A DNA stretch of 64,000 nucleotides. It comes from Candidatus Latescibacterota bacterium. GTDB lineage: Bacteria > Latescibacterota > UBA2968 > UBA8231. The stretch spans positions 800,001 to 864,000 of the forward strand of contig CBDCXV010000011.1 of the NCBI GenBank assembly GCA_965223905.1. Reading direction: 5' to 3'. Below the pieces are notes generated by a model. The model was not told the origin of the DNA, made no database searches, and worked only from the letters and a program-made list of their open reading frames with translations. Position numbers and translations under genes: made by a program. Positions 1 through 64,000 of this stretch are shown one piece after another. Within the stretch, counting starts at the first letter, position 1. The number at the start of each line of letters is the position of its first letter.

Positions 1-780
1 GACGAAGCCGCGGCGCAGGGGCAGGTAGGTGATGTCACTTGCCCATACGAGGTCGGGCCGATCGATCACCCGCCGGCGCAGCAGATAGGGGTAGATTCGG
101 TGCGAGGCGTCCCCTGCCGACAGCCGGCGGCGCACCGGGATCGCCTGCAGACCCAACACCTGCATGAGCCGGTGTACGCGTTTGTGATTGACGGCATAGC
201 CCTCGTGTCGCAACGCCTGCTCGAGGCGACGCACGCCGTAGAAGGGATAGCGGGTGTAGAGGCGATCCAGGGCGTGCATGAGCTCGAGGTCGAACGGGTT
301 CCGGCGGTCGAGGCCGATAGTAGTAACTGGAGCGCGACAGCCCCAGCAAGGCGCACTGGCGCGCCACGCTCACCCGTTCATGGCCGGCTTCGATCATCGC
401 CCGGCGCTCAGTCACCGAGAGCTTCGTGTTTTTTTTTCAGCCACTCCAGCTCCACCTGAAGGCGGCCGATCTGCTGATAGAGTTCGGGAATCAACGCTGT
501 TTCGTCCTCCTTGGCGGTCCTCGAACCGGGGCGTTGGAAAATCTCAGGCAGGCCGCGCCACCAACTGCTTCTTCCATCCGCGAATCAGGTTGGGATGGAG
601 GGAATACTTGCGCGCCAGCTCGCTGATCGTGTACTGCTCGCGGGCCGCCTCAAGGGCGACTTTGGCCTTGAACTGGGGGGAGTGAGAGGTGCGTTTCCTT
701 GCCATCGGCTATCCTCTGGAGGGAATGATTTCTCAAATATCGCACCTTAACCAACTGTCCAGTTTTTGGGGTACATTACA
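1..780 (-). mobile_element. IS3-family insertion sequence, left part (orfA and start of orfB, frameshifted; runs off the window)
   Basis: The minus-strand end at 780 reads TGTAATGTACCCCAAAAACTGGACAG, an IS3-type left inverted repeat. orfA starts at ATG 705 (MARKRTSHSPQFKAKVALEAARE...LYQQIGRLQVELEWLKKK) with one indel near 550. An A9 slippery run at 429-437 precedes orfB-like text (VSVARQCALLGLSRSSYYYRP). Confidence 0.9.
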
Positions 781-880
781 TTCCCCCTGCTGCGGCATTG
801 TGCAGAACTCTCCGTTCGCGGTTCTTACCCCCCGTTTCGATATCGGTAATTGTTCCATTGTGAAAGCCTGAGAACCAGGT

Positions 881-1882
881 ATGCACACCAACGACGTATA
901 TGGCATTGGTCACGCTCTTGTCGATCTTCAATACCCCGTAGACACCGGGTTCCTCAGGGATCACGGCATTGCCAAGGGAGTGATGACCCTGGTTGAGGAA
1001 GATCGCCAAGTGAAACTGCAGGCCGCTCTGGCGGCCTCCCCGGCGAATTCCGCTTCCGGTGGATCTGCGGCCAACACGATGATCGCCCTTGCCCGCTGCG
1101 GCGGACGTGCCCATTACGCCTTTCGGGTTGGTGATGACCAGTGGGGGGACTTTTACTGCCGCGACCTGAGCGAGGCGGGGGTCGGAAGCGGATCCACGGC
1201 CCGGGGCCGCGGCAAAACCGGCCAGTGCATGGTTTTCGTTACTCCAGACGCCGACCGCACCATGAACACTTTCCTCGGGGCGAGCGCAGGAATCGGTCCG
1301 CGCCAAGTCGAACGCGAGGTTCTTCGCCGCAGCCGATTCGTCTACCTCGAGGGATACCTGCTGACCTCGGAACCTGGGATGGAGGCATGCGATCTCGCCC
1401 AGGGCTGGGCACGTAGCGAGGGGGTCGGAATGTCGCTGACGCTCTCCGACCCGACGATCGTGCAGGCATTCGGCGAGCGCTTTAACCAGCTGGTCCATAA
1501 CTGTGTCGATCTGCTGTTCTGCAACGAAGAAGAGGCACTCGTCTTTACGGGAGCGCCGGAACTCGAAAAGGCAGTTTCCGAGCTCGCGCACCGAGTTCCG
1601 ATCGCCGTGGTAACGCGGGGGGCCGACGGGGTGGTGGTCTGCGCTGGCACAACCCAGATCCAGGTCGACGCCGTACCCGTACAAGCCGTCGATACAACCG
1701 GGGCCGGGGACAGCTTTGCAGGCGGCTTCCTTTTCGGGATCTGCCGCGACTTCGGAATCGCCGACGCCGCCCGACTCGGCTGTTTTGCTGCCGCGGAGGT
1801 AGTTTCCAAGCTGGGGCCACGCCTGGAGCGGACGTTGGAAACAGAGATCGACACCGTTCTGGCCGACACTACGCCAACTTGA
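881..1882 (+). CDS. PfkB-family carbohydrate/adenosine kinase
   Basis: PfkB motifs GGSAANT and DTTGAGDSFAGGFL; N-terminus GIGHALVD as in adenosine-kinase-like members. Confidence 0.9.
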   Translation: MHTNDVYGIGHALVDLQYPVDTGFLRDHGIAKGVMTLVEEDRQVKLQAALAASPANSASGGSAANTMIALARCGGRAHYAFRVGDDQWGDFYCRDLSEAGVGSGSTARGRGKTGQCMVFVTPDADRTMNTFLGASAGIGPRQVEREVLRRSRFVYLEGYLLTSEPGMEACDLAQGWARSEGVGMSLTLSDPTIVQAFGERFNQLVHNCVDLLFCNEEEALVFTGAPELEKAVSELAHRVPIAVVTRGADGVVVCAGTTQIQVDAVPVQAVDTTGAGDSFAGGFLFGICRDFGIADAARLGCFAAAEVVSKLGPRLERTLETEIDTVLADTTPT

Positions 1883-2526
1883 TCATGGAGGAAGACTATA
1901 GTGAAGGTCATCGTTTACTACGGATTTACGGAGGAAGAACTGCACGACATGAAGGAGATGGTCTCGCGCCATGGAGACCACGAACTGGTGCACGCCAGCA
2001 CGGACGAAGAAGCCCTGGCGGACATCACCGACGCCGAGGTTCTGATGGGTCATTTCCCCGCATCCGTAACCAGCGCCGGCAAGCGGCTCCGGTGGATCCA
2101 GTTCGTTCAGCGCCGGCATGGACAAGCTCCTGGACCCGAGTATCGTGGGGCGGGACCAAGTCGTCATCACCAACATGGCGGGGCTTGTACGCGCCACAAG
2201 GGGGTGAACACGCATGGGCCCTGCTCCTGGCCCTGGCGCGCGGGATCCTTCCTGCCGTGCAGAGCCAGATGCGCAGGGAGTGGAAGGGAGGCGCCGCGGT
2301 GGAGTTGACAGGCGGCGTGCTCGGTATCGTCGGTCTAGGCGGATTTGGGCTGGAAACCTTAAAACGAGCCGCGGGATACGACATAAAGGTCCTGGCTCTC
2401 GACCCGGTTCGCACCGAACCTCCGGTGGGCGTCGCCGAGGTCGCCCCTCCTACGAAAGAGAACCTGCATTCCATGCTCGCCCGTTCCGATGCGGTGGTGG
2501 TCGCCTGCCCGAGAACGAAGGAAACT

Positions 2527-2679
2527 TGACTCCTTCGTATAAACCCCATTTTGAGGATGTTCAGCGATTCAGCACATTAGAGCGCCACTATATATTGGCC
2601 AACGAAGACAACGCATGCACTATATGTTGTATGACAAACCGGGCATTCTGAGCGACGTAGGGTTTTTACGAGAGAATCA
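2527..2679. mobile_element. MITE (~153 bp non-autonomous element) with ~20-bp imperfect terminal inverted repeats and AACT target duplication
   Basis: Left end TGACTCCTTCGTATAAACCC; right end (reverse complement) TGATTCTCTCGTAAAAACCC (16/20 match). AACT flanks both sides (2523-2526, 2680-2683). Removing the element and one AACT restores GAA ACT TAT CAC ATG (ETYHM). It is much more AT-rich than the host gene. Confidence 0.88.
2585..2632. promoter_or_regulatory. Tandem NrdR-box-like operators inside the MITE
   Basis: ccaCTATATATTGgcc (2585-2600) and gcaCTATATGTTGtat (2617-2632) match the NrdR consensus acaCwAtATaTwGtgt at 12/16 and 13/16; offset 32 bp. Confidence 0.7.
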
Positions 2680-3026
2680 AACTTATCACATGATAGGCCG
2701 CGAAGAGTTGGCGTGCATGAAGGAAACCGCCTACCTCGTCTGCACCAGCCGCGGCGGAATAATCGACGAAGCCGCCTTGTTGGAAGCCCTAGAATCCGGC
2801 TCCATCGCCGGCGCCGGCCTCGACGTCACCGAGGCCGAGCCCTTGCCCGCCGACGATCCGCTCTGGAACGCTCCCAACCTGGTGCTTACTCCGCATCGCG
2901 CCGGCGCTTCTCAGCACCGACCGCGCAAGGTCTACGAGTTCTTCTCGACACAGCTCGAACGCTACCTCAAGGGGGAGCCGGTCCTGAACCTGGTCGACAA
3001 ACGCCTGGGATTTTGAAGGCCGGCTA

Positions 3027-4260
3027 GTGGTTCACCTATGTAGTAATGCTGGATAGAGGCGGTGCAGCTTGATGCACGCATCGTCGGTGGTGAATTGCCA
3101 TTTGACCCTCGTTGGACTCTTCTCGCGTTGGGAGAGCCAGGCGTGGACTTCTTTGCTCAGTTGCTGAATCGTGCCGATGCGCCGGTCCAGACACTGCCGG
3201 GAAAGCACCTTCAACCCGATTTCGGCCATATTGAGCCAGCTACCCCGTTTCGGGGTGAAGTGAATATCGATTTTATCGGCGATGCGTTTGGCTTCTTCGG
3301 GCGCAAAGACGTCGTACAAAGCCGCCTTCTGGTGCGAGCTCAGATTGTCCATGACCAAGGTCAGGGCATCGGCTTCCGGGTAGCAGCGATCGACCAGATC
3401 TTTTCATCACCTGAGCCCAATCTTTCTTGGTGCGGCGCTGCGTGACCTGGACTTGGCAGCGGCCGGTAAGCGGTTCCAGCATCATGAATACGGTGGCCAC
3501 GCCGTTGCGGACATAGTGATGATCATACCGAGCCGCATGTCCAGGAATCGCCGGAAGAGGGGCCCGCACCTCTCCCACCAGCTGTTTGCTCGTCTCGTCC
3601 AGGCATACCGTGGGACGGGTGGGATCGTAGGGCCGGGTATAGATATCCAGCACATCCTCCATGGCCCAAACGAATTCGGCACTGGGGGCGCCCGGCAGGC
3701 ACCACATTTCCTGCCGCCAGGGCTTCAATGCGTTTTTTTTAGCGTCTTGCGGACCGTTTCCGGGCTGACCCGGTCGACCACCTCCAACGAAACCAGGCGG
3801 TCTGCTAACAATTTGAGGGTCCAGCCCTTCCTTCCCTCCGGCGGCGGGCTACAGGCCAGCGCTACGAGACGAGCCTCGGCTTCTCCGTCGGATGGTCTTG
3901 GCCCTGCGGTTCGTCTGCTCCTTGCGTTGGAGGGCGGCCTCCAGGCCTTCTTCGACAAATCGTTTGCGCAGGCGCTCGACCGTGCTGGAATGGACCTCGA
4001 GAGCGTGCCCGATCTGTTCGTCGGTCCAGCCGTCTCCCTGCGATCCTTGATCCGTCTTCAGGAGAATGCGCGCATGCCGCTGCTTGAAAGCAGCCGCTTT
4101 CCCCTTGGAGATGAGTCCGTGCACATAGGGGCGCTCCTCCGGGGTGAGAGTGACGAGGTATCTCTTCTTGGGCAACGCCGTACTCCTTTTCCAATAAAGG
4201 GGATCGGTAAAAAGGATACGGCTGCCACTTTTATTCCGCAATTCTAAATGGATCGACCAC
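3027..4260 (-). mobile_element. IS630-family insertion sequence with both ends and TA duplication; transposase has extra frameshifts
   Basis: Ends GTGGTTCACCTATGTAGTAATGC and (reverse complement) GTGGTCGATCCATTTAGAATTGC, flanked by TA at 3025-3026 and 4261-4262. Transposase pieces: LPKKRYLVTLTPEER, WTLKLLAD, VCLDETSKQL, VMDNLSSH, FTPKRGSWLNMAEI. Confidence 0.93.
3032..4175 (-). pseudogene. IS630 transposase (split reading frames)
   Basis: TTG start at 4175 after GGAG. A8 slippery run at 3733-3740 (LKK/LKPW junction). Additional frame breaks near 3890 and 3390; DDE motifs present. Confidence 0.85.
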
Positions 4261-5072
4261 TAGGGGAGTAACCCAACCCCCGCAGGTAAGCACGGGGTCG
4301 CAGCGCTGCGCCGAGCCTCGCTGATCGGATCGTCCACTCCGGGCACCGGCTCTCCCGGGCAACTGGTGATCACGCCATCGTAGCCCAGGCCATCCAGTGT
4401 CTTGAGAACTGCGGGAAAGTCGATGTTTCCCGCGGCCCCGACGTCACACCAGACCGGATGGTAGAGACCGTCCTCACCGCGTGTGCAGGAGCTGAAATCC
4501 TGGAGGTGGACGTAGTTGAGCTGGCTCCAGAAATCCCGAATGGATGCGACGGGGTCGTAACCCCAGAGCTGGGCGTGGGAGACATCGATGCAGAGCTTGG
4601 CGTTTTGCAGGCAGCTCATGTACAGCTGCCACTGGGCGATCGAGTCCACCAGCGTGTTGGTGTGAATGTGATAGCTTACCTCCAATCCCCGGGCAGCCGC
4701 ATACTCCGCCCACTCCTCTGCACCCTCTGCGGCACGGCGGATCTCGTCATCGTCGGCCTCCCTTCCCACCGGCTTGGCGCCACTCATGAACATGAAGCAT
4801 TGGACCCCCATCTCCGCGGCGAATTCCATACGCCGGCGATTTCGCTCAACGTGCGCTGAATCCCTGTCGTCAGGCGATCCGACGGCGGTAAAGACCGTCA
4901 ACGGCATGCCTGTGTTCGCGCATACCTGCTTGAGACGGCTGGGGGTTCCGAGCCAGTCGAGCGGCAGGCGCCCTTCCCAGCTGTCCCACCCGGCTTCCCT
5001 CAGTGCGACTAAGGCAGGCTCGAGATCCGGTAACTGCCACCTGAGGGTGCTGTAGGCCATGTTGAATGACAT
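4260..5072 (-). CDS. Sugar phosphate isomerase/epimerase (xylose-isomerase-like TIM barrel)
   Basis: Motifs YHIH, LCIDVSH, YVHLQD and GNIDFPAVLKTL. Start MSFNMAY at 5072 after AGGAGAGG; the last residues may be frameshifted. Confidence 0.8.
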   Translation of the reverse strand: MSFNMAYSTLRWQLPDLEPALVALREAGWDSWEGRLPLDWLGTPSRLKQVCANTGMPLTVFTAVGSPDDRDSAHVERNRRRMEFAAEMGVQCFMFMSGAKPVGREADDDEIRRAAEGAEEWAEYAAARGLEVSYHIHTNTLVDSIAQWQLYMSCLQNAKLCIDVSHAQLWGYDPVASIRDFWSQLNYVHLQDFSSCTRGEDGLYHPVWCDVGAAGNIDFPAVLKTLDGLGYDGVITSCPGEPVPGVDDPISEARRSAATPCLPAGVGLLP

Positions 5073-5106
5073 CGTCCTCTCCTCGTAACGATTTGCCGCC
5101 GGCTGG

Positions 5107-5895
5107 TTACCAGCGCTGTGCCAATGTGTAGAAAAGCTGGGCGCCGAGGCCCACAAGAAGGGCCGAGAGCAGCCGCAGCAGCAGGGGGCCCTGCACCAGG
5201 GTGGACAGTTTGGCGCCGATCTGGGCTCCGACCATCACGCCTATCGCCAGAAACAACGCCTTGTCGCTCTGGCCCTCGAAGCGCCCCCCCGAGGCGTGCA
5301 CGAGGGTGCCGGCAAAGGAGACGATTGTGAGGGCGAAAAGCGATGTGGCGGTAGCGACGTGAGGGGTGAAGCGAAGGACCTTCACCATGACCGGAACGCG
5401 GATTATCCCTCCTCCGATTCCAAGGATACCCGAAATGGCCCCAATGTAGGCGCTGAGAATGCACCCCAGCCGCAATTGTCGCCTCGTGTTGGCATCGGTA
5501 TCCGGTGAAACCTTGGTGTTCGCTTTCCGCGAACGCGGGTTGATGAAGGTGTAGCCGCCGAGCAGGACCAGGATCGCCGCCATCAGCGGATCGAAGTAGA
5601 GTCTCGGCACGTGCTGCGACAGGTAGGCTCCCGCCATTGCGGTGGGGATTCCCGCCAGCGCGAAGGCAATCCCTGAAACGTAGTCGATGCGGCGCATCCA
5701 ACCGTAGGTGACAGAGCCGGAAAAGGCGGTGAAGAAAATCACCACCAGGGACAGCGAGGTAATCTCGCTCGCCACTTCCCCCTTGTAGAGAAGCACGAGA
5801 ACTGGGACCAGAATGACCCCACCCCCGGCGCCGACGAGACTCCCCACGGTGCCGACAACCGCACCCAAGGCCACGAGAAACAGGAATTCAGGCAT
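5107..5895 (-). CDS. Sulfite exporter TauE/SafE-family membrane protein
   Basis: Repeated GAGGGVILVP and GIGGGIIRVP motifs, ATATSLF, about 8 transmembrane segments. Confidence 0.88.
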   Translation of the reverse strand: MPEFLFLVALGAVVGTVGSLVGAGGGVILVPVLVLLYKGEVASEITSLSLVVIFFTAFSGSVTYGWMRRIDYVSGIAFALAGIPTAMAGAYLSQHVPRLYFDPLMAAILVLLGGYTFINPRSRKANTKVSPDTDANTRRQLRLGCILSAYIGAISGILGIGGGIIRVPVMVKVLRFTPHVATATSLFALTIVSFAGTLVHASGGRFEGQSDKALFLAIGVMVGAQIGAKLSTLVQGPLLLRLLSALLVGLGAQLFYTLAQRW

Positions 5896-5902
5896 CCCCC
5901 AC

Positions 5903-6622
5903 TTACTTGGAGCGACCTGCACTCCACCGTATTCGAAGCAACTCGCCGAAATTTTTCAGCATGCCGGTAATTGGTTTGAAGCGGCTGTCGGGATCGTCAC
6001 GCCAAACTATCGGAATCCGCACGAGGTTGTACCCGGACCGAACCGCCAGCAAGAGGATCTCGACATCGAACATGTAGCCGTCTACGGATTGCTGCTGGAA
6101 AAGGTCCCTGGCCACAGGTTTTTTGAAGAACTTGAAACCACACTGCGTGTCGGGAAATCCAGGGAGCCCCACGCAGGTCCGGAGCATGTACCGAAACAGT
6201 TCCGAACCCCATTTGCGGTACGCCCTTGGAGCTTGCGCGATGTCGGTACCGGGCAGCGTGCGGTCCCCCAGAACCCCGTCGACTCCGGGATTGCCGAGTT
6301 GCTCCATTGCCTGATCGAGAGCGCTGATTTCCGTCTTGTTGTCGGCGTCGATAAAACCGACAGCGGCGCCCCGGGAATGCAATACCCCTTTGCGGATGGA
6401 GTATCCTTTGCCGCGGTTCCTCTCGTTGCGCAGGCAGTGGATGCGCTGGTCCCCTCTTGAGGCTTCGCCGGCGATCGCCGCGGTCGAATCGTCGCTGCCG
6501 TCGTCTACGACGACGATCTCACACCCCCATGGGCGATCATCGAGAAAGGAGGTGATCGCGTCGAGGGTTTCGCTGATTTTTCGGGATTCGTTGTACGCAG
6601 GAACGACGATGGAAAGATCCAT
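5903..6622 (-). CDS. Glycosyltransferase family 2 (dolichyl-phosphate glucosyltransferase-like)
   Basis: Motifs SIVVPAYNE, VVDDGSDD, NRGKG, DAD, DTQCGFK and FDVEIL. Confidence 0.92.
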   Translation of the reverse strand: MDLSIVVPAYNESRKISETLDAITSFLDDRPWGCEIVVVDDGSDDSTAAIAGEASRGDQRIHCLRNERNRGKGYSIRKGVLHSRGAAVGFIDADNKTEISALDQAMEQLGNPGVDGVLGDRTLPGTDIAQAPRAYRKWGSELFRYMLRTCVGLPGFPDTQCGFKFFKKPVARDLFQQQSVDGYMFDVEILLLAVRSGYNLVRIPIVWRDDPDSRFKPITGMLKNFGELLRIRWSAGRSK

Positions 6623-6757
6623 GAAATTCGCGCAATGTAGGATTGGGGTGGATCAGGGTCAAAGTGTTTCGATGGCCGGGATGTCGGTTGCACAGCTCCC
6701 GCTTGCCCTGGTATATTGCGGCCGATTGCCACCCATCCCCACGCCGTTCGAGTCTTG

Positions 6758-7804
6758 ATGCAGCGTGTCCATCACCGCCGATTGACAGAGCTGTGTGCGC
6801 AAGTCCTCGCGCACTACCGCGTGCCTCGGAAGGACGCCGAATTCGTCGCCGGCACCCTCGTCGAGTCGGATCTGCGCGGCATCCACAGTCACGGCAGCAT
6901 GAGACTGGGCCGCTACGCCCGCGAGCTTGAGTCGGGACTTACCAATCCTTCACCATCGATACGCACCGCCGCAGAGGGGCCCGCCTGCGCGCGCGTCGAT
7001 GGCGACGGCGCACTCGGACAACTGGTTGGACGGCAGGCCCTGTCGGTATGCATCGACAAGGCGCGGGCAAGTGGATCGGCCACGGTGACCGCTTGCCGGT
7101 CCCGGCATTTCGGAGCTGCGGGGACGTACTGCCTTTTGGCGTTGGAACAGGACATGATCGCCATCTCGATGACCGTTTCCAGTCCGCGTCTCGCCCCGAC
7201 TGGGGGTACACGGCCGATGTTCGGGACCAACCCGATCGCCATGGGAGTTCCGGGCGATCAGAATTTTCCCCTGGTCATCGACCTCGCCATGAGTTCCATC
7301 GCCGCGGGAAACCTCGAACTCGCCGCGTCCGGTGGAGAAACGTTGCCCGAGGGTGTAGCCCGGGATTTAAACGGGGAGCCAACAACCAACCCCCAAACAG
7401 CACTCAGTGGAACCATCGTTCCCATCGGCGAGCACAAGGGATACGCACTCACCTTGTTGATCGAGCTTCTCGCCGGCCTTCTCGGCGGCGCCCCCTATTT
7501 CGGCGTCGACCGCGCTGCGGTGCCTCGGCACATAGGTGAAAAAGGAATCGGTCATTCATTCATCTGCATAGACCCTGCTCGCTTCATGCCCGCGCCCCAG
7601 TTCAAAAGGCAGGTAGCAGAGATGGTGGCTGCCATAAAACGCTCCCCGCGCATGCCGGGAGTGGATGAAATCTTCGTGCCGGGCGAGTTGGAGGAGAAGC
7701 GCCGCCGGGACCGTTGCGAGACGGGTATTCCGCTTGCGGCTTCGACCCTATCCCTGCTGCAGGACCTGGCTCGTAAGTGCGGGGTGACCGCAACCCTGGG
7801 ATAA
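6758..7804 (+). CDS. Ldh_2-family oxidoreductase (malate/L-lactate/ureidoglycolate dehydrogenase-like)
   Basis: Motifs DLRGIHSHG, HFGAAG, FGTNPIA, HKGYAL and IFVPGE. Confidence 0.9.
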   Translation: MQRVHHRRLTELCAQVLAHYRVPRKDAEFVAGTLVESDLRGIHSHGSMRLGRYARELESGLTNPSPSIRTAAEGPACARVDGDGALGQLVGRQALSVCIDKARASGSATVTACRSRHFGAAGTYCLLALEQDMIAISMTVSSPRLAPTGGTRPMFGTNPIAMGVPGDQNFPLVIDLAMSSIAAGNLELAASGGETLPEGVARDLNGEPTTNPQTALSGTIVPIGEHKGYALTLLIELLAGLLGGAPYFGVDRAAVPRHIGEKGIGHSFICIDPARFMPAPQFKRQVAEMVAAIKRSPRMPGVDEIFVPGELEEKRRRDRCETGIPLAASTLSLLQDLARKCGVTATLG

Positions 7805-7847
7805 GGGGCATCTGTGGTCCCTCGCCATTTCACTCGAGGAGCCTGTC

Positions 7848-8192
7848 GTGAGTGAAACCATCTTCTCAAAGATCATCAAAGGTGAAATATCCGCCGATAT
7901 CGTCCACGAAGACGATCGCAGCATGGCGTTTCGCGACATCAATCCCCAGGCACCGGTCCACATTCTGGTCATCCCGAAAGAACCACTGGCCGGAATTCAG
8001 AATGCCGGGAAGAAGGACGAGTGCCTGCTGGGTCATCTGCTGGTTGTCGCCAGGGAAGTAGCGGCTGGAGAAGGCCTTACCGAACGTGGATTTCGATGCG
8101 TCATCAACGCGGGAGTTGACGGAGGGCAGACAGTGGACCACCTGCATATCCACGTGCTAGGCGGGCGCCGGCTGGATTGGCCCCCCGGATAA
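7848..8192 (+). CDS. hinT: Histidine triad (HIT) nucleotide-binding protein
   Basis: Motifs TIFSKII, FRDINPQAPVHILVIPK and GQTVDHLHIHVLGGR..WPPG. Confidence 0.93.
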   Translation: MSETIFSKIIKGEISADIVHEDDRSMAFRDINPQAPVHILVIPKEPLAGIQNAGKKDECLLGHLLVVAREVAAGEGLTERGFRCVINAGVDGGQTVDHLHIHVLGGRRLDWPPG

Positions 8193-8215
8193 AAAAAAGC
8201 GGCCTTGCAAGCCGC
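8191..8215 (-). terminator. Probable intrinsic terminator downstream of rplC
   Basis: GCGGC-cttgcaa-GCCGC hairpin followed on the minus strand by U8 (A8 at 8191-8198). Confidence 0.55.
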
Positions 8216-8275
8216 CACTCCCATTTGCCTTGGTTGTTGTCGCTCGAACCGGAAGCGCTAACGCCCCTCGGGATC

Positions 8276-8896
8276 TCACTGTTTACGGATCGTCACGTAT
8301 CCCTCGGAAGCGCCGGGAACGGCCCCCTTGACGAACAGCAGATTCCGGTCCAGATCGACCCCTACCACGACAAGCCCCCGGGTCGTAACTGCGCGGGCAC
8401 CCATGTGTCCAGGCATTTTCTTTCCCTTCCACACCTTTCCAGGGGTTGTTCCCTGACCGATCGACCCGGGATGGCGAACCCGGTCAGGAGTACCGTGGGA
8501 GCTGTTTTTCCCGGCGAATCCATATCTCTTGACGACGCCTGCAAACCCCTTGCCTTTGGAAGTGCCGCTGACCTTCACCCTGTCCCCTACCTCGAACTGG
8601 CTGACATCGAGTACCTGTCCGACCTCGACGTCGATTGCACCCGCCGACCTGAATTCACGCAGGATTCGCTGAGGGGAGACGTTGGCCCGGGCAAAATGAC
8701 CTGCCTCGGGTTTGTTCACTTTGCGGGGGTCGATTTCTTCGAAACCGAGCTGAACCGCGGTGTAGCCGTTGCGCTCGGTCGTGCGGACATCGACGACGGG
8801 GCAGGGACCTGCCGCAACGACGGTGACGGGAACGAGCTCCTCCTTGTCGTTGTATACCTGGGTCATCCCCAGTTTTTTACCGATCAGCCCAACCAT
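8276..8896 (-). CDS. rplC: 50S ribosomal protein L3
   Basis: Motifs MVGLIGKKLGMTQ, GYTAVQLGF, GTSKGKGFAGVVKR, PGSIGQGTTPGKVWKGKKMPGHMG and VKGAVPG; true start is ATG 8896. Confidence 0.97.
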   Translation of the reverse strand: MVGLIGKKLGMTQVYNDKEELVPVTVVAAGPCPVVDVRTTERNGYTAVQLGFEEIDPRKVNKPEAGHFARANVSPQRILREFRSAGAIDVEVGQVLDVSQFEVGDRVKVSGTSKGKGFAGVVKRYGFAGKNSSHGTPDRVRHPGSIGQGTTPGKVWKGKKMPGHMGARAVTTRGLVVVGVDLDRNLLFVKGAVPGASEGYVTIRKQ

Positions 8897-9023
8897 GCTC
8901 GTGAGTATCACTTGCGGTTTTTGCGCCCCGCCCAACGAGGTTCGCCGGTTTGCGGTCGGAGTTATGGCCCCTCGCGCCACCCCGTGAGATGCATCTAAGT
9001 TCCTTTCCGGAAACGAATTTCCG

Positions 9024-9052
9024 AAGATACAGGCAGGCTCTAGATTTGGCAA
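9024..9052 (-). promoter_or_regulatory. Putative sigma70 promoter for rplC
   Basis: TTGCCA-17 bp-TATCTT on the minus strand, about 125 bp upstream of the rplC ATG. Confidence 0.5.
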
Positions 9053-9053
9053 G

Positions 9054-10010
9054 ATGAGCACTCAAGGACACCTGACGGTCATGCGCTCCGGGGCGCTGGG
9101 TGATGCCGTCCTGACACTGCCGGCAACGGTGGCTCTCCGCCGCGGGTTCGGCGATTTGCCGATCCATCTCGTCTTTCCTCGAATGATGGCCGACGTCGCC
9201 GGCTCCGATTTATTTACCGACGTCGGGGGGGCTGCTGTCGCCTCTCTTTTCGATTCCGCTTCGGACATCCCTCACACCACACGCGCAGCCCTCTCCGGCA
9301 GTCGCTTTCTGCTCGCCTATTCCTCGCGCGGCGACGAGCTTGGCAACCGCCTGCAGCAGCTCGTTGCGGGAGATGTCGTCGTCTGGGATCCCCGTCCCCC
9401 GGCAGGCTTTGCACAGCACATCACCCGCCATCTGGACAACCCCCTGAGGGAGTTGGGTATGCCGGTTAACGAGTGGCAGCCGCGCATCCCCGTGCGACCC
9501 GAACACCGCATGCAACTGGAACGGAACCTGAACGCGGACCTGATGGCGGTCTTCCGCCGCCGGGAAGGGGAACTGCTGGTCGCCGTTCACCCGGGCAGCG
9601 GAGGAGTGCACAAGTGCTGGCCGAAACAGAATTTCGCGGGGCTGATAAACGAGTTGCTTCGCGCAGGAGTCCGAGTCGTCGTTCTCCTCGGTCCGGTCGA
9701 AGCCGAGGCGAAAGGGGACGCCGAAAAGCTGGTTTTTCCTGGTGTCTACAACATCTCGCCCGGGACCGTGGGGCAACTAGCAGCAGTGCTCGAGCGCGTA
9801 GACCTGTTCGTCGGCAACGATTCTGGACCGGGGCACGTGGCCGCCGCGGTGGGAACGCCTACGGTATCCCTGTTCGGGCCGACGAATCCGGCAGTCTGGA
9901 GACCGCTGGGGCCAAAAGCCGAGGTACTCGCCTCGGAAAACCAGGATATCGCCTCGATCCCAGTCGCCGTCGTCGTCCACACCGTCCTCCGTGCACTGGA
10001 GGAAATGTGA
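9054..10010 (+). CDS. Glycosyltransferase family 9 (LPS heptosyltransferase-like)
   Basis: Motifs GALGDAVLTLP, HPGSGGVHKCWP, FVGNDSGPGHVAAAVG and LFGPTNPAVWRP. Confidence 0.92.
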   Translation: MSTQGHLTVMRSGALGDAVLTLPATVALRRGFGDLPIHLVFPRMMADVAGSDLFTDVGGAAVASLFDSASDIPHTTRAALSGSRFLLAYSSRGDELGNRLQQLVAGDVVVWDPRPPAGFAQHITRHLDNPLRELGMPVNEWQPRIPVRPEHRMQLERNLNADLMAVFRRREGELLVAVHPGSGGVHKCWPKQNFAGLINELLRAGVRVVVLLGPVEAEAKGDAEKLVFPGVYNISPGTVGQLAAVLERVDLFVGNDSGPGHVAAAVGTPTVSLFGPTNPAVWRPLGPKAEVLASENQDIASIPVAVVVHTVLRALEEM

Positions 10011-10693
10011 TGCGTGGCTGGTTCCGAAAAGACCCGAATAGCAGGTACCCGGAGGGGAACGACGTCGATTTCACCGCGGACCGTGAGCGCATGGTGCAGT
10101 CGCAGCTGGTTGCCAGGGGCATTGGAGACCTCGGTGTGCTTGCTGCTTTCCGACAGGTTCCGCGACATCTGTTCGTCGCCCCGGAATTCCGCACGCGGGC
10201 ATGCGAAGACCACCCTCTGCCGATCGGTTTCGATCAGACAATTTCGCAACCCTTTGTCGTCGCATACATGCTTCAGGCTCTCGCATTGCGAGGGACGGAA
10301 CGCGTCCTGGAAATAGGCACAGGCTGCGGCTATCAGACCGCCTTACTGGCGGAGTTGTCGTCCTACGTGTGCACGATGGAATTCTACCCTGAGTTGTCCG
10401 AGCGCGCCCGCAGAACGCTGGGACAGCTGGCCTACACCAATATCTCCTTTTCCGTGGGCGACGGAACCCGGGGGTGGGCTCACTGTGCCGGGCAGGAATT
10501 CGATGCCATAATCGCTTCGGCCGCCCCCCGGGAGATCCCGCCCAAGCTCTGCGAGCAGCTATTGCCGGGAGGGCGCATGATTCTGCCAATCGGATCGCTG
10601 AAACAGGAACTCGTGCTGGTGCGAAATTCGGGCGATCGGCTCGATCGGGAAACGCTGATACCGGTGCGCTTCGTCCCGATGCAGGAAGAATGA
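10010..10693 (+). CDS. pcm: Protein-L-isoaspartate O-methyltransferase
   Basis: Motifs VPRHLFV, QTISQP, VLEIGTGCGYQTA, GDGTRGW and VRFVPM; its ATG overlaps the upstream TGA. Confidence 0.95.
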   Translation: MRGWFRKDPNSRYPEGNDVDFTADRERMVQSQLVARGIGDLGVLAAFRQVPRHLFVAPEFRTRACEDHPLPIGFDQTISQPFVVAYMLQALALRGTERVLEIGTGCGYQTALLAELSSYVCTMEFYPELSERARRTLGQLAYTNISFSVGDGTRGWAHCAGQEFDAIIASAAPREIPPKLCEQLLPGGRMILPIGSLKQELVLVRNSGDRLDRETLIPVRFVPMQEE

Positions 10694-10712
10694 AACCGCC
10701 CGGGCCCCAGGG

Positions 10713-11237
10713 TCAGTTGACCTCGCGGATGATTTCGATCATCACCTCCGCGGTCCCAGCTGACACTATCTCCAGTTCCAAGGCCGCGGCGAAGGACAGA
10801 TCGAGAACCCTTCCCTCGATGAACGGCCCGCGGTCGTTCACTTTCACGATCACCCTTCTGCCGTTGGTCAGGTGGGTGACCCGGATCATCGTTCCCAGCG
10901 GCAGCACGCGATGAGCGGCGGTCATTTTGTACATGTTGAAGGTCTCGCCGTTCGCCGTCTTGCGGCCGTGGAACTTCTCGCCGTAATAGGAAGCCACTCC
11001 GATCTGGTAAGCGTTCTCCCTGGAGATCTTGGAAACGTCGACCGGGTGGGCGGTCTTTCGCGGCTTCGCGATTCGCCCCCCGCGCCCGGCGGAAGCGGAG
11101 GATGCCGCGATTTCCGAGGGGGTATTCCTGTATATGGGTTGGGGAGTGCAGGCAGTGTGGAACACCCACGTTTGGGTCCACAACAACAGCAGGGAGAACA
11201 GGGTGCTGCGGGATCCCGTCGACCGCGCGCTGGCCAC
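10713..11237 (-). CDS. rlpA: Septal ring lytic transglycosylase RlpA-family lipoprotein
   Basis: Motifs GVASYYG..FHGRKTANGE, TAAHRVLPLG and VNDRGPF..GRVLDLS; N-terminal lipobox-like TAC. Confidence 0.92.
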   Translation of the reverse strand: MASARSTGSRSTLFSLLLLWTQTWVFHTACTPQPIYRNTPSEIAASSASAGRGGRIAKPRKTAHPVDVSKISRENAYQIGVASYYGEKFHGRKTANGETFNMYKMTAAHRVLPLGTMIRVTHLTNGRRVIVKVNDRGPFIEGRVLDLSFAAALELEIVSAGTAEVMIEIIREVN

Positions 11238-11259
11238 CGTGGCTACGTCCCGTCTAGAG

Positions 11260-12171
11260 CTACGTCTTCAGAGTACCAACGATCGCGTTGATGTCGTCGA
11301 TGCCGTTCTTTTCGCAGTGTGCGCGCATGCCGTCGACGACAGCAAGGGCGGCATCCGGGATAACGAACGTCGCGGTGCCCACCTGCACACAGGTGGCTCC
11401 TGCGATCATGAACTCGATTGCGTCCGTCGCCGTGGATATTCCCCCTGTTCCGATCAGCGGCACGGCGACCGCGTTCCGTACCTTCCATGTCATTGCCAGC
11501 GCCACCGGCTTGATCGCAGGACCCGAGAGGCCGCCGGTGACATTGGCCAGAAACGGCCGCCTCTCCCGGACATCGACGGCCATACCCACCAGGGTGTTTA
11601 TCAGCGAAATGGCGTCCGCCCCGGCCCCTTCCACCGCCTTGGCGATCTCGCCGATGTCCGTGACGTTGGGCGTGAGTTTGGCGATTACCGGCAGCTTCGT
11701 AGCCCCCTTGACTGCAGCGATGACCTCTGCCGACGCCTCCGGCCGGCAGCCGAACAGCATTCCCCCGTCGCGCATGTTGGGGGAGGAAATGTTCACTTCC
11801 AGAGCCGCGATACCGTCGAGAGCATCCAGCGCCGCGGCCATCTCGCTATGCAGCTCTGCCGTAGGGGCGGCGATGTTGACGACGACCTCGGTGTCCAACT
11901 CCCGCAGGTAGGGCCACTTGTCGGCGATGAAACCCTGAAGGCCCGGATTCTGCAACCCGATCGAGTTAAGCATCCCTGCGGGGGTTTCCACAATTCTGGG
12001 AGGGGGATTTCCGGATCGTGGCTCTGGGGTGATCGTCTTGGTCACCAAGCCCCCTATCCGTCCCAGGTCGAAGAATGGTTCGAGCTCTTCGCCATACCCG
12101 CACGTCCCTGACGCCAGGAGCACCGGGTTTCGCAGTTCGATCCCCGCGAACCTCGCAGCCAGCTCAACCAT
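11260..12171 (-). CDS. pyrD: Dihydroorotate dehydrogenase B, catalytic subunit
   Basis: Motifs NPVLLASGT, GMLNSIGLQNPG, EVNISSPN, KLTPNVTDI and GGLSGPAIKP; likely start MVELAARF. Confidence 0.95.
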   Translation of the reverse strand: MVELAARFAGIELRNPVLLASGTCGYGEELEPFFDLGRIGGLVTKTITPEPRSGNPPPRIVETPAGMLNSIGLQNPGLQGFIADKWPYLRELDTEVVVNIAAPTAELHSEMAAALDALDGIAALEVNISSPNMRDGGMLFGCRPEASAEVIAAVKGATKLPVIAKLTPNVTDIGEIAKAVEGAGADAISLINTLVGMAVDVRERRPFLANVTGGLSGPAIKPVALAMTWKVRNAVAVPLIGTGGISTATDAIEFMIAGATCVQVGTATFVIPDAALAVVDGMRAHCEKNGIDDINAIVGTLKT

Positions 12172-12242
12172 TGCCACCCGGGCCTTTCCTGTCGCACCGA
12201 TCCCTGTGGGCGCGATTCCTGTTCGCGGGAAAGGCAGCGGCA

Positions 12243-13064
12243 CTACGGAAGCGGGTGCACATCTTCCCAGGCGATCTCGCGGGCATCGTACACCGGACCG
12301 TCGGCGCAGACGCGGCTGTAGCGATGGTAAGGGGAGTCGGTTGCAACCCGGGGAACGACGCAGCCGACGCAGACTCCGAACCCGCAGGCCATGTATTCCT
12401 CGAGCGACGCGAAACAGGCAATGCCGCGAGCCCGGCAGATCCCCGCCACCGCGGCCATCATCGCCGATGGTCCACAGGTGTAGACCGTAACCGCGGATAG
12501 GGCGTCGAGCTCCTCGACCAGCAGATCGGTTGCAACTCCCCTCTGCCCGGCGCTGCCGTCGTCGGTCGCGATCCGGTGTTCGGAAGCGGCCGCGGACAGG
12601 AGCTCTTCCGGCAGCAGTTTCGCCGCCTCCCGAGCACCCACAAGAAGCCGCACATGGTGCCGTGCACGCAGGCGTTCACCCAGGAACAGCAATGGAGGAA
12701 CCCCGATACCTCCCCCTACCATAACCGCGGTCGCTGGCGGATCCGGGAAACCAATCCCCAGCGGTCCAAGGCAGCGCAAATGCTCCCCCTCGCGGGCGCG
12801 ACTCAGCAGGGAGGTTTTGGGGCCCATGTCTTCGAACAGAACCTCGATCGTTCCTTTCCGCAAATCCGCGGCGCTGACACTGAGGGGCACCCTCAACAAC
12901 GGCGCCATCCCCCCGCTACCCACCTGCAGCTGGACAAACTGGCCGGGGATAACTCTTTCCGCCACCGCAGAATGGTAAAGGCGGAGGCGGTAGAAATCGG
13001 CGGCCACCTCTTCGTTCGACTCCACCAGTACCTCGAAATCGGAGGGAGACGTGTAATCGCTCAT
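12243..13064 (-). CDS. pyrK: Dihydroorotate dehydrogenase electron-transfer subunit
   Basis: Motifs PGQFVQL, GGGIGVPP, TDDGS, CGP, EEYMACGFGVCVGC and VCADGPV. Confidence 0.93.
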   Translation of the reverse strand: MSDYTSPSDFEVLVESNEEVAADFYRLRLYHSAVAERVIPGQFVQLQVGSGGMAPLLRVPLSVSAADLRKGTIEVLFEDMGPKTSLLSRAREGEHLRCLGPLGIGFPDPPATAVMVGGGIGVPPLLFLGERLRARHHVRLLVGAREAAKLLPEELLSAAASEHRIATDDGSAGQRGVATDLLVEELDALSAVTVYTCGPSAMMAAVAGICRARGIACFASLEEYMACGFGVCVGCVVPRVATDSPYHRYSRVCADGPVYDAREIAWEDVHPLP

Positions 13065-16000
13065 TCGGTCTCCTGTTGTCCGCTTCCGGAGTCCGTCGCC
13101 TGCCGCTGGACCGGAGGAGGTACGGTTGCGACAGGCACCCCGTCATTCGCCGCCACCGTTTCGGGGAGTATCGAGTCGGCTCCACCCGCAACGGACTCCG
13201 AGGTGGGCCGAGGATCGGTCCCGCGGCTGGGGTAAAACGGAATCGCAATCTCCACCCACACCTCCGCCTTTTCCCCGTCCAAGTCTATCGCGGGAAAAAA
13301 GACGTACTGGCGAGCTGTCTCGAGGGCTTCGGGAACCAGCGACTCGTCCCCGACAAAGGCCTCGACAACGGCTGGTTTCCCCTCGACCGTGACGAGGATA
13401 TCGACGATGACCTCAGCCGAATCCACTTCGGCACCAGCCGGCAGAACCGGCAGACTGCTTTTGCGGACCACCGCCTCCTCGCGCAGGGGAAGCAGCGACC
13501 TGGGCGGAGCGTAAAGATCTTCAGGCGGGGGAAGGGGCAGGTCGATCTCTTCCAGGGTCGACATGTCGAGATCCTCGGATTCCAAGGTGGGGAACTCGTC
13601 CCTCAAGGAGATGACGGCAGGATTGTCCCGGTCCTTGCGGAGGATCTCGCGCAGATAGTGGTTGGAGGAATCGGCGCGGCCTTCCCGGGTGTGAACGGCG
13701 AACAGGCGGTAATAGACGCCGACCAGGTTCCCGCGCATCCTCAAGGAGTCGTGAAAGTAGTCGAGGGCGTCGTCGAAGTAGGCCCCTTCCCATGCTATTT
13801 CCCCCAGTCCGAACAGGGCTTCCGGACTCCGCTGCTTCTCCTGGAGACAGAGTTCGTAATACTCCCGCGCCGTTTCCAGGACTCCGCGGCGATGAGCGCG
13901 CAACGCAAAACCGAGATACTTGCGGGCAAGCAGCACTGAATCGGCCGTGTCCGGCTCGACGGCGATCGTCGTTACCTTCTCACCCGGCTTTTCCCCCCCA
14001 CGAAGCGTAATGAATTCCCGCTCCAGCTTGTCCAGCAGCCCCTCGGCACGCGCCTCCCCGCGCTCGAGCGCGTGCGTGGCCAGGAGGGTGCCTGGGAACT
14101 CCTCTGCTATTCGCGCGTACCTGTCCTCAGCCGCTGTGGTGTCCCCGGCGACGTTCTCATAGGTCCAGGCGGTCAGCCACAGCGCCCTGGCCCCGGACTC
14201 GGTTGCCGGATACTCCGCGATCAGCCGGTCGAACTCCGGCATGTAGCGATCCAGGGAGTCGATGTCCTCCAGACGGATCTTCTCGATGCGTTCGTACTCC
14301 TCCAGGGCGCGCTGTTCCGCGGTGACGTCCCTTACGTGGCCGAGCAGTTCCCTCGCCGCATTGGCGTGTTCCGTCAGCGGGAAATCCTGGACCAGTCGCT
14401 GCAGCCAAGAGGCCGCAGACTCCTCGTCCCCTTTCATTTCGGTATGGATCCAGGCGATGCTGTAGAGGGCCCTGGGAACCTGGTGCGATTCCGGGAAACG
14501 CCGCTTGAATTCGAGATAGAAGTGGATGGCCGAGTCCGGCATTGCGAGGCGGTCCCGGTAGATCTCGGCGACCGCCAGGATGGTCTCGTCCAGTTTTTTC
14601 CTGGGATCCTCCCATTTCTTACGTCTGCCTGCGGATGAGGTCCGCGATCCTGCCTCCCCGTCCTCCCCGTTTCGGACGCCGGACGCCGCGGGCACCTCCG
14701 TCATCCCGATACCGGCCAAGGCTTCGTCGACCTCGTTCCCGGAGTGGGTCGTGTCCGTCGAAGCGGTGGCGTCGGCAGCCACAGCAGCGCTGTCCGCCGG
14801 GATCACCCCTGGCATCTCGATACCAGGGAAGGCCTGGTCGACCTTCCTGCCGGAGATGGCCGTGTCCGCCGGGGCGGTGGCGACATCGGCCAGTTCCGCG
14901 CTGTCCGCCGGGGGCACCGCGGTCATCTCGATACCAGGTAAGATCTGGTTGACCTCCTTGTCGAAGATGGCAGTTTCCGCTTGCCCAGGTGCATCCCCGG
15001 CCACTGCCGCACTGTCGGATTCAGCGGCCAGGGCCAGCGCCAGGGTCGCGGAATCGGCAGCTGCTGCCTCTGCGGCATCCAGGGAATCCGCCACATGGAT
15101 CTTGCGCAGCAGCTTTTCCGCCTCCTTCAGGTCGGACAGGGTTTCCTTCGCGAGCTGAGCCGCCTCGGAATTCCTCTTCTCCGCCGACACGGTCTCGAGG
15201 TATTCCCGCGCCAGGACGCGGTCGGCGTTGCGGCTCAGATAGATGAGAGAGGTGCGGTAAATCGCCATCGCCGAGGCGTCGGTCTGGGGAAAATCATCGC
15301 GGATCCGGGTGAATTCCTCCAGGGCTTTTTCCGGCAGACCCTGGTCTTCGTAGTACTGACCGATCAGCAGTCGGGTCCGGCCTTCGAAGGGCCGGAAGCT
15401 CCCGTCCTTCAGCAGTTGCCAGTACGTATCCCTGGCCTTTTCGACCTCTCCCATCTGGTACAGCAGCCTCCCCTGCTCCAGGCGCGCTCTGTACTCGGTC
15501 CGTTTCGTTGGGGATTCGCGCAACACCTCCGCGAACGCCTCGGCGGCCGTGGCGAACAGCGAGGAATCCTCCAGTGCGACCGCGGCCTCACCGAGCCGGA
15601 GCCAGAGTTCGGCGCGGTTCTCCGCTTTCGGAAAGCTCTCCAGAGTCGACCTGTATTCTTGGATCGCGGAGGCATACTCCTCCTGCTCGAATGCCATCTC
15701 GCCGAGACGGTACCCGGCGAGGGCGGATATTTCGGCGTCCGTGGCCGCGCTGAAAAGGGCGCGATACAGGCTTCGGGCTTCGGCGAAGTCGCCCTGGCCC
15801 TCGAAACAGAGCCCGCGCCAGTACCGGGCACGGGTGAAGTACTCGCTTTCGGGGAAGTTGGTCTCGAGATCCCTGAACGACCTCGCGGCATCGCGGTAGT
15901 CACCTTGCCAGTAGAACGCCCTTCCCAGCAGGAACATGGCGTCGTCTACGAGATCGCTGTCGCGATGCTTCTCAAGCACCTTGGAGGCCTTGCGAGCCGC

Positions 16001-16255
16001 CTGTTCGTACAGGTCGTTCGGGGCCTTCCCGCCTCGACTACGCTGTTGGCTTCTGTAAGGCCGGGCTCGACGGTCCTCCCGGTCTGTCCTCTCCGGCTGC
16101 TGCTGTTCGATTGCCTTCCTCGCCTTTTCCGCCTGCCGGAAATACCTCTGGGCATTGTAATAGGTATTGAAATAGACGCAGCCACCCAGCACGGATGCGC
16201 AGAAGAAGAGCAGCGCAGCCGGAGTCGCGGGAGAAATTCGCAAGGGGGCAATCAC
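13061..16255 (-). CDS. Large TPR lipoprotein (YFNTYYNA N-terminus) with acidic repeat linker and TonB-C-like tail
   Basis: Lipobox LGGC, many TPR-like helical repeats, C-terminal [11 protein letters not shown]...A.QYVFFPA...VWVEIAIPF pattern. Confidence 0.75.
14685..15017 (-). repeat. Three diverged 111-bp (37-aa) tandem repeats inside the TPR gene
   Basis: Units [14 protein letters not shown] / [14 protein letters not shown] / [11 protein letters not shown]; anchors catc(t/c)cgatacc at ~14924, ~14813 and ~14702 give a period of 111. Confidence 0.8.
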
Positions 16256-19200
16256 CTGTCGGCGGGGGCGTGATAGTCCTGTAGTGCCCGCACCTTCAGC
16301 GGTGTGCGCTGCAGCGCCTCGATACCGGCAGCGGCGGCGCGGGCACCCGCAAGGGTCGTTGTGTACGGTATCGAGTGCATGATCGCAGCCCGCCGCACGG
16401 CGTGATCGTCGTACTGCGACTGCTCGTCAAGGGGAGTGTTCACCACCAGTTCGATGGCGTTGCTGCGGATCGCATCCACCACATGGGGCCGGCCCTCGTG
16501 GACCTTCAGGATCATCTCCGCGTCCACCCCCTGGGCGCGCAGAAACTCGCAGGTTCCGCGCGTCGCCAGCAGCTGGAACCCGGCCTCCTGGAGCCGGCGG
16601 GCAATCGGCAGAACCTCGAGTTTGTCGCGGTCGTTGACGCTTATGAAGACGCGGCCTGCCCGGGGCAGCATGGAGCCTGCCCCCATCTGGGCCTTGAGAA
16701 AGGCCTCCCCGAAATCGTTGCCGATACCCATTACTTCACCGGTCGATTTCATCTCCGGCCCCAGGAGGCCGTCGGCGCCGGGGAACTTGCTGAACGGCAG
16801 CACCGCCTCCTTGACCGATATGTGAGCGGGAGTGATGTCAGAGGTGATCCCCTGCTCACGGAGACTGCGCCCAGCCATCACCCTGGCGGCAATCTTGGCC
16901 AGTGGTTTTCCCGTCGCCTTGCTGACGAACGGCACCGTGCGCGATGCCCGCGGGTTCACTTCGAGGACGTAGACCCGCTCGTCGCAGATCGCGTACTGGA
17001 CGTTCATCAGACCGACCACGTTGAGGGCAAGCGCCAGCTTCGTCGTGTAGCGGCGCAGCAGTTCGAGGTTCTCGTCTGCGATTTGATAGGGAGGCAACAC
17101 GCAGGCGCTGTCCCCGGAGTGCACACCGGCGTGCTCGATATGTTGCATGATCCCGGCGACGAGAACCTCCTGTCCGTCGGCGACCGCATCGACGTCGAAT
17201 TCCTGAGCCCCTTCGAGGAAGCGGTCGATCAGGACAGGGTGCTGAGGAGATACAGAGATCGCCGATTCCATGTAGGTCTCGAGCCGGCTCTCGTCGTAGA
17301 CGGTTACCATGGCGCGCCCCCCGAGCACGTACGACGGCCGCACAAGCACAGGGTAGCCGATGCGCTCGGCGACGTCGCGCGCTTCCTCGAGGCTTCTCGC
17401 TATGCCGTTCTCAGGCTGCCGGATGTCGAGACGGCGCAGCAGGTTACCGAAATGCTCGCGGTCCTCGGCGCGATCGATGCTCTGCGGGGAGGTCCCGAGA
17501 ATCGGAACCCCTGCGGCTTCGAGATCCAGGGCGAGGTTCAGGGGCGTCTGACCTCCGAACTGGACGATGACCCCGAACGGCCGCTCCCGTTCGACGACAG
17601 CAAGGACGTCCTCGACGGTAAGCGGCTCGAAGTAGAGCTTGTCGGCGGTGTCGTAGTCGGTACTCACCGTCTCGGGGTTGCTGTTGATCATGATGGTCTC
17701 GTAGCCGTCTTCCGCGAGGGCGAAACAGGCGTGAACGCAGCAGTAGTCGAACTCGATACCCTGCCCGATGCGGTTCGGTCCCCCGCCGAGGATGACGATC
17801 TTTTCGCGGTCCGAACGCCTGGACTCGTTCTCCCTTTCGTAGGTCGAGTAGTGGTAGGGTGTATAGGCCTCGAACTCGGCGGCGCAGGTATCGACGGTTT
17901 TGAATACCGCCTCTACACCTTGTTCCCGGCGTTTCTTGCGCACGGTCCCCTCGTCGCATCCCTGCAAGTAGGCGAGCTGAGCGTCGCTGAATCCAAACCC
18001 CTTGGCGCGCCGCAACAGGGCGGCGTCGTCGAGTATCGGGCGTTCGCGGACAGCACACTCGACTTCGAAGATTTCGTAGAGGCGATCGAGAAACCACATG
18101 TCGATGCGGGTCAGCCTGTGGATCTCCTCGAGCGAGAACCCCTTGGCGACGGCGACCTTGATATGGAACAGCCGCTGGGAGCTCGGGTTGACGAGCCGCT
18201 CCCGGACTTCCTGATCGGAAACCTTCAACGGGTCGAAGTCCTTGCCGTCCCCGCCCCAGCCGGAGCGGCCGATTTCCAGGCTGCGGAGCCCCTTCTGCAG
18301 CGACTCGTGGAACGTCCTGCCGACGGCCATGGTTTCTCCCACCGACCTCATCTGGGTGTCGAGGGCGTCGGGAGTCTGCGGAAACTTCTCGAAAGCCCAG
18401 CGCGGGATCTTGGTGACAACGTAGTCTATGGTGGGCTCGAAAGAGGCTGGGGTTTCCCGTGTTATGTCGTTGGTGATCTCGTCGAGGGTGTATCCTACCG
18501 CCAGCTTTGCGGCGATCTTCGCGATGGGGAAGCCCGTCGCCTTGGAAGCGAGGGCCGAGCTGCGCGATACACGAGGGTTCATCTCTATTACAACCATGCG
18601 CCCGGTGTCCGGTTCCACGGCGAACTGAATGTTCGATCCCCCGGTGTCGACGCCGATGCGCCGAATCACCCGGATCGCGGCGTCGCGCATCTCCTGGTAC
18701 TGCTTGTCGGACAGGGTCTGGGCAGGGGCCACGGTGATGCTGTCGCCGGTGTGCACCCCCATCGGATCGAAGTTCTCGATCGAACAGATGATGACGACGT
18801 TGTCGTTGAGGTCGCGCATCACCTCGAGCTCGTATTCTTTCCACCCCAGTACCGACATCTCGATCAATACTTCCCCGATCGGACTCAGATCGAGTCCGTG
18901 GCTGACGATGCGTTCGAACTCCTCGCCGTTGTAGGCGATGCCGCCACCGGATCCCCCGAGCGTGAAGGAAGGGCGAACGATCGTCGGATAGCCGAGCTCC
19001 CGCTGTCCTTCCACCGCATCTTCGAGTGAATGCACGAAGTGGCCGGCCGGCATTTCCAGCTCGGCCTCATCCATTGCCCGCTTGAAAAGCTCGCGATCCT
19101 CGGCGGTGCGGATCGCCTCGAGGCGCGCGCCGACCAGTTCCACCCCGAAGCGTTCGAGAACTCCACGCTCCCCGAGTTCCACCGCGGTGTTCAACGCCGT

Positions 19201-19479
19201 CTGGCCTCCCACCGTCGGCAGCAGCGCCTGGGGCCTTTCAGCCTCGATGATCGCCTCGCACACCTCCGCGGTTATCGGTTCAATGTAAGTGCGGTCGGCG
19301 AACTCGGGGTCGGTCATGATAGTCGCCGGGTTGCTGTTGACGAGGACGATCTCGTACCCCTCTTCGCGCAGCGCCTTGCAGGCCTGGGTACCCGAATAAT
19401 CGAACTCGCATGCCTGACCGATGACGATCGGACCGGAGCCGATAAGCATTATTTTGTCGATATCAGTACGCTTGGGCAT
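16252..19479 (-). CDS. carB: Carbamoyl-phosphate synthase large subunit
   Basis: Starts [37 protein letters not shown]; duplicated ATP-grasp halves and C-terminal MGS domain. Confidence 0.98.
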
Positions 19480-19689
19480 ACCTTGGCAGCTGGGAATGGA
19501 CGGTTGCCGCGTCCTGCCCCCGAAATACCACATTGCAGAGCATCGGTGCGGTCTCTGCGGAGGGATGCAGGGTCAGTGAACGGGGAAATTCGGCGAAAAA
19601 CGGGGAGTGTTTGCCGGCGCGGCGCCAGTCGCCCTCGGAAAATCTCCCTGTTGCTGTCACATCGGGGGGCAGGCGGGTATCGAAAACGT

Positions 19690-20232
19690 CTACGACTTCT
19701 GAATGAAGCCGAGCCAGATAAGCAGAATGATCAGGCCGATCGTCGTAGCGTAGCCAATTTTGAGCAACTGCAACTTCATGGCCGCCCAATCGATTTGCCA
19801 GCGGGTTGGACGCGACCGTCTGAACCGGGGCCTGAAGGGTTCGTCGATTTCGCCTTGGAAGCGGTGCTCGTCGATCATCCGCACCAGCTCCGGATCGTAC
19901 TTGGCGATGGCGCGAAGGATCAGGCGCTTGCGACGCGCGACTTTCTCGCAAAATTCGTCCGCAGGCAGGGCCTTGCGCGAAGCCGCGGTAGCCCCATCCG
20001 GTTCACCCTCCCTTGAGCCGTCCCCACGGTCGGCGATCAGAATCACCGCCTGCTCGCGCTCGAGATTCTCCGCGAGACTGGAAACAACGTCGCGATCCTT
20101 GATGTTTTCGTGGATGACGGCGTAACAGGTATCGATGAACCGCTTGAAATCCTGGCGGATTTCCCCTTCCGAACGGCCTAGGAGATAGGACTCCTCGATT
20201 ATCTCTTCAATCGCTTCTCGGACTTTCGTCAT
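19690..20232 (-). CDS. Hypothetical protein with C-terminal transmembrane helix
   Basis: Protein-like charged helical sequence ending IGYATTIGLIILLIWLGFIQKS. Confidence 0.65.
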   Translation of the reverse strand: MTKVREAIEEIIEESYLLGRSEGEIRQDFKRFIDTCYAVIHENIKDRDVVSSLAENLEREQAVILIADRGDGSREGEPDGATAASRKALPADEFCEKVARRKRLILRAIAKYDPELVRMIDEHRFQGEIDEPFRPRFRRSRPTRWQIDWAAMKLQLLKIGYATTIGLIILLIWLGFIQKS

Positions 20233-20401
20233 TTCCAGTACCGGAACGGGTTTGGCAAAATGTCGACCCGAGCAAGACCGCCAAGTATCGGGGAAAGCTG
20301 TATTGGGGAGTCAGCGACGCCCTGAAGCCACTCGAGATGGCAGCGAGAGTGGATTCTACTTCGCGACGGCGGCATTAGGGTACTCGATCCCCCCGGGTAA
20401 G

Positions 20402-22012
20402 TCAAGCGGTGTCTGGTCGCTCCATACCCCCGCGTTTTTGTCCGAATACCTCGAGGATCGCCTCGGGAACCGCATCCTGAATATCGCCTGCAACCAGCCC
20501 CCACTCCCCGATGCGGCCAGCGGCGATATCCCCGGCGCGGCCGTGCAGAAAGGCGCCACAGCATGCCGCTTCATCGATTGTCAGCCCTTGGGCGATCAGC
20601 CCTGCGATAAGCCCGGTCAGGACGTCCCCGGAGCCGGCGGTCGCCATGCCGGCATTCCCCGAGGGGCAGACGTAGGTACTTCCGTCCGGCAAACCGACAC
20701 AGGTAGGGGCGCCCTTGAGGAGGACGACGGCTCCACAGTCCTGGGCGAACCGGTTTACGTTCGCAATCGGATCCTCGGCGACTTCCTTCTTCGACAAACC
20801 GGTGAGTCGGCAGAATTCCCCCAGGTGGGGAGTCAACACCCTGTTCGGGCCCGAATCCGGTCTCCATGCGGATTCCCTGTATATATCGGAATGACCAGCC
20901 AGAGCATTCAGCCCGTCGGCGTCGACGACGGCCGGCAATTCCTCGCAGGCCAATACCCGGCGCACCAGTTCGGTGGTCTCCGGATGGGTTCCGAGACCGG
21001 GTCCGATCGCCAGCACGTTGGCGCGGGCGGCGATGCGGCGAATTTCCCCGAATGCCCTCAGGGACAGGCACCGGCGACGCCGGACCTCCGGCATGGGGCA
21101 GGTCATGGGTTCGGTCAGCTTCATCTCCAGAATGTCATTGAGGCTCTCGGGAATGGCCGCGGCAACCCGTCCCGCCCCGGTTCTGAGCGCCGTCATGGCG
21201 GTCAGTGCCGCGGCCCCGGTCATTCCCGCGGAACCGGCTACCACAACCACCGACCCGCAGTCCCCCTTGTGAGCGTTTTCCCGCCGACGCGGGATCAGTT
21301 CGGCCGCGGCCGCCTCCGAAATCAGGAACCCCGCCGCCGGAGCGGATTCAACCACCTCCTCCGGAAAACCGATTTCTACGAGGTGAAGCCGGCCGCAACG
21401 GCTGCGACCGGGGTGGAACAACTGACCGATCTTCGGGAGGCCGAAGGTGACGGTGACCGCGGCCTTTATGCTCGCACCCCGGACTTTGCCCGAATCAGCT
21501 TCGACTCCCGAGGGTATGTCGACGGAGACGACGGGTCGCCCACTGTCGTTGATCGATTCGATTATCCCTGCGGCATCATCCCGGGCAGCTCCCCGCAGTC
21601 CGGTACCCAGCAGGCAATCGACCACGAGATCGCACTCGGCGAGCATGTCCGCAGCACGGACCCCAGGAAATTCCCGTACCGATGCCCCTGTGGCGACGAG
21701 CAGGGCGTAGTGGTGGGCGGCATCGGGCGAAAACGCTGCCGGTTCGCAGGTGGTAAAGGCGTGAACGGGAACTCCCGCCTGGTGCAGCAGGCGTGCTATT
21801 GCGAAACCGTCCCCACCGTTGTTTCCCTTGCCGCAAACCACCGCGATCTCGAGCCCTTCGAGGCCGTTCCACTGGGAGCGGATCGTCTCCACTACCCGGA
21901 ACCCGGCGCGTTCCATCAACTCGATCCCGGGGATGCCGTGCCCATCGATGGTCGCCCTGTCGATGGCGGCCATCTGCCTGCCGGTAACCAGTTTGGTGCA
22001 CTCAACTCTCAT
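20402..22012 (-). CDS. nnr: Bifunctional NAD(P)H-hydrate epimerase/dehydratase
   Basis: Motifs LMERAG, CGKGNNGGDG, VDIPSG, HKGDCG, GPGLG, DADGLN, LTPHLGE and MATAGSGDVLTG. Confidence 0.95.
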   Translation of the reverse strand: MRVECTKLVTGRQMAAIDRATIDGHGIPGIELMERAGFRVVETIRSQWNGLEGLEIAVVCGKGNNGGDGFAIARLLHQAGVPVHAFTTCEPAAFSPDAAHHYALLVATGASVREFPGVRAADMLAECDLVVDCLLGTGLRGAARDDAAGIIESINDSGRPVVSVDIPSGVEADSGKVRGASIKAAVTVTFGLPKIGQLFHPGRSRCGRLHLVEIGFPEEVVESAPAAGFLISEAAAAELIPRRRENAHKGDCGSVVVVAGSAGMTGAAALTAMTALRTGAGRVAAAIPESLNDILEMKLTEPMTCPMPEVRRRRCLSLRAFGEIRRIAARANVLAIGPGLGTHPETTELVRRVLACEELPAVVDADGLNALAGHSDIYRESAWRPDSGPNRVLTPHLGEFCRLTGLSKKEVAEDPIANVNRFAQDCGAVVLLKGAPTCVGLPDGSTYVCPSGNAGMATAGSGDVLTGLIAGLIAQGLTIDEAACCGAFLHGRAGDIAAGRIGEWGLVAGDIQDAVPEAILEVFGQKRGGMERPDTA

Positions 22013-22724
22013 TACCGTTCCTCAAGGTGGAACTGCACCCCTCCGCTTCCGGGGACAGGCGTCGCACCCAGGCGCTCTCCATCAGGGCAATGGCCGCGGA
22101 GATACCGCACAGCAGTCCGATTCCCGAGGCCAGTCCGAGGAAAAGCAGACTTGCGACGAGGGCGAGTAGAACCAGCGACCGGCCCGGGTTGGCAACAACG
22201 AGGAGCAGACTGCTGCGGCTGGCGCCCCGGAGGCCGGTCACGCCGGCGAGCAACATCGGTACGACGTATAGCGAGACCAGGAATAACCCCAACAACAACC
22301 AGCCCATGAGCCCGGAAAGAACCGCTCCAAGCAATCCGCCAAGGTGGTGATAGAAGATGAGGTTGACCGCCAGCAGGCAGGTCGTCGCCATTATTGCCAG
22401 TCCCGCACTCTGGGCGCGCAGGGCGTGTTGGGGCAGCTGCCCGGCCAGGGACCTGAATGAAGCCCCGCGACCATCGAGCCACTGTTGGGATGCGAGAAAC
22501 AAAAGGACCGTCGGGGGAGCAAACCAGACGAACTCGGTGGCGAGAACGATGGCCAGCACCTGGGCATGAGGTGCCCAATCCCCCTGAAGGGCCGCCCCGT
22601 ACAGAACCGCAGCCGCGGCGACGGCGAGCCAGGGTATCGAGAACAGCGACCACAGGATGTTGATGCAGATCAGGCCACCGAAGTGGTCGTACGCGGCGCG
22701 CAGGAATTCCTTGAAAACATCCAC
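22002..22724 (-). CDS. Integral membrane protein (YesL/DUF624-like)
   Basis: About 5-6 hydrophobic helices with NILWSLFSIP-type N-terminus; overlaps the nnr start. Confidence 0.6.
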   Translation of the reverse strand: MDVFKEFLRAAYDHFGGLICINILWSLFSIPWLAVAAAAVLYGAALQGDWAPHAQVLAIVLATEFVWFAPPTVLLFLASQQWLDGRGASFRSLAGQLPQHALRAQSAGLAIMATTCLLAVNLIFYHHLGGLLGAVLSGLMGWLLLGLFLVSLYVVPMLLAGVTGLRGASRSSLLLVVANPGRSLVLLALVASLLFLGLASGIGLLCGISAAIALMESAWVRRLSPEAEGCSSTLRNGNES

Positions 22725-22730
22725 CCGCGC

Positions 22731-23966
22731 TCACACCCCCGTAAGCATGAAGTGGGCGTAGGTCTTCGCCGTGCTGGCGACATCCCGCAGGCGGACGCGC
22801 TCGTCCGCACCGTGGGCCCGCCGGCCGTCGACCCCGTAGCCGATGGCCGGAATGCCGGCTTCCTCAATGAAGAAATGGAGGTCGGTAAATCCGCTCGTGA
22901 CGCGAAATCCCGCACTGCGGCGGCGCACCGCCTTGACGGAACGGGAAAACCGCTGCGGAAGATCGTGAGCGGCATCCATCACGCAGGGGTCGATCCTCAG
23001 TGCCGTTTCGACCCGGCAGCGAACCTGCGGCTGCGTCGCCGCCCCCACGGCAATGCTGGAACGCAGCTCCCGTTCCGCCTGCCCGAGGCGCTCGTTGGGG
23101 GGAACCCGCCGATCGATGCTGAAGGAGGCATCGCCCGGAACCGTATTGACCTTCTGGCCGGTTCCTCCGAAGACCCCCCCGATATTCAGCGTCGGATAGC
23201 GGTCCTTTCCGTTGAAATCTCGGTACCTTCTCGCGGCAGTAGCCAGTTCCTTCTTGTGTCGCTGCAGGTGACCGGCAACAGCGAGCATCGCTTCAAACGC
23301 GTTGCGACCCTGGTCGGGGTTCGAGGCGTGCGCCGGTTTTCCCTGAAGGTGGACATACAGCCACATTACCCCGTTGTGACCGAGGCCTACCCGCGTGCCC
23401 GAAGCTCCCTCGCACACGACGGCGCTCTCGGCATTCACCAGTCCCTGGCGAACGATGTACCCGGCACCCAGCTCTCCGCCCGTCTCCTCGTCGGCGGTGA
23501 ATGAGCACTCGATGTTGAACGCCGGCTGCGCTCCGCTACGGCGAAGGCAATCGATGGCAGTCAGCAGGGCGACGATCGATCCCTTCATGTCTCCGGAACC
23601 GCGCCCGTACATCCAGCCGTTCTCCTCCTGTGGCTGAAAGGGGGGGAACTTCCATTTTCCCGCTGCCGGGACGACATCGTAATGAGCGTTGAAGTGGACG
23701 GTGCGCCCCGCACCCACGTCCCACCGCGCGATCAGATTGTAGCGGGGATAGCCCGCAGCGATTCCCGCCCCTTCGGCGGTATTCGCAGGCACCTGATGAA
23801 CGCGCGTCTCCATGCCGAGGCCTGCACAGGATTTCTCCAGACAGTCCACCATCTCCCCGTAGCGTTCCCCGGGAGGATTGACGGTGGGGATCGCTACCAG
23901 CCTGCGCAGCCGGGAGGCAATACGGCTGCCGGAACGATCCACCTGTTCGAGGGCTGCAAGGGTCAT
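22731..23966 (-). CDS. M20 metallopeptidase, ArgE/DapE-family deacylase
   Basis: Motifs FNAHYDVVP, YGRGSGDMKG, DEETGG and AHGADE. Confidence 0.9.
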   Translation of the reverse strand: MTLAALEQVDRSGSRIASRLRRLVAIPTVNPPGERYGEMVDCLEKSCAGLGMETRVHQVPANTAEGAGIAAGYPRYNLIARWDVGAGRTVHFNAHYDVVPAAGKWKFPPFQPQEENGWMYGRGSGDMKGSIVALLTAIDCLRRSGAQPAFNIECSFTADEETGGELGAGYIVRQGLVNAESAVVCEGASGTRVGLGHNGVMWLYVHLQGKPAHASNPDQGRNAFEAMLAVAGHLQRHKKELATAARRYRDFNGKDRYPTLNIGGVFGGTGQKVNTVPGDASFSIDRRVPPNERLGQAERELRSSIAVGAATQPQVRCRVETALRIDPCVMDAAHDLPQRFSRSVKAVRRRSAGFRVTSGFTDLHFFIEEAGIPAIGYGVDGRRAHGADERVRLRDVASTAKTYAHFMLTGV

Positions 23967-23972
23967 TCCGGT

Positions 23973-25193
23973 TCACCCGACTCCTTCCGAGGATTGTGCC
24001 GCCCCTCCGGTGGTCTCCGTTGTTTCGGACTCCCTGATCAAGGTCGAGCTCAAATCGCTGCGGAACAGGCTTTCCGGCACTTCGACGAAGAGATTCGCGA
24101 AGCGCCGGGGAAGGTCGAGGTCGCTCACGGTCGCGAACCGATTCTGTTGCAGGCGACCGGCGACGTAGAACCGGCACGAAGCCTGATCCAACTCGGACAG
24201 AGCTTCGGACACCGCCGCTTCGCGGCCCCCGTAATAGGCAGTATCGAGCAGCCGTACCGCGGTATCGTAGCCGATGGCGAAATGGCAGCCGGGAAAGAGG
24301 CGCGCTTTTTCAACAAAGGTGGCTGCCCTGGTTACGAAGACCGGCAGCGAGGTCGTGTTCAGCCTGGCGAGGACTTCTGCGTAGGTCAATTCTGGTTTGT
24401 CGACGTTGGCGATCGACAGTTCCAGCATGGGGGGGAGTCCGCTCAACTCCCCCGCGGCCCGCGCCAACCCCAGATGACCTTCGTGTTGAGGATTGAAGGA
24501 GCCTGACAGAAGCAGACGCTCATCCGCTCGGGTTGGTTTTGCGGGTTTCCCGCCGGCACCGGTGGAGGGCGGATTCCAGACGGCTACCTCCCGCTCTCCA
24601 CACATGACATCTTCGATTTCCGCCACTACGGGGAGACGGCGGCGGCGGAGCTCCCACCAGGATTGCGAGCAGGGGTATGCAGGAACCGAAACTCCGCATG
24701 CCCGGGCAAGTGCGAAAACCAGTTCCCTGCTCAACACATCCTCCTGATCGAGGCGGCCGGCTTTCCCCTTCTCGAAGGCAATCGACAAGGTCTCGTAGGA
24801 ATCTCGGGAGCGCACCGCGATCCGGGCTCTGTCCTCGCCCCGCCGCTTGCGGGTCGTAGCGAGAGCGGCTGTGCAGCCTGCGCCGATGCAGTCGGGAGCT
24901 GCCCCCCCCGTCGGACCTGCACTGACGAGTTCCACGGTCCGGCAATAGGCGCGGTGGGCCATCAGCCGCGCGGTCTCCTCATTGACCGGAAACGGTCTCG
25001 GCAGACTCAGGAAGCCTTGGAGGGCGCCGGGGTGGTAGGGCACCTGCACCTCGACGACGGCGCGCGAGGCACCCGGGTGATTCACCAGCCACGGAATCGC
25101 GACGCTCCCCCCGCCGGTGGCCGCCAGGCCGATCCTGGTGGCGGAACCGATGATGCCCTCGACGGCATCCCAGATCTGGCGCGGAGTGCTCAA
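23973..25193 (-). CDS. CinA/PncC-like domain fused to an HxGH nucleotidyltransferase-like domain
   Basis: N-terminal ATGGGS...PGASRAVVE...GAGCTAAL; C-terminal SGSFNPQHEGH, ELSIANVDKP, FVEKARLFP, IGYDTAVRL and DLSSTLIR. Confidence 0.7.
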   Translation of the reverse strand: MSTPRQIWDAVEGIIGSATRIGLAATGGGSVAIPWLVNHPGASRAVVEVQVPYHPGALQGFLSLPRPFPVNEETARLMAHRAYCRTVELVSAGPTGGAAPDCIGAGCTAALATTRKRRGEDRARIAVRSRDSYETLSIAFEKGKAGRLDQEDVLSRELVFALARACGVSVPAYPCSQSWWELRRRRLPVVAEIEDVMCGEREVAVWNPPSTGAGGKPAKPTRADERLLLSGSFNPQHEGHLGLARAAGELSGLPPMLELSIANVDKPELTYAEVLARLNTTSLPVFVTRAATFVEKARLFPGCHFAIGYDTAVRLLDTAYYGGREAAVSEALSELDQASCRFYVAGRLQQNRFATVSDLDLPRRFANLFVEVPESLFRSDLSSTLIRESETTETTGGAAQSSEGVG

Positions 25194-25238
25194 TGAACCA
25201 GTCGCGAGGACGCGTCGGCAGTCGGAACGCCTGCAGTC

Positions 25239-26663
25239 TCACTCTGCCAACGACAGGGCATAATCGAACACGCCCCGAACACCCCACCCGAGGAGGAACA
25301 GTCCGCTGGCGATATTGAGAACGAGAAGGGGCCGCTTCATCTGCAATTCTGGCGGTAGGAAGCGGCGGTCTGTCCAGACCATCAGAAGGCACCAGAGTCC
25401 GCACGTCAGCACGCCGCCGAAGATGGCCGCCGGGGTTACGATCTGAACGGGATTCCCCCCCAGCCACATGATGGCGACTCCAAAAATGCCGCAGTAGGCG
25501 ACCACCCAGATCCGCAATTGCGACAAGGGCATGTCCCTGACCTTTGCTACTAGCGGTCGCAGACACTCATGGGTCGTGCGCACGTACAGCTCGTAGGCTC
25601 CCATGATCGTCCCCATGAAGGCGATGAAGATGCCGACCTGGTAGAGATATAGAAGGCGGGGATCCAGCCGGGTCAGGAATTCCGCCTGCACCGAGAGCAG
25701 CTGCAGGCCGGAGGGAACGATCTGCTGCGGATGGAGGATGACGGCCCCGAGGATCATGAACGCCATCGTGAACAGGACGATACAGGCGAAGGATCCCACG
25801 GAATCGATGAGAGGTGCGCGCAGCCAGATCCGCCCCCTTTCCAGGTTGTCCGGTTGTTCGTTCAACGGAACCCCGGAGGAGCCCCCGATCACGCGCTTGC
25901 CCAGCAGTCCCCAGCCCTTCTCACGCAGCATCCCGATATAGCCGAAATAATCCTGGGTGCCCCCGCCGATGGCGCCGAGATAGGTACCGAGCTCGATCCA
26001 GGGGGACCGCGACCCCACTTCGGGGTATTTCTCCAGCAGCCATGGCTGATACGCCGGAATGCTCGGCACGATTGTCCCGTATGCTACGGCCAGCCAGTCG
26101 GGATCGGTGACGAAGACCGCGATCAGTATGAAGACCAGGAGCAGACCCACGATCAGGGTTTGGACGCGCTCGAGCATTGCGTAGCTCTGCACCATGGTCA
26201 AGGCGATAGCGGCGGCCACAAAGGCAGTGCCCCAAACCCGCGGATCCCCCCACACCTGCTGTTCCCCGAGGCCGAAGATCCAGACCGTGAGGCCACCCAG
26301 CATCTTCGGCAGCCCCGACAACCAAAGTGGGAAGCAGAGCAGGGTGCCGATTACCAGGACCCACACCGCCCAGCTTTGCGGTCCGGGCAGGTGCTTCCAG
26401 CGCTCGATCGGATGCTCCCCTGTCAGCGTGATGTAGCGGGCGGCGCTGTAGACCTGGACGAATTTCATGATGCCGCCGCCGACGAAACACCACAGCAAGG
26501 CATATCCGAACACCGCCCCCCCGCGGGAGGCGAAAACCGTCTCCCCGCTGCCGATGGTGACCGAGGCGATGATAGCTCCCGGACCGAAGAATTTCAGACA
26601 GGCCCAGGGGCTGCGGCGGCGCAGCGTTTCAGGCGGTTCGGGGTAACTCAGGGGCTGGGGCAT
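25239..26663 (-). CDS. Nramp-like (APC superfamily) transporter
   Basis: GPGAIIASVTIGSGET...GGAVFGYALLW motif and about 11 transmembrane helices; start MPQPLSYP. Confidence 0.82.
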   Translation of the reverse strand: MPQPLSYPEPPETLRRRSPWACLKFFGPGAIIASVTIGSGETVFASRGGAVFGYALLWCFVGGGIMKFVQVYSAARYITLTGEHPIERWKHLPGPQSWAVWVLVIGTLLCFPLWLSGLPKMLGGLTVWIFGLGEQQVWGDPRVWGTAFVAAAIALTMVQSYAMLERVQTLIVGLLLVFILIAVFVTDPDWLAVAYGTIVPSIPAYQPWLLEKYPEVGSRSPWIELGTYLGAIGGGTQDYFGYIGMLREKGWGLLGKRVIGGSSGVPLNEQPDNLERGRIWLRAPLIDSVGSFACIVLFTMAFMILGAVILHPQQIVPSGLQLLSVQAEFLTRLDPRLLYLYQVGIFIAFMGTIMGAYELYVRTTHECLRPLVAKVRDMPLSQLRIWVVAYCGIFGVAIMWLGGNPVQIVTPAAIFGGVLTCGLWCLLMVWTDRRFLPPELQMKRPLLVLNIASGLFLLGWGVRGVFDYALSLAE

Positions 26664-26741
26664 TCGGGAAGGGCTCGGTGTCGGCGGTCGGCATCCGGAG
26701 GTATGGCCTGCCGCGGGTCGATGTGGTGAAATCGGGCGTCC

Positions 26742-26770
26742 ATTATATCGGGGCCCCGGCGGGATGTCAA
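26742..26770 (-). promoter_or_regulatory. Consensus sigma70 promoter for the Nramp...nnr gene cluster
   Basis: TTGACA-17 bp-TATAAT on the minus strand. Confidence 0.75.
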
Positions 26771-26994
26771 TCGCCATTCGAACCCGCAACCGGCGGCTGA
26801 CGGGGGCTCGATATCGCTCTCCACGGTGGTTGACACTTCACGCCCCACCACCTTAACGTACCGGAACATTCCGGCTTGAAGTTCAGATTCTGCGCCGCTT
26901 TTCATTCGGCTCAGCACCGGCTCCTGGAGCCGGTTGCCCGGCTTCGCCTGCAAGGCGACCTCACCACGACTCCTGGACCAGGGGGGACATTCCC

Positions 26995-29250
<2,256 letters not shown>

Positions 29251-29256
29251 GCAGAC

Positions 29257-29835
29257 ATGGACCTGCAGCGGATCGAAGTCAAGTTCTATCTCGAGGAAGG
29301 ATCGTCGATAAGCGCCGATGATGCCTTTCGCGTCTTCAACGCCTGGATTCCGGAAACGAGCGCAGAAACCCTCGTCGACGTCGCCGACTACAGCCATGTT
29401 CCCGACGGACCGCGAACGCTGCTTGTCGGGCACGAGCACAACTACGCACTCGACTGCAGTGACCGCCGCCTTGGACTGTACTGCGCCCGCAAGATAGAAA
29501 TCGGTGGAGGGATCGAGGAACGCCTTCGCTCCGCCTTGATGACTACACTCCAGGCATGCCGAAGGCTGGAAAGGGAATCGGGGCTCGCCGGGAAGGTTCG
29601 CTTCCGCGGGGATGAGCTTTTGTTGACTGTCAACGACCGGCTCAACGCACCCAACACCGAGGAGACGGCTTCGGTGCTGGAACCGCATCTCCGCTCCGTC
29701 CTCGGCAGCATATATCCGGGCGCAGAGGTTGCCACCGATCGCGACCCCGACCCCAGGCAGCGCTTCACCCTGCGAATCAAGGTCGCCGGGGATTTCGATG
29801 TCGACACGCTGCTGGCAAACGTTCGTGGCGATTGA
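29257..29835 (+). CDS. Hypothetical protein coupled to the nitrite/sulfite reductase
   Basis: Starts 6 bp downstream of the reductase; globular sequence with VDVADYSHVPDGP..LLVGHE and NDRLNAPN. Confidence 0.75.
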   Translation: MDLQRIEVKFYLEEGSSISADDAFRVFNAWIPETSAETLVDVADYSHVPDGPRTLLVGHEHNYALDCSDRRLGLYCARKIEIGGGIEERLRSALMTTLQACRRLERESGLAGKVRFRGDELLLTVNDRLNAPNTEETASVLEPHLRSVLGSIYPGAEVATDRDPDPRQRFTLRIKVAGDFDVDTLLANVRGD

Positions 29836-30060
29836 TCCGACACCTTCGCCAATCGAACCCCTCCCCCTTGCTGCCGCTTCTGCAACGACCTGCTTGCCGG
29901 AAACCCGGGTAATCTTCTCCCTTCCCTCTCCCCTGTGAATGGCGGGAGTCGTGCTCGCGGCCCGTTTTCTTGACAGTTCTATTTCCCCTCTGTATATACG
30001 AACTATCCGGTTGTTATTTCGCCGCTGGGACAATTTCTGACAAAAAGCAGGAGGGAATAA

Positions 30061-30312
30061 ATGACGTACGTCATCGCCGAGCCGTGTATCGATGTAAAGG
30101 ACAAGGGCTGTGTCGAGGTTTGTCCCGTCGATTGCATTCATCCCACGGACGGTGAGGGTGTCAACATGCTCTACATCGACCCTGACGAGTGCATCGACTG
30201 TGGGGCCTGCGAGCCGGAGTGCCCGGTAGAAGCGATCTTCGCCGAGGAAGATCTCCCCGAAGAGTGGCACAACTATATCGAGATCAACGCCAACTACTTC
30301 AAGAACAAGTAA
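30061..30312 (+). CDS. Ferredoxin (FdxA-like dicluster)
   Basis: [26 protein letters not shown]...[13 protein letters not shown]; strong RBS and upstream TTGACA-17-TATATA. Confidence 0.95.
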
Positions 30313-30527
30313 CCGTCGACCAATTCGTTCGATTGCAGGCAGTGGCGACTCGCCACTGCCTTTTTTCGTGCCTGGCGCAACCGGCATTCCCCCCCGTGCG
30401 GGGGCGACATCCGGCGTTATATGAGGATCCGGGCCGTGTTGACGTTTTCGGCAATCGGCCTCTATCTTTCCCGGCTTATCATAGGACTCGAATAACGTCA
30501 CGCCCCGGGGCGGCAGCTGAGACGACC

Positions 30528-31622
30528 ATGGCGCAAAAGCAGAAATCGAAGACATCCGGCAAAAGGAAGACGGCCAAGTCCCCGGTGAAAAAAGCCGGGA
30601 ACTCTGGAAAGATCCCCCCTGCCCGTACCGGCTCAGGCCCCGTCCGCCGCCGGGAAACAGCGAAGATCGACTCCGATTTGGCTTGGGGTATGTACAGGAG
30701 GATGTGGGAGATACGCAAGTTCGAAGAACATGTATGGGACGTGTACACCCGCGGACTGATGCCGGGGCTGGCGCATCTGTACATAGGGGAAGAGGGGGTC
30801 GCAGTGGGCGCCTGTTCGGCCCTTCGCGAGGAGGACTACATCACCAGCACCCACCGAGGACACGGCCATTGCCTCGCGAAGGGAGCTGCCCTGGACCGGA
30901 TGATGGCGGAGATCATGGGCAAGGAAGCCGGATACTGCCGCGGCAAGGGTGGATCGATGCATATCGCCGACTTCTCCGCAGGCAACCTCGGTGCCAACGG
31001 CATTGTCGGGGGGAGCTTCGGCATCGCCACCGGTGCGGCACTGTCTGCCAAGATGCGCGGCTCAAACCAGGTTGCCCTCTGTTTCTTCGGTGACGGAGCC
31101 GCGAATCAAGGCATCCTTCTCGAGACCGTGAACATGGCCGTCATCTGGGGGCTGCCGGTGGTCTACATCTGCGAAAACAACCAGTACGGGGAGCACACTC
31201 CATTCGACAAGGTCACCGGGGTCGATCAGATAGTAAAGCGGGCCGCCGGACTGGGGTTGGAGGGTGTCCGGCTCGACGGTTCCGATGTGGTCGAAATGTA
31301 CAGGGGAGTTTCCAAGGCGGTGGAGAAAGCACGCAGTGGCAACGGCCCGACCTTCATCGAAGCCGACACCTACCGGTATCGAGGGCATCACGTCGGCGAC
31401 GACGCCGGGTACCGCACCAAAGAGGAGCTCGACTGGTGGATGCAGAACAAGGATCCGATCAACCGCCTTGGGGAGCAGATGATCGCCTGGAAGATGGCGA
31501 GCAAGTCGGAGCTGAAGACGCTCGAAGAACAGGTCGAAGACGAAGTCGTCGAAGCGGTTGAGTTCGGACGCAACGCCGAACTGCCGCCGCCGGAACAGGC
31601 CTTTGAGGATATCTATGCCTGA
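30528..31622 (+). CDS. TPP-dependent dehydrogenase E1 alpha subunit (acetoin/pyruvate dehydrogenase type)
   Basis: Motifs HLYIGEE, STHRGHGH, GKGGSMH, FFGDGAANQG, CENNQYG and YRYRGHH; Lys-rich N-terminal extension. Confidence 0.92.
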   Translation: MAQKQKSKTSGKRKTAKSPVKKAGNSGKIPPARTGSGPVRRRETAKIDSDLAWGMYRRMWEIRKFEEHVWDVYTRGLMPGLAHLYIGEEGVAVGACSALREEDYITSTHRGHGHCLAKGAALDRMMAEIMGKEAGYCRGKGGSMHIADFSAGNLGANGIVGGSFGIATGAALSAKMRGSNQVALCFFGDGAANQGILLETVNMAVIWGLPVVYICENNQYGEHTPFDKVTGVDQIVKRAAGLGLEGVRLDGSDVVEMYRGVSKAVEKARSGNGPTFIEADTYRYRGHHVGDDAGYRTKEELDWWMQNKDPINRLGEQMIAWKMASKSELKTLEEQVEDEVVEAVEFGRNAELPPPEQAFEDIYA

Positions 31623-32613
31623 GATCGCCGAAATCAGTTTCAGAGAGGCCATCATCGAGGCTATGGCCGAGGAAATGCGTCGCGACGAGACAGTCTTCCT
31701 TATGGGCGAGGATGTCGGCAAATCGGGCGGCATCTTCAAGTGCAGCGAGGGACTGTTCGAGGAGTTCGGCGGGGAACGGGTTATCGATGCTCCCATCGCG
31801 GAGGCTGGCTACATCGGTGTAAGCGTCGGTGCGGCGATGACGGGAATGCGTCCAATTGCAGAACTGATGTTCGGCGACTTTTCCCTGTTGACGATGGACC
31901 AGTTGGTAAACCAGGCCGCCAAGGTCCGCTACATGACCGGGGGCCAGTGCAAGGTCTGCCTGACAGTGCGTCTTTCGATGGGTGCAGGGCGTTCTTCCGC
32001 CGCCCAGCACTCGCAGAGTCTGCACGCCTTGTTTGCCCACATCCCCGGGCTCAAGGTCGCTGTGCCCTCCTGTCCCGAAGACGTGAAGGGGCTCCTCAAG
32101 ACCGCCATTCGCGACGACAACCCGGTGCTCGTTTTCGAAGACAAGATGATGTACAACGATGTCGGTCCGGTACCTCGCCAGGAGTACACCATACCGTTCG
32201 GGGAGGCGGCGATCCGCCGCGAAGGCAGCGATGTCACCCTGATCGGAACGTCGAGCATGGTTGGAGTTGCACTCGAAGCGGCCACGGCCCTGGAAGCCGA
32301 AAGCATCAGTGCCGAAGTCCTCGACCCCCGCACCCTGTTCCCGCTGGATACCGAAACGATGGTCGCGTCAGTGCGAAAAACGGGGTACGCCGTCGTCATC
32401 GACGAGGGTTCCGCCCGCTACGGAGTCACCGGCGAGATCGCCTCCCGAATAAGCGAGGCCGCCTTCGATTACCTCGACGCGCCGGTGATGCGAATCGCCG
32501 CTGCGGATGTTCCCGTGCCCTTCAGTCCGTCCCTCGAAATGCCCACCATTCCCAGTGTCGACCAGGTCATCGAGGCCGTCCGCTCGATGAGGGGAAAACC
32601 TGTGCTCGCTTGA
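31615..32613 (+). CDS. TPP-dependent dehydrogenase E1 beta subunit
   Basis: Motifs MGEDVG, DAPIAEAG, NQAAK, AAQHSQS, IRDDNPV and FDYLDAPV. Confidence 0.92.
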   Translation: MPEIAEISFREAIIEAMAEEMRRDETVFLMGEDVGKSGGIFKCSEGLFEEFGGERVIDAPIAEAGYIGVSVGAAMTGMRPIAELMFGDFSLLTMDQLVNQAAKVRYMTGGQCKVCLTVRLSMGAGRSSAAQHSQSLHALFAHIPGLKVAVPSCPEDVKGLLKTAIRDDNPVLVFEDKMMYNDVGPVPRQEYTIPFGEAAIRREGSDVTLIGTSSMVGVALEAATALEAESISAEVLDPRTLFPLDTETMVASVRKTGYAVVIDEGSARYGVTGEIASRISEAAFDYLDAPVMRIAAADVPVPFSPSLEMPTIPSVDQVIEAVRSMRGKPVLA

Positions 32614-32626
32614 CCGGCGAGCGCAT

Positions 32627-33586
32627 TTGTCGCGCCTCCAGCCGGAACAAACCCATACCGTGGCCACCCGACCAGTATGCCTCGTGTCCGGATCCAGCAG
32701 CGGGATCGGGGAGGCCATGGTCCGCTGTTTTGCCAGCAACGGCTACGACGTAGTCATCAACTACCATTCCGGGCGCGAGAGAGCCGAGGAGATCGCCGGC
32801 TCGATCCGCTCCCGGGACGGGGTCGAGGTCCTATGCATCGGTGCGGATCTGGCGCAGCGGGACGAGCCGTTCCGACTCGTCGATGAGGCGTTCGAACAGT
32901 TCGGGAGACTCGACGTCGCCATCAGCAACAGCGGCATCGTCAACTACCTCAAGGATGACAGCGGCCAACTGCAGCGATTCCGCTTCCACGAGTGCCCGCC
33001 GGAGCATCTCGACGGCGAGATGGAGCGCGTCCTCAACCTCAACTTGAAAGGGGCCTACCGCCTGGCGCAGCGCGCACTGCAGCATATGATCGCTCAGTCA
33101 GAGGCGGAACAGGCCCGGGGTAATCAACCCGCACACCGCAGTATTCTCTTCATCACATCGATCTCCGACGTGGCTCCGGAGTCGACCCGCATTCCGTATG
33201 GAGTAAGCAAGGCAGGACTGAATCACGCCGTCATCGGCGCTGCTCTCGAAGGCGGACGCTACAACATCACGGCCAACGCGCTGCGTCCGGGAGTCATCGA
33301 CACTCCGTTGACGCGCCGCCCTTCGGGACTGTCCGACCCTGACTCGGGCGAGGAATTCACGGTGGCCGATACCTACGGCCTGATGGCGGAAGGGGGCGCC
33401 CAGGCGATCCCCCGCATCGGCACAGCCGGGGAAATAGCGGAGGCGGCCTTCGCTTTTATTCGCCTGCCGTTCATGACCGGTCAACTGATCGCCGTAGACG
33501 GCGGCCTGACCTTGGCTGGAGCTTTTGGGAACCGTGAGCTGTTTCTCAGGGAGGGCCTGAAAAAAAGAAGGGCCCAGCTTCGCTGA
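32627..33586 (+). CDS. Short-chain dehydrogenase/reductase
   Basis: Motifs SGSSSGIG, NSG, YGVSK, ANALRPG and AVDGG. Confidence 0.88.
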   Translation: MSRLQPEQTHTVATRPVCLVSGSSSGIGEAMVRCFASNGYDVVINYHSGRERAEEIAGSIRSRDGVEVLCIGADLAQRDEPFRLVDEAFEQFGRLDVAISNSGIVNYLKDDSGQLQRFRFHECPPEHLDGEMERVLNLNLKGAYRLAQRALQHMIAQSEAEQARGNQPAHRSILFITSISDVAPESTRIPYGVSKAGLNHAVIGAALEGGRYNITANALRPGVIDTPLTRRPSGLSDPDSGEEFTVADTYGLMAEGGAQAIPRIGTAGEIAEAAFAFIRLPFMTGQLIAVDGGLTLAGAFGNRELFLREGLKKRRAQLR

Positions 33587-33621
33587 GCCCGACCGGGATA
33601 TCCCAAGGGAGCCCTGTGCTG

Positions 33622-34374
33622 CTAGTGCTCCCTGATGCTTCCCATACGGATTTCGATATCCTCGCGGTTGGCGATCCGCTCGAGTTTGCCGTCGCGGATC
33701 CAGGCCATCCGGTCCGCGGCGGTGAGCATCTTGTCATCGTGGGTCACAGTGATGATGGTAGTGCCCGATCCCTGCTGCAGATTCTTCATGTGATCGATGA
33801 TTTCCTGACCGGTTTTGCTGTCGAGATTGCCCGTCGGTTCATCGGCCAGGATTATGCGGGGCTTGTTGACGAAAGCCCGGGCGATGGCGACCCGTTGCAT
33901 CTGTCCGCCGCTCAACTCCGACGGCAGGTGATGTGCCCGGTCATCCAGCCCGACGATGCGCAGGCACTCCATCGCCCGCTCCTCTCCTTCCGCCGTGGAC
34001 ATGCCGGCAAATATCGTCGGCAGCGACACGTTCATCAGGGCGCTCATGACCGGCAGCAGGTTGTAGGTCTGAAAGATGTACCCCAGCTCGAAACATCGGA
34101 CCGCGGCCAGCTGCTGCGGCGACAGGGATGCGAGATTGACGCCTTCAATAAGCACCTGCCCCGAGGTCGGAGTCTGCAGGGCCCCGATCTGATTGAACAA
34201 GGTGCTCTTGCCGGATCCCGACGGCCCCATAATGGCGAAAAATTCGTTTTCCAACACCTGCAGGGTGAGCCCCCTCAGCGCGTGGACATGAGTGGATTCG
34301 TCCCGATTCCTGGCGTTGTACACCATCGTAACATCTTGAACGTCGACGATTATCGGTCCAGTGTTACTCGCCAT
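33622..34374 (-). CDS. ABC transporter ATP-binding protein (LolD-like)
   Basis: Motifs [32 protein letters not shown] and VTHD. Confidence 0.93.
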
Positions 34375-34552
34375 GAGGCTGTTTTTTTCTGGTTGTATGT
34401 CCGGGGATCACGAAGGCGCAGACCGCAGCGGGCCGCGGCTGACGAAAGGCCCAATGTACTTTCCCGGACTGACATGGTCAATCACGGAAATCTCGTTGAA
34501 ATACCCGGAAATGCACAGGACAAAGACGGGCCCGACACCCGACCCGGAGCTC

Positions 34553-36550
34553 TCAGCCGGCCGCTTTTTCGCGCTGGCGATTGATCTCGTCCCGCAGCTG
34601 AGCGGCTTTTTCGAATTCGAGGGCCGCCGCGGCCTGGGCCATCCGCTTCTCCAGTTCGGCCAGGAGCTCAGCGGCGTCCTCCTTGGCGGCACCGTAGTTG
34701 GCTGCGGATTCACCCACCGCCTCTCTCTTGTCTTCCCGGGCGTGCTCGAGGACGGAGGTCGTCTGCAGGATGTCCTCCGCGGAGCGCAGGATCGTTTGGG
34801 GCACAATGCCGTGTTCCTCGTTGTACTCCTGTTGCAAACGGCGGCGGCGATCGGTTTCGGCGATCGTACGCTGCATCGAACCGGTCATCTTGTCGGCATA
34901 GAAGATCACCAGTCCGGCGGCGTTTCGCGCCGCCCGCCCTACGGTCTGGATCAGCGATTGCTCCGAACGCAGGAATCCCTCCTTGTCGGCGTCGAGAATG
35001 GCGACGAAGGACACCTCGGGTAGATCGAGACCCTCGCGGAGCAGGTTTATTCCCACAAGCACGTCGAACTCCCCCAGACGCAGGTCGCGCAGGATGCTGA
35101 CGCGATCCAGGGTGTCGACCTCGGAGTGCAGGTAGCGCACCCGGAAGCCGTTCTGATCGAGGTACTCCGTCAGGCGCTCGGCCATCCTTTTCGTCAACGT
35201 CGTCACCAGCACCCTCTCCCTCCGCTCGGCGCGCCGGCGAATCTCCTCCATGAGGTCGTCGACCTGGTTTCCCAGAGGGCGCACCTCGATTTCCGGATCG
35301 ACGAGGCCGGTGGGCCGGATCACCTGCTCGACGATTACTCCTCCCGACCGTTCGAGTTCGTACGGACCCGGCGTCGCCGAAACGAAGACGGTGTCGCCGA
35401 CCTTTTCTTCGAACTCCTCGAAATAGAGAGGACGGTTGTCGTACGCAGACGGCAGGCGGAAACCGTGCTCGACCAGCATGTCCTTGCGCGACCGGTCTCC
35501 CCGCCACATGCCGCGAATCTGCGGGATCGTCATGTGCGATTCGTCGATCAGCAGCAGGAAGTCCTCGGGGAAATAGTCAATCAACACGTACGGCGCCTGT
35601 CCGGGCTCGCGTCCGTCCATGTAGCGGCTGTAGTTCTCGATCCCGGGGCAGGTGCCGATCTCGCGGATCATCTCGACATCGTATTTTGTGCGCGTCTCCA
35701 GCCGGTGTGCTTCGAGGAGCTTGTCCTCCGTTCGCAGGTCGAGGAGGCGGCCCTCGAGCTCGTGCAGGATTCCCTCGCAGGCCCGCTCGGTCTTGTCCTC
35801 GTCGGTGACGTACGCCTTGGCCGGATAGAAGGTCGCCTCTTCTCTCTTTTCCCGCGTCGTGCCGGTTACCGCGTCCACCACCGCAATCGCCTCCACCTCG
35901 TCCCCGAACAGCTCGATGCGGACGGCCCTCTCCTCAACGGCCGGGACCACCTCGATGATGTCCCCGCGCACGCGGAAGTGCCCGCGCTTGAGCTCGAGGT
36001 CGTGGCGGCTGTAGTAGATGTCGATCAGGCGCCGTAGGATCTCGTCCCGCTCGACCCGGTCCCCTACCCGCAGGGTCAGCTTCTGTTCGCTGAACTCGAC
36101 CGGCGATCCCAGGCCGAAGATGCAGGAAACGGTCGCCACGATGACTACGTCGCTCCGTTCGAGCAGAGACGTCATCGCCCGCAACCGCAAGCGGTCGATC
36201 TCCTCGTTGAGGTCGACCTCCTTCTCGATGTAGGTGTCGGTCGCCGGGCGGTAGGCTTCCGGCTGGTAGTAGTCGTAGTAGCTGACGAAGTACTCTACCG
36301 CGTTGTCGGGGAAATACCCCTGAAACTCGCCGTACAGCTGCGCCGCAAGAGTCTTGTTGTGGGAGATGACGAGAGTCGGCCGACCGAGCTGCTGGATGGC
36401 ATTGGCCATGGTAAAGGTCTTGCCGCTGCCGGTGACTCCGAGGAGGGTCTGGAACTGCTGTCCGCCGGCGACCCCGGCTACCAGCTCTTCAATGGCCCTG
36501 GGTTGATCGCCGGCAGGCCGGTACTCGGAAACCAGGTCGAATCCAGACAC
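34553..36550 (-). CDS. uvrB: Excinuclease ABC subunit B
   Basis: Motifs [37 protein letters not shown] and [11 protein letters not shown]. Confidence 0.98.
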
Positions 36551-36913
36551 GCTGTGGTTGCTCTCTATGAATCCGGGGGAAGAAGGTGTCGTCCCATCAG
36601 CGGGGCGAAATCAGTGCAGGTGCCGGGAACCGCGGCCACTGCGCTCCTCGACCCACGGCCGGACATCCCTTCCAGGTTTGGGGGGCAGGGCCCTGCGATC
36701 CTTCAAGTTTTCCAGGAGGATACCGGGTAGGAACCTAATCTATCCGGGGCATGCAACGGGTGCAATTTTAAGGCGCACCCCTTCCAATGATCGGACTAAA
36801 GTGCCGTTTCTGCATGAATCGCAGTCGCTGTGGCAGTTTTTCGGTTTTCCACTACCGACTCGAAAACGGTGTAACTTTATATTAAATAAATGTATATCGG
36901 ATAACCGACCAGC

Positions 36914-36928
36914 TGGCACAACAATTGC
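36914..36928 (+). promoter_or_regulatory. Sigma54 (-24/-12) promoter upstream of dnaK
   Basis: TGGCAC-AACAA-TTGC ends 62 bp before the dnaK ATG; an AT-rich tract at 36873-36898 lies just upstream. Confidence 0.75.
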
Positions 36929-36990
36929 GACAGGTATCTCGACCAATCACCTGCACGCAGTCTCATTTCAGATAGAAAGAGGGAAAGTCG

Positions 36991-38928
<1,938 letters not shown>

Positions 38929-39058
38929 CCCCCGGCCGCGGGGAGGGCGAACTTTTCGGAATCACTGCCCGCTGCGGGTAATACGGGCATCAAGCCTGAA
39001 CGGACGTCCCGGCATTCGACGTGGGGACTGCGAAGCGCTGAAGGATGCGGAAAATGAG

Positions 39059-39088
39059 AGGGGCCCGAAGAAGTCCGGGCCCCTTTTT
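39059..39088 (+). terminator. Intrinsic terminator between dnaK and the convergent dehydrogenase
   Basis: AGGGGCCCG-aagaagtc-CGGGCCCCT followed by TTTT. Confidence 0.7.
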
Positions 39089-39103
39089 CTACCAGGGTGA
39101 AGT

Positions 39104-40132
39104 TCAGGGATGGAGAACAAGCTTGATCCCTTCCTGCTTCTCCATCATGTCGAAACCGCGGTCCCATTCCGCCAGCGGCAGCTCGTGTGAAACAAGCTTC
39201 TCGCAGTCGATCACGCCCTGCTCCATCAGTTTCAGCGACCGCTCCCAGGCCGGCCGCCTCTGCCCGATCCCTCCGCTCACCTGCAGTTCCTTGTAGGCCA
39301 CCTTCTCGAAGTCGACCTGCACCGGCTTCCCGGGAAGCCCCATTTGCGACACCTTGCCCCGTTTGCGCACCATGTCGAGGGCGAGGTCGATGGCAGGTGC
39401 CACCCCGGCGCATTCGACCACGACATCTGCGCCGTAGCCACCTGTCAGCTCGCGCGCTCGCTCCGCGGCGTCGTTCTCGTCGACGACTGCGGTCTCATCG
39501 ATCCCCAGCTCTTCGGCAAATCGGAGGCGTTGGCGATCCCTGGAAGTGCCGCAGACCATCACCGTTCCACCCTCCGCCTTCGCTACCAGGGCCGAGAACA
39601 AACCGACCGGTCCCGGTCCGATGACTGCGACGAAATCTCCTGCAGCCACCCCCGCTTGTTCGATTACGGAGTGAACGCAGCACGCCAGGAGCTCGGTTAC
39701 CGCCCCTGCCGTGAAGCTGACGTTGTCCGGCAGGCGATGGACGAAACCGGCGTTGACGTACGGGGCAAAGCAGCCGTTGTGGTAGTAGCCCATCACCCTG
39801 CGGTCCGGACAGAGGTTGTAGTGTTCGCTCAGGCAGTAGGAACAGCTGCCGCAGATCTCGATGCTCGGTTCACCGGTGACGCGGTCCCCGACTGCCACCC
39901 CATCGCCGACCCCGGCCCCTATTTCGATCACGACGCCGCTGAACTCGTGGCCCATGACCACCGGGGTGCGGATGTTGTAGTTGATCGTGTCGTGGAGGAT
40001 GTGTAGATCGGATCCGCAGATCCCGCTCGCCTTCACTTCGATCTTCACCTGCGAGGGCCCGGGAGGCTGCTCCTCGACGTCGCGAAGCTCCACGAACCCG
40101 CGGCCGCGCTGGTATTTGACAACTCCCTTCAC
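39104..40132 (-). CDS. Zinc-dependent alcohol/polyol dehydrogenase (MDR)
   Basis: Motifs GICGSDLH, GHEFSG, CGSCSYC..NLC and GPGPVG. Confidence 0.92.
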   Translation of the reverse strand: MKGVVKYQRGRGFVELRDVEEQPPGPSQVKIEVKASGICGSDLHILHDTINYNIRTPVVMGHEFSGVVIEIGAGVGDGVAVGDRVTGEPSIEICGSCSYCLSEHYNLCPDRRVMGYYHNGCFAPYVNAGFVHRLPDNVSFTAGAVTELLACCVHSVIEQAGVAAGDFVAVIGPGPVGLFSALVAKAEGGTVMVCGTSRDRQRLRFAEELGIDETAVVDENDAAERARELTGGYGADVVVECAGVAPAIDLALDMVRKRGKVSQMGLPGKPVQVDFEKVAYKELQVSGGIGQRRPAWERSLKLMEQGVIDCEKLVSHELPLAEWDRGFDMMEKQEGIKLVLHP

Positions 40133-40155
40133 CTTCCGGCTTTCCTCCTCGTCAA

Positions 40156-41181
40156 CTACTGCGTTTGCACGAACTTCAGGCGATCGCCGGAGGCGATTTG
40201 TCCGCTGCCGATCATCACGACTCGCGAGACACGCGCCCCGACGACGTCGGCAACCTCGACCAGGCCCACGCTCACCAAGGTGTCCAGCTCTTCCTCGATT
40301 GCCCGCTCGGGCCCGGGGTAGACCTCGAACCGGTACCCCCTGTGCACGGCGTTCTCGCTCCCCAGGTTGATGAATATCTCGTCGCCGTACACCGACAGGA
40401 TCTCCGCCGGTTCGCTTCCCAGGCGAATGTTCCCCGGGAGAATCAGCTCGGAGAGCTTGTCCGCTACCTCGACGAGCGCCCGAAACGTCGCCTCACCTAT
40501 CGGAGTGGCGCGAAAATCGTCGGAGCCGAACACCATCTTGTCGAGATTGACGAACTGGAAGTCCTGCTCGCGCGGCTTGCCGAACAGGTCGAGTCCGATA
40601 TCACGGTCGGTCGTTTCCTTTTTCGAATACAAACTCCCGATCGTCGACAGGTCCCCTCCCCGCATCGCGGTCAGCTCAAGTTCGGCGATGCCGCTGAAGG
40701 ATTTGTACCCGGCGAGGAGCGGATCTCCGACATGGAGCCGTTCCATGTTGTAGTCGAGAACCGTTCCCTTCAGAAGGATGTCGGCGCGCAGCATGGCGGC
40801 GACGCGTAGAAGCTCCTCGTCGGGCCAGTGATCGCGCGCACCGCCTGCGACCTGCCGCACTGCGTCGTACGGAACGGAGCGCCAGACATCCTGCGATCCC
40901 AGTTCCTCTGTCAGCAGGGCTGGAAGCTCGTTTTCTATATCCCACACACCTTTACGAAATCCGGACACGTCCTTCATCGGCAGGACGGCGATCCAGGGCT
41001 TTTTGCTTTCCGGGGCGGTCTCCTCGGCCGGCAGGCTCTCCAGGTAGAGTTCCAGAGGGGTCCTTTGCGTCTCGTCCGGCTCCGCGGTCGCGGCAGGTTC
41101 GGGAACCGGTTTTGTAAGCGGGGCGCAGGAGACGAGAAAAAGGAGTGCGGCTCGGATGATTATTGGAGGCCGGATGAACAC
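40156..41181 (-). CDS. Lipoprotein with CsgG/TolB-N-like and FlgT-C-like domains
   Basis: Lipobox LVSC; IAVLPM...ADILLKGTVLDY; C-terminal IFINLGSENAVHRGYRFEVY. Start (GTG 41181) is uncertain. Confidence 0.6.
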   Translation of the reverse strand: MFIRPPIIIRAALLFLVSCAPLTKPVPEPAATAEPDETQRTPLELYLESLPAEETAPESKKPWIAVLPMKDVSGFRKGVWDIENELPALLTEELGSQDVWRSVPYDAVRQVAGGARDHWPDEELLRVAAMLRADILLKGTVLDYNMERLHVGDPLLAGYKSFSGIAELELTAMRGGDLSTIGSLYSKKETTDRDIGLDLFGKPREQDFQFVNLDKMVFGSDDFRATPIGEATFRALVEVADKLSELILPGNIRLGSEPAEILSVYGDEIFINLGSENAVHRGYRFEVYPGPERAIEEELDTLVSVGLVEVADVVGARVSRVVMIGSGQIASGDRLKFVQTQ

Positions 41182-41310
41182 TTTGGGCAGTCCGGGGAGT
41201 AATGTGGTCGATTGGAAACAAGGCCCCGTTCCCGAGGCTGTCAACGGGATTCCCGCGCCTGGTTCCCCTGGGAAATGAACCGGTGCCGATCTGTCCGGGC
41301 GATCCACGGG

Positions 41311-42270
41311 CTAGTCCCAGGCCAGGATGACGGCCATCGTTTCTCCGGGCCGGTCGTAGAGCAGGTCGAACGCCCCCTTGGCCTCGGTGAACGGGAAGCG
41401 GTGGGTGATCATCCGTTCCGTGGCGATGGCCCCTCTCGCCAGTAGGGACATCGCCTCTACCGAGCTCGCCTTCCTGGCATCGAGGTCGATGTACCCTCCC
41501 AGCAGCCGCCGGCCTTGGATCCGGTTCGAATGAAGGGGCAGCGGCTCGTTTTCGTAAAGACCCAGCACGTGCAGCAGGCCGCCTCGTTTCAGCATCTCCT
41601 GGGCCTGCTCGAATGCCCTGGCGCCGCCCGGTCCGCCAACCGCTTCGACGACGACGTCGGCCCCCTCTCCGGTGAGACCGCGGATCGCCTCGACGGGATC
41701 ATCAACGGAGGCGTCGACCACCTCGTCGGCGCCCAGGGCACACGCCAGGTCGCAGCGCAGCGGCAGGGCGTCTACGGCGATGATCCGGGGAGCGTACAGC
41801 TTCCTCGCGACCTGCATGCACAGGCTTCCCACCAGCCCCTGTCCCAGGATCACGAGGGTCTCCCCCCGGGCGATACCCGCCTCCTGCATCCACCGGACCG
41901 AGCTGGTCGTCAAGGGCCAGAAGGTAGCGGTCTCGAAGCTGACCCCGTCGGGAAGCGGGATGATGTCGCCGCGGTGGCGCTCGACGTCGACAACGACGTA
42001 TTCGGCATGGGGCCGCACGGAGGTGACGCGGTCCCCCGCGGCGTACCCGTCGACCTCGGCGCCCACCTCGACGACGAAACCGGCCTGCGAGTACCCCATG
42101 ATGGCTGGGTCGACAGGGCTCTCCCTGGTGTATCGGGCGCCGATCTCCGAGCCGCGGCTGATCAGGGTGCGCTCCGTCTTCACGAGGACCTCTGTGGGGG
42201 AAATCCGGGGAGTCTCGACCTCCTCGACGACGATGTTGTGCAGACCCTCCGGTTTGGCTACACGCCTCAT
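41311..42270 (-). CDS. MDR-family dehydrogenase lacking the canonical Zn ligands
   Basis: Motifs LISRGSE, GYSQAG, GQGLVG and ITHRFP. Confidence 0.85.
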   Translation of the reverse strand: MRRVAKPEGLHNIVVEEVETPRISPTEVLVKTERTLISRGSEIGARYTRESPVDPAIMGYSQAGFVVEVGAEVDGYAAGDRVTSVRPHAEYVVVDVERHRGDIIPLPDGVSFETATFWPLTTSSVRWMQEAGIARGETLVILGQGLVGSLCMQVARKLYAPRIIAVDALPLRCDLACALGADEVVDASVDDPVEAIRGLTGEGADVVVEAVGGPGGARAFEQAQEMLKRGGLLHVLGLYENEPLPLHSNRIQGRRLLGGYIDLDARKASSVEAMSLLARGAIATERMITHRFPFTEAKGAFDLLYDRPGETMAVILAWD

Positions 42271-42541
42271 GATTCCTTTTCCCAGCTCCCGGTTTTCTGC
42301 ACTGCCGGCGTAGAGTACGGGACCGAAAGAACACCGATCGGCCGCGTCTCCATGACCTTCGCAGTACCCCGGTATCTACACCGACTTCGCGGGAGGGTTA
42401 CGTCGCCCGGGAACGGCCACTCCTCATCCCTCACAGGGAGCCGACCCATTCCTCCGGGACGTACCGTTCCAAGGCCGGCAGGTTGGTCGGTGATCCGATT
42501 CGTTCCGGGCTTGGGGGTCACCGTTGCCGCCGCCCATTCCC

Positions 42542-43322
42542 TTATTCAGGAAAGTCGAGGTCGCTGACGCTTCTGCCCTGATGGACGATGGCTGCCAAGG
42601 CCGCGGTCATTCCCGCGGGGTCTCCGCTCTGCCATACGTTGCGCCCGAGGGCGACCCGGCCCCGCACGCCATCGCCTCGGCCACCATCTCCAGGGCCTCG
42701 CGCGCCGTCTCCTTGCGCCGCCCGCCCGCCACCACGAGCGGAACAGGACAGGCCCTCCACCAGCAGCCGGAAGGTTTCGACATCGCCAGTGTTTGATGTC
42801 TTGACGATGTCGGCTCCAGAGCTCCGCTCCCGCCCGTGCCGCCAGCAGCTCCGCCCCGTGACCCTGCCGGGCAAGCAGCTCTTCGGTCGGGTAGATCATC
42901 GCCAGCACCGGAAATCCCCAACGTTCGCAGCGGTCGACGACGGTGCGAACGTTCTCGAGCATGTGGATTTCGTGCGGCGAGCCGATCATCACCTGCACCG
43001 AAACCGCGTCGGCGCCGTTCCGCAGGGCGACTTCCACCGTGCTGATCAGGGTGAGGTCGTTCTCCGCGGTGACGATGTTGGTCAGGTTGAAGACAGAGCC
43101 GCACCTGTTGGCGTACTCCCTCCAGATACTGCGCGCCAAGCCGGCGTTGAAGATCATTGGGTCGGCGCCGCCGGAGACGACCTCCCGAACCGTGGCTGCC
43201 GGATCCTCGATACCCGGGACCGGGCCCTGAATCACCCCGTGGTCGAGCGGCACCATGACCGTCTTTCCGGTGCCTGCGTTGACTATGCGCACGTAGCGCA
43301 CGGTTTTTCCGACGTCGATCAT
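42542..43322 (-). pseudogene. Class I aldolase (DhnA/FbaB/LsrF family), one frameshift
   Basis: PLDHGVIQGP, GADAVS and AARAGAEL, then a shift near 42819 to GADIVKT...VAGG...GRNVWQ. Confidence 0.85.
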
Positions 43323-43968
43323 GCCCGGGCAGTCTCACCTGCTGCCCGCCGTGTGTCAAGCATCCTATCCTCTCGCATCCAGGAGCGGAATCCCGGCAAC
43401 ACGCATATCGGCGACCTCGGGAAAATGGCGGTAATGTCTGAGTATAGACCCTACAAATGGCCAGCGGCTCCCCTGGAAATCGTTCTGCCCGGGCTCGTCA
43501 ACAGCAATCTCAATGCTTCCATGACGCTCTCCGAACCGGATCACGAGCTCGACCCCGGTTCATGCGCCGGGACCTCCCCATCGAGTGGGGCCGTCTCTCC
43601 TGTCTCCATCGGCCTGGAACCGGTCCGACTCTTCATCCTGCCGGCAGCTTCGACGACAGCTCCGGATGCAGGGAGATCGTTTAACGGCTCGACGAGGATG
43701 CAGCTCGTCGTCGTGGAGCTGCAACGTATCCTGGTCGCACAGGGCCAGGTTATCGAACTGCCGGGGTCACCGCGATCCGGTCTGCCGGCCGCAACCGCCG
43801 TCGGTATGCTTCCGGGGTGCGTCGCTCGACCGAGGCAGGGAGCCCCTGGCCCCGGTCGGCGCAAGGATGGGGGCCCGGAGCGGCGACACTCGATTCCAGC
43901 CAACAGATCCGGCAGGATATTCCCTGCCGGGTGCTGCCGGACCGGTGTGGGGCCCTCTCCGTAACGGT

Positions 43969-46153
43969 TCAGGCGTCAGGGCAGTGAATCACCGCCACCT
44001 CGCCGAAAGCGAGCTTCAACTGGAAGGCGCCGTTGACCAGGGTCAGTGGCCGTCCAGCGAGCAGATCGCGGGCCTCGTCTGCCTTCCAGAGCAACCCCAC
44101 CGTCGTCCTCGCCGTCCGCTCTTCGAGGTTCAACAGAAACACCAGCGACCCGCCTAGTCTCGACTGGCGCCGGTACGCGACCACGCGGTCGCCGCTGATA
44201 TCGAAACGGGACTCGACCCCGGCCTCCCGGGCGGACGGCAAGGGCCACACCCTCATCGACCACGGGGACCCGGCGAGGGCCCTCCCGGCTGCCCGGTAAC
44301 GGTGGAGGAGCCGGTCGCCGCCAGGGAGACCCCGTACCACGTCATCCGTTTGCCTGCCGACTGCACCCCGACGACCCGGTCTCCGATAGCGCCGACGGCC
44401 TCCATGCCGCTGCCCGGTTCGAGGATGCAGTAGGAGGTACCGGCGGGCAGCCGGAATTCTCCGTATGGCGTGGCGAGAAGATTCCTCCCCGCTGCGACAT
44501 CCTGCTCGTTGACCATGTCGAGGTCGGCGATGCGGCAATCGATCAGGTCGCCGAGCCCTTCCGGAGGACTGAAGCTCCAGTGTCCCTTGCCGGCGAAGGT
44601 CGCGAAGTACCCGTCGGCCAGGAGGCGCGGCCCCTGTTCCTGCTCGAGCACTCCCCGCAGCCGCGCCAGGGCGCCCTCCTCCATGACCGCGAAGTTGGGA
44701 AGGTACACCAGCTCGTACCCGACCAGTCCGTCTTCGCGGTGACGAGATCGACGGCGACGCTGTGAGCCCACAGCGCCCGGTACATGCCGCGGTGGTGCTG
44801 TAGGAACTTGAAGCCGGCGTCGTTGAAGTCGAAGACCTGGTGGCTGCTGCCGCTGTAGGCGATGGCCATGTCGGAGCGCGGGATCGACAGCGGCAGGTGG
44901 TCGGAGATCGCATCGATCTGCGCGATCGTCCGCTCCGCGGCGGCGAAGCGTTCGGTCGGGCCGCCGTCGAGAGCCATGATGCTGAGCCCGGGAGCTTCGA
45001 AAGTCATGTACTCGGGCCGGTACTGCCAGAACATGGCGCCGGCACCCCCTTCGATCAGGGTCAGCCAGATGTGCATGGCCGACTCTTCACCGATCGTCAT
45101 CTTCTCGCGCGGCATCAGGCCGCCGACGAAGCTGCCGTAGATCTCCTCGTTCCACCAGCGGCCGTGCCGCCCCATGGCGCGGCACCAGTGAAAGCCGTAG
45201 GCCTCGCAGGCCAGGCTGTACGGATCGCCGCTGGTCAGGCGGTCCGCCGAGTGGTGGGACAGCCCCCAGCTGTCGATGGCCGGGCTCACGGTCTCGTGGT
45301 GGGGCATCGGGTAGGAGCCGCCGTGGGAGCGCTGCTCGTGGCGGCCGTCGAGCTCGTCGACGAGGTCGGCCATCCAGCCGAGATGGTCGGCCATGTTCTC
45401 GCAGTGGAACTGCCTGTACAACAGCATCTCGACGATGGCGGCGTTGCTGCGCGGCGGCTGCACGTCTTCCCAGGAGCGGTGGCGACGCAGCAGCTTCTCG
45501 TTCAGCTCGTCGAGGGTATAGCGCCGGTAGAGCCAGTCCTTGTACTTGGCGATGGTGTAGTCGTTGTACGGCGGGTACGGCTCGGGCGCCGTCCAGGCCG
45601 CGGCATAGCCGATCCCGTCCCAGGTGCCCCAGATACCCATCGCCTCGTGGTCCCTGTAACGCGGCACCAGCTGGCGCAGGTAGCGCTCGACGTACACCCG
45701 CCACATCGGGTGGTCGAAGTTGTGGGTCATGCTGCCATGGGGGGAGAAGTCCCCGGCCACGTCCTGCTGCACGCTGCCGTCCCGCCAGACAGCGCGCATG
45801 TCGGGGTGCTCGCGCAACATCCAGGCGGGGGCGGCCATGTGGGTGCCCAGAGGAGTGTCGAGCCACACCTTGAGCCGGTATTTCCCCGCGGTGTCGAACA
45901 GCAGGTCGAGGTCGTCGAACTCGTACCGGTTCGGGAGCGTCTCGACCCAGTTCCAGCTGTACCAGACACGCACGATGCTCATGCCCGCGGCGCTAATGCG
46001 GCGGAAGTCCGAGTCCCAGAATTCCGGGGTCGGGGTCGGCGGGCGGTAGTACTCGGTGCCGACGGGAAACGGTTTTTCGAATGTTGCCCCGTACTCCTTG
46101 TCCCTGCTGCGCAGCTGCATCCAGGAGTTTTCCGCGGCCACCGTCTTCCCCAT
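43969..46153 (-). pseudogene. Glycoside hydrolase family 42 (beta-galactosidase-like), frameshifted
   Basis: GTEYYRPP, SWNWVE...YEFDDLD, APAWML and MFWQYRPE; the trimerisation domain and C-terminus continue in other frames (breaks near 44720 and 44300). Confidence 0.8.
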
Positions 46154-46155
46154 GA

Positions 46156-46941
46156 CTAGTCTCCCGGTGCAGTTGCCAGCAGGCCGCCGTCGACGGCCAG
46201 CGATACCCCGGTTATGCAGGCCGCGGCGGGAGAGCAGAGAAAGGCGACAGCACGGCCGATATCCTCCGGAGTGCCGCGGCGGCGCAAGGGCACCGAAGAG
46301 AACAGGTGCTCATCGATGCTGCCCCGTTCCGGCGGGGGCGTGCCGATCACGTGGTCCGTGTCCATGTGGCCGGGCATGATGGCGTTGCAGCGGATGCCGT
46401 GCTCCCCGAGGTCGACAGCCATGCTCTCGGTCAGGCGCAGGACGCCGGCCTTGGCGGCGCCGTAGGCGGTATCCCCTTTCCAGGCGCGCTCCCCGTGAAC
46501 GGAGGAGGTGCTGACGATGCAGCCCCCGTCCCCCTGCACCACCATGGCCCGAACCGCCTGCTGGCTGCACAGGAAGAATCCCTTCAGGCCGATATCGAGA
46601 TTGGCATCCCAGTTCTCCTCGGTGAGCTCGAGAAACGGCTGTCCGGTACCGCCGTAGGGGTTGTTCACCAGTATGTCGATGCGGCCGAAGCGTTCGAGGA
46701 ATGCGGCGAACATGCTCTCGACCCGGGCGCTGTCGGAGATGTCGCCGGCAAAGAACGCGGCTTTGCGGCCCCGCTCGCCGATCAGGCGCAGGGTCTCCAG
46801 GGCGTTGGCGTCTTCTTCGAGGTCGTTTATTCCGACATCGCAGCCCGCCTCCGCCAGAGACAGGGCGATCCCTCTGCCGATGCGGCGCCGGCCGCCGGTC
46901 ACGAGTGCTTTCTTTCCTTCCAGGGAATGTGGATCTGGCAT
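46156..46941 (-). CDS. Short-chain dehydrogenase/reductase
   Basis: Motifs TGGRRRIG, ILVNN, YGAAKAG, NAIMPG and VDGG. Confidence 0.9.
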   Translation of the reverse strand: MPDPHSLEGKKALVTGGRRRIGRGIALSLAEAGCDVGINDLEEDANALETLRLIGERGRKAAFFAGDISDSARVESMFAAFLERFGRIDILVNNPYGGTGQPFLELTEENWDANLDIGLKGFFLCSQQAVRAMVVQGDGGCIVSTSSVHGERAWKGDTAYGAAKAGVLRLTESMAVDLGEHGIRCNAIMPGHMDTDHVIGTPPPERGSIDEHLFSSVPLRRRGTPEDIGRAVAFLCSPAAACITGVSLAVDGGLLATAPGD

Positions 46942-47054
46942 CGTATGCTCCTTCGGTTTGGTGGCGCAGAGCGCAATTTCGCTATTTTCAGATGCTGCCT
47001 TCCAACAAATACTGGCTGCCATTTCCCAAAGTTCACAGAAACGCCGGAGCCAAA

Positions 47055-47924
47055 ATGAGAACCACCGACGAACAGATCGAGTTCTTCAAGGAAGAAGGGT
47101 ACGTCGTTGTCGAAGGGGGACTTACCGACGCCGATCTCGAACCCCTCATCCAGGACCACAACGCCATCGTCGACGGGATCGCCCGCGATCTCCAGGAACG
47201 CGGAGAGATCGACGATCTCCACGAGGACGAGCCATTCGAAACCCGACTCGCCCGGCTTGCCGAGGACTGCAATAAAGTCGACGGCTGTCCCGATATCGGC
47301 GTCACTCGCCGCCGCGCTACCTTCGAGTTCCTGCGCAACGAGAACCTCGTCGATCTCATCGAGCCCTTCATCGGTCCCGAAATCAGCTGCAACGCGGTTT
47401 CCCACGTGCGCCCGAAGATGCCGTCGACGGACGTCATCTTTCACCAGGACGCCGTATTCACCACCCGGGAAGCCGCCGGCATCCTGCAGGTGACGGTCTG
47501 GGTGCCGCTGGTCGACGCCACCGAGGATAACGGCTGCCTCCAGGTTCTGCCCCGGGTGCACCGCAACCGCATGGTATACTGGACCTACCACCGCGACCTT
47601 CCCGACGTCGATAAGGCGACGCTGCCGATGAAGAAGGGGGACGTGCTGTTCGTGCACAAGCTGACCCCGCACGGCTCCGGCCCCAACAACACCGACGGCG
47701 TGCGCTGGAGCATGGATCTGCGCTACCAGAAGACCGGGGAGCCGTCACCGCGGCCGGAGTGGCCCAGCAGCGTGGTTCGCAGCCGTCGCGACCCGGGGTC
47801 GGAAACCCGGTACGAGGACTGGCGCGACCAGTGGGCCGCGGCCCTCGAAAAGACTCCGAAGCAGATCCACTACGACCGGCCTTCGCAACCCCTGCCTTTT
47901 TCCGGGGAGATGTATTTCGCTTAG
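47055..47924 (+). CDS. Phytanoyl-CoA dioxygenase (PhyH) family Fe/2OG enzyme
   Basis: Motifs FFKEEGYVV, HQD, VWVPLVDATEDNGCL and HGSGPN...RWSMDLRY. Confidence 0.9.
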   Translation: MRTTDEQIEFFKEEGYVVVEGGLTDADLEPLIQDHNAIVDGIARDLQERGEIDDLHEDEPFETRLARLAEDCNKVDGCPDIGVTRRRATFEFLRNENLVDLIEPFIGPEISCNAVSHVRPKMPSTDVIFHQDAVFTTREAAGILQVTVWVPLVDATEDNGCLQVLPRVHRNRMVYWTYHRDLPDVDKATLPMKKGDVLFVHKLTPHGSGPNNTDGVRWSMDLRYQKTGEPSPRPEWPSSVVRSRRDPGSETRYEDWRDQWAAALEKTPKQIHYDRPSQPLPFSGEMYFA

Positions 47925-48161
47925 CGGGGGAGAGTTCATGCGGACGGTTACCTCCCCGGCGGCCTGCCTGGAAGCGGATCGCCATGGTCTTCCCTTGCCC
48001 GGCCCGACCACCTCGCCTCCCGGTCCCCTTTCTCCCTGAATTGACGAAGGCTGCCGAGGTTTCCGGGCGGTCCGTATTGGCCGGATGCGGATTGCAGCCG
48101 TAGCAGATTCCCGGTCACAAGCCGTAGCAGAAGTCCCTGAATCCCTGCGGATCGCCTCGTT

Positions 48162-49364
48162 GTGAAGAAATCCACCCTCGTCATCCTGATCAGCGCGGTC
48201 ACCGTCGCCATCTCCATGGGAGCCCGCCAGTCCTTCGGCCTGTTCCTGCAGCCGGTGACCGAATCCCTGTCGACGGGCCGGGAGACCTTCAGCCTCGCCA
48301 TGGCACTGCAGAACATCCTGTTCGGGCTGCCGATCGCCGGAATGCTCGCCGACCGCATCGGTCCGCGCCGGGTAGTGGCCTCCGGCGCTCTGCTGTACGC
48401 CGCCGGCTTCGGCCTCCTCGCCGTCGCTACCGCCCCCTGGCTCACCTTCCTCTCCCTCGGGGTCCTGGTCGGTTTCGCTCTCAGCGCCACGTCCTACGTC
48501 GTCCTTCTCGGCGCCGTGGGCCGGGTGGTGCCGGCCGAAAAGAGGGCAACCTCCTTCGGCATGGTAACCGCGGCCGGTTCCTTCGGGACCTTTGCCGTCG
48601 TCCCGCTGATCCAGTGGCTGATCGACACCGTATCGTGGCAGGCGACTCTGCTGTACGGCGCCGCCGTGGTCGCTGCCATCGCCTTCTTCGCGCTCGGATT
48701 CCCGCCGGCATCGCAAGCCGAGGGTCCCCGCACCTCCGACCTCGAGGACGACTTCTCCCGCCTGCTGTCACAGGCGGGCAGGCATTCGGGCTACCTGCTG
48801 CTGAACGCCGGCTTCTTCGTCTGCGGTTTTCACGTCGCTTTCATTGCCACCCACCTGCCGGCTTTCCTCGGCGATCACGGGCTCCCCGAGATGGTCGCGG
48901 CCGCGGCCCTCTCCCTGATCGGGCTGTTCAACATGGGGGGATCCTATCTCTTCGGCCGGCTCGGAGATCGCTACCGCAAGAAATACCTTCTCAGCTTCCT
49001 CTACTTCGCCCGGGCCCTGGTCATCAGCGGCTTCCTGATGGTGCCCGTCACCACGGCGACCGCCCTCATCTTCGCCTGCGCCATCGGCTTCCTGTGGCTG
49101 GCGACGGTGCCGCTGACCAGCGGTACTGTCGCCCAGATTTTCGGACCAGCCAGGCTCTCGTCGCTCTACGGGATCGTCTTCTTCAGCCACCAGGTCGGGG
49201 GATTCCTCGGGGTCTGGCTCGGGGGCCGCATCTACGATGCCACCGGGTCGTACGATGCTGTCTGGGTCGGGGCCATCGTTCTCGGAGTCGCGGCGGCGAT
49301 CGTCCACCTGCCGATCAGGGACCGGGCTCTGGGCAGCCTGCCGGCTGCGCCTGCATCGGCATGA
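48162..49364 (+). CDS. MFS transporter
   Basis: About 12 transmembrane helices; motifs RQSFGLF, GMLADRIGPR, FFVCGFHVAFIATHLP and FFSHQVG. Confidence 0.92.
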   Translation: MKKSTLVILISAVTVAISMGARQSFGLFLQPVTESLSTGRETFSLAMALQNILFGLPIAGMLADRIGPRRVVASGALLYAAGFGLLAVATAPWLTFLSLGVLVGFALSATSYVVLLGAVGRVVPAEKRATSFGMVTAAGSFGTFAVVPLIQWLIDTVSWQATLLYGAAVVAAIAFFALGFPPASQAEGPRTSDLEDDFSRLLSQAGRHSGYLLLNAGFFVCGFHVAFIATHLPAFLGDHGLPEMVAAAALSLIGLFNMGGSYLFGRLGDRYRKKYLLSFLYFARALVISGFLMVPVTTATALIFACAIGFLWLATVPLTSGTVAQIFGPARLSSLYGIVFFSHQVGGFLGVWLGGRIYDATGSYDAVWVGAIVLGVAAAIVHLPIRDRALGSLPAAPASA

Positions 49365-49456
49365 CGGGCGTGCCCGGAAGTGCTTATCCTTTGAATTGGA
49401 TTGAACAAAAAAGAAGCGACCGCCAGATACCTATCGCCTGGGGGATGGAGAAGGAG

Positions 49457-49735
49457 ATGCCGGAGCGCAGACAGAAAGTGATGATTCTTTACTTGTCCTA
49501 CTCGGCGCTCGACAGCCCGGTCAAGGGATGGACCTTCTACGACGGGACCGGGAAAGAGCACCACACCACCGGCGACAGCAGCGAACCGCCGTACGAAACC
49601 GGCCTCGACGCCCTGCTCGACGGGTGGAGGGTAATCCAGTTCCCTCAACTGATCCCTCCCTACCCCGACACCGAGTACACCACTTCGTTCCAAAAGAACG
49701 AGTTCATCTTCGAGAAACTGGAGGAGATCGACTGA
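49457..49735 (+). CDS. Small hypothetical protein (92 aa) coupled to a PhyH gene
   Basis: AAGGAG RBS; MPERRQKVMILYL...GWTFYDGTG...PPYETGLDALLDGWRVIQFP...EFIFEKL; TGATG overlap with the next gene. Confidence 0.75.
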   Translation: MPERRQKVMILYLSYSALDSPVKGWTFYDGTGKEHHTTGDSSEPPYETGLDALLDGWRVIQFPQLIPPYPDTEYTTSFQKNEFIFEKLEEID

Positions 49736-50601
49736 TGGTCGACAAACAGTACCTGCTCAACTCGAGCCAGATGGCCGAATTCGTGGCCCGCGGCGTGCTT
49801 CAGTTCGACGAGATCGTACCCGAGGAGATCAACCGGGCGGTGATCGCCGAGATCGACGGCGGCGGCATTACCAGCCAGCCTGCTGGCACGCCGTTGTCCA
49901 AATGCTACCCCGACCCTTCTCCTGTCGGGGAGATGCTGAGGATGCCGGAAATACACGGAATCATCCAGAGCCTCGTCGGGGCCGATCCCCTGTTCGACCA
50001 TCAGGCCGTTCACGTCCGCCAACCGAACGAAGGCAAGGCCCAGGGGCTGCACGGCGACTCGATCATCGACATGCGAATGCACTTCGACATCCAGCTGATG
50101 TACTTCCCCCACGACGTGCCCCTGGAAATGGGCGGCACCATGCTGCTTCCGGGAAGCCACTTTCGCCGCGTCAACGAGCTCGACGTCGGCCGCTACCAGA
50201 ACTTCCTCGGGCAGCTGCCGATGGTGTGCAAGGCGGGCACCCTGGCGGTCGTCCACCACGGCATCTGGCACTGCGGGCGGCAGAACAAGACCGACCGCGT
50301 CCGCTACATGTTCAAGATCCGCCTGAACCCGACGGTGCGGCAGCTGCGGCTGTGGAACACCGGCGACCTGGACCAAGGGGGAGCGCCGGAGATCATCTAC
50401 GGCGGATCGAGCCACAGGGAGGACAGCATCCCGACGATCCTCAACCGGCAGGAGCCCTGGTTCGAGGCGGCCGACGGGCGCCTCGAGATCGTCAACAGGA
50501 TCAAGCTGTGGAGGTTTCTTACGGGCGACGGGAATTTCGACGCCCACTACTGGCTGACGAGGCTCGAGAACATGCCGGAGAACCTGTCGGAAGCGGCCTG
50601 A
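49735..50601 (+). CDS. PhyH-family Fe/2OG dioxygenase
   Basis: Motifs LHGDS, MYFPHD...GGT..LPGSH, HHGIWHCG and RYMFKIR. Confidence 0.88.
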   Translation: MVDKQYLLNSSQMAEFVARGVLQFDEIVPEEINRAVIAEIDGGGITSQPAGTPLSKCYPDPSPVGEMLRMPEIHGIIQSLVGADPLFDHQAVHVRQPNEGKAQGLHGDSIIDMRMHFDIQLMYFPHDVPLEMGGTMLLPGSHFRRVNELDVGRYQNFLGQLPMVCKAGTLAVVHHGIWHCGRQNKTDRVRYMFKIRLNPTVRQLRLWNTGDLDQGGAPEIIYGGSSHREDSIPTILNRQEPWFEAADGRLEIVNRIKLWRFLTGDGNFDAHYWLTRLENMPENLSEAA

Positions 50602-50691
50602 TCCCCCCATCTGTCAGTGGCTGCGGGCGCCATTCGGCGGCCATCCGGCGCCGCTGCCGCCCGGCATCCGCTGCCTCGTTTCAACCCGGAC

Positions 50692-51876
50692 TCAGGCGTT
50701 GAGGCTCTTGCTGGCGAGCCGATCATCTTCGGCCGCAAGCCACTCCCCGTAGTCCCTCGGCATGGGGCGGGGATCCTCGAGGCCGTGTTCCCGGCGCCAG
50801 CGCAGCAGCGGATGGCTCCGGTCTTCTTGAGGCAGCTCGATCCGGCGGCCGTACGCGGCCGACTCGAACAGCCCCATCATGATCTCCAGTACGTGCAGCC
50901 CTTCGGCACCGCTGCATTCGTGGTCACGCCCCTCGTCGAGGGCTGACACGTACTCTTCCACGAACCAGAAATCCTCGGTATCCGCGGGCCCCTCCGGGTC
51001 GAAGCCAGGAGGCAGCACCGGGGAAAGCTCCTCCCATTCACGACCGCCGGGGGTGTAGTAGGGTGTCGGCAGGTAGAGCGCGTTTCTCCGGTCCTTTCTG
51101 TACAGCAGGCTCTCCATCATCAGGCGGCCTTCGCTCCCGCAGATTTCGATCATCGGGGTAACCCTCTCCGGGTAGCGGTGGTGGAGCAAGGTCGCGGTAA
51201 CCCCGCGGTCGAATTCGAGGATGGCGCTCAGCCGTTCCCCGGCAATGACCCCCATGCCGAGAGGGGAGCGCAGCACGTCCTCGGGAGCGACCGGGCCTCC
51301 GCCCGTCATCGCCGTTGCGGATACGGCGCGGCAGTGCCCGGCCACCTTGAGCATCATGTTGATCATGTGGGTGCCGATGTTCATCAGCCCGAGACCGCCG
51401 TAGTACCCCTTGCCGTATCCGTGCAGGTGCTGCACTTCCCCGATCCGCCCTTCCGCGAAGGCGTTGGCGATTGCACGCATGAGGGCTCCGGTCCTGCCCT
51501 GGTGATGAACCGCGATTCGCACCCCTTTCTCCGCCGCCTTGGCGACAACCTCGTCGGCCTCTTCCAGGTCGACGCACAACGGTTTCTCGATATCTATGTC
51601 GACGCCGTGCTCGAGCACCCGCATGGCGAGGTCGTGGTGGAACTCCGTTCCCGTGGGGATGGCGACAATGTCGGGCGCAGTTTCCTCGATCATGGCGTCG
51701 AGGTCCTCGTAGCGGGGCTCGACACCCAGTTCCTCTCCCAGCTGATCGCGTCGTTCCGCCACCAGGTCGCAGAGGCCGACCAGCTCCGTTCGCGGATGCG
51801 CGAAGTAGGCCCGTGCTGCGGCTCCGCCCCTGCCGCGGCACCCGAGGATGGCGACTCGGTAATTTCCTTCCCTCAT
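50692..51876 (-). CDS. Gfo/Idh/MocA-family oxidoreductase
   Basis: Motifs VAILGCRGRG, EKP and IGTHMIN. Confidence 0.88.
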   Translation of the reverse strand: MREGNYRVAILGCRGRGGAAARAYFAHPRTELVGLCDLVAERRDQLGEELGVEPRYEDLDAMIEETAPDIVAIPTGTEFHHDLAMRVLEHGVDIDIEKPLCVDLEEADEVVAKAAEKGVRIAVHHQGRTGALMRAIANAFAEGRIGEVQHLHGYGKGYYGGLGLMNIGTHMINMMLKVAGHCRAVSATAMTGGGPVAPEDVLRSPLGMGVIAGERLSAILEFDRGVTATLLHHRYPERVTPMIEICGSEGRLMMESLLYRKDRRNALYLPTPYYTPGGREWEELSPVLPPGFDPEGPADTEDFWFVEEYVSALDEGRDHECSGAEGLHVLEIMMGLFESAAYGRRIELPQEDRSHPLLRWRREHGLEDPRPMPRDYGEWLAAEDDRLASKSLNA

Positions 51877-52116
51877 CTCCCTTTACCTCCTGGCTCGTGT
51901 TTGTGTGGATGGAACCTGAAAAATGTGCACCTGTGGCCGCAACCCATCATGCCCGGCATCATGTACCTGGCATCAGGAAATACCGGAGCCAACCCAGGTT
52001 GCGAGCCGGCCCCTTCCCCCTTGGGCTCGCGGGGGGTTCTGCCCTCGGCGTTGGTCGCAGGGGACGAATTCCCGTAGGTTGCCGGATGACCGAATACCCG
52101 AAACGGAGGATTCAGG

Positions 52117-53130
52117 ATGGCCTGCTACATATACGTCTCCATCATGGATGAGAACCGGGTCGACGTCTACTCCATGGACGGTGAAACCGGAGCACTCGAC
52201 CTGGCCCACCAGACCCCTGTGAGCGGTGGACCTGCCGCCATCGCCATCGCACCGGCAGGGCGGTTCCTCTACGTGGTGCAGCGCAGGGCCAGTCAGTTCG
52301 CGAGCTTTTCTATCGATCCGTGCAGCGGATCGCTGAAGCACCTCGGAACCATCGCCGAAGAGTCGGATTCCGTGTACGCGATTTCCGACGCCACCGGCAG
52401 GTTCATACTCACCTCGAGCAACGGTGGCGCCCGTGCGAGCAGCTATCGCGTCGGAGAAGACGGGGCCCTGATCGCCCCCTCGGCATGTACGGTCCATTCG
52501 ATTCGTGGAGCGCATTCGGTCCAGGTACATCCCAGCAACCGGTACGTGTACGTGCCCCACTGCATAACCCAGAACGCCATCTTCCAGTACACATACGACG
52601 GCGAGACCGGCGAGATCGCGCTGCAGGATCTCGGCGTCCTCGTCCCACCGGCGAGGACCGGCCCGCGGCACATCCGCTTCCATCCCCGTCTCGAGGTGAC
52701 GTACACGACCGATGAGCAGGGAAACAGCATTTCGGCGTACCGAGTTGCCGAGGACGGCCGCCTGTCGCCGCCCTTCCAGACGGTTCCGACCTTGCCCGCC
52801 GATTTCGACCCTGGCGGAAACTCCACCTCGCAGCTGCGCGTTCACCCTTCGGGGAAGTTCCTCTACGCCCCCAACCGCGGGCACGATTCGGTTGCCTGCT
52901 TCGCCATCGATCCGGCTTCCGGGGAGCTCACCCTCATCGGTCGCGTCCCGACCGAGCCCCACGTGCGCGGGTTCGACATCGACCCGCAAGGGAAGTTCGT
53001 CTTCGCCGCGGGCGTCGACAGCGGCAGGATGTCGGCGTATGAAATCGACCGCAGGTCGGGGGAGCTCGCTTTCCTCGACAGCTACAAGGTGGGAGAGAAT
53101 CCGATGTGGGTTCTTGCCTCGGAGCTGTAG
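52117..53130 (+). CDS. pgl: Lactonase, 7-bladed beta-propeller (6-phosphogluconolactonase-like)
   Basis: Motifs AHSVQVHP, GPRHIRFHP, FLYAPNRGHDS, RGFDIDP and GENPMWV. Confidence 0.85.
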   Translation: MACYIYVSIMDENRVDVYSMDGETGALDLAHQTPVSGGPAAIAIAPAGRFLYVVQRRASQFASFSIDPCSGSLKHLGTIAEESDSVYAISDATGRFILTSSNGGARASSYRVGEDGALIAPSACTVHSIRGAHSVQVHPSNRYVYVPHCITQNAIFQYTYDGETGEIALQDLGVLVPPARTGPRHIRFHPRLEVTYTTDEQGNSISAYRVAEDGRLSPPFQTVPTLPADFDPGGNSTSQLRVHPSGKFLYAPNRGHDSVACFAIDPASGELTLIGRVPTEPHVRGFDIDPQGKFVFAAGVDSGRMSAYEIDRRSGELAFLDSYKVGENPMWVLASEL

Positions 53131-53238
53131 CTTGGGGAGGCGAATCCCTGAAGAGGGAGGAACGCGCCTTCCAGGTGGATCCGCCTTGACCGCACCTGCG
53201 GCAACCCCTTTTTGTTCGGCCAGAAGGGCACCCCACAG

Positions 53239-54270
53239 ATGACGACCTCATCCGATCCACTCCCCGGCATGGAAAGAGGGACCACCCTCCACCGGTTCAT
53301 AACCGAAGAGCAGCGCCGGTTCCCGGAGGCCAGGGGAGGGTTCTCCGAGTTGTTGCTGGCCTTGGCCATAGCCGGAAAACTGATCGCCAGGGAGGTCAAC
53401 AAGGCAGGGCTGGCGCAGGTGATGGGCCTGACCGGGCGCGTCAACGTCCACGGCGAGGAAGTCCAGCACATGGACGAGTTCGCCAATTCCACGATAATCC
53501 ATGCCACCGACCACACGGGCCACCTGGCCGGCATGGCCTCCGAGGAGATGGACGACGTCTACACCATCCCGGCCAGGCATCCAAGCGGCGATTACCTCCT
53601 CGTCTTCGATCCCGTGGACGGCTCCTCCAACATCGACGTCAACGTCAGCATCGGGACGATATTCTCCATCTACCGCCACATGCGCAAAGGGAGAAGGCGG
53701 CGCCCCACCGAAAGGGACTTCCTCATGCGGGGTACCGACCAGGTGTGCGCCGGCTACATCATCTACGGTTCGAGCACGATGCTCGTCTACACGACCGGGC
53801 GGGGAACCCACGGATTCACCCTCGACCCGACCCTCGGCGAGTTCCTGCTCTCCCACCAGAAAATTCGCATCCCCTCGCGCGGCAGGATCTACAGCGTCAA
53901 CGAGGGGAACGCCGACAAGTGGTTTCCCGGGGTCCGCAACTACGTCAACAGCCTCAAGGCGAACGACAAGTCCAGGGGCCGTCCCTATTCGGCGCGCTAC
54001 ATCGGCTCCCTGGTATCCGATTTCCATCGCAACCTGCTCAAGGGTGGCATCTTTCTCTATCCGGGGGATCGCGAATCGGAAAGCGGCAAGCTGCGGCTGC
54101 TCTACGAGGCGGCTCCCCTCGCTTTCGTCGTCGAGCAGGCCGGTGGACGCGCCTCGACAGGAAGCACGCGCATACTCGATCTCGTCCCGGAAAGCCTCCA
54201 TCAGCGTACTCCCCTGATAATCGGCAGCGCCGACGACGTAGCCGAAGCAGAGTCCTGCATGCAGGCTTAG
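53239..54270 (+). CDS. fbp: Class 1 fructose-1,6-bisphosphatase
   Basis: Motifs ASEE, DPVDGSSNIDVNVSIGTIFSIY, ARYIGSLVSDFHR and KLRLLYEA. Confidence 0.96.
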   Translation: MTTSSDPLPGMERGTTLHRFITEEQRRFPEARGGFSELLLALAIAGKLIAREVNKAGLAQVMGLTGRVNVHGEEVQHMDEFANSTIIHATDHTGHLAGMASEEMDDVYTIPARHPSGDYLLVFDPVDGSSNIDVNVSIGTIFSIYRHMRKGRRRRPTERDFLMRGTDQVCAGYIIYGSSTMLVYTTGRGTHGFTLDPTLGEFLLSHQKIRIPSRGRIYSVNEGNADKWFPGVRNYVNSLKANDKSRGRPYSARYIGSLVSDFHRNLLKGGIFLYPGDRESESGKLRLLYEAAPLAFVVEQAGGRASTGSTRILDLVPESLHQRTPLIIGSADDVAEAESCMQA

Positions 54271-54391
54271 CCAGCCCCGAGATCGGGACTGGTTCGATTC
54301 TGCGACATTTCCTGCCACTGCGTTGAAGCGATCGGCCCAGGTGCCAGGCCGGACAGCCGGCCGGCAGGAGATCCAAACAGGAGAAAGAAGA

Positions 54392-56198
54392 ATGCCAGAG
54401 ACCGAATACCGGCACCGCACCGACAGCGTCGAGGTGAAGTTGCGCCTCCTGGCGGCGGCGCACTCCAAAGGCAACCTCGATGTCGCCATGTCGCTGGCCG
54501 AGTCGATCAAGGAGACACTGACCTTCGAACGCCAGCGGCACCTGTCCGGCCATGGCAGCGGCGAAGCGGTCCCCTCCCCGGCTTCGAGCTTCGGGCGGGT
54601 GGCCGGGCTGCCGGACCCGTGGGCGGACTGGGCGCGCGGATGGGCCTTCTACAAGGTGCTGGAGGTCGCCGAGAGCGCCGGCCTGGGAAGATCGAGGGAG
54701 CCCGTCGAGACCGCCGTCGAGTTCGCTGCCGACCAGGTAACCGATCTGCGCCGCGAGCTTCGCGTCGCCAGGATCGATGACGAAAGCGGGACCCTGCGCG
54801 AGGTGCCGAGCCAGGTTTGTCGGGAAGTGTTCGCCGGCGAGGTGCGAAGCTGCCGGCTGCTGCTCCAGGTCGATCTGCCCGCAAACGGCCGCGGCCGGTA
54901 CCTGATTCTGTATGGCAACCGCGACGCCGAGTTGCCGGAGTATCCTACCGATCTGTCGGTCAGCGGCGAGGAGTTCGGCCTGAACATCGCCAGCAACCAC
55001 TTCACCGCCCACCTTTCCGCCCAGAACGGCCAACTGCAACGGCTGCAGTTCAGACGTGGCTTCGGGATCGTGCCGTACGGCGCCCCCCTGGAGCTGTACA
55101 CCGGGGGAGAAGGGCACGGCGAGCCGCCGGGTATCGACTGGGGCCATGATTACATGGGTTCCGGCAACTACCAGAAGTTCCGCGTAACCGGATGGTCCCG
55201 CTGCCCGAACTACGAGGTGATTCGCGGCCCCTTGTGCGTGCAGGTGCGCCGCTGGGGATTTCCTCGATCTCCCCTGCACCCGGTGTTTACGCCGAGCCGG
55301 CTGCACATTGACCTGACCTACACCTTTTTCGCCGGGGCTCCCCTGGTTCCTTAAGGAAAGCCGCATGGATGCACTGGCGCGCTTCGAGACCAACGTGGTG
55401 CGCGACGACGAGTGGCTGTTCTACGGACTGCCGTTCAGCGACTCCGTCTGGATGGACCGCGAGGGGATTCTGCACGAAGGGGAAGTGCCGGCTTCCCACG
55501 AGAACGACCAATGGGGCGTCGGGTTCTTCCGCCGCGAAAGCCGCGACGCTTTCATGGCCCTGTGGCTGGAGCATCGTTCGGAAAACTGCGGCCCCCTGGA
55601 CCACAGCGGTCCTCCCAATCTCAGCTACTACGGCCGCGGCCAGATCTGGTGCCGGGCCCCCATCCACGGCAGGACTGAGCTGCAGGAGGGGTCGGCGCTC
55701 TTCCAGAAGAACGCATACTTCGCCTCGCACTACCCCGAGGAGAACGGCCGCGAAATGGTGCAGGACCTGCGCCGTCGTCTACTAAACCCGCTTTCGGTTT
55801 CGGAAGGAGAGCTGCCCGAGGTGAAGGCGACCGCCAACGGAAGGTTGGGGCGCCCGGGCGAGACCGGCCTGACCCTTGCCGGCGCCGCCGACCTCGCGCT
55901 CAAACGCTCGGTATGGGAGGCCCTGCGCCAAGTCGAAGACGATCAGCTGATGGCGATCGACAGCAACGTGGTCGACATGGGGTACATCTACGATCTGCGG
56001 GTCGACGACGGAGTGGTCAGGGTCCTGATGACGATGCCGCACCGCGGCCGCCCGAAGTACCAGTTCATCGGCAACCCGATCCGCGACCGCGTGCTCGGAG
56101 TGGACGGGGTACGCCAGTGCATCGTCGACTTTACCTGGGAGCCGGAGTGGACCGCGGCTCGCCTCACCCGGACTGGGGCGCGGGCACTCGGCCTGTAA
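54392..56198 (+). pseudogene. Large hypothetical protein with C-terminal DUF59 (SufT/PaaD-like) domain; one frameshift
   Basis: Removing one C in the 55340-55343 run joins the two ORFs (...FAGAPWFLKESRMDAL...). C-terminus: VWEALRQVED...VVDMGYIYDL...FTWEPEWT. Confidence 0.7.
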
Positions 56199-56229
56199 AA
56201 AAACCCCGCCGAGCCTGGCTCGACGGGGT
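56197..56229 (-). terminator. Intrinsic terminator between convergent genes
   Basis: ACCCCGCCGAGC-ctg-GCTCGACGGGGT hairpin with A7 on its left (U-tract on the minus strand). Confidence 0.65.
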
Positions 56230-56254
56230 CGGTACTTCTGATGTGGCAGGCGCC

Positions 56255-56740
56255 CTACTCGGCGGCCGTCGCCTTGACCTCGGCCCAGCTCACGGCCTCG
56301 ACGGCGGTGGCCGCCTGCGGAGCGATCAAGCTGACGGTCGTCATCGGCGACGAAACCCATTCGCCGTGGACATCGACGTCGGCGGTTACGCCCCAGCCCG
56401 TGGGCTCGGCATCTCCCGTCCCCATGACCACGCGCTGAACCTCGCTGTGGAGCACGGCATCCACCGTGACCAGCGGCACGAAGGAAGGCCGTAGCTCGTC
56501 GAGCTCGACCACCTCTCCACTGGGATCGACCTGGTGGTCGACGAGAATCTCCCAGTAGATCGTGTAGCGCGTCACCTCTTCGACCGAATCCCACATGATC
56601 AGCATGAACTGTTCCTGCTGGTGTCCGTAGGGTTCGGCGACGACTTGGGAGGGCGCCGGAACGTCGGAACTCGGGCACTGCCCCCAGGCCGCGCCCGCGA
56701 AGGCGAGAACGACGCCTGCTATCAGCATCCGTTTCTCCAT
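56255..56740 (-). CDS. Secreted hypothetical protein with C-terminal TAVEAVSWAEVK tail
   Basis: Signal peptide MEKRMLIAGVVLAFAGAAWG and AGGAGGT RBS. Confidence 0.75.
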   Translation of the reverse strand: MEKRMLIAGVVLAFAGAAWGQCPSSDVPAPSQVVAEPYGHQQEQFMLIMWDSVEEVTRYTIYWEILVDHQVDPSGEVVELDELRPSFVPLVTVDAVLHSEVQRVVMGTGDAEPTGWGVTADVDVHGEWVSSPMTTVSLIAPQAATAVEAVSWAEVKATAAE

Positions 56741-57057
56741 GAGATCACCTCCTTGAAAAGAGGATACCATCTGCCCCTAACTGTACCGTTGTTTTACACA
56801 ATATCCAAGGGATAAAATGTTCCCCTTGACACCGACTCCCCCGTGACAGGGCACGCCCCCATCCAAGATGAGGTTCGACGGCTACTGGCTCCCCGGAATT
56901 GCCGCCAAATGCAACCTCGGACGAGCCATTGCACCGCCTCTTTTCAGGCACGCAGGCGGGTGCTCAGGGGACGGCATCGCCTCATACCGGCAGAAAGGCT
57001 GCTCTCCCCCGCGCCTTTCTTTTGGATCGGCGTTCCCCGGTTCTATCTTAACCGCTC

Positions 57058-57966
57058 ATGAATCCCTCCTGCCTGGCCCATTGCCTGACCGATTCGGAGC
57101 GCACCCAGTTCGAGGAACAGGGCTACCTCGTCGTTCCCGACGCCCTGCCGCCCGACCGCACCGAGGCCCTCCGGCATGCCTGCGACCGCCTGATGACCGA
57201 GAAGCAGGGCACCTATGGATTCGGGCCGCACGATGCCTTCGACATTCCCGACATAATCGGCGAAGACCCCCTGTTCCTGGAACTGATCGACTGGGAGACC
57301 ACCTTCCCCAAGGTTTGGGGAATACTCGGCTGGAACATCTGCATCTACCACTCCGGCCTGTTGGTGACCCCCCCGGGCGACCCGGACCGGCTGCGGTCGG
57401 CCCCCACCGTGGCCTGGCACCAGGACAGCATGCGGGTGAACGACGAAATCGAGGCTACGCCGCGCCCGCGGCTTTCCATCAAGATCTTCTTCTTCGTCAG
57501 CGACATGTCCGAAACCGGCCGCGGCAACACGCTTATCGTCCCGGGATCGCACCTGCACGACGAAATCGACGTCCCCGAAGACGGCCGCTCCAGCCCGGAG
57601 GGGGCGATTCCCCTGTGCGTGCCGCCCGGCACCTCCGTCATCATCGACCGCCGCATCTGGCACAGCCGCAGCGTCAACAGCTGGCACGATACGCGCAAGA
57701 TGCTGATGATGGGCTACAGCTACCGCTGGCTGCTGCCGAAGGACCACATGACCGTCGAGCACCTCTACCCCGGCCTCGACCCGATCCGGCGGCAGCTGCT
57801 CCGCGACAACCCGAGCAACAACAGCACGTACGCGCCCGAAAAGGGCGAAGCCCCGCTGCGGGAATGGCTCGAGGAGCACCACCCCGCCGACGCCGCATGG
57901 ACAACGGGAAATCGGCGCCGGCAGTCCTACCTCCCGGCCATGCCCGGGGTCAAGGCGGCCCGGTGA
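57058..57966 (+). CDS. PhyH-family Fe/2OG dioxygenase
   Basis: Motifs FEEQGYLVV, WHQDS, IVPGSH and IWHSRS. Confidence 0.9.
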   Translation: MNPSCLAHCLTDSERTQFEEQGYLVVPDALPPDRTEALRHACDRLMTEKQGTYGFGPHDAFDIPDIIGEDPLFLELIDWETTFPKVWGILGWNICIYHSGLLVTPPGDPDRLRSAPTVAWHQDSMRVNDEIEATPRPRLSIKIFFFVSDMSETGRGNTLIVPGSHLHDEIDVPEDGRSSPEGAIPLCVPPGTSVIIDRRIWHSRSVNSWHDTRKMLMMGYSYRWLLPKDHMTVEHLYPGLDPIRRQLLRDNPSNNSTYAPEKGEAPLREWLEEHHPADAAWTTGNRRRQSYLPAMPGVKAAR

Positions 57967-58015
57967 TCCACCGGCGGGCAATCCCGGCACTGCCTCGACA
58001 AATCGAAAGATGGAA

Positions 58016-59762
58016 ATGGCAACGGAAAACGGTTGGACCAGAGTAGCGGCTTTTAAAGAGCTATAACCGGGAGGCGCCAAGGCCGTCCGGGTCGGCCAAG
58101 GGCGCAGCCTCGCCCTGTTCAACGTCGAGGGCCGCATTTACGCCACCGACAACCAGTGTCCCCACATGGGCTACCCCCTCACCAGGGGGATCGCCCGCGG
58201 AGGCGTCCTCACCTGCGACTGGCACGGGTACAGCTACGACATGGCGGGCGGTGGCTGCTTTACGGGGGGCTGCGACGATCTCGACACCTTCCCGGTGCAG
58301 GTGCGGGACGGGGCTGTCTTCGTCGACGTGGCCAGCGGCGGCTCGAAGCGCCCCGACGCCCACTTCCTGCTGCTGCAGGAGGGTCTCAACAACGGCGACA
58401 GCTGGACGCTGTCGAAGGCGATCGCCATCCTGCTGGCCAAGGGTGTGTCTGAGCGGGAAACCCTGGAGCTGATCGTGCGCCACATGGGCCGGCACATCAC
58501 CACCCACCGGCACGAGAACGGGGGCCACGACGTCGCCCAGTTCGTCAACGGGTTGAACGTGGCGCGGCGCTACGAGCCGAAGGACCGCCTGATCCCGCTG
58601 ATGATGGCAGCCTCGGCCGCCGCGGGAACGGCCGGGGACCGCCCTCAGGTGGAACCTCTGCCGCCGCCGGTCGACTGGCCGAAGCTCGCCGGATGGGTTC
58701 GCTTCTTCGCTTCCGACAAGATGCCTGAGGGGATCGAGAAGTGCCTGATAACCGCGCGCCGCCTGCAGGGTCACGACGGCGCCATCGTTCCCCTGCTGCT
58801 GGAGTGCGCGGTGCTGCCCCACTTCCTGGGGCAACAGGACAACCTGAGGAACCTCACCCATCTCGCCGAGCTGCTCGACGAGTTCGGATGGGATCTGAGC
58901 GAGGAGCTGGTCTGCAACCTCGCCGGAAAGATGCTCGGCCGCGGCCGGCCCGTTCCGATGGACGTGCTGCGCGAGGCCATGGATCTGTTCACCGCCGCCG
59001 ATGCAGTGATCGAAGAGGCATCGAAGCAGGGCGGGGGCGGGGATTTCGACGAGAACGCATTTTCCGATGCCCTGGTGAGCGGGGATATCGCCACGACCTT
59101 CGGGGCCGTTTCCGAGGTCTTGAGACAGGGGGCCTCGATAGACCGGATCGCCACGACCATGGTGCTGCTGGCGGCCGACCGCATGGCGCGCACGCCGGTC
59201 GGCATGAGCCCTGGCTGGCACGACCTGGCATGGGAAATGGCTCTGGGTTCGAGCCTCAGGTCAATTGAGAAACAGGCCGGTTTCGCCATTGCCGCGCGCG
59301 CCTGCTATCACGCGGCCTGGCGCTTCTTCGACAACCGCTGGCTCAACATCGACCAGGAAACTACCGGAGCTCCCCGGCCGCGATTCCGAACCGGAACCGT
59401 CGGAGAGCGCCGCATGCGATGGGGCGCTGCAGGCCATCCTCGAGGCGGTCGAGTCGATCCGGATCCGCGACATCGGGCGCATGACCCGCGACTACCTCAA
59501 CAGCGGTCACTCCGGGAACCGGCTGCTGTCCGAGCTCGGCCTGACCATTCTCAAGGACGACAACGGCTGGTCGCTGCTGCACACGCTGCGCACCGTGTTC
59601 GACGAGTGGGAGCACTGCGCAGGGCATCCGGCCCGGGGCCAGCTTCTGGTCGGCCTGGCCCGCTGGGCGACAGACGCCCGCCGCAGCATCGGCTCCCAGT
59701 CGGCCGCGCAGACGGCGCAGCGTTTTGCCCGCGGGGAGACCGCGGTCGAGCTGTACGATTAA
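58016..59762 (+). pseudogene. Rieske [2Fe-2S] domain protein with large helical C-terminus; in-frame TAA and a frameshift
   Basis: MATENGWTRVAAFKEL*PGGAKAV...DNQCPHMGYPL...TCDWHG; TAA at 58064-58066; frame change near 59360. Confidence 0.78.
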
Positions 59763-59819
59763 CACAGCCGGCGGCGTCCGCTGCGCAGACTCCCTGCCCT
59801 GCTCAAGAATCCAGCCGAA

Positions 59820-59975
59820 TACACCCTCGCACCGGAGGATTCATCGCCTCCATGGGACGGCCACGGACGGAAAACAGGCGGACTCCTGCCCCCGGGCCTT
59901 TACCTGCTGCGCCTTACCGTGAAGGCGGACTCCGGAACCGATACCGCGGTAGCCTCCTTTCCGCTGATCTACTGA
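59820..59975 (+). pseudogene. Orphan FlgD-Ig-like C-terminal domain remnant
   Basis: Translates as ...WDGHGRKTGGLLPPGLYLLRLTVKADSGTDTAVASFPLIY* with no upstream gene body. Confidence 0.55.
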
Positions 59976-60167
59976 ACCGCGCGAGCGCCCCGCTCATTGT
60001 TGCGATCCGGTTACGAATCGCCGGGGCACTACGTCCTTTGCGGTACCCCGCACAGTCCCCTTGGCGACACGCAATCGTCCCAATTCCGTAACTCTCCCTC
60101 CATCGCTGCCGCTTACCATTCTGAAGCTGTGGGATCCACTTCATCCCCTGGGAGAAATCACCTCGTC

Positions 60168-61430
60168 ATGCGACAGAATCAGAGATCGATCCGGATATTC
60201 GGCGCCCTGCTTGTAGACGCCCTGCTTCCCATCGCCGGGCCCTCCGAAATGCGCGCACAAACCGGTATTGTAGCCGGCGACGACGTCGACGGCGAAACGG
60301 GAGACCCGCTCGTCGGTGCGTACGTCTTCCTCAAGGAGACCGGGTTCGGCAGGTGACCGGAATCGAGGGGGACTTCAGGATCCCCTACGTCCCGGCCGGC
60401 ACCCACGAGGTCGAAAGCTCGACGATCGGCTACAACACCGTGACCGTAACCGAGGCCGTGGTCGCAGTCGGCGAGGTTCTGCGCCTCGATCTCGTCCTGA
60501 CCTCGGAGGCGAATCGCCGTCGACGAGGTGGTCGTCGAGGTCCGCCCTGCGCAACACCGAAGCATCCCTGCTCAAGGAGCGTCAGAAAGCCCCGGCGGTG
60601 AGCGATGCGATCAGCTCCGAGGACATCTCCCGCGCCGGCAGCGGCGCCGCCGCCGAAGCCATGTCCCACGTTACCGGGGCACCGGTGATGGAAGGGAAGT
60701 ATGTCTACATCCGCGGGCTCGGCGATCGCTACAGTACCGTGCAGCTGAACGGCGCCGAACTCCCCAGCGCCGACCCCAACCGCCGCGCCGTGCCGATGGA
60801 CCTGTTCCCCTCCAGCATGCTGGAGAACATCGTCACCGTCAAAAGCTTCACTCCCGACAAGCCGGGCAACTTCACCGGCGGCGCCGTCAACATCGGCACC
60901 CGCTCTTTCCCCGACGCCTTCACTCTGTCGATCTCCGCGTCGACGACCTTCAATACCCAGAGCAGCTTCGAGAGCGGTTTTCTCACCTATGACGGCGGCA
61001 GCTACGACTGGCTCGGCATGGACGACGGAACCCCCGACCTGCCGGATCAGCTTGTCGATGAAGGGATCGAAATCCCCGACATCGGCGAGGCCTTCGGAGA
61101 CCTTCAAATCGCCGAAGAGCTCGACCAGCGCTTTCCGAGTCGTTCTCGCCGACCATGGCGCCCGAGACGCTGCGCGCCCAGCTCAGCAACAGCAACTCGT
61201 TTGCCGTCCGCAACCAGGTCACCCTGCTCGGGAAGCCCCTCGGATTCCTGGGAAGCATCAGCTACAACCGCAAGCTGGCGCACTACGATGGCGGCAAGTC
61301 CGGCCGCTGGCAGTTGACCGGCAGCGTCGAGAGCGTCGAAGGGCTGACCAACAACTTCCTGCTGACGACACGCGCAGCGCCGAAGAGGTGCTCTGGGGCA
61401 GCCTGCTCAGCGCCACCTACCGGTTCCGCC
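60168..61430 (+). pseudogene. TonB-dependent receptor, N-terminal fragment (CarboxypepD_reg-like domain, plug, start of barrel)
   Basis: DGETGDPLVGAYV, IGYNTVTV, YVYIRGLGDRYSTVQLNG, VPMDLFPS and KSFTPDKPGNFTGGAVNI; internal stop and several frameshifts. Confidence 0.85.
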
Positions 61431-62044
61431 CCTCTGGTGGGGCTTCGGCTTCGGGTAACACCCTGGAAGCGATCGCCCCGGACGACTGGACTCGGGAACA
61501 TCTGGTGGCAAACGGCAACGAAGTCGTCGACCCCCAGCTGACCGGAATCTCCCGCACCAACGACGGCGGCCTCGACCCCCGCCCGATGTCCGGCAGCCCT
61601 GCCCTGTCAGGCGCCGGGGTGCCTCCGGATGACGGTTTCTTCCAGGCAGTCGGCTATCGCGGGGCCTTCGATGCCGACAATCTCTGGGTGGCCGGCTGGA
61701 CCTTTCTCGACGACCTCGGAATCCTCGTTCAGGGCGTAGCCACTGTCGTCGCTTCCGAGAGCGCCCTCACCGATGTGCCGTCCGATTTCTCCCTGGTTCA
61801 GAACTATCCCAATCCCTGGAACCCGTCCACTACCATCAGCTACTCGCTCCCGCAGCCAGGAGAGGTCCGGATCAATCTCTACAACGCCCTCGGCCAGCAC
61901 ATCGGCACCCTGGTCAGCGGCTTTCGCCAGGCGGGAACCTACCGGGTCGAGCTCAGTGGCGACGGCCGCTCCAGCGGCACCTATTTCTACCGTCTGCAGT
62001 CTCCTGCCGGTATCGAGACCCGCAGCATGACACTGTTGAAGTAA
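61431..62044 (+). pseudogene. C-terminal fragment of a secreted protein with T9SS type A sorting domain
   Basis: LDPRP..GSPAL...YRGAFD..NLWVAGWT, then FSLVQNYPNPWNPSTTISY...YNALGQ...SSGTYFYRL...MTLLK. Confidence 0.8.
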
Positions 62045-62248
62045 TCACGGTTCACGATTCCTCTCCTCCCCCTGAGGGTCCTCCCCTCAAGGAGGAATCG
62101 GGTACGGCCGGTCCCGGGCTTCACTCCGGGGTCGGCCTCTTTCATGTACGGGGGCGCTACTTGCAATCGTTGACCGCGAGTCCCAGGTACGGGTATCGGT
62201 CACGCCGATATCTTGACACCTGTGCGCCATGGCCCCAACCTGATCGCC

Positions 62249-62770
62249 ATGGAAAAATTGGTGCCGATGAAGCTCGGGGCGGTCCTCGCCTTGCTCGCCC
62301 TCTGCTACGGCTTCGGATTGGGAGGTGTGTTCGGGGCCTTCGAAGAGGACATCAAGGCCCATCTCAAGGCCGAAGGGGAAGCGGTTCTTTCCCAAGCCTA
62401 CGGGGGCGACACCACAAAGATGCAGAAAGTCGCCGACAAGTCCTGGGTCTACTTCAAGCGCGCCCACCTGCACGCCAACGGCCTGGGAACGGCCGCGCTC
62501 GCACTCATTCTCCTGCTCGCATACCTACCGGCCTCCTCCTCGACAAAAAGGCTGGCCGCCCTAGCCCTTGGCGCAGGGGCCGTCCTGTATCCGCTGTTCT
62601 GGATGTGGGCCGGGCTGAGAGCCCCCGGGATGGGCGGCACCGGCGCCGCCAAGGCTTCACTGCAATGGCTGGCGGTGCCCTCGGCGGGCCTGTGCATCCT
62701 CGGTCTGCTGTGGGTGCTGGCCGTCGCCCTGAAGGGCTTTTTCGCATCGCCGCAAGCCGCCGGCGACTGA
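62249..62770 (+). CDS. Hypothetical membrane protein (about 4 transmembrane helices)
   Basis: Hydrophobic helices and a FKRAHLHANGLG motif; start is uncertain. Confidence 0.7.
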   Translation: MEKLVPMKLGAVLALLALCYGFGLGGVFGAFEEDIKAHLKAEGEAVLSQAYGGDTTKMQKVADKSWVYFKRAHLHANGLGTAALALILLLAYLPASSSTKRLAALALGAGAVLYPLFWMWAGLRAPGMGGTGAAKASLQWLAVPSAGLCILGLLWVLAVALKGFFASPQAAGD

Positions 62771-62852
62771 CTCAGGAGAAGATGATCGCCGCGTCCGCGA
62801 TGGAGATCGCGCAATCTTCGAACTCCGTGCCTGATCCGGAAGCCAGGCAAGC

Positions 62853-63644
62853 CTAACTTCCCGGATGGACCGTTCGTTCCCGGCGGGGATCGGCTGCCAC
62901 CTCCGAGTAGAACAGGCGCTGGGCGGGCGTCATCCGTTCAAGCGCTTCCCTGGGAGGCCAGAAAGCTCGCCACTTCATCCCTGCGTGGTTGTACTTGTAG
63001 AACAGATTCACGCGATCGCGGTCGCTGTTCCAGGGAGAAGCACCGTGGGCCAGCGCCTCGGTGAAAATGACGACCGAACCGGCCTTGCACCGCACGTACC
63101 GCAGCGCCGGGTTGTCGATCCTGCCATCCTTGAAACGGCACATGTCATCCGGAGTGGGAAAGTGCGAGTTGTGGCTGCCGGGAACGCAGATGAATCCGCC
63201 TTCCTCCTCGCTTGCGTCGGTCAGGTTGAAGGCCACGACAGTGTGGCCGGCGAAGATCTGCCCGTTGAAATGGCGATACATGAAATTGGGGTCCACGCCA
63301 CCGCCACCTCCGTGCAGATCCAGGCCACCGAACCCTTTGCGGCGAATCAGTGCATAGGTGACTTCCAGCCGCAACTGCGGACTGATGATTTCGTTGAGGA
63401 TGTCGATGACAGGGGCGAGGTCGATCAGGTCTGCAAAGATCGAGCCTATGCTGGTCAGATCTCCGACCCCGGTCTCGCCGGGCTCCGGTTCATAGTGGTT
63501 GACCCCCCTGGGCAGCTTGTCGCGGGGAGTGTCAATGACCTCGTGGAGGGCGTCGATCAACCGTTTGCAGTGGTCGCGTGAGAGCACGTCCTCGACTACG
63601 AGATAGCCGGCGACATCGAAAAGGTACCTCTGCTCCTCGGTCAT
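62853..63644 (-). CDS. PhyH-family Fe/2OG enzyme with H-x-G first metal motif
   Basis: Motifs QRYLFDVAGYLVV, LHGGG, GGFICVPGSH, IFTEALAHG and R.NLFYKY. Confidence 0.88.
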   Translation of the reverse strand: MTEEQRYLFDVAGYLVVEDVLSRDHCKRLIDALHEVIDTPRDKLPRGVNHYEPEPGETGVGDLTSIGSIFADLIDLAPVIDILNEIISPQLRLEVTYALIRRKGFGGLDLHGGGGGVDPNFMYRHFNGQIFAGHTVVAFNLTDASEEEGGFICVPGSHNSHFPTPDDMCRFKDGRIDNPALRYVRCKAGSVVIFTEALAHGASPWNSDRDRVNLFYKYNHAGMKWRAFWPPREALERMTPAQRLFYSEVAADPRRERTVHPGS

Positions 63645-63650
63645 GAATCA

Positions 63651-64000
63651 TCACCTACCGTTCCGAGTGGGGCCGGGTATTGCGTGCCTTCGGGCCCCGA
63701 GGACCTCGCGGACGACCTGCGCCACCGCCTCGATATCGCCGTCGTCGACCCCGTGATGAGTTATGAACTTGACGGCGCCGTTATCGAGCACGCTCACCCC
63801 GACTCCTCGAGCGGACACACGCTCGGTGAACTCCTCCGGCGTCATGCAGCCGATCTCCACGCGCACGATGTTGGTCTGAACCGTCTCCATATCCACGCCA
63901 ATGCCGTCCATGGAGGACAGCAGCCCGGCAAGACGCCGGGCCCGCGTGTGATCCTCCGCGAGTCTGGGGATCATGGTCTCGAGGGCGACGATGGCGGCGG
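63651..64000 (-). CDS. ltaE: Low-specificity L-threonine aldolase, C-terminal part (runs off the window)
   Basis: Motifs RLAEDHTRARRLA, VQTNIV and KFITHHGVDDGDI. Confidence 0.8.
   Translation of the reverse strand, partial: AAIVALETMIPRLAEDHTRARRLAGLLSSMDGIGVDMETVQTNIVRVEIGCMTPEEFTERVSARGVGVSVLDNGAVKFITHHGVDDGDIEAVAQVVREVLGARRHAIPGPTRNGR

Follow-up and report, generated by a model that had tools for sequence, protein, structure and literature searches.

The closest precedent for the element described here is the Correia element (Correia/NEMIS), a 155-bp MITE of Neisseria with an internal IHF site: its interior is reported to bind IHF in vitro, and in a review it is considered that IHF might facilitate its transposition (PMC2229807, PMC10969869). 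The present MITE resembles it in size and in having an internal site, here predicted, for a DNA-bending host protein. It differs from Correia/NEMIS in that this protein is a nucleotide-sensing repressor that needs two phased boxes instead of a general nucleoid protein, and in its IS1182-type ends and 6-7-bp duplications.

The repressor, NrdR, is regarded as dedicated to ribonucleotide reductase (RNR) operons, and in E. coli and P. aeruginosa paired boxes are reported only at RNR operons (10.1101/2025.03.28.645925). According to PMC9110341, NrdR binds as dATP rises when DNA synthesis slows, and with dATP and ATP bound the protein kinks the DNA by ~90 degrees at each box and turns it through 180 degrees. 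The operator rules given in PMC13584703 are that both 16-bp boxes are needed, C4 and G13 being critical and A6 and T11 important, with at least 63% A/T inside and a linker of 15-16 bp that is free in sequence; NrdR proteins are also reported there to bind foreign operators. The MITE shares with RNR-promoter operators the two 16-bp boxes with C4/A6/A8/T9/T11/G13 and the 15-16-bp linker (PMC13584703), but its sites lie away from nrd genes and have no consensus promoter.

With IS1182-family insertion sequences and their MITEs, the element has in common the domains of the partner transposase, the ends and the target preference, whereas the operator is found in the MITE only and not in the autonomous elements of that family. 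Host factors take part in the transposition of several elements, as IHF does for Tn10 and Dam for IS10 and IS50, and some elements carry LexA sites. As in the control of Tn10 and IS10/IS50, sites for a host DNA-binding protein lie inside the element, but here they are confined to a non-autonomous one. To our knowledge, NrdR is not among the host factors of transposition. A literature search, judged by titles and abstract openings, found no link between NrdR and a transposon or MITE, and NrdR does not occur in the review PMC10969869. Computational analysis of the locus confirms a real MITE with a predicted NrdR operator that conforms to the rules and is selected, and a mechanism is proposed from its sequence.

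Results

An IS1182-type element in a dehydrogenase gene

The element lies at positions 2528..2678 (plus strand) of the window, i.e., the whole stretch of 64,000 nucleotides that was analysed. It is a MITE of subfamily S1, 151 bp long and non-coding, with terminal inverted repeats in which 15 of 19 end bases match. The left repeat (2528..2546, plus strand) resembles the 3' end of an IS1182-family partner element, and the right repeat (2660..2678, minus strand) equals its 5' end in all 19 bases. A 6-bp target-site duplication (left copy 2522..2527, right copy 2679..2684) was recognised from the sequence and from empty-site contigs. In contigs of the DNA runs X2 and X6, exactly 157 bp are skipped at this locus, which indicates that the window insertion is recent and polymorphic. 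A sequence-only reading of the window had reported a MITE of 153 bp; the identification as a MITE was right, but the length is 151 bp with a 6-bp duplication. The alternative of a 153-bp element with a 4-bp duplication is excluded, since the outer duplicated base is other than T/A in two copies. Among 114 copies, the duplication is 6 bp in 77 and 7 bp in 16, and 21 copies have none; the target is a loose palindrome. The shared ends, the duplications and the empty site show that the MITE is a non-autonomous IS1182-type element, and the duplications and the polymorphic site point to a host IS1182-family transposase as the enzyme that would move it in trans.

The insertion interrupts a D-2-hydroxyacid dehydrogenase gene (1901..3016, plus strand). 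Positions 2-105 of the Pfam profile 2-Hacid_dh_C match before the MITE and positions 106-178 after it, with the break exactly at the insertion, and the orthologous genes of G001, G002 and G012 have no such interruption. In X10 and X11, RNA contigs include the host gene and not the MITE, although contigs cannot show absence; the RNA runs in which the locus occurs carry the label sponge metagenome. Single-base insertions at window positions 2102 and 2185 also shift the reading frame of the dehydrogenase gene; they are absent from the X2/X6 empty-site contigs and are thus assembly errors or decay after the insertion. By eye, IS3-like and IS630-like insertion sequences, both with broken frames, occupy positions 1-770 and 3025-4262.

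No internal sigma-70 promoter, consensus promoter or terminator was found in the MITE. A structured RNA was considered and rejected (z = -1.7; 13/200 shuffles fold equally well; no Rfam match). A conserved sub-terminal motif (2561..2575, plus strand), of which 11/15 positions are invariant in four subfamilies, ends 9 bp before box 1 in all subfamilies and is as conserved as the boxes. It matches, by eye, only 6-7 of the 9 positions of an IHF consensus, and at up to 2 mismatches it belongs to no other family of sites in the genome. HU/IHF-family genes are present in the hosts. The sequence GANTC, a common adenine-methylation site, stands at both tips of the MITE (2528-2532 and 2674-2678) and of the partner IS.

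The partner element

The autonomous IS with the same ends that the sequence-only reading had suggested looking for was found as a 2-kb element encoding a transposase with the domains DUF772, DDE_Tnp_1 and DDE_Tnp_1_6. Plasmid relatives of this transposase (26-33% identity) are annotated IS1182, and MITE and partner have a common target preference besides their common ends. The proposal that the parent IS itself carries the operator was not borne out: the own ends of related transposase loci held no NrdR pair in 30/30 cases, the sole high-scoring pair belonging to an adjacent MITE, and NrdR-type boxes were absent from the partner-element ends in G000, G002, G012, G020, G168, G170 and G171. This absence in both phyla argues against the boxes being transposase-binding sites, an objection already raised in the earlier reading, and for a need peculiar to the short element.

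The interior of the MITE was not found in any IS examined. Plasmids gave no DNA match to the MITE, and in viral contigs no transposase relative, end repeat or motif was found. MITE copies often abut another copy or an end of the partner IS, with one duplication in common (L010, L009, L008, L141, L148).

Distribution and subfamilies

The family spans Latescibacterota and Dehalococcoidia. A count of copies in the host genome, as the earlier reading had advised, gave eight S1 copies with 94-100% identity, and there is one diverged S2 copy; L087 (Latescibacterota) carries an S1 copy, and G168 holds about 40 copies. A scan pattern composed of end repeat and sub-terminal motif, with the boxes left out, detected the family in Dehalococcoidia records, where 19/22 of the matches listed were real and 3/22 chance; in the metagenomes scanned, all 13 matches to the pattern were chance, without a second end. 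With a profile model, matches were obtained in 7/76 genomes from the host's family (full-length in three, partial or decayed in the rest) and in 14/150 from a single Dehalococcoidia order, where four genomes have at least 20 candidates each. BLAST with S4 against 401 Dehalococcoidia genomes gave full copies in three and five weak matches, the two viewed being chance.

From the fetched loci, 115 elements with both ends were recovered. One decayed copy could not be typed; the other 114 were assigned to S1 (about 151 bp), S2, S3 and S4 (161 bp), S6 (161 bp, G698) and old fixed copies. Searches with the end repeat only yielded no box-less short element among those inspected (9/9 in the genome have boxes; the fetched short pairs of G168 were also viewed), whereas S6 and the remnants were found by a model containing the boxes and are not blind tests of box presence. 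Old fixed copies occur at apparently orthologous sites in the genus (L025; L177 in G002; L199 in G001; G000 C11:1008447-1008490), the last of which has lost its interior.

Do the boxes qualify as an NrdR operator

The two boxes are indeed 32 bp apart from start to start, as the sequence-only reading had claimed. Box 1 (2585..2600) has all six conserved positions and A/T at 8/8 positions between C4 and G13; box 2 (2617..2632) also has all six, with A/T at 7/8. Together with the 16-bp linker (2601..2616), the window copy follows all rules reported in PMC13584703, with C4, A6, A8, T9, T11 and G13 present, and the C4-G13 core of box 1 is that of E. coli nrdEF box 1 (PMC13584703, Table 1). The host has nrdR, the lack of which had been named as an argument against the reading, and its NrdR retains the DNA-contacting residues D15, R17 and RRRR. 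The gene lies directly upstream of the only RNR match of the genome, a class II-type gene on another contig, which agrees with the earlier remark that the window has no nrd gene. Although nrdR is present in 23/23 carrier genomes tested, its co-occurrence with the MITE says little since nrdR is reported in 77% of bacterial genomes. In the five Dehalococcoidia examined, paired boxes 31-32 bp apart are found upstream of nrdR.

The boxes were scored with weight matrices, as had been recommended, and neither matrix used any MITE sequence. Unseeded Gibbs sampling on 30 nrdJ upstream regions of the host's family gave an NrdR-type palindrome, usually with a weaker partner box 30-33 bp downstream (17/27); three of the 30 regions had no site at ≥12/16 matches and were dropped from the matrix. 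The first matrix was trained without three same-genus sites. With it, box 2 scored 17.2 bits, with 10 equally good sites in the genome, and box 1 scored 7.8 bits, with 134 equally good sites. The second matrix was built from the host nrdJ/nrdR upstream regions, same-genus sites and Dehalococcoidia pairs picked with the first matrix. It gave 24.0 bits for the window pair, a score reached in 0/2000 dinucleotide shuffles; for eight representatives, 0-1/2000 shuffles reached the observed pair scores, and for S6 7/3000. In a ranking of pairs over the 7.9-Mb genome, the eight S1 copies (23.8-25.8 bits, ranks 2-9) come directly behind the nrdJ promoter (32.0 bits), whose first rank is partly built into this matrix through the same-genus sites and matrix-picked pairs; the S2 copy scored 21.5.

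Pairs with all six positions and a 15-16-bp linker number 8 in the genome against 0.19 expected, and 7/8 are MITE copies. The host nrdJ pair does not qualify, as C4 is lacking from its second box. The only strict pair outside the MITE (G000 C10:1706580-1706627, 15-bp linker) is located ~100 bp upstream of what appears, by eye, to be a cysteine-desulfurase-like gene.

Conservation of boxes, linker and spacing

Conservation is higher for the boxes and their spacing than elsewhere in the interior, as was anticipated for a functional operator and checked here both across subfamilies and within S1. Identity to S1 in the other subfamilies is 62-69% in the boxes and 25-31% in the linker (2601..2616), of which the length is kept and the sequence is free. 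Invariant positions in four subfamilies amount to 15/32 in the boxes and 1/16 in the linker, and C4, A8, T9 and G13 are invariant at 8/8 positions vs 40/113 interior positions (hypergeometric p = 1.5e-4). Within S1, shared variants fall at 0/20 positions of the core and at 16/52 interior positions beside it (Fisher p = 0.004); the corresponding numbers for S3, 3/20 and 20/62, do not differ significantly (p = 0.16). Neutral simulation at the outside-box rate reached the observed scores in 0-6/3000 runs. Random substitution at the within-box rate did so in 0-54/3000 runs, so the changes inside the boxes are of the tolerated kind.

The best-scoring pair has a 15- or 16-bp linker in 107/114 full copies, and C4 and G13 are present in 112/114 copies for each box of the best pair; the C4 counts are taken from this set because box picking in a set of 76 copies demanded C at position 4. 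At least 5/8 A/T in both boxes was found in 76/76 copies. A6 and T11 occur in both boxes of the window copy and of 18/19 S1 copies, but fail in box 1 of S4 and in S3, the most abundant subfamily, which has G6 in both boxes and a box 1 at the 63% A/T limit. In a synthetic site, G at position 6 is reported to weaken binding 4- to 10-fold (PMC13584703). Further exceptions are linkers of 14 bp in five G170 copies and of 17 bp in S2, G at position 4 in box 2 of S6, and the loss of C4 from both boxes in one S3 copy.

Retention of C4 and G13, freedom at positions 7 and 10 and a linker fixed in length but free in sequence make up the NrdR signature described in PMC13584703. The conservation pattern indicates that the site is under selection. 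Computationally, the boxes behave as a true NrdR operator that selection on the element has maintained, and NrdR is predicted to bind to it; that it would bind the S1 operator in vitro we consider very probable.

Geometry and the LexA box

In S3, S4 and S6 (161 bp in total), the operator is exactly centred (57 + 47 + 57 bp), although the 57-bp arm is not an independent observation since the subfamilies share ancestry. Compared without gaps, S6 and S3/S4 share 4-5/15 linker bases and 12-13/38 right-arm bases (about 30%). At 45-57 bp from the tips, the boxes are too distant for the end repeats to be covered. In S1 and S2 the right arm is 45-46 bp, i.e., 11 bp or about one helical turn shorter; this difference coincides with loss of a LexA box, so that an argument from the helical turn would rest on one event.

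The 11 bases missing in S1 and S2 overlap a match to the LexA operator of the hosts themselves, which is found upstream of 12/12 lexA genes in both phyla. This putative LexA box is located 9 bp after box 2 in 87/92 S3/S4 copies. It scores 12.0-13.4 bits, compared with 12.2-16.8 for host sites, is equalled by 6-15/3000 shuffles, and differs from G168's own lexA box at 2/14 positions. S1, S2 and S6 have no LexA box; the window copy lacks it, the best S1 score being 4.5 bits with 996/3000 shuffles as good.

An SOS-like box at the same offset (+55 to +58 from the start of box 1) occurs in 4/27 nrdJ promoters of the host's family (L038, L043, L046 and L047). This suggests joint control of some Latescibacterota-family nrdJ promoters by NrdR and LexA. 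It also leads us to infer that the interior of the MITE may descend from a captured nrdJ-type operator region. An origin from joined ISL3/IS1595 ends was discarded, as no such tips were seen by eye in the flanks of the boxes.

Discussion

A MITE of 150-160 bp is near the persistence length of DNA. The mechanism that we tentatively prefer, at not quite even chances, is that NrdR loaded with dATP/ATP binds the central boxes and bends the 150-160-bp MITE in a U-turn at its centre, which would bring the ends together and gate jumps by dATP/ATP. The mobility of the MITE, unlike that of its 2-kb parent, would then follow the dATP/ATP state of the cell, and in the 161-bp subfamilies the LexA box by the right end may add an SOS gate. 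The quality of the operator, selection on the boxes and not on the linker, the centred geometry, the absence of boxes from autonomous elements and the presence of nrdR in 23/23 carriers are in favour of such a folding scaffold. Less easily accommodated are the weaker boxes of the most abundant subfamily S3, the core of which is not significantly better conserved than its neighbours (p = 0.16), the 14-bp (G170) and 17-bp (S2) linkers, G4 in box 2 of S6 and the loss of C4 in one S3 copy; a role in bending also leaves the LexA box unexplained.

In the chief alternative, bound NrdR, together with LexA in S3/S4, might act as a brake by locking the element in a shape or occupancy that the transposase cannot use, much as in the Dam control of IS10/IS50. 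Such a brake would lift in active replication (low dATP) or upon DNA damage, when a sister copy can repair the donor gap. Two repressors of DNA-metabolism genes on one element, with the LexA box in 87/92 S3/S4 copies and its variants staying within the forms of host lexA promoters, would suit this explanation, as would the weak S3 boxes, which fit easy release, and the reported binding of NrdR upon the dATP rise as DNA synthesis slows (PMC9110341). We nevertheless consider it rather unlikely, since a brake has no need for centring or for NrdR boxes far from the end repeats, S1, S2 and S6 lack the LexA box, and no operator is present in the autonomous IS, for which timing would be most useful. 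That the boxes bind another protein of NrdR-like specificity, or the transposase itself, appears improbable: the conserved features are those published for NrdR (C4/G13, free positions 7/10, linker length), and the box-less ends of the partner IS1182 element in both phyla imply that the transposase has no need of a box. Some observations do point that way, i.e., the deviation of S3 and S6 from the consensus, the second conserved motif 9 bp from box 1, and boxes in the ends of an ISL3-type element, which indicate that 16-mers of this kind occur repeatedly in transposon ends where the spacing of NrdR boxes is absent.

The sequence-only reading had raised the possibility of a regulatory cassette. 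Its copies could place new promoters under NrdR/LexA control, act there as a roadblock, or raise RNR expression by titrating NrdR. Such a service to the host receives little support, because the eight copies are dispersed, some inside and some between genes that are unrelated to one another and have no connection with nucleotide metabolism, and the MITE has no consensus promoter. In the Dehalococcoidia genomes G584 and G632, a common fixed remnant does have a consensus promoter (TTGACA, 17 bp, TATTCT) 8 bp before box 1, but the boxes of this remnant have decayed (box 1 positions 6 and 11, box 2 position 11, half of the SOS box), so it demonstrates at most that a copy can become a promoter region. 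The order and offset of box 1, box 2 and SOS-like box are those of 4/27 family nrdJ promoters, there are eight copies for the one native operator here and about 40 for one in G168, and the host's own second nrdJ box has no C4, all of which would be compatible with a service to the host. A benefit at single loci cannot, however, explain conservation across transposing subfamilies, and we judge this explanation to have only a small chance. Given this scatter of copies, the fact that transposing lineages have conserved the site suggests that the element itself benefits, and selection is probably for the element's own mobility and not for host regulation. The least probable reading by our estimate, that the boxes were left without selection from a captured nrd promoter or are AT-rich palindromes due to chance, is largely refuted by the conservation simulations (0-6/3000 neutral runs); the shuffles also speak against it (0-1/2000 for the eight representatives and 7/3000 for S6). 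The layout resembles some family nrdJ promoters, which makes capture a plausible origin, but identity in linker and right arm has fallen to nearly random levels, and boxes and spacing have been retained.

A selected operator that follows the rules, in a mobile element that crosses phyla, would mean that a paired NrdR site can have another job, and transposition would be linked to the nucleotide pool. It also gives the question of end pairing in elements near the persistence length of DNA an answer that can be tested. The wider claim, that NrdR has a second, non-transcriptional role as a nucleotide-gated bending scaffold, with the MITE family jumping only in a given dATP/ATP state and some subfamilies only after LexA cleavage, is one we put forward with reserve, as possible and somewhat doubtful. 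At 8 to about 40 copies per single native operator, any titration of host RNR control should be measurable.

Several related sites were seen elsewhere. The remnant of G584 and G632 (L353:2890-3031 and L352:4845-4990), with a promoter in place of the left arm and the right arm and end intact, sits upstream of a cadherin-domain gene. An ISL3-type element, recognised by eye in two copies (G000 C2:598825-600180 and C11:1965956-1967311), has at either end one high-scoring NrdR-type box (16-17.5 bits) that begins exactly 27 bp in from the tip, and these boxes may belong to the same scaffold theme. At G000 C11:795683-795728, ~4.3 kb before the window, two NrdR-like boxes, 30 bp apart, overlap a TTGACA promoter upstream of a gene that looks zapA-like by eye; as a single site, box 2 of this pair ranks among the genome's top 11.
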